This document shows positions 1-41,401 of a DNA stretch of 41,401 nt, in pieces. Position numbers and translations under genes: made by a program. The notes below the pieces were generated by a model. It was not told where the DNA came from. It did not search any database and worked only from the letters and a program-made list of their open reading frames with translations. Each line of letters opens with the position of its first letter. Position 1 is the first letter of the stretch. This DNA comes from an uncultured Bacteroidales bacterium. GTDB lineage: Bacteria > Bacteroidota > Bacteroidia > Bacteroidales > UBA4417. Location of the stretch: the NCBI GenBank assembly GCA_903887815.1, contig CAISRK010000490.1:1-41401 (forward strand), in the 5' to 3' direction.

Positions 1-245
1 AGGGGTTAGGATTTAGGGGTTAGGGTTGTGTCATTAATAAAGGATTAACTGATTAAAGCACATCGATCAACGATTTTAGATTTTAGATGTATATCGCTGA
101 TATATTATAACTTACAAAGTAATAAGTTTATAATTTCTGTTCGATATTCAACTGAAATTTCTCTAACAAAACTACGTTTGGGGTTTAGAATCTGACTGTA
201 ATGTTTTAATTTCTACATCCGACATCTAACATCCGACATCCCACA

Positions 246-1715
246 TTATTCCAGTTCCCACGTTGCTCCTTCTTTGGTGTCCTTGATAATTACACCGGCT
301 TTTGTCAGGGCATCGCGTAGGCGGTCGCTGCCAGCCCAGTCCTTGTTGGTGCGGGCTTCGATGCGTAAATCAAGAATGATCTGCACCAGGTTGCTTATTA
401 CGGCATTGCCTGCCTGAGGATCATTTTCGGGAAGTAAGCCAAGTATGTCGAAAACAAATGTATGCATAATTGTCCGAAGCAGGCTGATGTCATCGCCAGT
501 AAGATTTTCTTTTTTATCCGCCACCGAATTAACAATCCGTGCAACATCGAAAAGATGAGCAATAAGTATTGGACTGTTCAGGTCGTCGTTCATGGCCTCA
601 TAACACTTAGCCTGCACAGCCGGAATATCGACCGTTGATTGGTTTGCCGGGACCAGTTTTTCGAGCGTTACAATGCTTTTCATCAGGCGCTGGAATCCTT
701 TTTCGGATGCCTGTAAAGCTTCGTTACTGAAATCGAGCTGGCTGCGGTAATGTGCCTGGAGGATAAAGAAGCGCACTGTCATCGGGCTATAAGCTTTTTC
801 GAGTGAAGCATGACGACCTTCGAAAAACTCATCCAGTTGTATGAAATTCCCCAGCGACTTACCCATCTTCTGCCCGTTGATGGTGATCATATTGTTATGA
901 AGCCAGTACCTAGCTGGGGTTTTATGGTTGGCTACCGTACTTTGCGCTATTTCGCTTTCGTGATGAGGGAAAAGAAGGTCCATACCTCCGCCGTGAATAT
1001 CGAACTGCTCGCCAAGGTAGCGTGCACTCATAGCTGAGCATTCAAGATGCCAGCCGGGGAAACCGTCGCTCCAATCGGAAGGCCAGCGCATGATATGTTC
1101 GGGCTGTGCCTTTTTCCACAAGGCAAAATCGAAGCTGTTGCGTTTTTCGTCCTGTCCTTCCAGTTCACGGGTATTCGACAACAGATCCTCAAGCACTCGG
1201 CCCGAAAGGATTCCGTATTTATGCTCCTTGCTGTATTTTTCAACGTCGAAATAAACAGATCCCTGGCTGATGTAACCCATTCCTTCCTTCAGGATAGTTT
1301 TCACCATAGCAATCTGCTCGATAATATGCCCCGAGGCGCGGGGTTCTATACTCGGTTTCAGCACATTGAGTTTATCCATAGCTGAATGGTAGCGATCGGT
1401 AAAGTACTGCACCACTTCCATGGGTTCGAGTTGCTCGAGGCGTGCTTTTTTGGCAATTTTATCTTCGCCTTCGTCGGCATCGTTTTCGAGGTGACCTACG
1501 TCGGTGATATTGCGTACATAACGGACTTTGTAGCCAAGATGCTTCAGGTAACGGAATACCAGGTCAAAAGTAATAGCCGGCCGTGCATGCCCCAGATGGG
1601 CATCGCCGTAAACGGTAGGACCGCACACATACATACCGACATGAGGTGCATTGATTGGAATGAAAAGTTCCTTCTGGCGGGATAATGTATTGTATACGTA
1701 GAGGTTATTTTCCAT
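246..1715 (-). CDS. cysS: cysteine--tRNA ligase
   Basis: [12 protein letters not shown] (HIGH) motif, [34 protein letters not shown] (KMSKS-like) motif. Confidence 0.98.
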
Positions 1716-1786
1716 GCTTAAAAATTAGCAAGGTGCAAAGGTAGAGAAATTAGGGAAGTAAAATAAAATGAAGGTTTAAGCAGGAA

Positions 1787-3256
1787 CTACACTCCTAAAT
1801 GAGGGTTTACGTCACGCACTTCAACAGGAGCAAGTTGTTTCGCCGAATTGTTCCATACCAGGAACCATACCATAAGTACTAAGCCAATGCATATGCCTGA
1901 AACCTGCCCGTAGAAAGTATTGATTTCAAATCCTTCGGGAGCCACAAGTATATAAGCTGTTACTACAGCCGACATAAATACAGCCGGTATTAATGATATC
2001 CAGTATAATTTGTGCTCTGTGGCAAGATAAATAGTGATTGCCCATAGCACAATGGTTGCCAGGGTTTGGTTCGACCAGGCCATATATCGCCATATAATAG
2101 CAAAGTCGATCTGTGTAAGCAAAAATCCAATTATAAATAACGGGGTTGTGAGTATCAGCCTGTTTATTATACTTTTTTGTTCAAATTTGAAAAAATCGGC
2201 GACAATCAATCTGGCACTTCGGAAAGCGGTATCACCTGAAGTAATGGGAGCGGCAACAACGCCCAGTATGGCAAGTACGGCTCCAAAACGACCCAGAAGA
2301 GTATTCGAAATTTCGTTTACTATCCAGGCAGCATTCCCTTTCTGTAATGCTAAAACATCATTCAGTTCTCTTACGCCGCCAAAGAAACTCATGGCAACGG
2401 CAGCCCAAATCAACGCAACCAATCCTTCGGTTATCATCGCTCCGTAAAATACACGGCGACCATATTTTTCTGTTGTCATGCACCGGGCCATTAAAGGGGA
2501 TTGAGTAGAATGGAATCCCGATATTGCGCCACAAGCAATGGTCACAAAAAGCATAGGAAATATCGGGAATTTGCCAGGATTGGCATTCATATTTATAAAA
2601 TTAGCTGGAATCAGTTCAGGAATAGGTAAGCCATTTATAATCATGGTTCCTCCAATGCCGACAGCCATAAAAAGCATGGCAAAGCCGAAAAATGGGTAAA
2701 TCCTTCCAATAAGTTTATCAATTGGCAACATAGTAGCCAACACATAGTAGATAAATATAATTGTAGCCCAGGCGGTTACATTCACATAACCAGGCGTGAG
2801 CCCCGAAAGTATTTTAGCCGGTCCCATAATAAAAACAGCGCCAACAAGCATCATCATTGCAACTGTAAACAGGCTCATAAAGCGCTTTACACCTTCGCCC
2901 ATATATTTCCCGACAATGGCATGAATACTAAGCCCGTTCATTCGCAGCGACATCATCCCTGCCATAAAATCGTGAACTGCCCCGGCAAAAATAGCCCCGA
3001 AAACGATCCATACAAAAGCAACCGGCCCCCAGACAGCACCGGCAATTGCACCGAAAATCGGACCTAATCCGGCAATGTTCAGAAACTGGATAAGGAAGAT
3101 CTTGCTCCATCTCAAAGGAACATAATCAACACCATCAGCCATCGTGGTAGCAGGTGTTGGTCGTGAAGGGTCAATGCCGAAGGCTTTTTCTACGAAAGTT
3201 CCGTAAATAATGTAGCCTAATACGAGTGCAACAATTGATAAGAGGAAAGTAATCAT
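1787..3256 (-). CDS. cstA: carbon starvation CstA-family membrane transporter
   Basis: DGVDYVP, QFLNIAGLGPIFG, TIACGAISGFHSTQSP motifs, many TM helices. Start moved from the ORF-track 3403 to ATG 3256 (MITFLL), just downstream of a minus-strand TATTTTTG box at 3272-3279. Confidence 0.9.
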   Translation of the reverse strand: MITFLLSIVALVLGYIIYGTFVEKAFGIDPSRPTPATTMADGVDYVPLRWSKIFLIQFLNIAGLGPIFGAIAGAVWGPVAFVWIVFGAIFAGAVHDFMAGMMSLRMNGLSIHAIVGKYMGEGVKRFMSLFTVAMMMLVGAVFIMGPAKILSGLTPGYVNVTAWATIIFIYYVLATMLPIDKLIGRIYPFFGFAMLFMAVGIGGTMIINGLPIPELIPANFINMNANPGKFPIFPMLFVTIACGAISGFHSTQSPLMARCMTTEKYGRRVFYGAMITEGLVALIWAAVAMSFFGGVRELNDVLALQKGNAAWIVNEISNTLLGRFGAVLAILGVVAAPITSGDTAFRSARLIVADFFKFEQKSIINRLILTTPLFIIGFLLTQIDFAIIWRYMAWSNQTLATIVLWAITIYLATEHKLYWISLIPAVFMSAVVTAYILVAPEGFEINTFYGQVSGICIGLVLMVWFLVWNNSAKQLAPVEVRDVNPHLGV

Positions 3257-3357
3257 ACAGCTTGTTTTGTGCAAAAATACGGGTTGCATATTGAAAGCAG
3301 CTATAAACCAGCATAAAATTTGAACTTTATTTTTAAAACCGGTATTTGTATCAGGAT

Positions 3358-3396
3358 AATGTATATTTTTGCATCCCAATTGTATATTTATACATG
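3358..3396 (+). promoter_or_regulatory. tandem ARG boxes (ArgR operator) overlapping the argR promoter and start codon
   Basis: AATGTATATTTTTGCATC (3358-3375), 3-bp spacer, ATTGTATATTTATACATG (3379-3396). Matches the TGnATAwwwATnCA core in the classic 18+3+18 arrangement; box 1 contains TATTTTTG (3364-3371). Confidence 0.85.
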
Positions 3397-3873
3397 AGCA
3401 CAAAGATAGATCGTCACAACCAGATTAAAAAGATTATACGCAACAACAAAATGGCCGGGCAAGAAGAACTTTTAGAATCCTTGCGGAAAGAGGGGTTTGA
3501 ACTCACGCAAGCCACGCTTTCGCGTGATTTGAAAGAGATGCGGGTTAGTAAACTTGCTGATCCGGTAAAGGGAAGTGTATTTGTATTGCACGAACAGCTA
3601 AAGCAAAACAATCAACAGGCCACCATTCCCCTTATTCCTGTTAACAGTGTAATTTCGGTTGTTTTCTCCTACCATTTATGCGTTGTTCGAACGTTCCCTT
3701 CTTTTGCCTCTACCGTAGCTAATTATATCGACAGTTCACAACTTGCTGAAATAGCAGGAACCGTTGCCGGCGACGACACCATACTTGTAATACCGCGCGA
3801 AGGATACACTCAAAAAGAAATACTGAAAGCATTGGGATCGGTTATCCCTGAAATAGAAACCAGGCTGGATTAA
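3394..3873 (+). CDS. argR: arginine repressor ArgR
   Basis: QEELLESL..EGFELTQATLSRDLKEM wHTH and GTVAGDDT arginine-binding motif; start taken as ATG 3394 (MSTKIDRH). Confidence 0.95.
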   Translation: MSTKIDRHNQIKKIIRNNKMAGQEELLESLRKEGFELTQATLSRDLKEMRVSKLADPVKGSVFVLHEQLKQNNQQATIPLIPVNSVISVVFSYHLCVVRTFPSFASTVANYIDSSQLAEIAGTVAGDDTILVIPREGYTQKEILKALGSVIPEIETRLD

Positions 3874-3924
3874 TCCTCGATCCCCAACCGGCAGAATCCT
3901 CAAAACATTTAATCACAAACCAGG

Positions 3925-4629
3925 ATGAGTAACATTAAAGTGGCTGTCGCCACTCCAACAGATATTATATATGTTTCACAGATTCTTCAAACCATTGAAG
4001 ATTCGGCTAAAGTACGCGGAACCGGTATTGCCAAGCGCAAACCCGAATATATTGTTGAAAAAATAATACAGGGTAAAGCCATACTTGCTACCAGCGACGA
4101 TACATTTGTTGGCTTCTGTTATGTTGAAAGCTGGGGGAATAAAAAATTTGTGGCTAATTCCGGGCTTATTGTAAGACCCGAATACCGTGGCCATGGTGTT
4201 GCAAAGGATATAAAACGAGCTGCTTTTCAACTTTCGAGGCAAATGTTTCCCGACGCCCAGATCTTTGGATTGACCACAGCCCTGGCCGTAATGAAAATCA
4301 ACAGCGAATTGGGATACAGGCCCGTAACCTTCAGCGAACTTACCAACGATGATTCGTTCTGGAAAGGCTGCCAGTCGTGCGTAAACTACGATATACTTAC
4401 CCGGACCGAGCGCAAACATTGCCTGTGCACCGGCATGCTCTACAAGCCGGAATGGGAAAAACAGGGCGTTCACGAAACCAAAGAACCCGAAACCCTGGTG
4501 TACCCGCTCCCCGTTTACGACAGGTGGATGAAATTCAAACAATTTGTTTTGCTGCGGCTCCTGAACATAAAAAATGGCGGATCATCGGGAAAGCCGGGGG
4601 AAAGAAAGAAAATATTTACATTCTTTTAA
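3925..4629 (+). CDS. GNAT-family N-acyltransferase, probable Bacteroidota-type N-acetyl/succinyl-glutamate synthase (ArgA function)
   Basis: SAKVRGTGIAKR, VANSGLIVRPEYRGHGVA acyl-CoA motif, FWKGCQSCVNYDIL..CLCTGMLY; position between argR and argG. Confidence 0.8.
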   Translation: MSNIKVAVATPTDIIYVSQILQTIEDSAKVRGTGIAKRKPEYIVEKIIQGKAILATSDDTFVGFCYVESWGNKKFVANSGLIVRPEYRGHGVAKDIKRAAFQLSRQMFPDAQIFGLTTALAVMKINSELGYRPVTFSELTNDDSFWKGCQSCVNYDILTRTERKHCLCTGMLYKPEWEKQGVHETKEPETLVYPLPVYDRWMKFKQFVLLRLLNIKNGGSSGKPGERKKIFTFF

Positions 4630-4718
4630 TCTCGTTCCGGTTAACAGTTTAAACGCTATATAACAAAAGCGAAACAAATGACATTCCAAACGCCGAATAA
4701 AAAGATATATAAAATATA

Positions 4719-5918
4719 ATGAAAGAAAAAGCAGTACTAGCATTCAGCGGAGGATTAGACACATCATTCTGCACCAGGCACTTAACAATTGACCGGGGAT
4801 TTGAGGTTCATACAGCTATAGTTAATACGGGAGGTTTTTCGGAAACGGAACTGGAGTTAATCGGTCAGCGGGCCATACAGCTTGGCGCTACATCGCATGT
4901 TGCACTCAATGTTGAGGATGAATATTACCTGAAATGCATCCGGTATATGATCTACGGGAACATGCTGAAAAACGGAACCTATCCGCTGTCCGTCAGTTCC
5001 GAAAGGACTTTCCAGGCCCTGGCAATAGCTCAGTATGCCGTTGAAATCGGCGCTAAATATATTGTTCACGGTTCAACAGGCGCCGGTAACGACCAGGTCC
5101 GTTTCGACCTTGTTTTCAACATTATTGCACCCGGCATTGAAATCATAACACCTATCCGCGATTTGCAGCTTTCGCGCGAAGCCGAAATAGATTACCTCAA
5201 GAAACAGGGGTTTGAAGCAGACTGGAAAAAGCTTGAATACAGCATAAACAAGGGCCTCTGGGGAACAAGTGTAGGTGGCAAGGAAACACTGTCGTCACAT
5301 TTGCCTTTGCCTGAGGCTGCCTATCCTTCGCTACTGAAAAAAGAAGGCGAAGAAACACTGACATTGACCTTCGATAAAGGAGAGGTAACCCATGTAAATG
5401 GTGTAGGCTACTCAAAAACGGATGCAATCCGGAAAATTGAGGAGCTTGGTTCGGCTTATGCAGTCGGGCGCGATATGCATATCGGTGACACCATCATCGG
5501 GATCAAAGGCCGTGTTGGGTTTGAGGCAGCAGCTCCCATGATCATTATTAAAGCACATCATGCCCTCGAAAAACATGTATTAACCAAATGGCAGCAATAC
5601 TGGAAAGAACAGCTGGCCAGCTGGTACGGAATGCTTCTGCACGAAGGCCAGTACCTCGATCCGGTGATGCGGAATATCGAAAAATTCCTCAAAGATTCGC
5701 AGCAAAACGTTACAGGCGAGGTATATGTGCGCTTGAATCCTTACCGGTTCAATATTGATGGTATCCGCAGCGACTATGATCTGATGAATGCCGGTTTCGG
5801 CCAATATGGCGAAATGAACGAAGGCTGGAGCGCCGGCGACGTGAAAGGATTCACCAAAATACTCGGCAACCAGCTGAAGATCCACCGGTTTGTGCAGGAT
5901 AAAAACAGGAAGGCATAA
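4719..5918 (+). CDS. argG: argininosuccinate synthase
   Basis: LAFSGGLDTS PP-loop, HGSTGAGNDQVRF, GIKGRVGFEA. Confidence 0.97.
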   Translation: MKEKAVLAFSGGLDTSFCTRHLTIDRGFEVHTAIVNTGGFSETELELIGQRAIQLGATSHVALNVEDEYYLKCIRYMIYGNMLKNGTYPLSVSSERTFQALAIAQYAVEIGAKYIVHGSTGAGNDQVRFDLVFNIIAPGIEIITPIRDLQLSREAEIDYLKKQGFEADWKKLEYSINKGLWGTSVGGKETLSSHLPLPEAAYPSLLKKEGEETLTLTFDKGEVTHVNGVGYSKTDAIRKIEELGSAYAVGRDMHIGDTIIGIKGRVGFEAAAPMIIIKAHHALEKHVLTKWQQYWKEQLASWYGMLLHEGQYLDPVMRNIEKFLKDSQQNVTGEVYVRLNPYRFNIDGIRSDYDLMNAGFGQYGEMNEGWSAGDVKGFTKILGNQLKIHRFVQDKNRKA

Positions 5919-5969
5919 GCAGGAAACTGATTTCAATTGAGAATCTGCTACCTATGATCTTCAATATAA

Positions 5970-6082
5970 AAGAATATCAATTAACGATTAACGATTTTAG
6001 ATTTTAGAAGAAGGCACATGTTCTGTCAGAAATTCACTTCAAAAATCGCCAATCGCCAATCCTTGTTCTTAAATCAAAAAAT
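5970..6082. repeat. ~110-bp imperfect inverted-repeat intergenic element with heptamer-periodic arms (copy A)
   Basis: AAGAATATCAATTAACGATTAACGATTTTAGATTTTAGAAG ... CTTCAAAAATCGCCAATCGCCAATCCTTGTTCTTAAATCAAAAAAT; both arms are shared with 11623-11738. Confidence 0.75.
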
Positions 6083-6123
6083 CAATTCACACAATTTAGC
6101 CTGATTAATAACAATTCCAACAT

Positions 6124-7101
6124 TTGAAACCGACAGACAATAAAATACGTGTAGCAATCGAAGGGGCGGCCGGTTATACAGCCGGCGAACTGCTGCGTAT
6201 CCTCCTTTTCCATCCTTTGGCGGAAGTAAAATATGTGCACAGCGACAGCCATGCAGGAAAACCTTTTTATACCGTTCATAAGGATCTGTTGGGTGAAACA
6301 GAACTTGTTTTCAGCGAAATAAACTTTGACGATACCGATGTAGTATTTTTATGTAAGGGGCATGGGCAGAGCGTAAAATTCATGCAGCAAACCAACCTTC
6401 CTGATCGTGTAAAAGTCATTGACCTTTCGACTGATTTCCGCGATGAAAGCGAGGGTTTTGTTTACGGTTTGCCCGAATTGCAGCGCGAAAAAATTAAAAC
6501 GGCCAGGTTTATCTCAAATCCCGGCTGTTTTGCAACTTCTATCGAACTGGCTTTGCTGCCGCTTGCTGCCGCCGGTCTGCTTACTGCCGAAGTTCATATT
6601 ACTTCCATAACCGGATCGACCGGGGCCGGTCAATCACCGTCCGAAACTACCCATTTCAGCTGGCGCAATAATAATGTTTCGGTCTACAAACCATTCCGCC
6701 ACCAGCATCTGAAAGAAATCGGCATGTGCATCAATAAGCTGCAGCAGTCGTTTGACAAAGCTGTAAACCTGGTTCCGGTCAGGGGTAATTTCACGCGGGG
6801 TATCCTTACAAGTTGTTATACCGCTTGTAATTCAAGCCAGGCTGAAATTGACACACTCTACAGCGAATTTTATAAAAACCATCCTTTTACAGTGATCAGC
6901 CCAGAAAACCCTGATCTGAAACAGGTTGTAAATACCAACAAGTGCATACTTTATCTCGAACGTTTTGAGGACAAACTTTACATAATCAGCCTGATCGACA
7001 ACCTGGTCAAAGGCGCTTCCGGGCAGGCTGTGCAGAATATGAACCTTGTGTTCGGATTTCCAGAAGATGCCGGGCTGCATTTGAAGTCAACTGGGTTTTA
7101 A
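6124..7101 (+). CDS. argC: N-acetyl-gamma-glutamyl-phosphate reductase
   Basis: GAAGYTAGEL nucleotide-binding motif, ISNPGCFAT catalytic Cys, DNLVKGASGQAVQNMN; TTG start. Confidence 0.96.
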   Translation: MKPTDNKIRVAIEGAAGYTAGELLRILLFHPLAEVKYVHSDSHAGKPFYTVHKDLLGETELVFSEINFDDTDVVFLCKGHGQSVKFMQQTNLPDRVKVIDLSTDFRDESEGFVYGLPELQREKIKTARFISNPGCFATSIELALLPLAAAGLLTAEVHITSITGSTGAGQSPSETTHFSWRNNNVSVYKPFRHQHLKEIGMCINKLQQSFDKAVNLVPVRGNFTRGILTSCYTACNSSQAEIDTLYSEFYKNHPFTVISPENPDLKQVVNTNKCILYLERFEDKLYIISLIDNLVKGASGQAVQNMNLVFGFPEDAGLHLKSTGF

Positions 7102-7178
7102 CCTGTTCATATTCTCTATATTAACTAACTTTTTGCAATCAACATCAACATACTTTACCGATTACCCAAAACTATAAA

Positions 7179-8318
7179 ATGAAACTCTTCGATGTTTACC
7201 CTCTTTTTGATATTGAACCTGTTAAGGCAATCGGCAGTCGCATCCTCGACAGCAATGGCACCCAATACATGGATTTCTACGGTGGCCATGCCGTCATTTC
7301 TATCGGGCATTCACATCCGGAATATATTAAAGCCATAACCAACCAGCTGAATAAAATTGCTTTTTACAGCAATTCGGTCATCATCAGCCTGCAGCAGGAA
7401 TTGGCAGATAAACTGGGGCAGTTGTCGGGATATCCCGATTATTCACTGTTTCTGTGTAATTCGGGTGCCGAAGCCAACGAAAACGCGTTAAAGCTTGCAT
7501 CGTTTACCAACAAACGCAGCAAGGTAATTGCGTTTAAACAGGCATTTCACGGCCGTACCTCAGGGGCAGTGGCCTGTACCGATAATCCTTCCATAATTGC
7601 GCCTTTCAACGCTAATCACAAAGTGGAATTTATCGAACGGTTTGATATAAATGCTGCCAGGCTCTCCATCGAAAAAGGAGATGTGTCGGCTGTTATCATC
7701 GAAGGGATCCAGGGTGTAGGCGGGATTTATGTTCCGGAACCGGATTTTCTCGTGGAATTAGAGGCTATATGTAAGCAAAACGGAACTTTCCTTATCCTGG
7801 ATGAGATTCAGAGCGGTTATGGACGCAGCGGTAAATTTTTCGCTCACCAGTATTCTTCCGTAAGGCCCGATATCATTACCGTCGCCAAAGGAATGGGAAA
7901 CGGTTTCCCGATCGGAGGCGTACTTATCAGCCCTGTTTTCGAATCGTGGTATGGGATGCTTGGCACTACTTTTGGCGGAAACCATCTTGCCTGTGCTGCT
8001 GCCAAAGCGGTACTGGATGTGATTGAAGAAGAAAACCTGGTCGAAAATGCAGCCATCGTTGGCAAATACCTGGCTGACCGCTCAAAAAACCTGAAAGGCC
8101 TGAAAGAAACCCGTGGAATCGGTTTGATGATCGGGCTGGAATTCGAATTTGACATTACCCAGCTCCGCAAGGATTTGCTCTTTCAGCACAAAATATTTAC
8201 CGGCTACAGCGGGAAAAACACACTTCGCCTGTTGCCTCCGCTGAGCATTAACAAAAATGATGTGGATACGCTGATTACTGCCCTCGAAGCAATCCTGAAC
8301 CAAACCAAAAGCGCATAA
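7179..8318 (+). CDS. argD: acetylornithine/succinylornithine aminotransferase (class III PLP)
   Basis: NSGAEANE, FHGRT, DEIQSGYGRSG, AKGMGNGFPIG, GTTFGGN; located in the arg cluster. Confidence 0.93.
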   Translation: MKLFDVYPLFDIEPVKAIGSRILDSNGTQYMDFYGGHAVISIGHSHPEYIKAITNQLNKIAFYSNSVIISLQQELADKLGQLSGYPDYSLFLCNSGAEANENALKLASFTNKRSKVIAFKQAFHGRTSGAVACTDNPSIIAPFNANHKVEFIERFDINAARLSIEKGDVSAVIIEGIQGVGGIYVPEPDFLVELEAICKQNGTFLILDEIQSGYGRSGKFFAHQYSSVRPDIITVAKGMGNGFPIGGVLISPVFESWYGMLGTTFGGNHLACAAAKAVLDVIEEENLVENAAIVGKYLADRSKNLKGLKETRGIGLMIGLEFEFDITQLRKDLLFQHKIFTGYSGKNTLRLLPPLSINKNDVDTLITALEAILNQTKSA

Positions 8319-9104
8319 ATGACAGAAATCCAGAAAAAAACACTTTCGGTTGTTAAAGTCGGAGGCGCAGTCCTTGAAGATGTGTCAAGTCTTGCCGTAT
8401 TCCTCGACCGCTTTGTCGCTTTGCCCGGGCTTAAGATCCTGGTCCACGGCGGAGGCCGGGTGGCGACAAAACTCTCCGAACAGTTAAACATAGTGAGTAA
8501 AATGGTTGAGGGCCGCAGGATTACCGATGCCAACACCCTCGATGTTGTGACTATGGTTTATGGCGGGCTGATCAATAAAAAAACTGTGGCGGCTCTTCAG
8601 GCAAGGGGTTGCAATGCAGGTGGTTTTACTGGTGGGGATATGAACCTGATCAGTGCGGATAAGCGTCCTGTTAAAGATATTGATTATGGTTTTGCAGGAG
8701 ACGTTAACAGTGTCAATCAGGAGGCATTCGCGCTTCTGCTGAATAATGGAATTACTCCTGTCATTGCCCCTCTGACGCACGATGGCAAAGGTCAGTTGCT
8801 CAATACAAATGCCGACACCATAGCTTCGGAGATTGCAGGTGTATTGTCAAATCTTTTCTCTGTTTCCCTGGTTTTCTGCTTCGAGAAACCCGGCGTATTA
8901 TCCGATGCAAACGATGAAAATTCGGTAATACCTGAACTTACTCTAACATCTTATCAATCATACAAAGAGAAGGCAATTATCCATTCAGGGATGATCCCTA
9001 AATTGGATAACAGTTTCGATGCGCTTCGAAAAGGCGTGAAACAGGTAATAATAACAAGCGCATCAACCCTCGACATACATTCAGGAACACGAATTTCATT
9101 ATGA
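8319..9104 (+). CDS. argB: acetylglutamate kinase
   Basis: VVKVGG, LVHGGG, GRRITD, LNTNADT, GMIPKL. Confidence 0.96.
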   Translation: MTEIQKKTLSVVKVGGAVLEDVSSLAVFLDRFVALPGLKILVHGGGRVATKLSEQLNIVSKMVEGRRITDANTLDVVTMVYGGLINKKTVAALQARGCNAGGFTGGDMNLISADKRPVKDIDYGFAGDVNSVNQEAFALLLNNGITPVIAPLTHDGKGQLLNTNADTIASEIAGVLSNLFSVSLVFCFEKPGVLSDANDENSVIPELTLTSYQSYKEKAIIHSGMIPKLDNSFDALRKGVKQVIITSASTLDIHSGTRISL

Positions 9105-10162
9105 AAGAACAATTATATACCGAAGCCTTTGACGTTCTGAAAGGACTTATCCGGATTCCTTCGTTCAGCAAAGAAGAAAATCTGACTGCAGACCTTATCC
9201 AAAAGTATCTGGAAAGCAAAGGGCAGAAATGCCACAGGCACCTGAATAATGTATGGGTGGTCCATCCAGATTTTCAGCCCGGCCGCCCGACCCTGCTGCT
9301 TAATTCGCACCACGATACCGTAAAACCTACAAGTTCATGGACCCTGGATCCCTTTACACCCACCGAAAAGGATGGAAAGCTGATAGGGCTGGGAAGCAAC
9401 GATGCCGGAGGTCCATTGGTTTCGCTGATGGCAACGTTTTTATACTTTGCACAAAAACCTTCGCTGAAATGGAACCTGATTTATGCAGCTACGGCTGAAG
9501 AAGAAATTTCGGGCCATCATGGAATTGAATCGATAAAAGATCAGATAGAGCCGATCAGCCTTGCCATTGTGGGCGAACCAACTACAATGGAACTTGCCGT
9601 AGCCGAAAAAGGGCTTATGGTTCTCGACTGCAAAGCTTCCGGAAGGCCGGGTCATGCAGCACGCGAAGAAGGCGAAAATGCAATCTACAACGCTCTTCCC
9701 GATATGGAATGGATACGCACCTTCCGGTTTCCCAAGGTATCCGATGTTCTCGGCCCGGTTAAAATGAGTGTTACCCAGGTGAAGGCCGGTTACCAGCACA
9801 ACCTGGTTCCGGATGTGTGCGAGTTTGTGGTCGACGTCCGTCCGAACGAACATTACAGCAATGCCGAAACCCTCGAAATAATCCGCCAGAATGTAAAATG
9901 TGAAGTTACGGCCCGGTCGCTGAGGCTGAATTCTTCTTCTATCCCTTTGGATCATCCGCTGGTAAAAATTGCCCGCGAAATGAATATCAACTGTTACGGA
10001 TCACCCACCAGCAGCGACCAGGCAGTTATGCCCTGGACATCGGTCAAAATGGGGCCTGGCGATTCAGCCCGGTCGCATACAGCCGATGAGTGCATCTATC
10101 CCTCGGAAATCAGGAATGGCATTGATCTTTACATCGAAATTCTCGAAAAACTGAAACTCTGA
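9101..10162 (+). CDS. argE: M20-family deacylase (ArgE-like acetylornithine/succinylcitrulline deacylase)
   Basis: NSHHDTV, GLGSNDAGG, AEEE, GEPT, SHTADE metal-binding motifs; ATGA overlap with argB. Confidence 0.85.
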   Translation: MKEQLYTEAFDVLKGLIRIPSFSKEENLTADLIQKYLESKGQKCHRHLNNVWVVHPDFQPGRPTLLLNSHHDTVKPTSSWTLDPFTPTEKDGKLIGLGSNDAGGPLVSLMATFLYFAQKPSLKWNLIYAATAEEEISGHHGIESIKDQIEPISLAIVGEPTTMELAVAEKGLMVLDCKASGRPGHAAREEGENAIYNALPDMEWIRTFRFPKVSDVLGPVKMSVTQVKAGYQHNLVPDVCEFVVDVRPNEHYSNAETLEIIRQNVKCEVTARSLRLNSSSIPLDHPLVKIAREMNINCYGSPTSSDQAVMPWTSVKMGPGDSARSHTADECIYPSEIRNGIDLYIEILEKLKL

Positions 10163-10179
10163 TACTTTGAAAACATTTC

Positions 10180-10248
10180 GTCCCTCACGGGACTTATGAA
10201 AACTGATGATTGCTTTGAATTCTACTAATATTAAGTCCCTACGGGACT
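10180..10248. repeat. REP-like doublet of GTCCCT(C)ACGGGAC hairpins
   Basis: GTCCCTCACGGGAC (10180-10193) and AGTCCCTACGGGACT (10234-10248) in the argE-argH spacer. Confidence 0.7.
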
Positions 10249-10280
10249 ACATAAAATTAAAATCGCATTAAGAATCAGCC

Positions 10281-11621
10281 ATGAAACTCTGGGACAAAGG
10301 ATTACCTGTAAATGAAATTATCGAAGCCTTTACCGTTGGCCGCGACAGGGAAATGGATCTTTACCTGGCCGGATCAGATGTGCTGGGAACCCTCGCCCAT
10401 ATTACCATGCTCGAAAGTATAGGGTTGCTCCAGAAAGAGGAATTATCCGCGCTCAGGCAGGCACTGGTTGAAATCTATAGCCAGGTCCGGACAAGGAATT
10501 TTGTTATCGAACCGGGTGTCGAAGACGTTCATTCGCAGGTTGAACTTATGCTAACGCAAAAGCTTGGTGATATGGGGAAAAAGGTACATTCCGGCCGCTC
10601 TCGCAACGACCAGGCCTTGGTCGATATTCGTCTTTATACCCGCGATAGTTTGCTGGAAATCAGCCTCGACATAAAATCACTTTTTACCGTTTTGCAGAAC
10701 CAGAGCGAAACATATAAGGAAGTCCTGTTGCCGGGATATACGCACCTCCAGGTTGCCATGCCATCGTCGTTCGGATTATGGTTTGGCGCCTATGCCGAAG
10801 CGCTGGCTGATGATCTTCAGTTGCTGGCTTCAGCCTATAAAATCAACAACCAGAACCCATTAGGTTCTGCAGCCGGATATGGGTCATCGTTCCCGCTGAA
10901 CCGCACATTGACAACGCAGCTTCTTGGTTTTGATGATTTGAATTACAACGTGGTTTATGCCCAGATGGGCCGGGGAAAGGTGGAGCGGATAGTGGCTTTT
11001 GCCCTGGCTAACATGGCTTCAACCATCAGCCGGATGGCAGGCGACCTTTGCCTTTTTACAAGCCAGAATTTTGGGTTTATTTTGCTACCCGACGAATTTA
11101 CTACCGGATCAAGCATTATGCCGCATAAGAAGAATCCCGACGTTTTTGAACTGATCCGGGCCCGTTGCAACAAACTGCAGTCCCTGCCGTTCGAAATTGG
11201 GTCCATCCTGGGCAATCTTCCATCCGGATATTTCCGTGATATGCAGATCATAAAAGAATCATTCCTGCCGGCCTTAATTGAAATTCAGACAATCCTTCAG
11301 ATTTCAGCTTTTGCCCTCGGGAAAGTGACTGTGAACACCCATATTCTCGATGATCCCAAATACACGCACCTGTTTAGTGTTGAGGAAGTTAACAGGCTGG
11401 TCCTTTCAGGAACTCCTTTCCGGGATGCTTATAAAATGATTGGCAAACAGGTTGAAGACGGAAATTTTAAGCCGGAAATGTTTGTGCATCATATCCATGA
11501 AGGAAGCATCGGGAATCTGTGTACCGATAAAATAGCTGAGAAATTTGAGAGGAATTATTCCGATTTTGATAAGGCGAAGGTTGATAGAACGAAAGCGGAT
11601 TTATTAAACGAGCAAGGCTAA
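10281..11621 (+). CDS. argH: argininosuccinate lyase
   Basis: HSGRSRNDQ, LPGYTHLQ, GSSIMPHKKNPD fumarate-lyase signature. Confidence 0.97.
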   Translation: MKLWDKGLPVNEIIEAFTVGRDREMDLYLAGSDVLGTLAHITMLESIGLLQKEELSALRQALVEIYSQVRTRNFVIEPGVEDVHSQVELMLTQKLGDMGKKVHSGRSRNDQALVDIRLYTRDSLLEISLDIKSLFTVLQNQSETYKEVLLPGYTHLQVAMPSSFGLWFGAYAEALADDLQLLASAYKINNQNPLGSAAGYGSSFPLNRTLTTQLLGFDDLNYNVVYAQMGRGKVERIVAFALANMASTISRMAGDLCLFTSQNFGFILLPDEFTTGSSIMPHKKNPDVFELIRARCNKLQSLPFEIGSILGNLPSGYFRDMQIIKESFLPALIEIQTILQISAFALGKVTVNTHILDDPKYTHLFSVEEVNRLVLSGTPFRDAYKMIGKQVEDGNFKPEMFVHHIHEGSIGNLCTDKIAEKFERNYSDFDKAKVDRTKADLLNEQG

Positions 11622-11622
11622 G

Positions 11623-11738
11623 TGATTTAAGAATATCGATCAACGATTTTTGATTTCAGAAGTGCAATGAAGTACTATTTGACAATCCGATCTTCGAAAA
11701 TCCGAAATCAGCCGTCCTTGTTCCTAAATCAAAAAAAT
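11623..11738. repeat. ~110-bp imperfect inverted-repeat intergenic element (copy B)
   Basis: TGATTTAAGAATATCGATCAACGATTTTTGATTTCAGAAG ... CTTCGAAAATCCGAAATC..TCCTTGTTCCTAAATCAAAAAAAT; begins 2 nt after the argH stop. Confidence 0.75.
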
Positions 11739-11787
11739 AGACCTTCTCCTTTGTTTTCCATACAAAACGCCCATTCCTTCCGAGAAC

Positions 11788-12852
11788 CTATAACAGGATA
11801 ATTTTCTTCTCATTATCGCTTTTCCTCGCAGCTTCGATAATCAGGAGGTTAAGTAGGGCGTCCTCAGGCTCTATGGCTATGGTTCCGCTTTCGGCAATAA
11901 CCGAATAAACATTATCGTAAAAAGCCATGTAATCGCCAGGCAATGCCAGGCAGCGGGCGCGTAATTCCTTGCCCGAAACTATTGTATTCAGAATTCCGTA
12001 TGTTGAAACAGGTTCAATCCCAAATCTCCTGCTGCCCGGTTTTTTATCTTTTTTAAGCGCGGCTTCCTGAGGATCGAGTCCATATTTAATAAATGACCCT
12101 TTTGTGCCATGCACCTGGAAACGCGGTCCTGCTTCCTTTACAAAAACGCTTGCTTTAATTGTAACATTCAGGCCGGGGTAAATAAGTCTCAGGTCAAAAC
12201 TGTCGTCGGTCACACTGCCCTCGCGCTGGTTGAACAACTGGCAGAAAACGCCTTCCGGTTTCCCGAAAAGGTTTATCGCCTGGTCGATCAGGTGGGTTCC
12301 CAGATCGAAGAGAGTACCTCCGCCTTCAGTTTGCTGGTATTTCCATGCAGCCCGCACAATCTCCGGTGCGAACCTGTCGAAACGCGATTCATAATCCACA
12401 ATTTCGCCCAGGCTGCCGTGTGCGATAATCTGTTTCAGGGTGAGGAAATCGCTGTCCCAGCGGCGGTTATGGTAAGGAAAAATGAATTTGCCGGTTTCAC
12501 CGGCTAATTTTATCAGGCTTTGCGCCTGAGTGGTACTTGCCGAAAAAGGCTTCTCAATAATTACATGTTTCCTGGCCAGCACGGCTGCTTTGGCATGTGG
12601 GTAATGCAAGGCGTTTGGAGTACAGATAACCACCAGGTCGATTGCAGGGTCAGCAAGCAGATCATCAATGGAATCTGCAATTTTTATTCCGCGATATTTG
12701 CGCGCAGCCAGGGCCTGCGATGTTGCGATGGTATGCAGGTTGAAGTTGGGATTTTCCTCAATGAAAGGAGCATGGAACACTTGCCCCGAAAGGCCGAAAC
12801 CAACGATCCCGACATTTAAAGCACTTTTGTTTTTAACTGCTTTCCTATTCAT
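11788..12852 (-). CDS. Gfo/Idh/MocA family oxidoreductase (YdgJ-like)
   Basis: GIVGFGLSGQVFHAP Rossmann motif, EKPF, HNRRWDSDF, DLGTHLIDQ, KYGLDPQE. Confidence 0.92.
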   Translation of the reverse strand: MNRKAVKNKSALNVGIVGFGLSGQVFHAPFIEENPNFNLHTIATSQALAARKYRGIKIADSIDDLLADPAIDLVVICTPNALHYPHAKAAVLARKHVIIEKPFSASTTQAQSLIKLAGETGKFIFPYHNRRWDSDFLTLKQIIAHGSLGEIVDYESRFDRFAPEIVRAAWKYQQTEGGGTLFDLGTHLIDQAINLFGKPEGVFCQLFNQREGSVTDDSFDLRLIYPGLNVTIKASVFVKEAGPRFQVHGTKGSFIKYGLDPQEAALKKDKKPGSRRFGIEPVSTYGILNTIVSGKELRARCLALPGDYMAFYDNVYSVIAESGTIAIEPEDALLNLLIIEAARKSDNEKKIILL

Positions 12853-12922
12853 TTTTATTACATTATTTCATTAAAACCGCAACTAAAATTTCATAAGCAT
12901 GCTTACCTTGCTTTTGATAATT

Positions 12923-14323
12923 TTAAAGCTCCGTTTCTTCACCAGCCTCAGGAATCCCGATATTATGGAATCCCCTTGATTCAAGTGTTGTTTTATACGC
13001 CAGCTGTGCATCATATTCACCATGCACCAGGAAAACCTTTTGAATCTGCGAGGTATCCTGGCATCCAACATAATCAGCCATTTCGTTGTAATCGCCATGC
13101 CCTGAAAATGCTTCGATCCGCTCGATTTTCGCTTTTACAGGATGACGCACTCCAAAAATGGAAACCTCGTCAGCTCCATCCAGGATGCGCGCGCCAAGTG
13201 TCCTTGGACCGCAATAGCCAACTGCCAGGATGGTATTGTTGGGATTTTCGATATTATTGGCCAGGTGATGCTTTATTCGCCCAGCTTCCATCATGCCTGA
13301 AGCGGAAATAATTACACAAGGCTTTTTATTTGCGTTCAATCGTTTCGAATCCTCCGGGCTTTTGATATAATAAAGGGAATTAAATCCGAACGGATCGGGG
13401 TCGGTGAGCATTACTTGGGCAACATCCGCATTCAGAATATCAGTGTGCAGGCGGAAAATGTCGGTAGCATTTACGGCTAATGGGCTGTCAACGTAAATAT
13501 TAACCCTGGGCAACAATCCCTGGTTAAAGAAATTATTAAGCGCATAAACTACTTCCTGGGTCCTGCCGATAGCAAATGATGGAATTATAACCTTACCACC
13601 ACGGTCGACACATGTTTCGCGGATTACCCTTAACAGTTCTGTTTCTGCCTCTTGCAGTGGCGGATGTAGCCTGTTGCCATAAGTTGATTCAGTGATCAGG
13701 TAATCGCACTGTGGAAAGGGCTCAGGCGATCTCAAAATCCGGCTCACAGGACGGCCGATATCACCGGTATAGGCGATCCGGGTGGTTTTTCCATTCTCTG
13801 TAATCTCGAGCGTAGCTGTTCCACTACCCAGCATATGGCCGGTATTTGTAAATTTGACTTTTATTTTATCGTCGATACGAAACTTTCGGTCGTAAGCAAC
13901 TCCAATAAACAGTTCCATACAGGCACGGGCATCCGTTTCTTTATAAATCGGCTCAACAGGGGTTAGCCCTTTTGCTACCCTGCGTTTATTGAACCATTTC
14001 ACGTCACCTTCCTGAATATGGCCGCTGTCGGCCAGCATTATGGCACACAGGTCGCGGGTAGCGCTGGTGCAGATTACCGAACCCCGAAAGCCCATTCTGT
14101 AGATATATGGGATAAGTCCCGAATGATCGATATGGGCATGTGTAAGAATTACATGATCAATTTCCGCCGGATTAAACATCAGGTTGCGGTTGAGAGCATC
14201 CGTATCGAGTCCTTTTCCCTGGAACATTCCGCAGTCGAGCAGTATTTTCTTGCCGCTTCCGGTGGTTAGGAGGTGCTTGCTTCCGGTAACTTCGCGGGCG
14301 GCGCCGATAAATTTTATTTTCAT
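12923..14323 (-). CDS. MBL-fold metallo-hydrolase with beta-CASP domain (putative RNase)
   Basis: GAAREVTGSKH, LDCGMFQG, THAHIDHSG, GHMLGS, ESTYG, FAIGRTQE, SGH..D, LVHGE. Confidence 0.93.
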   Translation of the reverse strand: MKIKFIGAAREVTGSKHLLTTGSGKKILLDCGMFQGKGLDTDALNRNLMFNPAEIDHVILTHAHIDHSGLIPYIYRMGFRGSVICTSATRDLCAIMLADSGHIQEGDVKWFNKRRVAKGLTPVEPIYKETDARACMELFIGVAYDRKFRIDDKIKVKFTNTGHMLGSGTATLEITENGKTTRIAYTGDIGRPVSRILRSPEPFPQCDYLITESTYGNRLHPPLQEAETELLRVIRETCVDRGGKVIIPSFAIGRTQEVVYALNNFFNQGLLPRVNIYVDSPLAVNATDIFRLHTDILNADVAQVMLTDPDPFGFNSLYYIKSPEDSKRLNANKKPCVIISASGMMEAGRIKHHLANNIENPNNTILAVGYCGPRTLGARILDGADEVSIFGVRHPVKAKIERIEAFSGHGDYNEMADYVGCQDTSQIQKVFLVHGEYDAQLAYKTTLESRGFHNIGIPEAGEETEL

Positions 14324-14540
14324 GATATAAGTGTCTTTTTAAACGAATCATCAAATTTACTTTATATAAATACACCAACCGTAAATAAATCCAGGTATCG
14401 CAACTGATCTTTTCAATCTGATAGCTGAAAAATTCGGAATCAGATTCGCTTAATAATTAAGTCAAAAACACAAATTTAACCGTTAAAATAATTTACATAT
14501 ACCATTCTTTATCAACTATTTATATGCATTAACAATATTT

Positions 14541-14630
14541 TACTCAATATATAGAGTACTTTTACTCAATATATAGGGTATTTTTACTTTATATTATGAG
14601 TATTTTTACTCAATATATTGCGTAATTTTG
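14541..14630 (+). promoter_or_regulatory. array of four phased 18-bp imperfect palindromes (22-bp period) ending in a TAATTTTG -7 promoter box
   Basis: TACTCAATATATAGAGTA 14541, TACTCAATATATAGGGTA 14563, TACTTTATATTATGAGTA 14585, TACTCAATATATTGCGTA 14607, with 4-nt T-rich spacers; TAATTTTG at 14623-14630. The regulatory role is inferred. Confidence 0.8.
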
Positions 14631-14658
14631 TGTGTGAAATTGAGTGAAATTCATTTTT

Positions 14659-15843
14659 ATGATTAAACGTACACATTTACAACTGGTTATAAGCAGGATT
14701 AAAGAAAAGAGAAGGTTTATGCAGGTGCTTGCCGGACCGCGGCAGGTTGGGAAAACCACATTGGTTTTGCAGTTACTCGAAGAACCGGGAATCCGGGGAT
14801 TGTATGTTGCCGCCGATGATATCTCGGGGATTGGACAGTCGTGGATAGAACTTCAATGGGAAACTGCGAGGCAGAAACTGAAAACGGCTGAATCAGACTC
14901 CTTTGTTCTGATCATTGATGAAATACAAAAAATCCCGAACTGGAGCGAAACCGTAAAACGCTTGTGGGATGCCGATAGCCGCGAAAACATTCCGTTGCAT
15001 GTAATTCTGCTGGGTTCTTCCAGGTTATTGCTTCAAACAGGAATGACCGAATCGCTTGCCGGCAGGTATGAAACCATGTATATCAGCCACTGGTCGCTTG
15101 CCGAAATGCGGGAAGCTTTTGGCTGGAGCGCTGATCAGTATGCCTGGTATGGAGGGTTTCCGGGAGCAGCTTCCCTGATTCCGGATGAGGGAAGATGGAA
15201 AAACTATATTAATAACTCGCTGGCTGAAACAAGCATTTCGAAAGATATCCTGATGATGTCGCGGGTTGATAAGCCGGCATTGATGAAGCGGCTTTTCGAT
15301 TTGGGTTGCTCCTATTCGGGCCAGATGCTCTCGTTCAACAAAATACTGGGTCAGTTGCTTGATGCAGGAAATACTACCACCTTGTCGCATTACCTCGGTT
15401 TGCTGGATTCAGCCGGAATGCTTGGCGGACTTGAAAAGTTTTCACGCGATAAAGCCCGGAAACGTTCGTCGAGTCCAAAGTTCCAGGTTCACAATACTGC
15501 CTTTACCAGTGCATTGCACCCGTACGATTTCCAGAGGATCATCACCGACAGGGAAAAATGGGGACGGGTTATCGAATCGTCAGTCGGGGCTCACCTGATA
15601 AACAATGCTTACTCACAGGGATATTCATTATTCTACTGGCGTGAAGGCAATTACGAAGTGGATTTCGTACTTGAACACAAAGGCCGGGTGGTAGCTCTCG
15701 AGGTAAAAAGCGGCCATAGCCTCCGCACCGCAGGAATGATGCAATTCAGGAAGTATTATCCCGACTCGAAAATAATGCTGGTCGGACGCGAAGGCATCCC
15801 CTGGGAAGAGTTTTTATTGTTAAATCCGATGAAGTTATTCTAG
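14659..15843 (+). CDS. AAA+ ATPase (AAA_14) with DUF4143 / wHTH and C-terminal PD-(D/E)xK-like domain
   Basis: Walker A GPRQVGKT, Walker B IIDEIQ, GSS, ESLAGR, GGFP; HTH-like SFNKILGQL..GNTTTLSHYLGLL; C-terminal YWR..EVDFV..ALEVKSG. Start ATG 14659 (alternative GTG 14644). Confidence 0.9.
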   Translation: MIKRTHLQLVISRIKEKRRFMQVLAGPRQVGKTTLVLQLLEEPGIRGLYVAADDISGIGQSWIELQWETARQKLKTAESDSFVLIIDEIQKIPNWSETVKRLWDADSRENIPLHVILLGSSRLLLQTGMTESLAGRYETMYISHWSLAEMREAFGWSADQYAWYGGFPGAASLIPDEGRWKNYINNSLAETSISKDILMMSRVDKPALMKRLFDLGCSYSGQMLSFNKILGQLLDAGNTTTLSHYLGLLDSAGMLGGLEKFSRDKARKRSSSPKFQVHNTAFTSALHPYDFQRIITDREKWGRVIESSVGAHLINNAYSQGYSLFYWREGNYEVDFVLEHKGRVVALEVKSGHSLRTAGMMQFRKYYPDSKIMLVGREGIPWEEFLLLNPMKLF

Positions 15844-15991
15844 CCTTTGCGAGTGATTAACAGGATCTCTATAAGCACTCATTTTACTCAGGAGTAAGTT
15901 CTACTCTGTTTGTGAAAAACTTTAATCAGTGAACAGCTTTATTAGCATATAAAAACAATACATTTGAAATTGATTCAAAAGACGGCGTAAT

Positions 15992-17224
15992 ATGGTTCTG
16001 AACTACATCTGGATTGCATTTTTTATCATAGCTTTTATCGTCGGGCTTATCCGGCTGATATTTTTCGGCGATACAGGTATATTCCCCGAAATGATGAATG
16101 GAACGTTCGATATGGCCAAAACCGGTTTCGAGATTTCGCTCGGTCTTACCGGGGTTATGACCCTTTGGATGGGGCTGATGAAAGTGGGAGAAACGGGTGG
16201 TATAGTGGCTTACATGTCGAAAGCGGTCGGGCCATTATTTCGCAAATTGTTCCCAGATATTCCCAAAGACCATCCCGCCAACGGCTCCATTATGATGAAC
16301 ATTGCCGCCAATATGCTCGGGCTCGATAATGCTGCTACCCCGCTTGGGCTTAAAGCCATGACCCAGTTACAGGAACTTAATAAAGACAAGGACACGGCCT
16401 CCAACTCCATGATCATGTTCCTGGTGCTGAATGCATCCGGGCTGACAATAATTCCTATAAGCATAATGGTTTACCGCACCCAGCTGGGTGCGGCCGACCC
16501 TTCGGATATTTTTATTCCTATACTGCTGGCAACTTTTTGCTCCACGCTCACCGGGATCATTACAGTTTCACTAATTCAGCGGATCAACCTTTTTAATAAA
16601 GTCGTTCTGTTGTATCTTGGAAGTTTTACGATATTGGTAGGATCTATTATATGGTATTTCAGTACCATTTCACAGCAGCAGGTTACAACCATTTCGGCTG
16701 TAGCCGGAAACCTGATCCTGTTCGGGATCATCTTTTCGTTTATTGTGCTGGGACTCATTAAGAAAATAAATGTTTACGATGCGTTTATCGAAGGGGCAAA
16801 AGAGGGTTTCGGAATCGCGGTTAAAATCATTCCGTACCTGGTAGCAATACTTGTTGCCGTCGGGGTTTTCCGAACGTGTGGCGCACTCGATTTCCTTGTA
16901 AAGGGCATAGGGCAGATGTTTGCCGCTATGGGTGTAAATACTGATTTTGTTGATGCTTTGCCGACTGCTTTTATGAAACCGCTGAGTGGTTCGGGTGCCC
17001 GCGGCATGATGGTGGACACCATGAAACAGTTTGGTGCCGATTCTTTTGCCGGTAGGCTTTCGTGCATCTTCCAGGGAGCGGCCGATACCACGTTCTATAT
17101 TGTTGCAGTCTATTTTGGCTCAGTCGGGATAAAAACTACCCGCTATGCTATAACTGCAGGTCTGATGGCTGACCTTGCCGGAGCAATTGCCGCAATTTTT
17201 GTGGCTTATTTATTTTTTCATTAA
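15992..17224 (+). CDS. SpmA/SpmB fusion (nucleoside recognition GATE domain) membrane protein
   Basis: ANMLGLDNAATPLGLKAM, YDAFIEGAKEG, KPLSGSGARG, DTTFY..AVYFGSVGI. Confidence 0.9.
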   Translation: MVLNYIWIAFFIIAFIVGLIRLIFFGDTGIFPEMMNGTFDMAKTGFEISLGLTGVMTLWMGLMKVGETGGIVAYMSKAVGPLFRKLFPDIPKDHPANGSIMMNIAANMLGLDNAATPLGLKAMTQLQELNKDKDTASNSMIMFLVLNASGLTIIPISIMVYRTQLGAADPSDIFIPILLATFCSTLTGIITVSLIQRINLFNKVVLLYLGSFTILVGSIIWYFSTISQQQVTTISAVAGNLILFGIIFSFIVLGLIKKINVYDAFIEGAKEGFGIAVKIIPYLVAILVAVGVFRTCGALDFLVKGIGQMFAAMGVNTDFVDALPTAFMKPLSGSGARGMMVDTMKQFGADSFAGRLSCIFQGAADTTFYIVAVYFGSVGIKTTRYAITAGLMADLAGAIAAIFVAYLFFH

Positions 17225-17255
17225 AACACCAAAGTGTTTGCAACTCAGAAAAAAC

Positions 17256-17284
17256 AAAAGGTTGCCCTTCCGGAACAACCTTTT
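17256..17284. terminator. bidirectional intrinsic terminator between convergent genes
   Basis: AAAAGGTTGCCCTTCCGGAACAACCTTTT hairpin with A and T tracts. Confidence 0.75.
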
Positions 17285-17310
17285 ACATAATAGAAATCAG
17301 GTATTTGATA

Positions 17311-19074
17311 TTAGTTTTTTATAATCCTTGAAGATGAAATAACTCCTTCTTTATCTTTTACCAGGATCATATAAAGTCCTGGCTTCAGATTATTAACAGG
17401 TATGGTAACCCGGGATCCGTTACCGCTAAGGATTCTTGTTTCGGAAATTACAAGTTGGCCGGATGCATTGACGATTATGATTTCAACATTACCAATTGCA
17501 TTCAGCATTAATGAAACCTGGTCAGCAGCCGGATTGGGATAAACCCCGGTGATCAAACCCGATTCCTTATTCTTGTTAAGCCCGGTAATTATATTCCCGT
17601 TTATAGTGAGTAAAACAACTGCTGATGGGTTTGTAGCTGACAAAACAAAGGGAGCTGTCTGAACCGTTATACCTGTAATTACAGGATTAACTTTATATTG
17701 ACCAAAAGGCAGGGAAGTAAAGCTGAAGCGTCCTTCCGGGTCGGTATAGGTAATTCGGACAGGGTTCCCGTATGCATCGAGCAGGAGGACTTCCTGTCCG
17801 CCGGCGGATATCGATTTGCCTCCGCCAAGCAGCTGCCCGCCAACGCTTCCACCACCTCCACCAATACTGTCGAAACTTACGAGGTGGATGATATATGGGT
17901 TAAAAGGTACTCCGAGCGTAACGGGGATTGCCTGTTCCCAGAAAACAACATCACCGTAATAGGTAGGCAGGAACTGATTGCCGCCTGGAAGAGAGTCGGG
18001 TGGCGGATAAGCAAGAATAAGATAAGTCCCGTTGCTGACATTCCAGAAATTATACAACCCAACCGAATCGATAAAGGTAGTTTGAACCGGGTAATAAGCA
18101 CCAGCCGGTCCTACCCCGACTAATGACACCATCCCGAAGTTGATGGGAACGTTTCCTTCCAGGACCTGCCCGCTAAGTGTCAGATTGGCGGTTGAATCAT
18201 TTACAACCAGTATCGGGGCTGCAAAGGTGGAGGAACAACCTGTTGTATCGGTTGCGGTCAAAACAACCATATAGGTACCGTCACAGCAATAGGTGTGCAG
18301 CGGGTTTTGACCGGTAGCAGTGTTTCCGTCGCCCAGGTCCCAGGTAAAATCAGTCGGGAACTGGCTTTGGGTAATTGCGGTGAAAGCCATCTCGCGGGGA
18401 TTTCCAGCTGGCGTTGCAATAAACCAGCTCGCACATCCCCCCGGAATGGAATCCATCAGCACAAGTATAAAATCGGAAGTATCGCTGCAGCCACCGGGTG
18501 TCAGGGTTTGAAGCGTAACATTGTAAATTCCCTGCTGGGCATAGGTATGTGTGGGATTTTGAATAGTGCTTGTAGTTCCGTCGCCCATTTGCCAGAAATA
18601 GGATGCTGCAAGTCCGTTAATCACACTGCCCTGAAACGAAGCCGTAAGCCCCTGGAGACCAACCAGACTGATATAATTTGCACATGGCGAAGGTGGAATA
18701 ATAGTATCGGTACAGATGGAAAAATTAGCAGTAAACGAGGATTGGGTATTGGTATATACAAAGGATTGCAGCAACCAGTTCATGGTGCAATCATAGGTCC
18801 CGGCTGTTAAAAACGCTGCGGTTCCCGGGGTGTAAGGTATCGTCAAAGTGATTGAATACAACCCCGTAGGATCGGTTAACGTTGAGTCGGTAAACGGCAC
18901 AGGGAAATTAATACTGTCGCCGAAAACTGTAAGTGCTACCATGTGACTGCCAACGGGAAACCCGGTCTGCATTTCGGTAACATGGCCTGATACCAGCAGG
19001 GTTGCGGTTTGCGGAATACCGGCTAAACCAGCAAGAATCATTGCGAAGGCGAAAAGTAATCTGATGGATTTCAT
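17311..19074 (-). CDS. secreted PKD-domain protein with T9SS type A C-terminal sorting domain
   Basis: Signal peptide MKSIRLLFAFAMILAG; two PKD repeats (WQMGDG..NPTHTY..GIYNVTL; WDLGDG..NPLHTY..GTYMVVL); Ig-like domains; YPNPA...GLYMI...RIIKN CTD. Start moved to 19074, downstream of TATCTTTG at 19144-19151. Confidence 0.88.
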   Translation of the reverse strand: MKSIRLLFAFAMILAGLAGIPQTATLLVSGHVTEMQTGFPVGSHMVALTVFGDSINFPVPFTDSTLTDPTGLYSITLTIPYTPGTAAFLTAGTYDCTMNWLLQSFVYTNTQSSFTANFSICTDTIIPPSPCANYISLVGLQGLTASFQGSVINGLAASYFWQMGDGTTSTIQNPTHTYAQQGIYNVTLQTLTPGGCSDTSDFILVLMDSIPGGCASWFIATPAGNPREMAFTAITQSQFPTDFTWDLGDGNTATGQNPLHTYCCDGTYMVVLTATDTTGCSSTFAAPILVVNDSTANLTLSGQVLEGNVPINFGMVSLVGVGPAGAYYPVQTTFIDSVGLYNFWNVSNGTYLILAYPPPDSLPGGNQFLPTYYGDVVFWEQAIPVTLGVPFNPYIIHLVSFDSIGGGGGSVGGQLLGGGKSISAGGQEVLLLDAYGNPVRITYTDPEGRFSFTSLPFGQYKVNPVITGITVQTAPFVLSATNPSAVVLLTINGNIITGLNKNKESGLITGVYPNPAADQVSLMLNAIGNVEIIIVNASGQLVISETRILSGNGSRVTIPVNNLKPGLYMILVKDKEGVISSSRIIKN

Positions 19075-19252
19075 GGTGTAATATTTTATGTGCAGAATAA
19101 TGTTTTCTTTTAAGACACACATCATCCGTAAGGGTTGCTTGCACAAAGATACATATTATATGAATTTATAGATGATTTATCCGTAAACACCTAATCAATA
19201 GGGTTTTGTTTGTTTAGTTTTATAAGCTTACAAGTCATTTAATGTGAAAAAG

Positions 19253-19281
19253 AAAAGGTTGCCTTTCCGGGACAACCTTTT
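19253..19281 (-). terminator. intrinsic terminator of pepT
   Basis: AAAAGGTTGCCTTTCCGGGACAACCTTTT, about 27 nt past the pepT stop. Confidence 0.75.
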
Positions 19282-19308
19282 CAGTAAATTCGATATGCAA
19301 TAGGCCTT

Positions 19309-20550
19309 TTAACTTTTCATAGTGTAAAGTTCTATGATTTTAAGAATTACCTCTGTTGCTTTCACCATCGATTCGAGCGGCACATATTCCATTTTACCAT
19401 GAAAATTATGGCCGCCTGCAAAAATATTCGGGCAGGGAAGGCCCATATACGAAAGACGCGCCCCATCGGTACCTCCGCGGATAGGAACTACTTTAGGGAT
19501 GATGTCGAGTTGTTCCATGGCTTGCTGGGCGGTGGCTACCACATGGTAAACCGGTTCCACCATTTCGCGCATATTGTAGTATTGGTCCTTCATTTCGAGT
19601 GTAAAACAACCGTCACCATACCGCTTGTTCATAAAATCGACACATTCCCTGAAGAGTTGTTTTTTCAGTTCAAACTTTGGCCGGTCGTGATCGCGGATAA
19701 TGTATTGGATAAACGAATTCTCAACTGAACCTTCGAGTTTGATCAGGTGGTAAAAGCCTTCATAATCCTGCGTAAACTCAGGCCTTTCGTTAACAGGTAA
19801 AATCGCGTTGAACTCGGTGGCCATAAGTATAGCGTTTTTCATTTTGTTTTTGGCATAACCCGGGTGGATATTCCTGCCCTGTATGATAACCTTAGCCCCG
19901 GCAGCATTGAAATTTTCGTATTCCAGTTCGCCGACACCTCCGCCATCCATGGTATAGGCAAAATCGGCCCCGAATTTTTTCACGTCAAAAAAGTCGACTC
20001 CACGGCCGACTTCCTCGTCAGGTGTAAATCCTACTTTGAGGGTTCCATGTTCAATTTCAGGGTGATTTACAAGGTACTCGATGGCTGCCATAATTTCGGT
20101 TACACCGGCTTTATCGTCGGCGCCAAGCAGGGTCGTTCCGTCGGTGACAATGAGTGCAAGCCCGATATACTCTTTCATTTCAGGGAAATCGACCGGCGAA
20201 AGCACGATATTTTTCTCCGCGTTGAGCACTATATCAGTCCCGTCGTAATTTTCGACCAGGCGTGGTTTTATATTGGAACCGCTCATATCGGGGCTGGTAT
20301 CAACATGCGAAACAAAACCGATTACAGGAACTTTTTTGGATGTGTTCGATGGTAAAGTTCCCATTACATAACCGTTCGAATCGATGCTGACATCGGCAAG
20401 TCCGAAAGCCTTCAACTGGTCGTGAAGCAGGTTAAGCATATCGAACTGCTTGACCGTACTAGGAAATGTGGTTGAAGTATCATCGCTCTGCGTGTCGATG
20501 CTAACATATTTCAGGAAGCGATCGAGTATTTGTTGTTTATTCAATGACAT
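19309..20550 (-). CDS. pepT: peptidase T (tripeptide aminopeptidase)
   Basis: RFLKYVSIDTQS, SHVDTSPD, TDGTTLLGADDKAG, FTPDEEVGRG, IRGGTDG, GGHNFHG. Confidence 0.97.
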   Translation of the reverse strand: MSLNKQQILDRFLKYVSIDTQSDDTSTTFPSTVKQFDMLNLLHDQLKAFGLADVSIDSNGYVMGTLPSNTSKKVPVIGFVSHVDTSPDMSGSNIKPRLVENYDGTDIVLNAEKNIVLSPVDFPEMKEYIGLALIVTDGTTLLGADDKAGVTEIMAAIEYLVNHPEIEHGTLKVGFTPDEEVGRGVDFFDVKKFGADFAYTMDGGGVGELEYENFNAAGAKVIIQGRNIHPGYAKNKMKNAILMATEFNAILPVNERPEFTQDYEGFYHLIKLEGSVENSFIQYIIRDHDRPKFELKKQLFRECVDFMNKRYGDGCFTLEMKDQYYNMREMVEPVYHVVATAQQAMEQLDIIPKVVPIRGGTDGARLSYMGLPCPNIFAGGHNFHGKMEYVPLESMVKATEVILKIIELYTMKS

Positions 20551-20688
20551 GATTCTGATTTTAGATTATTAATATTATTGCAAAATGAAAGAGCCTGGTG
20601 AACAAGCCAGTTTAAATAATTCTCTTTCCAGCCACTCACCACATCGCCCCTCGCCCCTTCACACGGGTTGCTTGTTAGCCTGTAATTC

Positions 20689-22671
20689 CTATTCTTCTTT
20701 TTTAGCTCTTAGCGTTTCCCAGATAAAATAAGCACAAAGCACGGCAAGCATAAGCAAAGCAAGAGCTTCGGCGCTATGCGATTCGAACCATTCCTTGTTT
20801 ACAAAGTTAAAACCGAAGTTGGCCAGTACAGCACTGATCACTCCCATCAGGGCGCCACCCGCAATAAATCCCGAAGCGATTAGTGTGCCCCTTTCGCGAC
20901 GCGCCTGGTTAAGCTTTTCATCCTTACTCCGACTACCCACGATATGAGCTATAATACCTCCCAGTAATAACGGTGTGTTAAGTTGTAAAGGAATAAACAT
21001 TCCAAGGGAGAACGCCAAAGCCGGAACGCCGATCATGGTCAGTATCAGCGATAGAAATGCTCCTGCGGCATATAACATCCAGGGGGCCGGCTGCCCGCTC
21101 ATCATAGGCTGGATTACTGCTGCCATGGCATTGGCCTGTGGCGCTACCATTGCGTTTTCGCCTGTAAACCCATAGGTTTTGTTCAAAACCATAATTACAC
21201 CTCCAACGGTGATTGCCGAAACAAAAGTTCCGAGGAATTTCCACGATTGCTGCTTATAGGGCGAAGAGCCCAGCCAGTAACCGATCTTGAGGTCGGTAAT
21301 AAAACCGCCCGCCATCGAAAGCGCCGTACATACAACACCCCCGATTATAAGAGCGGCAATCATACCCGATTCGCCTTTTAAGCCTACCGAAACAAGCACG
21401 AGCGACGAAATGATAAGTGTCATCAGCGTCATTCCGCTTACGGGGTTTGTTCCAACAATAGCAATTGCATTTGCAGCCACAGTCGTGAAAAGGAATGCGA
21501 TAAGCATAACAATTCCAAGGCCAACCAATGCATGGGTAATATTATGAACCACTCCGAAGTAGAAAAAAACCAGGATTACAACCGCTGTAAGCAGTATACC
21601 TCCGGCAATAATTGCCATTGGAAGATCGCGCTGGGTGCGGAGATTGGTTTTTAGGCCTTCGTGCTTGCCGAAAATTTCTTTACCGGCTAAACTGATGGCT
21701 GATTTTATAATACCGCTCGAACGGATAATACCAATGATACCCGCCATTGCAATTCCGCCTATACCTATCGGGCGGACATAAGCCGTGAAAATCTGTTCGG
21801 CCGACATATTCCCGATAAGGGCGGTAATGTTGGTTCCTACGGCAATGGTTTGACCATCGGCAAAGAAATTAATAATCGGGATCACAACATACCAGCCGAC
21901 AAATGAACCGGCACATATAATGGCTGCATATTTCAACCCGATAATATACCCAAGACCTACAACTGCAGCTCCTACATTAAGCTTGAAAACGATTTTGGCT
22001 TTGTCGGCCAGCGCCTGCCCGATAGGGATAACACGGGTTGTGAATACTTCGGCCCATAAACCGAAAGTGGCAATCACAAAATCATAAATACCGCCTATTA
22101 AACCTGCTACGAGAAGCAGACGCGCCTGGTTGCCGCCTTTGGCTCCCGATACCAGGACTTCGGTTGTTGCCGTAGCCTCAGGGAATGGGTATTTGCCGTG
22201 CATTTCGGCAACGAAATATTTACGGAAAGGGATCAGGAACAGAATACCCAGGAAACCGCCAAGCAGCGACGACATGAATATCTGATAGAACTGCACCTGC
22301 AGGTTTAAAATATATAAAGCAGGTAAAGTAAAAATGGCACCTGCAACAATCACTCCTGAGCTGGCGCCTATGGACTGGATAATCACATTTTCACCCAGCG
22401 CACCCTTGCGTTTAAACACTGTTGAAAGTCCTACGGCTATAATAGCAATAGGAATAGCGGCTTCGAAAACCTGGCCGATTTTAAGGCCAAGGTAAGCAGC
22501 GGCAGCCGAAAATACAGCTGCCATTACAATTCCCCATATTACACTCCATGTGTTTACTTCGGGATACACCTTTTGCGGTGACATGATGGGTTCGTAGGTT
22601 TCGCCTGGTTTCAGTTCGGTGTAGGCGTTTTCGGGAAGGCCTTTTATTTGGCCGGTTTCGTGTTCTGACAT
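20689..22671 (-). CDS. OPT family oligopeptide transporter
   Basis: YLGLKIGQVFEAAIP, PFPEATAT, GTNPVSGMT, TDLKIGYWLG, APQANAM, ASGFIAGG. Confidence 0.93.
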   Translation of the reverse strand: MSEHETGQIKGLPENAYTELKPGETYEPIMSPQKVYPEVNTWSVIWGIVMAAVFSAAAAYLGLKIGQVFEAAIPIAIIAVGLSTVFKRKGALGENVIIQSIGASSGVIVAGAIFTLPALYILNLQVQFYQIFMSSLLGGFLGILFLIPFRKYFVAEMHGKYPFPEATATTEVLVSGAKGGNQARLLLVAGLIGGIYDFVIATFGLWAEVFTTRVIPIGQALADKAKIVFKLNVGAAVVGLGYIIGLKYAAIICAGSFVGWYVVIPIINFFADGQTIAVGTNITALIGNMSAEQIFTAYVRPIGIGGIAMAGIIGIIRSSGIIKSAISLAGKEIFGKHEGLKTNLRTQRDLPMAIIAGGILLTAVVILVFFYFGVVHNITHALVGLGIVMLIAFLFTTVAANAIAIVGTNPVSGMTLMTLIISSLVLVSVGLKGESGMIAALIIGGVVCTALSMAGGFITDLKIGYWLGSSPYKQQSWKFLGTFVSAITVGGVIMVLNKTYGFTGENAMVAPQANAMAAVIQPMMSGQPAPWMLYAAGAFLSLILTMIGVPALAFSLGMFIPLQLNTPLLLGGIIAHIVGSRSKDEKLNQARRERGTLIASGFIAGGALMGVISAVLANFGFNFVNKEWFESHSAEALALLMLAVLCAYFIWETLRAKKEE

Positions 22672-22845
22672 AGATTTTCAGGTTAAGTGCGTTTCAAAAG
22701 TAATGCAAAAATTGATTTGATAAAACCGGCCAGGGTATTGTTTCGAAAAATAGGATATTGCCTTTTTCAGGACCTTATCCACGGCCTGTCTTCTGACGGA
22801 ATTAGTTTCGGGTAAATTCCTTTCGTGATTTCCACACGTGGTAAT

Positions 22846-25725
22846 TTATTCGTTTCCCTCATTAATGCTGTTGTAACGTAATTCTTTCCCTTTTACAACT
22901 GCCGGCAGCCCTTTGTCCATCCAGATTGGTTCCGGAGCATCCTTGAGGTAATGATCAAAAAACTGGCTCATCCGTATGCTTAGGTCCAGGCGGTTCGGGC
23001 GTTTGGTAAGGTTATGTTCGTCGCCGTTGTAGCAAAGCAGCCAGGCAGGTTTACCCAGGCGGCGCATAGCGGTTATGAGTTCAATTCCCTGGTAATAAGG
23101 CACAGCACCATCGTTGTCGTTGCTCATGATAAGCAATGGAGTTGTGATACGATCAATATAAAAAATGGGTGAGTTTTCGATATATAGTTCACGGTTTTGC
23201 CAGAGGGTTGCTCCCAAACGGCTTTGTCCGTGCTCGTATTGCGACTGTCGTACGATACCGCTTTCCCAGCGGATACCTCCGTAAGCAGAAGTCATATTGC
23301 TGACCGGAGCACCGGCCATTGCGGCTTTGAACATGCCGGTCTGGGTTACAAGGTAGGCTACCTGGTACCCGCCCCAGCTTTGACCCTGTATGCCCATTTT
23401 ATCCGCATCGACGTATGGAAACTTAGTCATGGCAAGTGTTCCGCTGATGATATCATCATAGGCCGACCTGCCCGGTTCGCCGGTCCGGTAGTTGATATCC
23501 GGAACGAAAACAATATACCCGTTGCTGTTGTAATACGTAAAGTTCACTGTGGAACGTGTTGGCTGCGGCACATAATGCACATTGATATCCTGCGAATACT
23601 TTTCATAGAAATATACGATCATAGGGTACTTTTTGGTTGCATCGAAATTCTCCGGTTTATAAAGAAGTCCGCGAAGTTCGCCCCCGTCAAACGATTTCCA
23701 CGCAACATGTTCAACAGTGCCCCACAGGTACTGGCTTTGCTGCGGATTGGTTACCGAAAGCTTTTTAAAACCATCAAATTTGACTGAACTTGTCCATAAA
23801 TCGGGATACTCGGTATAACTCGAACGCTGCCAGAGGAATTGCGCGGCATTTTTAGCTTTCAGTGGATTTGTGTAAACGTGGTCCGAAAGTACAAGCGACT
23901 GGATTTTGCCAGGTTCGCTTAACAAAACACTTACAAAACCCTGTTTGCAGCTTTTATCTTCAGTTTGTTTAAGCAGCAGTGGTTCTTTGGGATTAATATC
24001 CAGTGCCTCGGGATCAGTTTTCACATAGCGGTAAACCGTTTTGTTCTCGCGGCCTTTGACGGTGAGCGAAAAGGGCGCGGCCAGGTTTTCGGGATTCAGA
24101 AGCCATATATCGTACCTGTCATTGATCATCACCGATGCATCATCTGGTGTCCATCCTGCAATCCCGTAAGGATTTGGCAAATCGGGCTGATCGTTTTCCT
24201 CATCGCTCATCTGTACGGAAATTGATGCCGTAAGGCAGAATTTCCTGCCTGTAGCAATTTGAATTGTATTCCAGCTGCTGTCGGCAATTTCGTAATACAG
24301 AAGGTATTTCCCTGAAGGGGATAGTTCGGCACTGGCCGGATGTTTCTTCAGCAAAAGCCGGCGGCTTCCGGTTTTCAGGTCGAGCAGGTAAATGTCCCTG
24401 TATGATGTGCCTTCCCACGAACTCAGCATTTCATAGGGTTTGCTGGTCGTGCCAAGTGCGAAATCAGCATTCCCTTTCCTGAAAGTGCGCACCTGTTCGA
24501 GCAGGGTATCGGCAAGTTGAACAATGCGTTTTTCGGCAACACGATACACCGACAGGTAGGATTTTTTGAGGTCCTCATCGAGGTTTTTCAGTTGCTGCGA
24601 CTGCAGGCGGGCATCGTTCCACGACCAGATATCAACTTTTACCTTTTCTTCATCCAGAAGCGTATCTTTCGACTCCGGCATTTTTTTCGGTGCTGTAGCA
24701 AAATACAATTTACTGCCATCGTCGGCAAAACTCAGGTTGCCATTTTCCGAAACTTCCCATCCGGCTGGGATGCCTGTAGCAGCAGTATCGGCAACCAGCA
24801 AAATTGTTTTAAATTTCTCATCCCAGAGATAAAGCCCGTAACGCTTCACTTTTGCGGTATCGGCAGTGTATAGAAAAGCTACCGAACTGCCGGAATTATC
24901 GGCTGTTACTTTTTTTGCAAATCCCGGCTTTTCAAAAATCCGGGTCATTTTTAATGTACGGGTATCGAAAACAGCAACTGAAACCGAATCAATACTGTCC
25001 TTTTTCATTGAAATGAAAGCAATCAGGTTGCCGTTTTTCGAAAAAGTGGATTCTGTCACATTTTCGTAAATGAAGTTTTGTTTTGAAACAGGATTCGAAA
25101 TCCCCATATTGAAGGTTTCGGTTTCGGCGAACGCGCCCTTTTTCTTCTTTTTGTCCTTTTCCTTGCTAACAGCTTCTTTCGGCTTTGCGGCAAGCGTATC
25201 CGGTTTTGATCCCTGGAGGGAATCTTTAATTTCTTTCTTTTCCTTGGCTTTGGGTTTATCGTAAAGCCATGCTACCCAAGCACCACCTTCTTTGGGCAGT
25301 TGGAATGATTTCAACCCGGCGTACCTGATGATTGAATCTTTTTCGATGAGCCATACCCCCAACGAATCTTTGGGTATATCTTCTTTTTTCTTTTTGGCCA
25401 GTTTCAGTTTTCGCAGTGTATCAGCCGGTTGTACGATTCTGAATGCAATGATATCGGAGGTTGACGCGAAAACGGCGCTCTGCCCCCTGTACAGTGAATC
25501 GTGGCTGCCCGAATCAAGGTTTTGAAGGTGAAGCCAGCCGTCGCCTTTCTGCGGATTGATCTCGAAAGAAGCATATTTAGCGTTATCGGAAATCAGCGGT
25601 TTGTCGAGTTTTTTCCAGCCATCGTACACATCATGGGTAAGTGGTTTTTTAACGGGTGTCTGAGCAAATGCCATAGCTGCGCTGAGTAGTGCCGGGCAAA
25701 GGAGTAAAAGCAAGTTTTTAATCAT
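22846..25725 (-). CDS. S9 (prolyl oligopeptidase-like) exported serine peptidase
   Basis: Signal peptide, propeller region, GQSWGG nucleophile, NDGAVP Asp, EHN His. Confidence 0.92.
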   Translation of the reverse strand: MIKNLLLLLCPALLSAAMAFAQTPVKKPLTHDVYDGWKKLDKPLISDNAKYASFEINPQKGDGWLHLQNLDSGSHDSLYRGQSAVFASTSDIIAFRIVQPADTLRKLKLAKKKKEDIPKDSLGVWLIEKDSIIRYAGLKSFQLPKEGGAWVAWLYDKPKAKEKKEIKDSLQGSKPDTLAAKPKEAVSKEKDKKKKKGAFAETETFNMGISNPVSKQNFIYENVTESTFSKNGNLIAFISMKKDSIDSVSVAVFDTRTLKMTRIFEKPGFAKKVTADNSGSSVAFLYTADTAKVKRYGLYLWDEKFKTILLVADTAATGIPAGWEVSENGNLSFADDGSKLYFATAPKKMPESKDTLLDEEKVKVDIWSWNDARLQSQQLKNLDEDLKKSYLSVYRVAEKRIVQLADTLLEQVRTFRKGNADFALGTTSKPYEMLSSWEGTSYRDIYLLDLKTGSRRLLLKKHPASAELSPSGKYLLYYEIADSSWNTIQIATGRKFCLTASISVQMSDEENDQPDLPNPYGIAGWTPDDASVMINDRYDIWLLNPENLAAPFSLTVKGRENKTVYRYVKTDPEALDINPKEPLLLKQTEDKSCKQGFVSVLLSEPGKIQSLVLSDHVYTNPLKAKNAAQFLWQRSSYTEYPDLWTSSVKFDGFKKLSVTNPQQSQYLWGTVEHVAWKSFDGGELRGLLYKPENFDATKKYPMIVYFYEKYSQDINVHYVPQPTRSTVNFTYYNSNGYIVFVPDINYRTGEPGRSAYDDIISGTLAMTKFPYVDADKMGIQGQSWGGYQVAYLVTQTGMFKAAMAGAPVSNMTSAYGGIRWESGIVRQSQYEHGQSRLGATLWQNRELYIENSPIFYIDRITTPLLIMSNDNDGAVPYYQGIELITAMRRLGKPAWLLCYNGDEHNLTKRPNRLDLSIRMSQFFDHYLKDAPEPIWMDKGLPAVVKGKELRYNSINEGNE

Positions 25726-25858
25726 CGTTTATGGATTTCCGGGAAATGAGGGTGCAAGATAAATGAATTCCTGAAACCCGGGTTTCAAAATCTGTAAGTC
25801 AGGCAATTCAATCGGCAAGTGAACGATTGAGGATAAGGAAAATCAATCAATGCGGATA

Positions 25859-25919
25859 TACTTCTGATGCGGATTTGCAATCCACTTCCCGTGAGCACCG
25901 GATTTGCGATCCGGAAGTA
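25859..25919. repeat. REP-like doublet of CGGATTTGC(A/G)ATCC(G) hairpins
   Basis: CGGATTTGCAATCC 25870-25883 and CCGGATTTGCGATCCGG 25898-25914, bracketed by TACTTC/GAAGTA. Confidence 0.55.
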
Positions 25920-25990
25920 ATGAAAAAAATCAACGGCTTATAAAGTCTTTTCAGGCATATTCGATACTTGTGAATACTTTTGTGCACATT

Positions 25991-27058
25991 ATGAATCTAT
26001 CTGAATCCCTTCTCGCCTGGTACGATATGAACAAACGCCCCCTTCCCTGGCGCGAAACACGCGATCCCTATAAAATCTGGCTCTCCGAGGTTATTCTCCA
26101 GCAAACCCGCATTGCCCAGGGAACAGATTATTATCACCGTTTTCTTTCAGCTTTTCCTGGTGTACACAGCCTTGCAGCAGCAGCCGAACAGGATGTGTTG
26201 AAACTCTGGCAGGGGCTGGGCTATTATTCCCGTGCAAGAAATATGCATTATACGGCTATACAGATAGTTGAAAAATTCAATGGGGTTTTCCCTCAAACAA
26301 CTGAGGGACTAAAGAAACTGAAAGGTATTGGGGAGTATACTGCTGCCGCCATTGCATCCATTTGTTTTGATGAGCCTGTTGCCGTACTCGATGGCAACGT
26401 AGCACGCCTTATTTCGCGCCTCTTTGCTTTTGAAAAAGCGGTGGATACAAACATCGGCCGTTCCGGAATTACAGCCCTGGCTAATACTTTGATGGATAAA
26501 CATAATCCCGGCACATTCAATCAGGCAATGATGGAAATCGGTGCCCTGGTTTGTACACCAAAAAGTCCATCATGCAACGAATGCCCTCTGGCTTTCGGCT
26601 GCAAAGCTCTAAACCAGAATAAAACCGGATATTTCCCGGTAAAAACGCCAAAGAAAGCACCTACAGCCAGGTATATGAATTACCTCGTGATCGGTTTTAA
26701 CCAGCATGGTGAAGATTTTATCCTGATGCGTAAACGAACCGGGAACGACATCTGGAAAAATATGTACGATTTCCCGTGTGTGGAAACTTCAAACCTGACT
26801 GACCCTGCTGTGATTATTGAACAAATTGACAAAGAGGGTTATGCGTTCGGAATTCCATTTGTAATTAAAAAAATATCAGGCGAATATATCCACCAGCTTT
26901 CGCACCGCAGGCTGATTGTAAGGTTTATACAGCTTGAGTTGCTGGGAAAGCCGGAAATGACCGGTGATGTAAAACCTGTCAGAAAAGATCTGATTACCGT
27001 ATTACCTCTGCCCAGACTTATCGACAGGTACCTTGCTGATTTGTTCAGCCAGTCCTGA
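25991..27058 (+). CDS. mutY: A/G-specific adenine glycosylase
   Basis: LPWRETRDPY..WLSEVILQQT, WQGLGYYSRARN, HhH LKGIGEYTA, DGNV, CX6CX2CX5C Fe-S motif; start set at ATG 25991. Confidence 0.96.
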   Translation: MNLSESLLAWYDMNKRPLPWRETRDPYKIWLSEVILQQTRIAQGTDYYHRFLSAFPGVHSLAAAAEQDVLKLWQGLGYYSRARNMHYTAIQIVEKFNGVFPQTTEGLKKLKGIGEYTAAAIASICFDEPVAVLDGNVARLISRLFAFEKAVDTNIGRSGITALANTLMDKHNPGTFNQAMMEIGALVCTPKSPSCNECPLAFGCKALNQNKTGYFPVKTPKKAPTARYMNYLVIGFNQHGEDFILMRKRTGNDIWKNMYDFPCVETSNLTDPAVIIEQIDKEGYAFGIPFVIKKISGEYIHQLSHRRLIVRFIQLELLGKPEMTGDVKPVRKDLITVLPLPRLIDRYLADLFSQS

Positions 27059-27181
27059 TAGGTTTTGGCGGCCTGACTTGTGCCGCCCTCACAACGAATA
27101 TTTATCAACACTACAGCATCAAGGTTTTAAAATGGAGTACATTTGTACTACTTTAAAATATTAATCTACAATCAAAGTATT

Positions 27182-27643
27182 ATGGCAAGAGGCGTTAACA
27201 AAGTAATCCTGGTTGGTAACCTGGGAAAAGATCCTGAAGTTCAATCATTCGACACGTATAAGAAAGCTGCCTTTTCGCTGGCGACAACCGAATTCTCGCG
27301 CGATAAGGAAGGCAACGAAGTTCAGCATACCGAATGGCACAATATTGTGATGTGGCGCGGCCTGGCCGAAATTGCCGAGCAGTTCCTTCACAAGGGAAGC
27401 CAGGTTTACGTAGAAGGTAAAATCCGCACCCGTTCGTTCGATGGCAAAGATGGCCAGAAGAAATATATCACTGAAATACAGGCCGATAATCTTGTTTTGC
27501 TTGGTGGAAGGAAGGAAGCCGGAAACGAAACCTATCAGCCGGCGCAGAATTCCGGTTCGAACGGGCACCCGGCACAGCCTGTTGTTCCTCCTATAACTGA
27601 GCCAACGCCACAGCAGAACGATCATGAGGATCTGCCATTCTAG
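27182..27643 (+). CDS. ssb: single-stranded DNA-binding protein
   Basis: MARGVNKVILVGNLGKDPE, TEWH, VEGKIRTR, C-terminal EDLPF; start set at ATG 27182. Confidence 0.97.
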   Translation: MARGVNKVILVGNLGKDPEVQSFDTYKKAAFSLATTEFSRDKEGNEVQHTEWHNIVMWRGLAEIAEQFLHKGSQVYVEGKIRTRSFDGKDGQKKYITEIQADNLVLLGGRKEAGNETYQPAQNSGSNGHPAQPVVPPITEPTPQQNDHEDLPF

Positions 27644-27660
27644 TTACATTTAGGGTTAAG

Positions 27661-27696
27661 AAATAAGCGAGCGGACAATGTCCGCTCGCTTATTTT
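27661..27696 (+). terminator. intrinsic terminator after ssb
   Basis: Perfect 17-bp inverted repeat AAATAAGCGAGCGGACA-A-TGTCCGCTCGCTTATTT. Confidence 0.8.
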
Positions 27697-27741
27697 ACTA
27701 CTTTTACTATCTTTGCACCTTAAAATCAATTACTTCACACC

Positions 27742-29097
27742 GTGGCCGACCCACTCCCCGATGCGTTTTTCGCATTTATATTGTTAAATCTCTCTTCATC
27801 TGCCCTGGCTTCGTCAGCCGGTTTTGTTGCCGGGATACTTTCAATTATTATTCTCCTTCTATGTTCTGCCGGGGCTTCAGCCTCCGAAACCGCATTTTTC
27901 TCCTTGTCGCCATCGCAACTGAACGAGATCAGGTCGTCGAAATCCACCCCGCACAAACGTATTGTTCACCTGCTCGAGAATTCGAAACTCCTGCTGGCAA
28001 CTATATTAATTACTAACAACCTGGTAAATGTCGGAGTTGTAATAATTACAACCTTCCTGGTAAACCATTATTTAGACTTTTCGATGAACCCGCTTCTTGG
28101 GTTTCTTTTCCAGGTGGTAATAATCACTTCATTTCTCCTTTTGTTCGGGGAAATCATGCCGAAAGTATTTGCCACCCGCAAGCCGGTGAAAATAGCTGCC
28201 TTTCTTTCTTTCCCGCTTACCGTGGTGCAAAGAATATTATACCCGTTAAGCCGACTGCTTCTGAGTTCAACACGGTTTATCGATAAACGACAGGCCTTTC
28301 AGAATCACAATATCACACTCGACGATATTTCGAATGCCATTGATATTACTGCCGACGGAAAGGTGGATGCCGACGATCGCAAGATCATGAAAAGCATTAC
28401 CCGTTTCGGGGCGATAAACGCCCGCGAAATTATGAGCCCAAGGGTCGATATTACTGCAATCGAGAATACAGCTTCTTACGCAGAAGTTCAAAAAACGATT
28501 GTCGAATCAGGCTATTCGCGCATACCGGTTTACAACGATACTCCCGATACCATTACCGGCATTCTGTATATCAAAGACCTGTTGCCGCATCTTTCAGAAA
28601 GAGATTCGTTCGTATGGACGAAACTGGTTCGGCCGCCTTTTTTTATTCCTGAAAACAAACCCATTAACGACCTCCTGCAGGAGTTCCAGGAGAAAAAAAT
28701 ACATATGGCCGTTGTCGTCGACGAATATGGAGGAACATCGGGACTTATAACGCTTGAGGATATAATCGAAGAAATCGTGGGTGAAATCAACGACGAATTC
28801 GATATTGAGGCAGATAATACCTTTTATACGCGTATCGATGATCAGAATTACGTTTTTGAAGGGAAAACAACCATAAACGATATGTGCCGGGTTTTAGCTA
28901 TTGACGACCGTATTTTCGATGAAGCCAAGGGCGAAAGCGAATCCCTTGCTGGACTTATTCTGGAACTCGCAGGTAAATTACCTTCAGTAGGCGAGGAGTT
29001 TGTTTTTGGCGAATTTACATTCCGTATCGAAGCTGCCGACAAACGAAGGTTAAAAAAGATTAAAATCACAATACCTGACACGAAGGTTCCTGTTTGA
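27742..29097 (+). CDS. gldE: gliding motility-associated protein GldE (CNNM/DUF21-CBS-CorC)
   Basis: SASETAFFSL, LLATILITNN, FGEIMPK, YSRIPVY, VVDEYGGTSG; located between ssb and gldD. Confidence 0.88.
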   Translation: MADPLPDAFFAFILLNLSSSALASSAGFVAGILSIIILLLCSAGASASETAFFSLSPSQLNEIRSSKSTPHKRIVHLLENSKLLLATILITNNLVNVGVVIITTFLVNHYLDFSMNPLLGFLFQVVIITSFLLLFGEIMPKVFATRKPVKIAAFLSFPLTVVQRILYPLSRLLLSSTRFIDKRQAFQNHNITLDDISNAIDITADGKVDADDRKIMKSITRFGAINAREIMSPRVDITAIENTASYAEVQKTIVESGYSRIPVYNDTPDTITGILYIKDLLPHLSERDSFVWTKLVRPPFFIPENKPINDLLQEFQEKKIHMAVVVDEYGGTSGLITLEDIIEEIVGEINDEFDIEADNTFYTRIDDQNYVFEGKTTINDMCRVLAIDDRIFDEAKGESESLAGLILELAGKLPSVGEEFVFGEFTFRIEAADKRRLKKIKITIPDTKVPV

Positions 29098-29207
29098 TTA
29101 ATCATTACCGGGTTCATTCCGGTTAATGGATTATCCCGGGCAAACCGATAAATACAGCAGGCAATAAACATCTGCCACAAACGTTTTTACATTGAAAATT
29201 CCCGGAA

Positions 29208-29837
29208 ATGTTAAGCACAAAATCATCCTGTAACCGGTTAAAACAACTGGGATCAATAAAATTTATACTTTTTCTCCTTGTAAGCGGCGGGTTGTTTAGT
29301 GTTTCGTCATGCGACAACAACTATACACCAAAACCAAGGGGTTATTTCCGGATTGCACTTCCTGAAAAAAAGTATGTGCTGCTCGATTCCATCTATCCTT
29401 ATTCGTTCGAATACCCGGCAACTGCGGTTATAACCAACGATCCGCTTTCGCCACAGGAAAAAAACTGGATCAATATCGAAATGCCGGCATTTCACGGCCG
29501 TATTCACATCAGCTACAAGCCCTTATCCGACAAAAAGAGCCTTGCTACCTATACTGAAGATACCCGCACTCTTGCATTAAAACACATGTCGAAATCAAGC
29601 GGAATAAGGCAGATTGCTATCAATGACCCGAAACGCAGAGTGTACGGACTGGTATATGAAATAAACGGCCTGGGAGCGGCTTCCCCCTACCAGTTCTATC
29701 TTACCGACAGCACAAGCCATTTTATGCGGGGTTCGCTTTACTTCGATGTTATTCCCAACAACGATTCGCTCGCACCGGTAATCGATTTTGTAAAAACAGA
29801 TATTCAACACCTGTTCGAAACCATTAACTGGAAATAG
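29208..29837 (+). CDS. gldD: gliding motility lipoprotein GldD
   Basis: Lipobox SSC followed by YTPKPRGYFRI, AASPYQFYLTDS..HFMRGSLYF, PNNDSLAP. Confidence 0.92.
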   Translation: MLSTKSSCNRLKQLGSIKFILFLLVSGGLFSVSSCDNNYTPKPRGYFRIALPEKKYVLLDSIYPYSFEYPATAVITNDPLSPQEKNWINIEMPAFHGRIHISYKPLSDKKSLATYTEDTRTLALKHMSKSSGIRQIAINDPKRRVYGLVYEINGLGAASPYQFYLTDSTSHFMRGSLYFDVIPNNDSLAPVIDFVKTDIQHLFETINWK

Positions 29838-30247
29838 AATCAAGATCATCTTCTCAGATTGCCTGACACGGCATAAGTTTACTCCCTGCAGCAATTTATT
29901 TTTCATGAATCCACTCTGAGGATATCCGTTCCCCGAAAAGAAAATAAATTGCTTGCTGACTGCTGGTTTGCCGCCATTTAAGCATTCTTATACTTCCAAC
30001 ATTTTAACTGGCTGAAACCAATACCAACTTACCTGGTTTGAAGATAAAAAGATAAACAGTACTTTTGCAGTACTTTGTCGGAACCTATATTGTTTAATCG
30101 GGGTAATTTTTTTGGATACTTTGAATTTAAGTGGACAGGGAACAACCGGCATCAAACCGTTTTATGCCATCACGCTCCGAACAGCAGGTCTTAACCTGTT
30201 GACCGGCTTCTTGACACTAAAAATTATTACCAACAACCTGTATCAGC

Positions 30248-31153
30248 ATGACCAACTACAATCTTTCACACCTCGACGAACTTGAAAGCGAATCCATATT
30301 CGTGATCCGCGAAGTGGCAGCACAGTTCGAGCGCCCGGCAATATTGTTTTCGGGAGGCAAGGATAGCATTGTAATGACATACCTTGCCCGAAAGGCATTC
30401 TGGCCGGCAAAAATCCCTTTTCCTCTGCTACATGTCGATACCGGTCACAACTTCCAGGAAACCATCGATTACCGCGATAACCTGGTAAAAGAACTCGGAG
30501 TTAAGCTTGTGGTAGGATCGGTGCAGGAATCGATCGATACGGGCCGGGTGGTAGAAGAAAAAGGATACAGCGCAAGCCGCAACCTGCTCCAAACGGTTAC
30601 TTTACTCGACAATATCGAAAAATACAAATTCGACGCCTGCATGGGTGGAGGCCGCCGTGATGAGGAAAAAGCACGTGCCAAAGAACGTTTCTTTTCGCAT
30701 CGTGATGAATTCGGTCAATGGGACCCAAAAAACCAGCGCCCGGAACTCTGGAATATCTTCAACGGACGCAAACATATAGGCGAACATTTCAGGGTATTCC
30801 CGATCAGCAACTGGACCGAAATGGATGTGTGGCAATACATCCTGAAGGAAAGCATCCCTATGCCAAGCATTTATTACACGCATCAACGCGAGGCCTTCCT
30901 CCGCGACGGCGTTTGGCTTGCCAATGCGCCATTCATGAAACTGAAACCGAACGAAAAATTAGAAATCCGAACCGTACGTTGCCGCACTATAGGCGATGTT
31001 TCGTGTACCGGCCTTAACCTGTCGACCGCCAACTCACTCGAAGAAATTATTGCCGAAATTGCTGCAACCAGGGTAACCGAACGCGGCAACCGTGCCGATG
31101 ACCTGCGCAGCGAAGCTGCCATGGAGGACAGGAAAAAGGAAGGGTATTTTTAG
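30248..31153 (+). CDS. cysD: sulfate adenylyltransferase subunit 2
   Basis: LFSGGKDS, HVDTGHNF, GGRRDEEKARAKER, WDPKNQRPELW, MEDRKKEGYF. Confidence 0.97.
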   Translation: MTNYNLSHLDELESESIFVIREVAAQFERPAILFSGGKDSIVMTYLARKAFWPAKIPFPLLHVDTGHNFQETIDYRDNLVKELGVKLVVGSVQESIDTGRVVEEKGYSASRNLLQTVTLLDNIEKYKFDACMGGGRRDEEKARAKERFFSHRDEFGQWDPKNQRPELWNIFNGRKHIGEHFRVFPISNWTEMDVWQYILKESIPMPSIYYTHQREAFLRDGVWLANAPFMKLKPNEKLEIRTVRCRTIGDVSCTGLNLSTANSLEEIIAEIAATRVTERGNRADDLRSEAAMEDRKKEGYF

Positions 31154-31354
31154 GACAAGGCGAGCGGGAGACAAGGCGAGGGGCGACAGGGTGATGGGAA
31201 AATAGGGCGACAAGGAGAAGGGAGAAAATGATGGATGGCGGATGTAAGATCGCGAAACGCTGGAACCCTTTAATCTTTTGAACGCGCGCAGCGCATTGAA
31301 CCAGGAACATTGAACAACGAACATTGAACGCGCGAAGCGCATTGAACCAGGAAC
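31154..31354. repeat. composite repeat-rich cysD-cysN spacer
   Basis: 7-8-nt-periodic GACAAGGC/GAGGGGC tract directly after the stop, plus a 31-bp direct repeat TTGAACGCGCG(C/A)AGCGCATTGAACCAGGAAC at 31278-31308 and 31324-31354. Confidence 0.8.
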
Positions 31355-31361
31355 TAATAAA

Positions 31362-32633
31362 ATGACCGATTTTTCATCCAAAGGATACCTGAATATGGAG
31401 CTGTTACGTTTTACGACAGCCGGAAGTGTTGACGATGGCAAGAGTACGCTTATCGGAAGGCTTTTATACGACAGCAAATCGATTTTTGAAGATCAGCTCG
31501 AAGCTGTAAAACGTGCCAGTATCCAACGCGGAAATGAGCATATAAACCTTGCCCTTGTAACCGACGGGCTTCGTGCCGAACGCGAACAAGGCATAACCAT
31601 TGACGTGGCTTACCGCTATTTTGCAACACCCAAACGCAAGTTTATCATTGCCGACACTCCCGGTCATATACAGTATACCCGTAATATGGTTACCGGTGCA
31701 TCCACCGCCAATGCCGCCCTCATCCTGATTGACGCACGCAACGGTGTAACCGAGCAAACCTATCGCCATACCTACATTGCAACCCTGCTGCAAATCCCGC
31801 ATATCATTATCTGCATCAATAAAATGGACCTGGTAGGTTACAGCAAGGAAGTGTACGACGAAATACAGGACAAATTTGTTGCTTTTGCGCTGAAACTAGG
31901 GGTAAAAGACTTCCGCTTTGTTCCTATAAGCGCTTTGCACGGCGACAATGTGGTTGAGCCATCCGACAACATGAACTGGTTCCAGGGAACACTGCTCGAT
32001 GTACTCGAAACCCTGCCTATCGACCACGATTACAACCTTACCGATGCCCGTTTCCCTGTTCAGTATGTGATCAGGCCGATTTCCGACGAATATCACGATT
32101 ACCGGGGCTATGCCGGCCGCGTCGACGGAGGTGTTTTTAAACCAGGTGAACAGGTGATGATACTGCCCGGAGGTTTTCATACAACCATCAAATCCGTTGA
32201 ACTCCAGGATAAGCAGTTGGAACAGGCTTTCCCGCCTATGTCGGTTACCATGCAGCTTGCTGATGATATTGATATAAGCCGGGGCGACATGATCGTAAAA
32301 GCGGATAACCGCCCTCAGGTGAGCCAGGATATTACAATGATGGTTTGCTGGATGAGCCCGCGCCCTTTGCAGATTGACGGGAAATATGCACTTAAACATA
32401 CCACCCGCGATGTTCGCTGCCTCGTTAAAGAAGTTCATTACAAGGTGAATGTCAATACGATCGAACAGATTACCAGCGATACCGAAGTGAAGATGAATGA
32501 CATTGCCCGCATTACCATTCGTACCACCAAACCCTTGCTTTTCGACTCCTACCGCCAGAACCGGATTACCGGTGCCGTTATTTTTATCGACGAGGGAACC
32601 AACGAAACCGTCGGGGTTGGAATGATTGAATAA
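31362..32633 (+). CDS. cysN: sulfate adenylyltransferase subunit 1 (GTPase; no APS-kinase fusion)
   Basis: GSVDDGKSTLIGRLL, EREQGITIDVAYRYF, DTPGH, NKMD; ends at TVGVGMIE. Confidence 0.96.
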   Translation: MTDFSSKGYLNMELLRFTTAGSVDDGKSTLIGRLLYDSKSIFEDQLEAVKRASIQRGNEHINLALVTDGLRAEREQGITIDVAYRYFATPKRKFIIADTPGHIQYTRNMVTGASTANAALILIDARNGVTEQTYRHTYIATLLQIPHIIICINKMDLVGYSKEVYDEIQDKFVAFALKLGVKDFRFVPISALHGDNVVEPSDNMNWFQGTLLDVLETLPIDHDYNLTDARFPVQYVIRPISDEYHDYRGYAGRVDGGVFKPGEQVMILPGGFHTTIKSVELQDKQLEQAFPPMSVTMQLADDIDISRGDMIVKADNRPQVSQDITMMVCWMSPRPLQIDGKYALKHTTRDVRCLVKEVHYKVNVNTIEQITSDTEVKMNDIARITIRTTKPLLFDSYRQNRITGAVIFIDEGTNETVGVGMIE

Positions 32634-32670
32634 TCTGAATCCTTATCCTATTTCATGTTTTTAATTGTGT

Positions 32671-32694
32671 AGGTTGATTTTGTATCAACCTTTT
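32671..32694 (+). terminator. probable intrinsic terminator after cysN
   Basis: AGGTTGAT-TTTGT-ATCAACCT-TTT. Confidence 0.55.
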
Positions 32695-32764
32695 ACTCTA
32701 TTTTTGCCCTCAAATTTTTTCATTCCTGACATTCGGACAATCATTTAACTTAGAATACTACTCT

Positions 32765-34459
32765 ATGAAAAAAACAGTTTTTCTGCTTGCGCTTTGCCTT
32801 ACCCTTGCTCTAACAGGCAACAGGGTGAATGCCTGTTCCAACTTCCTGGTTACCAAAGGGGCCACCGTGGATGGTTCCAGCATGATAAGTTATTCGGCCG
32901 ATTCGCATACCCTTTACGGTGAATTGTATTACTGGCCTGCTGCAACATATCCTGCTGGAACCATGCTGGATATTTACGAATGGGACACAGGTAAATTTTT
33001 AGGCAAAATAAAACAGGCCACCCAAACCTACAATGTTGTTGGAAACATGAACGAATACCAGGTCGCTATCGGCGAAACCACTTTTGGCGGGCGCGAAGAA
33101 CTGGTAGATACAGCAGCCATTGTTGATTACGGCAGTCTTATTTACATTGCTCTCCAGCGGAGTAAAACCGCACGCGAAGCCATAAATGTAATTACATCGC
33201 TTATGGCTGAATATGGATATGCAAGCGAAGGCGAATCGTTTTCGATCAGCGATCCCAACGAAGTGTGGATCCTGGAAATGGTAGGAAAGGGCAAACCCGT
33301 AGTTGTTAAAGACAAAAAGGGACATGAATCCTTAAAATATAATAAAGGTGCGGTATGGGCTGCCGTGCGTATTCCCGATGGGTATATTTCCGGACATGCC
33401 AACCATGCACGTATCACCACGCTTAATTTTAATGATCCTGAAAATTGCCTTTATGCTCCTGATGTTATCACTTTTGCACGCGAAAAAAGATATTTCACGG
33501 GCGAAGATAAAGACTTCAGTTTCTCCGACACCTATAATCCTATCGATTTTGAAGGTGCGCGTTTATGCGAAGCACGCGTTTGGAGCGGATTTAATAAGGT
33601 GGCCAAAGGCATGGATAAATACCTCGATTATATTAAAGGCGAGAACCTGACAAACCGTATGCCGTTGTATGTAAAACCCGATCATAAACTTACCGTGCAG
33701 GAAGTAATCGGCCTGATGCGCGATTATTACCAGGGAACTGAACTTGATATGACCAAAGATTTCGGTGCCGGGCCTTACAGTTGCATTGTACGCTGGCGCC
33801 CGCTGACCTGGAAAATCGATGGTGTTGAATACTTTAACGAGCGCGCAATAAGCACGCAGCAAACCGGTTTTGTATTTGTTGCCCAGTCGAGGCCGTATGT
33901 TCCTAATCCACTCGGTGGTATTCTCTGGTTCGGTGTCGACGATACCTATTCAACCGTATTCACTCCCATGTATACCTGTATGACCAAGGTACCCGAAACC
34001 TACGCCGTGGGAAACGGTTCCATGATGGAATTCAGCGACAATTCGGCATTCTGGGCATTTAACCAGGTTTCGAATTTTGCCTATACACGCTACAGTGATA
34101 TGATTATTGATATACAGAAGAAACAATCGGAACTCGAAAACAACTACATGGCCATGGTACCTGCAGTTGATAAAGTTGCTCTCGAAATGTACCGCACCAG
34201 CCCGGCAAAAGCAGTCCAGTTCCTTACCGATTTTTCGGTTACTCAAGGCAACAACACGGTGAATGAATGGAAAAAGCTTTACAGATTCCTTTTTACCAAA
34301 TACATGGATGGAAACATCAAAGAAGCCGTAACCCTACCTGCCGGATACAAATTTGCTAACCCTACAGTAAAACAACCCGGTTACAGCGAAGAATTCTATC
34401 GCAACCTTATTAAACAAACCGGCGATAAATATAAGGTTATACCACCTGCTACACATTAA
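32765..34459 (+). CDS. C69 family dipeptidase (Ntn hydrolase), exported
   Basis: Signal peptide then N-terminal Cys (NA|CSNFLVTKGA), MNEYQVAIGETTFGGR, LQRSKTAREAI, NERAISTQQT. Confidence 0.9.
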   Translation: MKKTVFLLALCLTLALTGNRVNACSNFLVTKGATVDGSSMISYSADSHTLYGELYYWPAATYPAGTMLDIYEWDTGKFLGKIKQATQTYNVVGNMNEYQVAIGETTFGGREELVDTAAIVDYGSLIYIALQRSKTAREAINVITSLMAEYGYASEGESFSISDPNEVWILEMVGKGKPVVVKDKKGHESLKYNKGAVWAAVRIPDGYISGHANHARITTLNFNDPENCLYAPDVITFAREKRYFTGEDKDFSFSDTYNPIDFEGARLCEARVWSGFNKVAKGMDKYLDYIKGENLTNRMPLYVKPDHKLTVQEVIGLMRDYYQGTELDMTKDFGAGPYSCIVRWRPLTWKIDGVEYFNERAISTQQTGFVFVAQSRPYVPNPLGGILWFGVDDTYSTVFTPMYTCMTKVPETYAVGNGSMMEFSDNSAFWAFNQVSNFAYTRYSDMIIDIQKKQSELENNYMAMVPAVDKVALEMYRTSPAKAVQFLTDFSVTQGNNTVNEWKKLYRFLFTKYMDGNIKEAVTLPAGYKFANPTVKQPGYSEEFYRNLIKQTGDKYKVIPPATH

Positions 34460-34480
34460 TTCAAAGAAAAACAGCCGGAG

Positions 34481-34506
34481 ACGCCCTGGAGTTTCCAGGG
34501 CGTTTT
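34481..34506 (+). terminator. intrinsic terminator
   Basis: ACGCCCTGGA-GTT-TCCAGGGCGT-TTT. Confidence 0.75.
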
Positions 34507-34592
34507 CAATCCCGTATTATAAATTAACTTGCTCACGTACTATTAAATACATTGTTTCGTTACCTTTGAGCATTGTAACCATTTTATAGATT

Positions 34593-35489
34593 ATGGACGA
34601 AAAACCTGTTAACACCCTGGCGTATAAGATTACAATCGGCGTTTTGGTGGCAATTATTGCAGTAATGGCCTGGATGCTTATAAATCAGAAGAAAGAAGTC
34701 GTAACCCTCGAAAAAGCTACGGCAACCGAGGAAACTTCACTGCAATCCCAGCTCGACTCGCTGCTTGCCGAACACGAAAGGGTAAAAGCCACCTATGGGG
34801 AACTCAGCAGTCGTTTGTCCGAAAAGGACAGCATCATTAACCTGAAGGCAATCGAAATTAAAAAATTGCTTAAGTCGAAAACGGAACTGGCCGTCGTGAA
34901 ACAGAAACTGGCGCAATTGCAGCAGATAACCATGATGTATGAGCAAAAAATCGATTCGCTGTATACGGTTAACCGCAGCCTGAAAGCTGAAAATGAGCAG
35001 ATCAAAACTAACTATAACCTCGAGCAGCAGAAAACCAGCGACCTGGCAAAAGACAAAGAGGCCCTTAACGAAAAAATTACGGGTGCAGCTGTTCTCAAAG
35101 CCTATAAGATTACCGCGGTAGCTTACAAGTCGAGAGGCGTTGATAAGGACAAGGAAACCGATAAGGCCGCAAGAGCTGAGAAAATCAAGGTTTGCTTTAC
35201 GGTAAGTGAGAACAAACTGGTAAGCACAGGCTACAAACGCTTTTTCGTTCGCATTGCCCGCCCCGATAATGTGATACTCACCCGCGGTCCTGCTTATACA
35301 TTCCAGTTCCTGGGACAGACCCTGCAGTTTTCATCGATGGAAACCCTGAATTACGAAGGGAATGCTGCCGATATTTGTACTTATTTTGAACTTCCGCCCA
35401 ACAGCCCCGAATTACCAAAAGGCCGTTATTATGTGAATGTATTTACCGAAGACCGCGAAATCGGCCTTACCTCCTTCGAATTGAGATAA
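34593..35489 (+). CDS. hypothetical membrane-anchored coiled-coil protein with C-terminal beta-sandwich
   Basis: Single N-terminal TM, long heptad region (QLDSL..IDSLY), C-terminal KVCFTVSEN...GRYYVNVF; has its own TACCTTTG box (34561-34568) and terminator. Confidence 0.8.
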   Translation: MDEKPVNTLAYKITIGVLVAIIAVMAWMLINQKKEVVTLEKATATEETSLQSQLDSLLAEHERVKATYGELSSRLSEKDSIINLKAIEIKKLLKSKTELAVVKQKLAQLQQITMMYEQKIDSLYTVNRSLKAENEQIKTNYNLEQQKTSDLAKDKEALNEKITGAAVLKAYKITAVAYKSRGVDKDKETDKAARAEKIKVCFTVSENKLVSTGYKRFFVRIARPDNVILTRGPAYTFQFLGQTLQFSSMETLNYEGNAADICTYFELPPNSPELPKGRYYVNVFTEDREIGLTSFELR

Positions 35490-35512
35490 TCGACCAAAAT
35501 ACTGAATACTTT

Positions 35513-35538
35513 AAACCGGCCCTGAGCCGGTTTTTTTT
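35513..35538 (+). terminator. intrinsic terminator
   Basis: AAACCGGC-CCTGA-GCCGGTTTTTTTT. Confidence 0.8.
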
Positions 35539-35566
35539 GAGATTTCAATTATCCGGCAATCCGCAT

Positions 35567-37051
35567 TTATTGCCTTTTCGATTGAAGGTTCATTAACCTG
35601 TATACATAAAAAGAATATGCCTTATTTCCCATTCTTAGTATATTGATGGTATCGGGAGGTAGTATTTTTTCAAAATAAATGTTTGGCAAAGTGCCCGGAT
35701 CGCAGAAATCGCGGCTCGAAGTAATATACCAGGCGTCGCTGTTCAACCTGAAACCGCCATGAACCTCGTTGATCCAGGCATATTTATGTATGGCCGAAGT
35801 ATCACCGGCTGCCATTACATACCGTCCTGTTCCTCGGGCAGCATAATAACTGAAATTGGCTGCAGGAAACCATCGGTAACTTACAATAGGCGAATTGACC
35901 GGCATCAGCCCTGATTTTTCATATTTCACTGCAAGGGGAATAAATTCTTTGCGCAACTGCCTCCAGCCATACACTTCGAGAGAATAATCTGCTGAGCCTT
36001 TCCCTTTACTTTCCCGGATATACTTTTCGAACGGGAAAAATCCGGTCATAACCTGTGCCACCGAAAGGCTGATCAGAAGAGTTATAAAAGCCAGTGAACT
36101 TTTTATCGCTACAGGCATTTTCACAGCAGTCCTGCTCCTTAGCCAGAGTGCAGCAAGCGGAAGCAAGGTGAGGTAGCCGGCCCCGTTCCAGTGAGGCAGC
36201 GTCCGCCTCGAAACCGAAACCAGCAGAAAAGTTACAACCAACGGCAATCCCGACCAAACCAGTAAACGGGTTTCCGGTTTGACTGTTTTGAGTTTTCTGC
36301 TTACCAATGCCACCAGGGCCAGTATTATTAAAACCAGGTTTACGGGGTTGGTATACAATGCTTCTCCCAATACTTCGGTAAGGAAATAATCGGGTGTAAA
36401 TATGGCCGGCACCGGCTCTACACGCGCACTGTGAAAAAGGAAACTAACAAAATTGTTTTGTGCATTCCATACCAGCACCGGCAGAAACAGCAACGCCATT
36501 AGCAGATGCGCCAGGTAAAAAGCTTGTGTCCGTAACCATTTCCGGTCGTAAGCCAGTATATAAATCATCATTCCCAGCCAGAGATATGCCGTAGTATACT
36601 TGCTTAAAAAAGCGAATCCCATCATTACCGACGCCAGCAGGAACCTACGCTTTGCAATGGCGTCAATTTCACCACCGAAAGCCTTCAGGAGCAATAGTAT
36701 TGCTGCGAGCCAGAAAACACTCTGAGGGGCATCGGGAAGGATAAAAACACCTATGATTATAAACCCGTATGTTGAAGCGGTATAAAGCAAAGCCGCATAC
36801 CAGCCGGTTAATTCATCGCGAAGTTGTTTGCCGATGCAATACATCAGCCAGGTATTGGCTGTTCCGGCGCCCACAGCTGCCAGACGGATAAAAAATTCGC
36901 TTCCTAATGTAAGATTCAGGCTGAACAACTGTATTGCCCAGCCCACCATTGGCGGATGATCGAAATGGCTGAGAGCAGGATACAGTGCATAGGTATAATA
37001 ATATGCCTCATCATTCCCAAGGCAAAACCCGGCTGCCAGCAATGCCCTCAC
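35567..37051 (-). CDS. GT-C / family 39 (ArnT/PMT-like) glycosyltransferase; the true start may lie upstream, up to 37138
   Basis: NDEAYY, FDHPPMVGW, PDAP, LSKYT, P..VWN motifs and multiple TM helices. Confidence 0.85.
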   Translation of the reverse strand: MRALLAAGFCLGNDEAYYYTYALYPALSHFDHPPMVGWAIQLFSLNLTLGSEFFIRLAAVGAGTANTWLMYCIGKQLRDELTGWYAALLYTASTYGFIIIGVFILPDAPQSVFWLAAILLLLKAFGGEIDAIAKRRFLLASVMMGFAFLSKYTTAYLWLGMMIYILAYDRKWLRTQAFYLAHLLMALLFLPVLVWNAQNNFVSFLFHSARVEPVPAIFTPDYFLTEVLGEALYTNPVNLVLIILALVALVSRKLKTVKPETRLLVWSGLPLVVTFLLVSVSRRTLPHWNGAGYLTLLPLAALWLRSRTAVKMPVAIKSSLAFITLLISLSVAQVMTGFFPFEKYIRESKGKGSADYSLEVYGWRQLRKEFIPLAVKYEKSGLMPVNSPIVSYRWFPAANFSYYAARGTGRYVMAAGDTSAIHKYAWINEVHGGFRLNSDAWYITSSRDFCDPGTLPNIYFEKILPPDTINILRMGNKAYSFYVYRLMNLQSKRQ

Positions 37052-37306
37052 AACTGCCGAAAATATCAGCAGGAAAAGTATCGGGTATCCGGTGGTATGG
37101 CGAAGTTTCAGGGAGAACTTTATGAGATTGACTCTTATTTAGGCCTTGTTGCCGGCTGCAAAGATAAAAATAGTTGATTGCACTTATAAACGCAGAATCA
37201 GAACCTTAGTATTTCGAATCAGAAATACTGCTATAATTTTTGAAAAATTTCAGTTACTATTGTATTCAATTTAAATAAAGGATTGTTGACAGCTTAACCC
37301 ACATCC

Positions 37307-37822
37307 ATGAAAACACTTTTTCTGACCCTTGGCCTTCTTCTGCTTTTTTCAACAACCAATGCCCAAAAATACCGTACCAACAACCGGCTGCTGAGTGCCG
37401 GTATCCGCTATGCTACGCTTAACGACGAAGTGCCGAAGTATGATTTTATTCCCATCAATCTTTCGTTTGAGAATATTTTCATCGATAAGTGGGTCGACCA
37501 CAAATTGGCAGTTGGCGGGGGGATCGAGACCGGTTATTTTAAGTACATACTCGGACCGCGCATCTACGAAGTGAAGCAGCTTTCTCTGATACTAAATTTC
37601 CATTATACGTTTAACCGCCAGTTCGAAGTATATGCCGGAGTGTTGCCCGGGTATTATTTCGATTCGTACGAAAATACCAGTATCGACCATAGCGGGATGG
37701 ACGGCTTCAACAACCAGTTTATGCTTGGAGCCCGTTATTTTATTATACCGGCTCTGGGAGTTTACACCCGTATGCTCATAAACGATTACGGAGCCGAAGC
37801 CGGATTAACATTCAAGTTTTAG
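37307..37822 (+). CDS. small outer-membrane beta-barrel protein (hypothetical)
   Basis: Signal peptide, alternating amphipathic strands, LGARYF, terminal GLTFKF beta-signal. Confidence 0.7.
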   Translation: MKTLFLTLGLLLLFSTTNAQKYRTNNRLLSAGIRYATLNDEVPKYDFIPINLSFENIFIDKWVDHKLAVGGGIETGYFKYILGPRIYEVKQLSLILNFHYTFNRQFEVYAGVLPGYYFDSYENTSIDHSGMDGFNNQFMLGARYFIIPALGVYTRMLINDYGAEAGLTFKF

Positions 37823-37899
37823 GATGAAACCGTCTGGTTCCATCAGGTGTTAATCCATCTGTGTGAACGATAAAATCTTTTTCGAAAATTTTTGGGGCA

Positions 37900-39015
37900 T
37901 TATGCAGCTACTTTCCGGTACCTCCACACTGCGAGCGTAAGTGAAATTATGGCATAAACCACAATGGAGAAAAACGGTTTCAGTATATCCTGGAATTGCG
38001 ATCCTTTCAGCATGATCATACGCATCATCCGGATAAAATATGCAATAGGATTGATCACATTTATGTTCTGTGCCCATTCAGGCATGCTGTCGACAGGCGT
38101 AAACAATCCGCTCATCATAATGAACACCACGGCAAAGAACCAGGCCAGGAACATGGCCTGCTGCTGTGTGTTTACAAGCGTGGAAATAAATAAACCTATC
38201 CCGAGTACAGCCAATAAATACACCGAAGCCACCCCGAATATAAGCCACAGGCTCCCGATAATCGGGATTTTGAATATTATATGCGCAAGCAACAATCCGA
38301 AGGCCAGCTCAAAAAGTGCAATAAACCAGAAAGGTAAAAGCTTCCCCACAACAAACTGGTACTTTTTTACAGGCGAAACATTGATCTGTTCGATGGTTCC
38401 CATTTCCTTTTCGCGTACTACGTTCATGGACGATAAAAACATGCCGATAATAGTGACCAGCAGTACCAGTATTCCCGGAACCATATAGGTTTTGTAATCC
38501 AGTTCCGCGTTAAACCAGTATGAATAACTGATGTTGAACGGAGGTTTCAGATCAAGGCCACCCGTGAGATCGGCAATAATATCCTGGTTGTAATCCATTA
38601 TAATAGAGTTGCCGTAGGCATTCATTATGGCAGCGGCGCTTCCGTCGATAGCATTACTGATCAGCTGCACCGAGGCTTTCTTTTCCTTTTGCAGGTCGTT
38701 TCCGAAACGCGGCGGGATAACCAGGATCTGGTTTGCCTTGCCGGTTTTCAGGTATTCCTCAGCTTCAAGGTAGGTTACAGGATAAGCTTTAACGTGATAA
38801 AAAGGTGGGGCCGTAAATTTCGAAGCCAGTTGCCTCGATTCAACCGAATGATCCTGGTCGACAATTACAAGGTTGATGTTTTTTATCTCGAAAGTAACGG
38901 CAAAAGCCAGCACCAGCAACTGAACCACCGGGATAACGAATATTATGGGCAGCATCGTTTTATTACGGAATATCTGCCGGAATTCTTTTTGTAATATGTA
39001 TAGTATTGTTCTCAA
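37900..39015 (-). CDS. ABC-2 type transporter permease (YbhR-like)
   Basis: KEFRQIFR, MVPG, VREKEMGTIEQINVSP, MSGLFTPVDSMP; TTG start. Confidence 0.92.
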   Translation of the reverse strand: MRTILYILQKEFRQIFRNKTMLPIIFVIPVVQLLVLAFAVTFEIKNINLVIVDQDHSVESRQLASKFTAPPFYHVKAYPVTYLEAEEYLKTGKANQILVIPPRFGNDLQKEKKASVQLISNAIDGSAAAIMNAYGNSIIMDYNQDIIADLTGGLDLKPPFNISYSYWFNAELDYKTYMVPGILVLLVTIIGMFLSSMNVVREKEMGTIEQINVSPVKKYQFVVGKLLPFWFIALFELAFGLLLAHIIFKIPIIGSLWLIFGVASVYLLAVLGIGLFISTLVNTQQQAMFLAWFFAVVFIMMSGLFTPVDSMPEWAQNINVINPIAYFIRMMRMIMLKGSQFQDILKPFFSIVVYAIISLTLAVWRYRKVAA

Positions 39016-39190
39016 AAGTTACTTGTTACTGGTCGCTGGTTACTGGTTACTGGTATTAAGCCGGTATGATTGTTTGTTTCTGAGTTAAGATATCACATTT
39101 TGTTTTCGCAATGACCTTTGTTTTCTGATATTTTGACTTTTACTTTCCTCGTATCCCGTTTTCTGTATTTCGCCTCTTGTCCCTTGTCCC

Positions 39191-40288
39191 TCAATCCAGC
39201 CTTACCTTAAATTTCTTAACGCTAAGCGCAATGAAAAACAAGGCCATCCCGGCTATGATGAGTGTTTCTTTCCAGATATACGTAAAGCCCAGCCCTTTAA
39301 TCATTATCGATTTTACGATAATTATAAACCAGCGAGGCGGCATAATATTACTGATGATCTGTAAGGGAAGCGGCATATTTTCGATAGGGAAAATAAAGCC
39401 CGACAACAATATGGTCGGCAGCATGAGGGCAAACATCGAAAGCATCATAGCCATCTGCTGGCTCTTGCTCACCGTGGAAATAAAAATTCCCAGCGAAAGC
39501 GCCATAACAATAAACAAAAGACTTTCGGCAAGCATGAGCACAAGACTGCCTTTTACAGGCATTCCCAGTACAAAATAGCTCAGCAGGAGTATGGAAAGGG
39601 CATTCACAAAGGCAAGCAATACATAAGGAACTACCTTTCCGGCAATGATCTGGATCGGGCGCATTGGCGATACCAGCAGAATTTCCATGGTTCCCATTTC
39701 TTTTTCACGTGCAATTGATATGGAAGTCATCATCGCAGTGATAAGCATAAGCAGAATTGTAATGACACCCGGTACGAACATAAAGACACTTTTCAGGTCA
39801 GGGTTGTACATCATCTGCGATTCGGTGGTGATTGTGACCGGCAAAGACATTTCTTTCAGGTACTCGCGCTGGTAATCGCTTATTATTGCCGAGGTATAAT
39901 TTACAAGCAGGTTGGCGGTATTCGGGTCGCTGGCATCGGCAATAACCTGGATATTGGCCTGGTGATCTTTTTCAAGCCGTGTTGCAAAATCGCTTTCGAA
40001 AATAATTACTTCTTTTACTTTTCCATGCCTGAATACCTCTTCAATATGGCCTTCGCCCCGCACTTCGTCATTCAAGATAAAAAATCCCGACGAAAGTATT
40101 TTTGATGTTATTTCACGGGTTACCTGGTCGTTGGAGTGATCAATAATTGCTATAGGCGCATTTTTCACTTCCGTTGACAGGGCAAATCCGAACAAAAGAA
40201 CCTGGATGACAGGCATACCAAAAAGAACAATCATCGACCGGTAGTCGCGGAAGATGTGGTAAAACTCTTTGATTATAAAACCTCTCAT
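39191..40288 (-). CDS. ABC-2 type transporter permease (YbhS-like)
   Basis: KEFYHIFRD, YNPDL..FVPG, AREKEMGTMEILLVSP, LSGFIFPIENMP. Confidence 0.92.
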   Translation of the reverse strand: MRGFIIKEFYHIFRDYRSMIVLFGMPVIQVLLFGFALSTEVKNAPIAIIDHSNDQVTREITSKILSSGFFILNDEVRGEGHIEEVFRHGKVKEVIIFESDFATRLEKDHQANIQVIADASDPNTANLLVNYTSAIISDYQREYLKEMSLPVTITTESQMMYNPDLKSVFMFVPGVITILLMLITAMMTSISIAREKEMGTMEILLVSPMRPIQIIAGKVVPYVLLAFVNALSILLLSYFVLGMPVKGSLVLMLAESLLFIVMALSLGIFISTVSKSQQMAMMLSMFALMLPTILLSGFIFPIENMPLPLQIISNIMPPRWFIIIVKSIMIKGLGFTYIWKETLIIAGMALFFIALSVKKFKVRLD

Positions 40289-40291
40289 TTT

Positions 40292-40414
40292 AATTTGCGA
40301 TTTCGGATTTACGATTTACGATTGGCTGGTCATTTATTTCTATTATACTATGGGTTATTTGAATCTGATCCGAGTGTTCTTGATTCGTACCTCGTAAATC
40401 GTAATTCGTAAATC
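40292..40414. repeat. inverted pair of heptamer arrays
   Basis: AATTTGC GATTTCG GATTTAC GATTTAC GATT (40292-40323) and TCGTACC TCGTAAA TCGTAAT TCGTAAA TC (40385-40414). Confidence 0.8.
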
Positions 40415-40424
40415 ACCTTACTTG

Positions 40425-41144
40425 TCAATTCCTTGCTATTTTCAGAAACACCTCCTCAATATTAGCCGCATTGTATTTTAGCTTCAGGTTTGCGGGTGTA
40501 TCGAGTGCTACAATTTTCCCGTCAGCCATTATGCTTACGCGTTTACAGTATTCGGCTTCGTCCATATAGTGAGTGGTCACAAAAACGGTAATTCCCTGGC
40601 TGGCAGTTTCGTAAATGATTTCCCAGAACTGCCTCCGGGTTATCGGATCCACTCCCCCGGTAGGTTCATCGAGAAAAACGATTGAAGGCCGGTGAATAAT
40701 AGCTACTGAAAAAGCCAGTTTCTGTTTCCACCCCAAGGGAAGTGAACCCAGCAACTGGTTTTTTTCACTTTCAAGCCCCAGGCGGCCCAGCAGTTCCGTT
40801 GTTCTTTGTTTAATGGTTGCTGACGAAAGCCCGTAAATGCCCCCGTAAAACTGGAAATTTTCCCATACCGAAAGGTCCTCGAAAAGCGAAAAACGCTGGC
40901 TCATATATCCTATCCGTTTTTTAATCATTTCCGCCTGACGGTAAACATCAAAACCTGCAATCATGACTTTCCCCGATGTAGGTGCCGACAATCCGCAAAG
41001 TATTTTCATTGCGGTGGTTTTCCCTGCCCCGTTTGCACCCAGGAAACCAAATATTTCGCCTTCCTCCACCGAAAAAGTAAGGTGATCGTTGGCTACAAAG
41101 CTTCCGAATTTTTTTACCAGGTTTTCGACTTCGATGATGGGCAT
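40425..41144 (-). CDS. ABC transporter ATP-binding protein (YbhF-like, single NBD)
   Basis: GANGAGKTT, GYMSQRFSL, LPLGWKQKL signature, FLDEPTGGVDP, TTHYMDEAE. Confidence 0.95.
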   Translation of the reverse strand: MPIIEVENLVKKFGSFVANDHLTFSVEEGEIFGFLGANGAGKTTAMKILCGLSAPTSGKVMIAGFDVYRQAEMIKKRIGYMSQRFSLFEDLSVWENFQFYGGIYGLSSATIKQRTTELLGRLGLESEKNQLLGSLPLGWKQKLAFSVAIIHRPSIVFLDEPTGGVDPITRRQFWEIIYETASQGITVFVTTHYMDEAEYCKRVSIMADGKIVALDTPANLKLKYNAANIEEVFLKIARN

Positions 41145-41318
41145 TCAGATAGGGTTTAGGAGTTTGGGATTGGGGATGTCGGATGTCGGATGTATTCTTT
41201 AATTAAAATTTTCAATAACCTGATTATTCCAGGCTTTTAATTTCTGCGGTTATTTTAATCTTATTCCTTAACTAGGTTCCCCTTTAAATTTGGGTCTTGA
41301 AATTTGGAACCTGGAATT

Positions 41319-41401
41319 TTACTCTTTCTTCATCATTTCCATAAAGCTGTCCTCTGTAGTAGGTTCAATCTGTTTAACCTGTACACTTGTGTGTCCAAGG
41401 G
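41319..41401 (-). CDS. 3' end of an upstream gene, probably a second ABC ATP-binding protein (truncated by the window)
   Basis: Minus strand reads ...LGHTSVQVKQIEPTTEDSFMEMMKKE-stop, resembling the 'P(T/S)xEDxF' tail of ABC-2 NBDs; co-oriented with the operon. Confidence 0.6.
   Translation of the reverse strand, partial: LGHTSVQVKQIEPTTEDSFMEMMKKE

Follow-up and report, generated by a model that had tools for sequence, protein, structure and literature searches.

The AAA_14–DUF4143 gene of the window, by which we mean the whole 41,401-nucleotide stretch of DNA analyzed here, is preceded by a tandem array of 22-bp units whose half-sites recur upstream of the close homologs of the gene. The comparisons described below suggest that the array is an expanded copy of a 22-bp-phased operator belonging to the family, and we consider it most likely (probability about 0.6) that the gene represses itself through the winged helix of its own product.

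Array, gene, and setting in the window

Tandem Repeats Finder located a tandem array at 14538 to 14629 (period 22, 4.2 copies, score 119). Nowhere else in the 41.4-kb window is there an array with a period of more than 15, which agrees with the statement of an earlier note on this DNA that no other promoter in the window has a comparable array. The same note had described four 18-bp palindromes with an exact 22-bp period, and the repeat finder, a motif scan, and shuffles all bear out the number and the period: with three or fewer mismatches allowed, the 18-mer of the note matched the window only at 14541, 14563, 14585, and 14607, and the 7 matches counted on both strands (0.07 expected) were reached in none of 100 shuffles. 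The spacers between the first four units (CTTT, TTTT, and TTTT) and the letters TAATTTTG at the end of the fourth were likewise read correctly. The units are near-palindromes rather than palindromes, however; units 1, 2, and 4 have a perfect left arm, TTACTCA, and the right arms of units 1 to 4 are, in order, AGAGT, AGGGT, TGAGT, and TGCGT, of which all but the third are imperfect. The four units of the note were all found, but a fifth, which follows in register, had been missed (Table 1). Its right arm ends 11 nt before the ATG, which is the position of the promoter-proximal unit throughout the family.

The start codon of the gene is ATG 14659, as in all homologs, and not GTG 14644, the start given in the list of open reading frames. 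The 394-aa protein matched PF13173 (AAA_14; E = 1.1e-23) and PF13635 (DUF4143; E = 5.3e-25), and its match to PDLC04791 runs from end to end (residues 1–393 against model positions 1–393 of 395). Judged by these matches, the gene clearly belongs to the PADLOC candidate defense family PDC-S01. A search of NCBIfam gave no family for the 394-aa protein, and a sequence search of the Protein Data Bank (PDB) gave no chain matching it. In the alignments of homologs, the DE of Walker B is conserved alongside the Walker A sequence GPRQVGKT.

An AlphaFold2 model calculated from a 58-row alignment was confident (pLDDT 91, pTM 0.90). It predicts a winged helix-turn-helix (wHTH) with helices at residues 206–218, 226–232, and 239–251, followed by strands at 255–260 and 274–277, with a basic wing, RKRSSSPK, between the two strands. 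When the model was compared with PDB using Foldseek, the top matches included Orc1/Cdc6 proteins on origin DNA (2v1u_A, 2qby_A/B, and 7tji_I). Other neighbors were 2fna_A and 2qen, archaeal AAA+ proteins with no assigned function (TM 0.44–0.49), and the STAND NTPases CED-4, Apaf-1, and plant NLRs (probability 1.00, TM 0.38–0.44). The model thus points to a domain of DNA-binding type adjacent to an ORC/Cdc6-like AAA+ domain, and the product would be expected to bind DNA. A homodimer prediction (two copies, alignment A5) scored 0.00 and was counted neither for nor against. A fold of the lone winged-helix region (residues 199–290, 43-row alignment) was discarded; it was all-helical, with a pLDDT of 55.7.

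Table 1. Features of the AAA_14–DUF4143 gene and of the array upstream of it
Feature	Position	Strand	Remarks
Operator unit 1	14539..14560	+	Left arm TTACTCA perfect; right arm AGAGT
Operator unit 2	14561..14582	+	Near copy of unit 1; right arm AGGGT
Operator unit 3	14583..14604	+	Left arm degenerate (ACTTT); right arm TGAGT perfect
Operator unit 4	14605..14626	+	Left arm perfect; right arm TGCGT; corresponds to the distal unit of the family, which would fill the promoter spacer
Operator unit 5	14627..14648	+	In register; left arm degenerate, right arm TGAGT perfect
TAATTTTG, putative Bacteroidota −7 box	14623..14630	+	Unit 4/5 junction; last base at −29 from the ATG
AAA_14 + DUF4143 gene, 394 aa, P0001	14659..15843	+	PADLOC PDC-S01 model PDLC04791, E = 4.8e-177
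Walker A GPRQVGKT, residues 26–33	14734..14757	+	G26, G31, and K32 invariant in 58 aligned sequences
Predicted winged helix-turn-helix, residues 206–277	15274..15489	+	AlphaFold2 model
Putative recognition helix N238–D251 (NTTTLSHYLGLLD)	15370..15411	+	N238 and Y245 nearly invariant
PD-(D/E)XK nuclease motif D335 ... E348-V-K350	15661..15708	+	Residues invariant in alignments A1 and A2

The window is a segment of a Bacteroidota chromosome with housekeeping genes, including an arginine biosynthesis operon, GldD, and transporters, and it also encodes a type IX secretion sorting domain. The GC content of the AAA_14–DUF4143 gene resembles that of its flanks, and its flanking genes encode a divergent β-CASP hydrolase on one side and, on the other, a membrane protein that contains Gate domains. 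The divergently transcribed β-CASP metallo-hydrolase gene (12923–14323, minus strand) is a recurring neighbor in 4 of 81 loci (the window, L001, L003, and L013), and its product scored 408.6 bits on the NCBIfam model for type VII CRISPR Cas14, the cut-off of which (800) is well above this value. Short tandem runs of 7-nt units were also seen in intergenic DNA of the window at 1–25, 215–246, 5980–6061, 39018–39054, 40293–40323, 40392–40414, and 41174–41193; the heptamer of 215–246 recurs as its reverse complement at 41174–41193. Two other arrays, at 31154–31199 (period 15, 3 copies) and 31294–31329 (period 14, 2.6 copies), sit between genes for a PAPS-reductase-family protein and an EF-Tu-like GTPase, which resemble a sulfate adenylyltransferase pair.

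Conservation of the element with the gene

One scan of species-representative genomes yielded 598 confirmed relatives, and the best 80 of the 598 (54–88% identity) were analyzed. All of these best 80 loci have the half-site TGAGTAA/TTACTCA in the 130 bp before the start codon (203 sites); among control segments of 130 nt taken from the same loci, 52 of 3916 have it, as do 20 of 784 that are AT-rich. Full palindromes with no more than one mismatch in the 10 arm positions numbered 101 within 250 bp upstream of the gene and 9 in 639,558 nt elsewhere, and at least one was present in 68 of the 80 loci. The earlier note had allowed that homologs might lack the array or that the motif might stand before many unrelated genes; instead, the half-site lies upstream of the gene in every one of the best 80 of 598 loci, and in flanks and plasmids the motif is at chance level.

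Successive half-sites on the same strand were exactly 22 bp apart in 54 of 57 cases (two were at 44 and one was at 21), successive opposite-arm sites were 22 bp apart in 17 of 17, and the arm-to-arm spacing was 13 in 50 of 60. In 55 of 75 loci, the last base of the final half-site was at −11 or −12 relative to the start codon. We used the proximal right arm as an anchor, which was found in 78 of the 80 loci (none in L003 and L027); the position 22 bp upstream of this anchor, which had not been selected for, was a perfect TGAGT in 57 of the 78.

The usual form of the element has two units, with an overall range from 2 to 6 or more, and the four-unit array of the earlier note is therefore not the form that prevails across the family. 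The window, L001, and L002 group in a single clade whose members have from three to five or more units; L061, L066, L071, and L075 also exceed two. The window has an expanded version of the operator, with five individually weaker units versus two strong ones. Concerted evolution of the units within a locus was addressed by a weak test, in which unit identity was 0.565 within loci versus 0.544 between loci and the within-locus value was equaled or exceeded in 206 of 5000 permutations. The two-unit form looks old and stable, and not repeatedly regenerated.

Among 1013 flanking ORFs, the commonest family was present in only 5 of 81 loci; the site is co-inherited with the gene and with nothing else. 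The motif is common only to the subfamily at least 42% identical to the window protein and is absent from five more distant paralogs (23–29% identity), and the claim of conservation is therefore limited to this one subfamily. Five loci have a distant DUF4143 paralog, at 23–29% identity, no more than 4 kb from the focal gene (L070, 2497–3672, minus strand; L011, 6906–8105; L067, 1724–2884; L037, 540–1703; and L041, 2169–3377, minus strand). Several distant paralogs in flanks and on plasmids have palindromes or repeats of their own near the start, differing from the present motif, which were seen without controls or ortholog sets.

Some loci contain remnants or additional copies. In L028 and L046 (Pedobacter), a second complete two-unit operator is present at about 3800–3835, approximately 190 bp upstream of the gene; it keeps a leader and an ATG, followed by a stop within a few codons, and looks like the ghost promoter of an earlier copy or of a replaced cassette. 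L057 contains, at 7117–8169, another member of this subfamily that is broken into two ORF pieces (46–63% identity), approximately 2 kb downstream of the intact gene. The gene is also broken in L013 (4001 onward), where the ORF stops after 116 aa, and in L089 (about 540–610), on a B. finegoldii plasmid, where there is a frameshift near codon 20; the operator upstream is intact in both.

The hosts of the gene are Bacteroidota, Chlorobiota, and metagenome-assembled genomes (MAGs) of other phyla. The design is also kept in plasmid copies from Collinsella (Actinomycetota), Thermus (Deinococcota), Coxiella (Pseudomonadota), and Bacteroides. The Collinsella copy (43% identity) has two units in perfect phase before a Shine–Dalgarno site, the Thermus oshimai copy (48% identity) has an AT-rich palindrome within GC-rich DNA, the Bacteroides finegoldii copy (48% identity) has three direct half-sites at 22 bp, and in the Coxiella copy (52–53% identity) a palindrome precedes the ATG by the usual distance. 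When a two-unit operator was used as a query against 7.3 Gb of plasmid sequence, only one match was significant (E = 2e-3), and its position is upstream of a homolog. The other 69 plasmid records had E values of 1 or more, and in all 29 of them that were listed the match is in or next to silC/silF. These silC/silF matches (H52–H80, enterobacterial plasmids) are about 35 nt long, have chance-level scores, and represent one locus copied many times. The gene tree and the host taxonomy are discordant: L067, from a Thiohalospira (Pseudomonadota) MAG, is nearly identical to L050 of Bacteroidota, and the copies from Lentisphaerae and Verrucomicrobia MAGs (L041 and L076) nest among those of Bacteroidales. 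Either horizontal transfer or binning errors would account for this discordance.

The Bacteroidota promoter consensus consists of TTTG at −33 and TAnnTTTG at −7, and by this consensus we take TAATTTTG in the window to be a putative −7 box of a predicted promoter. The earlier note had stated that the last of its four copies runs into such a box; the letters are present, and the label depends on the consensus. The pattern TTTG-N17–23-TAnnTTT[G/A], taken from the same consensus, was found in 36 of 81 upstream regions versus 3 of 804 control segments. The spacer was 19 nt in 28 of 38 matches to this pattern, and the −7-type box ended at −28 or −29 in 30 of the 38, a position that TAATTTTG shares. 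No TTTG was found in the window at the expected −33 spacing from TAATTTTG, and a scan for sigma-70-type promoters and terminators gave 5 sites versus 4.5 expected. In this arrangement, the distal unit would fill the predicted promoter spacer, the −7 box would form the unit junction, and the proximal unit would cover the expected start of transcription. Such a geometry is typical of repression, and it is from position that we infer repression in preference to activation.

Candidate binder and competing explanations

In the reading that we favor, the operator unit would be a 22-bp sequence, TTTACTCA-N6-TGAGTAAA, repeated head to tail, and its binder would be the product of the gene itself, acting through the wHTH with a recognition helix that begins at N238–T239. 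Two subunits would occupy each palindrome, with neighboring units approximately two helical turns apart, and occupancy would shut off the promoter of the gene, resulting in negative autoregulation of an ATPase–nuclease. That the nuclease is toxic is an assumption. As a counterpoint, the invariant helix could be conserved for structural reasons, because the winged helix of STAND proteins is a nucleotide-switch element and is not known as a DNA binder.

Natural variants of the half-site bear on the identity of the binder. Where the half-site is altered, the change affects both arms, or every unit, of a locus together: TGAAC is found in the Coxiella copy (L081) and in a second B. finegoldii copy (L089), CTAGT in Thermus (L083), TGCGT in a contig from a phage collection (L090), and TTAGT in L049. 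Residues 235–241 have the canonical sequence DAGNTTT in 75 loci, none of which has an altered half-site, whereas in each of the 6 loci whose half-sites have changed the helix region has changed too (NATT, NVTT, ERGNTVT, NTAT, and DSGN among the variants), with variation at residues 239–240 of the putative recognition helix. Fisher's test on the resulting 2 × 2 table (6/5/0/75) gives a raw p of about 1e-6, uncorrected for kinship. On a tree of 86 proteins, from which the broken L013 and four distant paralogs were left out, the changes in half-site and helix are separate events, and in one well-supported clade three half-sites are paired with three helix starts in three members. The helix variants NTVT, NTIT, and DVGN retain TGAGT, and L089, one of the two examples of TGAAC, is a frameshifted, unannotated copy. 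Counted as independent pairs with correction for kinship, 3–4 changed the same way, 0 the opposite way, and 3–4 were unchanged. The covariation is thus suggestive only: it runs in the direction that the binding proposed in the earlier note would entail, but it is not significant after the correction (sign test, p = 0.125).

The relationship of the fold to oligomerizing ATPases allows another reading, in which the phased sites are a loading or nucleation platform where an ORC/STAND-like AAA+ protein oligomerizes with ATP and any effect on transcription is secondary. The array might then serve as an anchor, a sensor, or a self-marker for the nuclease, a role compatible with autoregulation. The fold is nearest to Orc1/Cdc6 on origin repeats and to oligomerizing STAND NTPases, the strict 22-bp phase with 2 to 6 or more copies suits cooperative arrays, and conservation extends to Walker A/B and the nuclease triad. 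We nevertheless regard this reading as doubtful, as the element keeps a constant distance to the start codon and interlocks with the predicted −33/−7 boxes, which is needed by an operator but not by a mere platform; in addition, two units are usual, and the chromosomal housekeeping context has no replicon features. Also no more than tentative is the proposal that the winged helix and the 22-bp-phased operator make up a portable, coevolving recognition pair whose role would extend beyond repression. The promoter of the gene would then be the nucleation site of the ATPase, and titration, for example by invader DNA or through ATP-driven oligomerization elsewhere, would release expression and arm the nuclease.

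Since AT-rich palindromes are commonly targeted by host regulators, and the motif is linked to the product of the gene purely through comparative data, we also considered another trans-acting factor, a host global regulator or nucleoid protein, whose regulon would include the gene. This is improbable: the motif has accompanied the gene into five phyla or more, and to plasmids as well, there is no conserved partner gene, and beyond the upstream region of the gene about 0.5 Mb of flanks and 7.3 Gb of plasmid sequence contain the motif no more often than expected by chance. The locus-specific, concerted changes of half-sites would also be hard to explain by a host factor.

A palindrome close to a start codon could act in RNA, as a 5′-UTR hairpin controlling translation or stability, and 89% of the cells of the proximal unit, which lies near the start codon, are able to pair. 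However, pairing is kept by sequence conservation and not by compensation, and we therefore hold an RNA hairpin to be very unlikely. The covariation score was reached by 137 of 500 shuffles, both sides change in 3 of 560 cells, and the left arm has at least two mismatches with an unchanged right arm in 21 of 78 loci. The putative −7 box between the units would leave the left arm largely untranscribed, and the right half-site of the distal unit, which lies 22 bp upstream and is probably untranscribed as well, is nonetheless perfect in the 57 of 78 loci mentioned above. A search of Rfam gave no match to the element.

It is just as hard to believe that no protein binds the array and that its conserved sequence is simply a strong promoter carried along by the gene, the extra copies of the window being slippage products. 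The putative −7 box is indeed embedded in the unit junction, and the near-identity of units 1 and 2 in the window is what a recent duplication would leave. However, ACTCA/TGAGT is retained under other promoter types (Collinsella with its Shine–Dalgarno site and GC-rich Thermus) and, to our knowledge, is not part of the Bacteroidota promoter consensus, and the dyad symmetry and symmetric arm changes indicate symmetric recognition by a protein. An iteron or replication origin of the ORC–ORB type does not fit the housekeeping context, the flank-like GC content, and the sites locked to the start codon.

Autorepression by the product of the gene remains the reading that we prefer. The earlier note had interpreted the array as a cis-element of this gene, bound by its own product and forming with it a self-contained unit. 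The presence of the motif at each of the 80 loci, and also on plasmids from four other genera, the 22-bp phase, the fixed distance from the start, the lack of a conserved neighbor, and the concerted changes strongly support a self-contained cis-element, of which the gene's own product would be the probable binder.

Relation to known systems

In passages of one report, PDC-S01 is described as an ATPase fused to PD-(D/E)XK that is very abundant and is a candidate without experimental validation (PMC12988326), and DUF4143 appears in a list of PD-(D/E)XK families in another (PMC3424549). The window gene resembles PDC-S01 (AAA_14 + DUF4143, COG1373) in both Pfam domains and in the end-to-end PDLC04791 match; the motif, by contrast, is confined to the subfamily with at least 42% identity, and paralogs at 23–29% identity are without it. 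In the literature, supplements aside, we found no description of an operator or a DNA specificity for the PDC-S01/DUF4143 family.

Orc1/Cdc6 proteins, which are the best structural neighbors, combine an AAA+ domain with a winged helix and read repeated dyads, and their origin recognition boxes often adjoin the gene of the initiator itself. The window protein differs from them in that it is bacterial, has an extra PD-(D/E)XK domain, and has no match in PDB at the sequence level, and its putative sites differ in that they are interlocked with a predicted promoter, lie at a fixed distance from the ATG, and have no origin features. Another parallel is provided by the controller (C) proteins of restriction-modification systems and their C-boxes, which are tandem palindromic operators at the promoter of a mobile nuclease unit. 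C-boxes are portable with the nuclease unit, and autoregulation sets the expression of the nuclease. The likeness would be one of function, with palindromic operators sited at the promoter of a nuclease unit, and it would extend to other mobile nuclease units under autoregulation. In the C systems, however, the regulator is a small HTH protein of the Xre type that is separate from the nuclease, whereas here the putative regulator, the ATPase, and the nuclease are one polypeptide, and the element has a 22-bp period with 2 to 6 or more units. The core of NTPase, helical, and winged-helix domains is shared with STAND NTPases (CED-4/Apaf-1/NLR and MalT); the winged helix in most of them is not known to be a DNA reader. 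The window protein differs from STAND NTPases in having no sensor repeat domain and in having a co-occurring DNA motif.

PDC-S01/AAA_14–DUF4143 is reported, in passages of the same source, to be among the most abundant candidate defense families in prokaryotes (PMC12988326). An operator tied to one subfamily across phyla would provide the first concrete candidate DNA ligand for the winged helix of this family, and residues 239–240 are candidate specificity residues, for which natural variant pairs exist. The putative operator is also a simple handle for promoter-reporter and electrophoretic mobility shift assays. A putative regulator and effector fused in a one-gene unit would explain how such genes can move alone between hosts of differing promoter type. 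If the more tentative reading as a recognition pair and nucleation site were true, the gene would be sensor, regulator, and effector in one, with a DNA specificity that could be read from its own upstream sequence.
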